Below the pieces are notes generated by a model, which had not been told where the DNA came from, ran no database searches, and was given only the letters and a program-made list of their open reading frames with translations. A program made the translations under genes and the position numbers. From NCBI RefSeq assembly GCF_003334355.1, contig NZ_QOWP01000004.1: a stretch of 64,000 nt of DNA, one strand, 5' to 3'. Shown here in pieces: positions 1-64,000 of this stretch. Origin of the DNA: Escherichia coli (lineage in GTDB: Bacteria > Pseudomonadota > Gammaproteobacteria > Enterobacterales > Enterobacteriaceae). Numbering within the stretch: position 1 is the first letter of the stretch; every line of letters begins with the position of its first letter.

Positions 1-24475: not shown

Positions 24476-24790
24476 CTACACCTGCATGCTCATCACTTCC
24501 TGATACGCCGCCACCAGCTTATTACGCACCTGAATCCCCATTTGCATAGAAACTGAGGCTTTTTGCATATCGGTCATCACATCGTTTAACGCCACGCCGG
24601 GTTCACCGAGAGTGAATTTTTCTGCCTGCGTGCGGGCAGCTGTTTGTGTATCACTAATGCGATCGAGCGCGGCGTGCAGCTGCCCGGCAAAACTAATGGT
24701 CGGTTGCGGCAGTGATTCCTGCGCACGCGCACTCATCGCCGTAGCCTGTAACTGGCTGATAACCCCTTCAATCCCCTGTATCGCTGACAT
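24476..24790 (-). CDS. fliE: Flagellar hook-basal body protein FliE (104 aa)
   Basis: Translation [22 protein letters not shown]...; divergent from fliF. Confidence 0.95.
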
Positions 24791-25004
24791 TCTCGTCTCC
24801 CGGATAATTTCTGGTAGCAAAGCCTACCAGTAAGTCAATAAGACAAAGGCGCTAAATAACAACAAAAAAACGGGTTTATTGGCGGATAGAAAAAAACGAA
24901 AGCACAAATAATGGGAGCGTCAATTTTTCGAGTTTGCTGACCCGGGAGTGAGTCTTGTTCCACTTTGCCAATAACGCCGTCCATAATCAGCCACGAGGTG
25001 CGCG

Positions 25005-28329
<3,325 letters not shown>

Positions 28330-28330
<1 letters not shown>

Positions 28331-29703
28331 TGACCACGCGCCTGACTCGCTGGCTAACCACGCTGGATAACTTTGAAGCCAAAATGGCGCAGTTGCCTGC
28401 GGTACGTCGCTATGGGCGATTAACCCGCGCTACCGGGCTGGTGCTGGAAGCCACCGGATTACAATTGCCGCTCGGCGCAACCTGTGTCATTGAACGCCAG
28501 AACGGCAGCGAAACGCACGAAGTAGAAAGCGAAGTCGTTGGCTTTAACGGTCAACGGCTGTTTTTAATGCCGCTGGAGGAAGTGGAAGGTGTCCTGCCCG
28601 GCGCGCGGGTTTATGCCAAAAACATTTCGGCTGAAGGACTGCAAAGCGGCAAGCAGTTGCCGCTCGGTCCGGCGTTATTAGGTCGCGTTCTGGACGGCAG
28701 CGGTAAGCCGCTCGATGGCCTGCCCTCCCCCGATACGACGGAAACCGGTGCGCTGATTACCCCGCCATTTAACCCGTTGCAACGTACACCGATTGAACAT
28801 GTGCTGGACACCGGCGTGCGCCCAATCAATGCCCTGCTTACCGTTGGGCGTGGGCAGCGTATGGGGCTGTTTGCCGGGTCCGGCGTTGGTAAAAGTGTGC
28901 TGCTGGGGATGATGGCACGTTACACCCGCGCCGATGTCATTGTCGTGGGTTTGATTGGTGAACGTGGGCGCGAAGTAAAAGATTTTATTGAGAATATCCT
29001 CGGTGCCGAAGGGCGTGCACGCTCCGTGGTGATTGCCGCTCCGGCGGATGTCTCTCCGCTTCTGCGAATGCAAGGTGCCGCCTATGCCACGCGCATTGCC
29101 GAAGATTTTCGCGATCGTGGTCAGCATGTGTTGCTGATTATGGACTCCCTCACCCGCTACGCGATGGCCCAGCGTGAAATTGCGCTGGCGATTGGCGAAC
29201 CACCCGCCACCAAAGGTTATCCCCCGTCGGTGTTTGCCAAATTACCGGCACTGGTCGAGCGTGCCGGAAATGGCATTAGCGGCGGCGGATCGATTACCGC
29301 GTTTTATACCGTGCTCACCGAGGGCGATGACCAGCAGGACCCCATTGCCGACTCCGCGCGGGCAATCCTCGACGGTCACATTGTGCTGTCTCGCCGACTG
29401 GCGGAAGCCGGGCACTATCCGGCTATCGATATTGAAGCGTCGATCAGCCGCGCAATGACGGCGTTGATCAGCGAGCAACATTACGCGCGAGTGCGCACCT
29501 TCAAACAGCTGTTGTCGAGTTTTCAGCGTAACCGAGATCTGGTTAGCGTCGGCGCGTATGCCAAAGGCAGCGATCCGATGCTCGATAAAGCCATCGCCCT
29601 GTGGCCGCAGCTGGAGGGCTATTTGCAACAAGGCATTTTTGAACGCGCGGACTGGGAAGCGTCTCTCCAGGGGCTGGAGCGTATTTTCCCGACAGTGTCA
29701 TAA
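28330..29703 (+). CDS. fliI: Flagellum-specific ATPase FliI (457 aa)
   Basis: Walker A GSGVGKS; F1-ATPase-like. Confidence 0.97.
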
Positions 29704-29721
29704 CCCAGGAGATAACGGCAG

Positions 29722-30165
29722 ATGGCAGAACATGGCGCGCTGGCGACCCTGAAAGATCTGGCAGAAAAAGAGGTAGAGGATGCCGCGCGCCTGCTGGGTG
29801 AAATGCGTCGCGGGTGTCAGCAGGCGGAAGAACAGCTCAAAATGCTGATCGATTATCAGAATGAATATCGCAATAACCTCAACAGCGATATGAGTGCCGG
29901 GATGACCAGCAACCGCTGGATCAACTATCAGCAGTTTATCCAGACGCTGGAAAAAGCCATTACTCAGCATCGCCAGCAACTTAATCAGTGGACGCAGAAA
30001 GTTGACATTGCCCTGAACAGCTGGCGAGAAAAGAAACAACGTTTGCAGGCCTGGCAGACACTGCAGGAACGGCAATCCACGGCGGCACTGCTTGCAGAAA
30101 ACCGCCTCGATCAGAAAAAGATGGATGAGTTCGCCCAGCGCGCCGCCATGAGGAAACCTGAATGA
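29722..30165 (+). CDS. fliJ: Flagellar export protein FliJ (147 aa)
   Basis: ORF track; synteny. Confidence 0.95.
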
Positions 30166-31289
30166 TTCGCTTAGCGCCCTTAATTACCGCCGACGTTGAC
30201 ACCACCACATTGCCTGGCGGCAAAGCCAGCGATGCTGCACAAGATTTTCTCGCGTTGTTGAGCGAAGCATTAGCAGGCGAGACAACTACCGACAAAGCGG
30301 CCCCCCAGTTGCTGGTGGCAACAGATAAGCCCACGACAAAAGGCGAGCCGCTGGTCAGCGAGATTCTTGCCGATGCGCAACAAGCGGATTTACTGATCCC
30401 TGTGGATGAAACACCGCCTGTCATCAACGACGAACAATCCACATCAACACCATTAACCACCGCTCAAACGATGACGATGGCTGCGGTGGCTGGCAACAAT
30501 ACGGCAAAAGACGAAAAAGCGGATGATCTGAATGAAGACGTCACCGCAAGCCTGAGCGCCCTTTTTGCGATGTTGCCGGGTTTTGACAATACGCCCAAAG
30601 TGACTGATGTGCCGTCAACCGTGTTACCGGCAGAGAAACCAACGCTCTTCACAAAACTGACTTCTGCGCAACTCACAACAGCACAGCCTGATGATGCCCC
30701 CGGCACGCCAGCTCAGCCATTAACACCGCTGGTAGCAGAAGCCCAGAGTAAAGCGGAAGTCATCAGCACACCTTCACCGGTGACCGCTGCCGCCAGCCCG
30801 CTAATCACTCCACACCAGACACAGCCACTGCCCACCGTCGCCGCGCCTGTGTTGAGTGCACCGCTGGGTTCTCACGAATGGCAACAATCATTAAGCCAGC
30901 ATATTTCGCTGTTCACCCGCCAGGGGCAACAAAGTGCAGAGTTGCGTCTGCACCCGCAGGATTTAGGTGAAGTGCAAATCTCCCTCAAAGTGGATGATAA
31001 CCAGGCGCAAATCCAGATGGTTTCACCGCATCAACACGTACGCGCCGCCCTGGAAGCAGCGCTTCCGGTACTGCGAACGCAGCTGGCCGAAAGTGGCATT
31101 CAGTTAGGGCAAAGCAACATCAGTGGCGAAAGCTTTAGTGGTCAGCAGCAGGCCGCTTCCCAACAACAGCAAAGCCAACGCACAGTAAACCATGAACCTC
31201 TGGCGGGGGAAGACGACGATACGCTTCCGGTTCCCGTCTCTTTACAAGGGCGTGTAACAGGCAACAGCGGCGTTGATATTTTCGCCTAA
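30162..31289 (+). CDS. fliK: Flagellar hook-length control protein FliK (375 aa)
   Basis: ORF track; Pro/Thr/Ala-rich linker; synteny. Confidence 0.95.
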
Positions 31290-31393
31290 CGTCAGAGATA
31301 GCACCGTAATCCGCGTCTTTTCCCCGCTTTGTTGCGCTCAAGACGCAGGATAATTAGCCGATAAGCAGTAGCGACACAGGAAGACCGCAACAC

Positions 31394-31858
31394 ATGACTG
31401 ATTACGCGATAAGCAAGAAAAGCAAGCGATCGCTTTGGATCCCGATTCTGGTATTCATTACCCTCGCGGCCTGTGCCAGCGCAGGTTACAGCTACTGGCA
31501 TTCGCATCAGGTTGCCGCTGACGACAAAGCGCAGCAACGCGTCGTACCCTCCCCGGTCTTCTACGCGCTGGATACCTTCACGGTCAATTTGGGCGATGCG
31601 GATCGCGTGCTTTATATCGGCATAACCCTGCGCCTGAAAGATGAAGCTACCCGCTCGCGGCTGAGTGAGTATTTGCCGGAAGTCCGTAGCCGTTTGCTGT
31701 TACTGTTTTCGCGTCAGGATGCTGCCGTACTGGCGACAGAAGAAGGCAAGAAAAACCTGATTGCCGAGATTAAAACCACGCTTTCCACCCCGCTTGTTGC
31801 CGGGCAACCGAAACAGGATGTCACCGACGTGCTGTATACCGCTTTTATTCTGCGATAA
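31394..31858 (+). CDS. fliL: Flagellar basal-body-associated protein FliL (154 aa)
   Basis: ORF track; single TM helix. Confidence 0.95.
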
Positions 31859-31862
31859 CGAC

Positions 31863-32867
31863 ATGGGCGATAGTATTCTTTCTCAAGCTGAAATTGATGC
31901 GCTGTTGAATGGTGACAGCGAAGTCAAAGACGAACCGACAGCCAGTGTTAGCGGCGAAAGTGACATTCGTCCGTACGATCCGAATACCCAACGACGGGTT
32001 GTGCGCGAACGTTTGCAGGCGCTGGAAATCATTAATGAGCGCTTTGCCCGCCATTTTCGTATGGGGCTGTTCAACCTGCTGCGTCGTAGCCCGGATATAA
32101 CCGTCGGGGCCATCCGCATTCAGCCGTACCATGAATTTGCCCGCAACCTGCCGGTGCCGACCAACCTGAACCTTATCCATCTGAAACCGCTGCGCGGCAC
32201 AGGGCTGGTGGTGTTTTCACCGAGTCTGGTGTTTATCGCCGTGGATAACCTGTTTGGCGGCGATGGACGCTTCCCGACCAAAGTGGAAGGTCGCGAGTTT
32301 ACCCATACCGAACAGCGCGTCATCAACCGCATGTTAAAGCTGGCGCTTGAAGGCTATAGCGACGCCTGGAAGGCGATTAATCCGCTGGAAGTTGAGTACG
32401 TGCGTTCGGAAATGCAGGTGAAATTTACCAATATCACCACCTCGCCGAACGACATTGTGGTTAACACGCCGTTCCATGTGGAGATTGGCAACCTGACCGG
32501 CGAATTTAATATCTGTCTGCCATTCAGCATGATCGAGCCGCTACGGGAATTGTTGGTTAACCCGCCGCTGGAAAACTCGCGTAATGAAGATCAGAACTGG
32601 CGCGATAACCTGGTGCGCCAGGTGCAGCATTCACAGCTGGAGCTGGTCGCCAACTTTGCCGATATCTCGCTACGCCTGTCGCAGATTTTAAAACTGAAAC
32701 CCGGCGACGTCCTGCCGATAGAAAAACCCGATCGCATCATCGCCCATGTTGACGGCGTCCCGGTGCTGACCAGTCAGTACGGCACTCTCAACGGTCAGTA
32801 TGCGTTACGGATAGAACATTTGATTAACCCGATTTTAAATTCTCTGAACGAGGAACAGCCCAAATGA
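31863..32867 (+). CDS. fliM: Flagellar motor switch protein FliM (334 aa); start at MGDSILSQAEIDALL
   Basis: ORF-track N-terminal extension overlaps fliL and is rejected. Confidence 0.95.
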   Translation: MGDSILSQAEIDALLNGDSEVKDEPTASVSGESDIRPYDPNTQRRVVRERLQALEIINERFARHFRMGLFNLLRRSPDITVGAIRIQPYHEFARNLPVPTNLNLIHLKPLRGTGLVVFSPSLVFIAVDNLFGGDGRFPTKVEGREFTHTEQRVINRMLKLALEGYSDAWKAINPLEVEYVRSEMQVKFTNITTSPNDIVVNTPFHVEIGNLTGEFNICLPFSMIEPLRELLVNPPLENSRNEDQNWRDNLVRQVQHSQLELVANFADISLRLSQILKLKPGDVLPIEKPDRIIAHVDGVPVLTSQYGTLNGQYALRIEHLINPILNSLNEEQPK

Positions 32868-33277
32868 GTGACATGAATAATCCGGCCGATGACAACAACG
32901 GCGCAATGGACGATCTGTGGGCTGAAGCGTTGAGCGAACAAAAATCAACCAGCAGCAAAAGCGCTGCCGACGCGGTGTTCCAGCAATTTGGCGGTGGTGA
33001 TGTCAGCGGAACGTTGCAGGATATCGACCTGATAATGGATATTCCGGTCAAGCTGACCGTCGAGCTGGGCCGTACGCGGATGACCATCAAAGAGCTGTTG
33101 CGTCTGACGCAAGGGTCCGTCGTGGCGCTGGACGGTCTGGCGGGCGAACCACTGGATATTCTGATCAACGGTTATTTAATCGCCCAGGGCGAAGTGGTGG
33201 TCGTTGCCGATAAATATGGCGTGCGGATCACCGATATCATTACTCCGTCTGAGCGAATGCGTCGCCTGAGCCGTTAG
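32864..33277 (+). CDS. fliN: Flagellar motor switch protein FliN (137 aa)
   Basis: ORF track; synteny. Confidence 0.96.
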   Translation: MSDMNNPADDNNGAMDDLWAEALSEQKSTSSKSAADAVFQQFGGGDVSGTLQDIDLIMDIPVKLTVELGRTRMTIKELLRLTQGSVVALDGLAGEPLDILINGYLIAQGEVVVVADKYGVRITDIITPSERMRRLSR

Positions 33278-33645
33278 TGATGAATAACCACGCTACTGTG
33301 CAATCTTCCACGCCGGTTTCTGCTGCGCCACTGCTGCAGGTCAGCGGCGCACTCATCGCCATTATTGCCCTGATCCTCGCTGCTGCCTGGCTGGTAAAAC
33401 GGTTGGGATTTGCCCCGAAACGCACTGGCGTTAACGGTCTGAAAATTAGCGCCAGTGCTTCGCTGGGCGCGCGTGAACGGGTTGTGGTGGTCGATGTGGA
33501 AGATGCACGGCTGGTGCTCGGCGTTACCGCAGGGCAAATCAATCTGCTGCATAAACTTCCCCCTTCAGCACCAACAGAAGAGATACCGCAGACCGATTTT
33601 CAGTCGGTCATGAAAAATTTGCTTAAGCGTAGTGGGAGATCCTGA
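33277..33645 (+). CDS. fliO: Flagellar biosynthesis protein FliO (about 121 aa)
   Basis: ORF track; single TM; synteny. Confidence 0.9.
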
Positions 33646-34382
33646 TGCGTCGTTTGTTGTCTGTCGCACCAGTCCTTCTCTGGCTGGTTACGCCCCTCGC
33701 CTTCGCGCAACTGCCGGGTATCACCAGCCAGCCGCTGCCTGGCGGTGGACAAAGCTGGTCGCTCCCGGTGCAGACGCTGGTGTTCATCACCTCGTTGACG
33801 TTTATTCCGGCAATTTTACTGATGATGACCAGTTTCACCCGCATCATCATTGTTTTTGGTTTATTGCGTAACGCGCTGGGAACGCCCTCCGCGCCACCTA
33901 ACCAGGTATTGCTGGGGCTGGCACTATTTTTGACCTTTTTTATTATGTCACCGGTGATCGATAAAATTTATGTCGATGCGTACCAGCCATTCAGCGAAGA
34001 GAAAATATCAATGCAGGAGGCGCTGGAAAAAGGGGCGCAGCCGCTACGTGAGTTTATGCTGCGTCAGACCCGTGAGGCAGATTTAGGGTTGTTTGCCAGA
34101 CTAGCGAATACCGGCCCGTTGCAGGGACCTGAAGCCGTGCCGATGCGCATTTTGCTCCCGGCCTACGTGACCAGCGAGTTGAAAACCGCATTTCAGATAG
34201 GCTTCACGATTTTCATTCCTTTTTTGATTATCGACCTGGTGATTGCCAGCGTGTTGATGGCATTGGGGATGATGATGGTCCCCCCCGCCACCATTGCTCT
34301 GCCCTTTAAACTGATGCTGTTTGTACTGGTGGATGGCTGGCAATTGCTGGTCGGCTCGCTGGCGCAGAGCTTTTACAGCTAG
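33645..34382 (+). CDS. fliP: Flagellar export apparatus protein FliP (245 aa)
   Basis: ORF track; signal peptide plus TM helices. Confidence 0.97.
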
Positions 34383-34391
34383 AGAGGCAAA

Positions 34392-34661
34392 ATGACACCT
34401 GAATCGGTCATGATGATGGGGACTGAAGCGATGAAAGTCGCGCTGGCACTGGCTGCCCCGCTGTTGCTGGTGGCGCTGGTCACGGGCCTTATCATCAGTA
34501 TTTTGCAGGCCGCCACGCAGATCAACGAAATGACGCTGTCGTTTATTCCAAAAATCATCGCCGTATTTATTGCCATTATTATTGCCGGACCGTGGATGCT
34601 CAATCTGTTGCTGGATTACGTCCGCACCTTGTTCACTAACCTGCCGTATATCATCGGGTAG
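34392..34661 (+). CDS. fliQ: Flagellar export apparatus protein FliQ (89 aa)
   Basis: ORF track. Confidence 0.96.
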
Positions 34662-34669
34662 CCCGTACA

Positions 34670-35455
34670 ATGATGCAGGTGACAAGCGATCAATGGCTTT
34701 CCTGGCTAAGTCTGTACTTCTGGCCGTTACTGCGCGTGCTGGCGCTCATTTCTACCGCGCCAATTCTGAGCGAACGCAGCGTGCCGAAACGGGTAAAACT
34801 GGGTCTGGCAATGATGATCACGTTCGCTATTGCCCCATCATTACCTGCCAACGATGTTCCTGTTTTTTCGTTCTTTGCTCTGTGGCTGGCCGTGCAGCAG
34901 ATCCTGATCGGCATTGCGCTTGGTTTTACCATGCAATTTGCCTTTGCCGCTGTGCGAACCGCTGGCGAAATTATCGGTCTGCAAATGGGGCTGTCATTTG
35001 CGACGTTTGTCGATCCGGCCAGCCATCTCAATATGCCTGTTTTAGCGCGTATCATGGATATGCTGGCGTTACTACTGTTCCTGACATTTAACGGTCATTT
35101 ATGGTTGATTTCACTGCTGGTCGATACCTTTCACACCCTGCCAATTGGTGGCGAACCGTTGAACAGCAATGCGTTTCTGGCACTCACCAAAGCAGGGAGT
35201 TTGATTTTCCTTAACGGGCTGATGCTGGCGTTACCGCTCATTACTCTGCTGCTGACACTGAATCTGGCATTAGGTTTACTTAATCGTATGGCCCCGCAAT
35301 TATCCATTTTTGTTATTGGATTTCCATTAACTCTGACTGTCGGTATCTCTTTAATGGCGGCATTAATGCCGTTAATTGCACCTTTTTGCGAACATTTATT
35401 CAGTGAGATGTTTAATTTGCTGGCTGATATTATTAGTGAATTGCCATTAATATAA
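34670..35455 (+). CDS. fliR: Flagellar export apparatus protein FliR (261 aa)
   Basis: ORF track. Confidence 0.96.
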
Positions 35456-35480
35456 TTCCGTAACGTTTATCATGTTATCC

Positions 35481-35494
35481 TAAGGATTATCCGA
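35481..35494 (+). promoter_or_regulatory. Putative RcsAB box (TAAGGATTATCCGA) in the rcsA promoter region
   Basis: Resembles published RcsAB consensus TaAGaatatTCctA; located about 250 nt upstream of rcsA. Confidence 0.5.
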
Positions 35495-35739
35495 AAAATA
35501 ATACCTACGAACATCTTCCAGGATACTCCTGCGGCGAAATATTTGTTTTAAGGTCACTCACATATCGCAACATTTACTTTAAGACAATTCCAGGCAAATT
35601 ATACAACACTTTACGGGATAGTAAGTCCGCCTGAAAAATCGCGAGAGTGGCGCATTAGGTGACCCATGTTGTTCCGTTTAGTCATGATGAAATATTCAGG
35701 TAAGGGGAATTATCGTTACGCATTGAGTGAGGGTATGCC

Positions 35740-36363
35740 ATGTCAACGATTATTATGGATTTATGTAGTTACACCCGACTAGGTTTAACCGGGTATCTGT
35801 TGAGTAGAGAGGTTAAAAAAAGAGAAATCAACGACATTGAAACCGTTGATGACCTTGCCATAGCTTGTGATTCACAGCGCCCTTCAGTGGTGTTTATTAA
35901 TGAGGACTGTTTCATCCATGATGCTTCTTACAGTCAGCACATCAAGCACATCATTAATCAACATCCCAATACGTTATTTATCGTTTTTATGGCAATTGCC
36001 AATGTTCATTTTGATGAATATCTATTGGTCAGAAAAAATTTATTGATAAGTTCTAAATCGATTAAACCGGAATCTCTCGACGATATCCTTGGCGATATTC
36101 TGAAAAAAGAGACAACGATAACCTCTTTTTTAAATATGCCGACGTTATCATTGAGCCGAACCGAATCGAGTATGTTGCGAATGTGGATGGCAGGTCAGGG
36201 AACCATTCAAATCTCTGACCAAATGAATATCAAAGCCAAGACCGTTTCATCGCATAAAGGTAATATTAAACGTAAGATCAAAACGCATAATAAACAGGTT
36301 ATCTACCATGTCGTCCGACTGACGGATAATGTGACTAATGGTATTTTTGTCAACATGCGCTAA
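35740..36363 (+). CDS. rcsA: Colanic acid capsule regulator RcsA (207 aa), LuxR-type HTH, AT-rich gene
   Basis: ORF track; C-terminal HTH; synteny fliR-rcsA-dsrB. Confidence 0.95.
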
Positions 36364-36371
36364 CACATTCT

Positions 36372-36396
36372 GACTGGTGGTTTCCCACCAGTCAGG
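36372..36396. terminator. Bidirectional terminator between convergent rcsA and dsrB (ctgactggtgg-tttc-ccaccagtcag)
   Basis: 11-bp perfect inverted repeat. Confidence 0.6.
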
Positions 36397-36406
36397 CTGA
36401 ATAAGA

Positions 36407-36685
<279 letters not shown>

Positions 36686-36757
36686 CTATACTTAAGAGAT
36701 GCCAGGCGGACTTAACGACTGGCGGCAACAACAGAGTAACGGTTGCGAGGAAAGATG

Positions 36758-36985
36758 ATGAAAACCGCAAAAGAGTACAGCGATACCGCAAAACGTGAGG
36801 TCAGCGTCGATGTCGATGCCCTGCTGGCGGCGATCAATGAAATTAGCGAAAGCGAAGTTCATCGCAGCCAGAACGATTCTGAACACGTTAGCGTCGATGG
36901 ACGTGAATATCATACATGGCGTGAATTGGCGGATGCCTTCGAACTGGATATTCATGACTTCAGCGTCTCTGAAGTGAATCGTTGA
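36758..36985 (+). CDS. yodD: Stress-induced small protein YodD (75 aa)
   Basis: Translation MKTAKEYSDTAKREVSVDVDALLAAINEISESEVHRSQNDSEHVSVDGREYHTW... Confidence 0.85.
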   Translation: MKTAKEYSDTAKREVSVDVDALLAAINEISESEVHRSQNDSEHVSVDGREYHTWRELADAFELDIHDFSVSEVNR

Positions 36986-36994
36986 ATGCACAAT

Positions 36995-37085
36995 AAAAAA
37001 ATCCCGACCCTGAGGGGGTCGGGATGAAACTTGCTTAAGCAAGAAGCACTTAAAAAATTCGTTACACCAGGAAATCTGATGTGTT
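36995..37085 (-). ncRNA. dsrA: DsrA small regulatory RNA (activates rpoS translation, antagonises H-NS), with its own terminator hairpin
   Basis: Minus strand reads AACACATCAGATTTCCTGGTGTAACGAATTTTTTAAGTGCTTCTTGCTTAAGCAAGTTTCATCCCGACCCCCTCAGGGTCGGGATTTTTTT. Confidence 0.9.
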
Positions 37086-37264
37086 CATCACCTTATCCGC
37101 AATTTTTTTCGCTGACAAGAAAATATTCGCGATATGAATGATTAACGCTACTTATGAATAGAAATGTGACGTGCGTCACCCCTTGGTGGTTCTGGCGTCA
37201 ACGGGATCGCTCCCGAAAAAATCATCTTTGATTATTTGTGCTGTTTTGAGAATCATCCTGGTAA

Positions 37265-39789
<2,525 letters not shown>

Positions 39790-39875
39790 CCTGACGACTC
39801 CCAACCTGCTTTTTTATGATTCTGGCATAACCTGGCGATAGCGTACCGCAAAACAGCGATAATTTTATAATGGTG

Positions 39876-40012
39876 GCATGATAAGACGCGACAGACATCG
39901 ATAGTTTTATAACGTAGGCATGATAAGACGCGATAGCGTCGCATCAGGCAATTCAGTGCAGACACTGGCACACCCGACCGGATGCGACGTGAGCGCCACA
40001 TCCGGTCGGGTG
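39876..40012. repeat. Cluster of REP-type extragenic palindromes (BIME-like)
   Basis: Repeated ggcatgataagacgcg units and palindromic cacccgaccggatgcgacgtgagcgccacatccggtcgggtg. Confidence 0.75.
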
Positions 40013-40026
40013 TTAATGATACCCTT

Positions 40027-40209
40027 TCAAACTTCTTCCGCAGGACGACTCCCCTCCCCTGGAACAAGCTCGGTTTCATGAAAAGCTTCCCGCTTGACCC
40101 CGTAACCGTCATACCAACGACACTCAACCATACCGCTGGAGTATCCAGTGACAATCATCCGCGGGCCGCCCTCTTTAACCGTAACTTCCTCACTAACCAT
40201 AAAGCTCAT
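40027..40209 (-). CDS. yodC: YodC small protein (60 aa)
   Basis: ORF track; synteny. Confidence 0.85.
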   Translation of the reverse strand: MSFMVSEEVTVKEGGPRMIVTGYSSGMVECRWYDGYGVKREAFHETELVPGEGSRPAEEV

Positions 40210-40287
40210 ACTCGCCTCCTTTTTTCGAGTGAAACTTGTTCACCTTAGTTGAAGATGGCGAATTTTGCATAATAGCCTGTGCGAGTA

Positions 40288-41205
40288 TTAATGTGCCTGA
40301 CCGCGCATTTTCGCTACGGCTTTCACTCCCAGCACCACTATGCCGCCGATGATAAATCCAAGAATCAGATTTAAAACAGTCGGTAATATCATCGCCACCA
40401 CTGCACTTTGCTGCCCGGCGAAATGTTCAATGGCGTGATGCAGCGGCGCAATTCCATGTACCACAATCCCACCGCCGACGAGGAACATCGCCAGCGTGCC
40501 TACAATTGATAACGCTTTCATCAGCCAGGGCGCAATGATCAATAACCCTTTACCTAATGCCTGCATCAGCGCGCTGGATTTTTCCGCCAGCCAATACCCC
40601 AGGTCATCAATCTTAACGATAACCCCTACCAGACCGTAGACGCCCACGGTCACTACCAGCGCGATGCCTGAAAGCACCAGCACCTGATTAAGCAACGGCG
40701 CTTCGGCCACAATCCCCAGCGTGATGGCGACGATTTCCGCAGACAATATAAAATCGGTACGAATCGCCCCTTTTATTTTGTCCTTTTCAAACTTCAGCGG
40801 ATCCTGCGCCGCCAGCTTCTCCAGACGCTGCTGACTCTGCGCCGGATCTTCTTTATGTTTACGCGCCTCCAGCATATGCAGCACTTTCTCTACCCCTTCA
40901 AAGCAGAGAAACGCGCCGCCAATCATCAACAGTGGCGTAATCGCCCACGGGATAAACGCACTGATGATCAGCGCCAGCGGCAACAGAATCACTTTATTGA
41001 TCAGCGATCCTTTCGCCACGCCCCAGACCACGGGAAGTTCCCGGTTGGCCCGCACGCCTGAAACTTGTTGCGCATTGAGCGATAAGTCATCCCCTAATAC
41101 ACCGGCGGTTTTCTTCGCCGCCAGTTTGCCCATCACGGAGATATCGTCCAGTAGAGTGGCGATATCATCGAGCAACGTCAGTAAACTACTCCCGGCCAAA
41201 AGCAT
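40288..41205 (-). CDS. yedI: DUF808 inner membrane protein YedI (305 aa)
   Basis: ORF track; synteny. Confidence 0.9.
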
Positions 41206-41377
41206 TCCCTCTCATTTTTATTGTTGAAGGGTGTAAGTATGAAGCAAAAACGGCAGCTCTGATACTTGCTTCACAGGTCAACATTTTTTTAACAATCAAG
41301 TGCAATTATATCTCTCGCCAGCAGAATGATTTTCACGTTTACTATGAACCACCTTTTTATTTCCACCGTGAGGGATT

Positions 41378-42298
41378 ATGCGTTTCCGCCAGTTGTTACC
41401 GCTTTTTGGCGCGCTGTTTGCGTTGTATATCATTTGGGGCTCAACCTATTTTGTCATTCGGATTGGCGTGGAAAGCTGGCCTCCGTTAATGATGGCAGGC
41501 GTTCGATTCCTGGCAGCCGGTATTTTATTGATGGCATTTTTGCTACTGCGCGGACACAAACTCCCCCCGCTACGTCCGCTGCTCAATGCCGCGCTGATTG
41601 GCCTGTTATTGCTGGCTGTCGGTAATGGCATGGTGACGGTTGCCGAACATCAAAATGTTCCTTCCGGCATCGCCGCCGTAGTGGTTGCAACCGTGCCCCT
41701 CTTTACCCTGTGCTTCAGCCGCCTGTTTGGCATTAAAACGCGCAAACTGGAATGGGTGGGTATTGCCATTGGGCTTGCCGGAATCATCATGCTCAATAGC
41801 GGTGGAAATTTAAGCGGCAATCCGTGGGGCGCGATTCTGATTTTAATCGGCTCGATTAGCTGGGCGTTTGGCTCGGTTTATGGCTCGCGCATTACCTTAC
41901 CTGTAGGGATGATGGCGGGTGCGATTGAGATGCTGGCGGCAGGCGTGGTGTTAATGATCGCGTCGATGATTGCAGGTGAAAAACTGACGGCACTCCCTTC
42001 CCTTTCAGGCTTCCTTGCGGTCGGCTATCTGGCGCTGTTTGGTTCGATTATCGCCATTAACGCTTATATGTATTTAATCCGCAACGTCAGTCCGGCTCTC
42101 GCCACCAGCTACGCCTACGTTAACCCGGTGGTCGCGGTCTTGCTGGGTACGGGACTGGGCGGAGAAACGCTGTCGAAGATTGAATGGCTGGCGCTCGGCG
42201 TAATTGTCTTCGCGGTGGTACTGGTCACGTTGGGAAAATATCTCTTCCCGGCAAACCCCGTAGTTGCGCCAGTTATTCAGGACGCATCAAGCGAGTAA
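41378..42298 (+). CDS. yedA: EamA/DMT-family transporter YedA (306 aa)
   Basis: ORF track; 10-TM drug/metabolite transporter architecture. Confidence 0.9.
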   Translation: MRFRQLLPLFGALFALYIIWGSTYFVIRIGVESWPPLMMAGVRFLAAGILLMAFLLLRGHKLPPLRPLLNAALIGLLLLAVGNGMVTVAEHQNVPSGIAAVVVATVPLFTLCFSRLFGIKTRKLEWVGIAIGLAGIIMLNSGGNLSGNPWGAILILIGSISWAFGSVYGSRITLPVGMMAGAIEMLAAGVVLMIASMIAGEKLTALPSLSGFLAVGYLALFGSIIAINAYMYLIRNVSPALATSYAYVNPVVAVLLGTGLGGETLSKIEWLALGVIVFAVVLVTLGKYLFPANPVVAPVIQDASSE

Positions 42299-42757
42299 AT
42301 GAATCCCCTGCGTGTCGATCTGCGCGCTGGCACCTTCGCCGCAGATCCACTCTTCCAGACGCTCGCTAAGCGCTTCATCCGTCAGCTTCTCGCGCCCACG
42401 TAATGCACACTCCCAGACAATCAATACGCGCCAGCCGAGTTCCTGCAAACGACTGATATCGCGGCGATCGCGTTCAACATTTTTACCTATCTTCTCCAGC
42501 CAGAACTCGGTTCGAGTCGCAGGCACTTTAAACAGATAGCAGTGATGATGATGCCAGAAGCAGCCGTGGGTAAATATCACGCAGCGATATTCATCAACGA
42601 CAAAATCCGGGCGTCCGGGCAGACTGGCGTCCTGAACGCGAAATGCCAGGCCCTGCCCGGTTAACAGACTGGCGAGGCGCTTCTCTATCGCCGTATCACG
42701 CGTGGCAATCGCGCGCATATTTTTGCTGCGAGTGGCCTTATCGTGAACGTCGGCCAT
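42287..42757 (-). CDS. vsr: Very-short-patch repair endonuclease Vsr (156 aa)
   Basis: Translation [32 protein letters not shown]...; start lies inside the 3' end of dcm in another frame. Confidence 0.93.

Positions 42758-64000: not shown

Follow-up and report, generated by a model that had tools for sequence, protein, structure and literature searches.

The overlap of dcm and vsr raises the question of whether a repair gene that begins inside the gene of a mutagenic DNA methylase is tied to that gene in its expression, or whether the nucleotides that both genes share have come about in another way. Dcm methylates the inner cytosine of CCWGG, and deamination of 5-methylcytosine leads to T:G mismatches; Vsr nicks 5′ of the T in a T:G mismatch and in this way starts very-short-patch (VSP) repair. 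The DNA analysed here, called the window, is a stretch of 64,000 nucleotides from Escherichia coli (contig NZ_QOWP01000004.1). An earlier note, made from the letters of the window, had placed the start of vsr inside the last codons of dcm in a different frame, with an overlap of 20 nt at positions 42738–42757, and had described this as the classical arrangement that couples the translation of Vsr to Dcm. The placement proved to be correct to the base and agrees with the annotation of an identical genome, and the names given to the two genes were borne out by matches to Pfam, to NCBIfam and to the PDB entry 1CW0_A. It was also rightly called well known, as the overlap is conserved, has been known from publications since 1990 and appears in the annotation of every E. 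coli genome; as a discovery it matters little. Which genes these are, their exact geometry, the codon at which vsr starts, the conservation of the overlap and the constraint of coding twice can be observed directly, and we consider it highly probable that the window holds the chromosomal dcm–vsr pair of E. coli and that, in addition, Vsr is made in low amounts from a message shared with dcm.

The identity of both proteins follows from profile matches and from their motifs. The catalytic domain of Dcm matches the Pfam family PF00145 at residues 87–448 (6.7e-77), its N-terminal domain matches PF18284 (4.8e-19), and the whole protein scores 951 bits against the NCBIfam model NF007772, which has a cut-off of 710. 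The C5-methylase motifs FAGIGG (I), PCQ (IV), ENV (VI), QHRER (VIII) and GNSV/FGNSVV (X) are found in the translation. Vsr matches PF03852 at residues 2–74 (2e-39, Pfam) and TIGR00632 at residues 1–118 (182.7 bits, cut-off 97.85), and it is equal to 1CW0_A, a chain of 155 amino acids beginning at Ala2, in 154 of 155 residues, the sole difference being S131 here in place of T, outside the core. The residues D51, H64 and H69, which we take to be catalytic, C66, H71, C73 and C117, presumably binding zinc, and the presumably intercalating aromatic residues F67, W68 and W86 are intact. From its near-identity to the characterised protein, Vsr of the window is predicted to nick 5′ of the T in T:G within CTWGG, and orthology, together with a locus that is syntenic and near-identical to that of K-12, suggests that Dcm methylates CCWGG. 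The Dcm encoded here is a solitary methylase, as the locus contains no partner for restriction.

The surroundings of the pair, with drpB and yedJ upstream and yedA and yedI downstream, are those of K-12, where the same genes (b1961/b1960) stand in the order yedJ-dcm-vsr-yedA with the same 20-nt overlap in the +1 frame (Sohail et al. 1990; Dar & Bhagwat 1993). The junction itself is the same in K-12 and in the window from −75 to +36. Nothing of substance differs between the two loci; the window comes from another E. coli lineage, and its Vsr departs from that of K-12 in the one residue named above. Many E. coli chromosomes match a 2.1-kb query around the junction at 100% identity, among them that of strain M217, to which the window is about 98.8% identical over most of its length. 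In the M217 locus PGAP annotates dcm at 2039–3457 and vsr at 1588–2058, which reproduces the overlap of 20 nt and coincides exactly with the coordinates in the window.

On the minus strand the end of dcm reads ...CAG CAA GAG GCA CAA CAT GGC CGA CGT TCA CGA TAA. The second base of the codon for His467 (CAT) is the A of the vsr ATG, so that vsr lies in the +1 frame relative to dcm. On the side of dcm the overlap comprises the last two bases of codon 467, codons 468–472 (G R R S R) and the stop codon, and on the side of vsr it comprises codons 1–6 and two further bases. The features and their positions are collected in the following table.

Table 1. Features of the dcm–vsr locus in the window and counterparts of vsr in relatives lacking dcm
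Feature	Position	Strand	Remarks
dcm, DNA-cytosine (C5) methyltransferase, 472 aa	42738..44156	(-)	ATG start, TAA stop 42740..42738; ORF listing, PGAP, profiles
vsr, very-short-patch-repair T:G mismatch endonuclease, 156 aa	42287..42757	(-)	ATG 42757..42755; ORF listing, PGAP, profiles
dcm/vsr out-of-frame overlap, 20 nt	42738..42757	(-)	Direct reading
Shine–Dalgarno-like AAGAGG of vsr, 6-nt spacer to ATG	42764..42769	(-)	Inside dcm codons 463-465; direct reading
yedJ (HD phosphohydrolase), gene upstream of dcm	44223..44918	(-)	Annotation
vsr of the dcm-less loci L126 (E. fergusonii, vsr 2477-2968), L128, L129, L130, L135, L136	Counterpart of window 42287..42757

The vsr gene and the oppositely directed yedA (+) also overlap, convergently at their 3′ ends by 12 nt (window 42287..42298). 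By gene calls, this convergent overlap measures 12 nt in Salmonella and Citrobacter koseri, 9 nt in E. fergusonii and 13 nt in Intestinirhabdus alba, and it is absent in Enterobacter sp. kpr-6 and in the locus L130.

How the overlap might bear on the synthesis of Vsr can be put as follows. Judging from the literature, vsr would have no separate transcription unit and would be the last gene on a (drpB-)yedJ-dcm-vsr message. Its ATG lies in the +1 frame within the final six codons of dcm, and its moderate Shine–Dalgarno (SD) sequence is written in dcm codons. Ribosomes that translate dcm would cross this start and terminate 17–19 nt past the vsr AUG, and because of this Vsr synthesis should depend on the transcription of dcm. 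Published genetics suggest that it depends on the translation of dcm as well, which could act by protection from polarity, by local re-initiation or unfolding, or by both. Cells that make the mutagenic methylase would then also make some of the repair enzyme, and the level of Vsr would stay low. For co-transcription, for the dependence on dcm translation and for the operation of a coupling mechanism we draw on the literature or infer them from the arrangement of the genes.

Vsr is reportedly a separate product of about 18 kDa whose gene is said to have no promoter of its own, and growing cells are said to be low in Vsr protein while Dcm is present. Published work treats dcm and vsr as one operon, and full-length transcripts obtained by SMRT-Cappable-seq span yedR(drpB)-yedJ-dcm-vsr. 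A published account citing Dar & Bhagwat 1993 reports that dcm-6, in which codon 45 is changed to a nonsense codon, has lost vsr activity as well. In our reading, what is firm in the dependence of vsr on dcm lies at the level of the transcript, by way of the shared message and the protection from polarity. Our scan of positions 41900–45200 gave no sigma-70 consensus match, this being a weak scan that misses the promoter of dcm too, and no convincing terminator-like site was seen in the scan of the dcm–vsr junction. The spacer between yedJ and dcm contains a perfect 7-bp inverted repeat, CGGCCAT-CTCAG-ATGGCCG, at 44166..44184 (-), which ends 10 nt upstream of the dcm ATG and has no T-run after it; this repeat could affect the translation of dcm or the processing of the mRNA.

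Whether dcm translation acts on vsr in a more direct way is less clear-cut, and the alternative that survives best is that the overlap is a historical by-product without translational coupling, vsr initiating de novo at its own SD. Only the transcript would then be shared, the dcm frame would run on to the first out-of-frame stop within vsr, and dcm nonsense mutations would act via Rho-dependent polarity, which could account for the effect of dcm-6 instead of translational coupling. We regard this explanation as possible though rather unlikely. It is opposed by the genetics, as efficient Vsr synthesis is said to need translation of the upstream dcm sequence. The properties of the vsr ribosome binding site (RBS) speak for it. 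The SD is of median strength, its duplex with the 3′ end of the 16S rRNA having −5.8 kcal/mol compared to a median of −5.9 kcal/mol for 62 neighbouring genes, and the accessibility is average, the ensemble cost of opening the region −15..+12 being 10.2 kcal/mol, which is the 56th percentile of the neighbouring genes. The mean opening cost is alike in sequences with dcm (10.7 kcal/mol) and in sequences without it (9.8 kcal/mol).

We also considered that the vsr RBS could be locked in a structure of the mRNA. The minimum free energy structure of a 151-nt fold at the vsr start puts the start region within a long-range helix. Nevertheless, the z-score of this fold is only −1.7, and a consensus fold of the junction from five sequences of five species has no covariation support (covariation term +1.92). 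With the opening energy being ordinary in the presence and in the absence of dcm, a sequestering structure was rejected as unsupported. As the SD, the opening cost, the z-score and the covariation are all unremarkable, there is no evidence for an RBS that is opened only by a ribosome translating dcm, which again suits an independent initiation.

The geometry points in the same direction. In the classical geometry of coupled genes the reading frames overlap by 4 nt or by 1 nt. The dcm–vsr pair has in common with such pairs (−4 ATGA; −1 TAATG or TGATG) that the genes are co-directional and, according to the literature, on one transcript and that the downstream start lies near and ahead of the upstream stop. 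With a spacing of −20, however, it has neither the −4/−1 geometry nor any support for a sequestered RBS, and termination–reinitiation is expected to be inefficient. In addition, Dcm and Vsr, unlike the products of classical pairs, are not subunits of one complex, and an equimolar output is not expected. Nine −4/−1 pairs are found in the window region, for example, fliN/fliM, uvrY/uvrC, and hprR/hprS. The wording of the earlier note therefore stands in part: coupling is the published view, resting on the operon, the joint transcripts and dcm-6, but an overlap of 20 nt is not the classical geometry. According to a 2025 review, coupling is best between −4 and +3, drops faster with growing overlap than with growing spacing and was undetectable at −25 nt in one systematic series. 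Such a decay at long overlaps, with poor coupling at −20 to −25 nt in reporter studies, favours the explanation as a by-product, and direct translational coupling at −20 is probably weak.

A further argument comes from physiology. VSP repair, and by implication the action of Vsr, is reported to belong mainly to the stationary phase, which is not what tight coupling to Dcm would give. If this pattern holds, the coupling would be loose and not the sole control of Vsr, since repair occurs mainly in the stationary phase and Vsr is said to be low during growth. Overproduction of Vsr has been found to be mutagenic, and weak coupling would suit an enzyme that is needed whenever Dcm is present and yet is kept scarce. 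On balance, nothing in the sequence requires coupling and the published genetics make it plausible; we lean towards the view that real translational coupling contributes to the synthesis of Vsr.

The conservation of the overlap bears on both explanations. Of 5426 complete E. coli genomes, 5368 have the dcm–vsr locus. We compared seven sequences that contain dcm, namely the window, two divergent Escherichia, Salmonella enterica, Citrobacter werkmanii, C. koseri and I. alba, and the 20-nt geometry is unchanged in all seven (four genera), although the Dcm proteins of the compared sequences are only about 83% identical to that of the window. The retention of the geometry across four genera argues against a mere by-product, whereas the position of the Dcm tail encoded in the overlap, which lies outside the Pfam methylase domain ending at residue 448, is in line with it. 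Of the 20 positions of the overlap, only 3 vary among these sequences, whereas the adjoining 20-nt blocks have 13 variable positions on the upstream side and 7 on the downstream side. Furthermore, the annotation of the region that corresponds to the window contains 13 co-directional overlaps, of 1 nt (four cases), 4 nt (five), 8 nt (two), 14 nt (one) and 20 nt (one), and that of dcm–vsr is the longest. Given its prevalence in E. coli, the shared geometry, the low variation and its length compared to the local overlaps, the dcm–vsr overlap exceeds the expectation by chance.

Two synonymous sites of vsr allow the effect of coding twice to be seen. The third codon positions +8 and +17 of vsr each serve dcm as the first base of a codon, that at +17 giving rise to the TAA stop. 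Both sites are fixed in all seven sequences with dcm, whereas in the relatives that lack dcm +8 is a T in four of six and +17 is a C in one of six. This pattern is the signature of dual coding, though in a sample that is small and phylogenetically non-independent. It makes the locus a clean teaching example, in that vsr has lost the freedom to vary at synonymous sites only where it is overlapped by dcm and in that a mutagenic DNA methylase is genetically linked to the repair enzyme offsetting its cost.

The second-longest same-strand overlap in the window is that of yecU (7859..8035) and yecF (8022..8246), which are co-directional and share 14 nt at 8022..8035 (+). In E. coli CM13 (L004:1500-2022) dcm is missing except for its last 72 nt; this remnant, annotated as a partial hypothetical protein, still overlaps an intact vsr by 20 nt, the deletion having kept the vsr start region. 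CM13 may be a laboratory strain, its record having 'not applicable' as the entry for host and for country.

In six taxa dcm is absent from the syntenic site, while an intact vsr with the same ATG stands there beside yedA-yedI: Escherichia fergusonii, Enterobacter sp. kpr-6, one member of the Enterobacteriaceae, Phytobacter palmae, Pseudescherichia vulneris and one metagenomic contig. A Dcm was not found by tblastn in the dcm-less loci tested, and Vsr is as conserved there as its neighbours YedA and YedI. In four of the six loci (L126, L129, L130 and L135) yedJ directly precedes vsr, its stop codon lying 15–24 nt before the ATG. That vsr is found at this locus with its usual start and without dcm is a point in favour of the overlap being a by-product. 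The strength of the SD argues against it: the energies range from −6.3 to −10.9 kcal/mol in the dcm-less loci (n = 6) and from −3.0 to −5.8 kcal/mol where the SD is embedded in dcm (n = 7), so that the two groups separate fully and the embedded SDs are consistently the weaker ones. This difference fits an initiation that is supplied in part by the upstream open reading frame, or a constraint by the coding of dcm. The dcm-less relatives with their stronger RBS are a natural comparison for the dependence of Vsr on dcm translation.

These loci also allow a different history to be conceived, in which dcm is a cassette that is present or absent at a fixed yedJ|vsr junction in the Enterobacteriaceae and vsr is the resident, which purifying selection has kept intact whether dcm is there or not. 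The frame of dcm would enter vsr up to the first +2-frame stop, and the SD would have been weakened after the capture, the output of Vsr becoming partly dependent on dcm translation. We hold this history to be doubtful, somewhat more so than the by-product explanation considered above. When the yedJ–vsr spacer of E. fergusonii was compared by eye with the yedJ–dcm spacer and the 3′ end of dcm of E. coli, no recognisable junction was seen. If true, the overlap would be the trace of a methylase that docked onto a repair gene already in place and would not reflect a design for coupling, and Vsr would have a role independent of Dcm in the species that lack dcm.

Outside of this group, in other bacteria and in phages, pairs are also known in which a C5-methylase gene immediately precedes a co-directional vsr, and the ends of the two often overlap. 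In Burkholderia phage KL3, where an M.EcoRII-like methylase and Vsr occur together with EcoRII-C, the methylase gene and vsr share 1 nt. A search for the Vsr motif F-x-x-G-C-F-W-H in one genome of each species gave at least 120 loci, which are a sample, not a census. Among the matches listed, at least 17 have a C5-methylase immediately ahead of vsr in the same orientation; eight of these 17 pairs overlap, by 1, 1, 8, 8, 8, 11, 20 and 49 nt, and four have gaps of 3–21 nt. No methylase was detectable nearby in 26 of 60 vsr loci with full flanks, again among the matches listed, and vsrA of Caulobacter has been described to have no adjacent methylase. Among these matches, the order of methylase and then vsr with touching ends is common, the length of the overlap is specific to the lineage and the 20-nt form is enterobacterial.

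All of this presupposes that vsr starts where it is annotated. Residues 1–13 of Vsr are invariant across 13 sequences except for A2V in two Escherichia and K7R in P. vulneris, and from codon 7 onward the vsr genes of the sequences with dcm differ at third codon positions only. The vsr frame is closed by a stop codon 18–75 nt 5′ of the vsr ATG, with no start codon in between, in Salmonella and in each of the six dcm-less loci, and in the dcm-less loci the sequence similarity stops precisely at this ATG. The alignment with TIGR00632 begins at residue 1 of Vsr and that with Pfam at residue 2, and a Vsr truncated by 14 residues at its N-terminus is reported to be diminished in activity. On account of the conserved residues 1–13, the upstream stops, the edge of similarity at the ATG and the impaired truncated protein, the start at 42757 is as secure as sequence analysis allows. 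All in-frame candidates further upstream are TTG codons (−51, −72 and −162), which we rejected because they lack conservation and because a stop codon closes the frame at −27 in Salmonella.

A start downstream of the annotated one would abolish the overlap. There is an in-frame ATG 39 nt downstream (Met14, 42718..42716), and crystal forms of Vsr (1VSR and 1ODG) do without the first 20–22 residues. A start at Met14 is nevertheless very improbable, as codons 2–13 are conserved at the level of the protein with synonymous variation, even where the DNA upstream of vsr is non-coding, and as the edge of similarity, the profile alignments, the chain of 1CW0_A and the diminished activity described above all speak for the residues ahead of Met14. 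Least probable of all is a Dcm–Vsr fusion made by programmed +1 frameshifting inside the overlap, for which the +1 frame of vsr and the 20 nt common to both genes would be suitable, as CAACATGGCCGACGTTCACGATAA contains no slippery or shifty motif, vsr has a proper SD and ATG, stand-alone orthologues begin at the same ATG, and Vsr has been studied and crystallised as a protein of 155–156 amino acids.

Some further features of the window may be recorded. The central region of the flagellin gene fliC (14220..15472) is mismatched to M217, only 374 nt aligning with 93% identity between flanks of about 98.8% identity, and this divergence is the expected variability of the H antigen. The gene of the inverse-autotransporter adhesin yeeJ at 56583..63734 (+) has an in-frame stop at 62229..62231 (…VVID*KLTLS…), which splits it into open reading frames of 1882 and 468 codons; it is intact in M217 (2358 aa), and in the strain of the window it is likely to be a pseudogene or to code for a truncated adhesin. 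The genes of the small RNAs DsrA (36999..37085 (-), 102.5 bits) and RseX (45488..45577 (+), 97.7 bits) and those of tRNA-Leu, tRNA-Cys and tRNA-Gly (4019..4321 (-)), tRNA-Ser (55188..55277 (-)) and tRNA-Asn (56269..56344 (+)) are all at the positions expected for E. coli.
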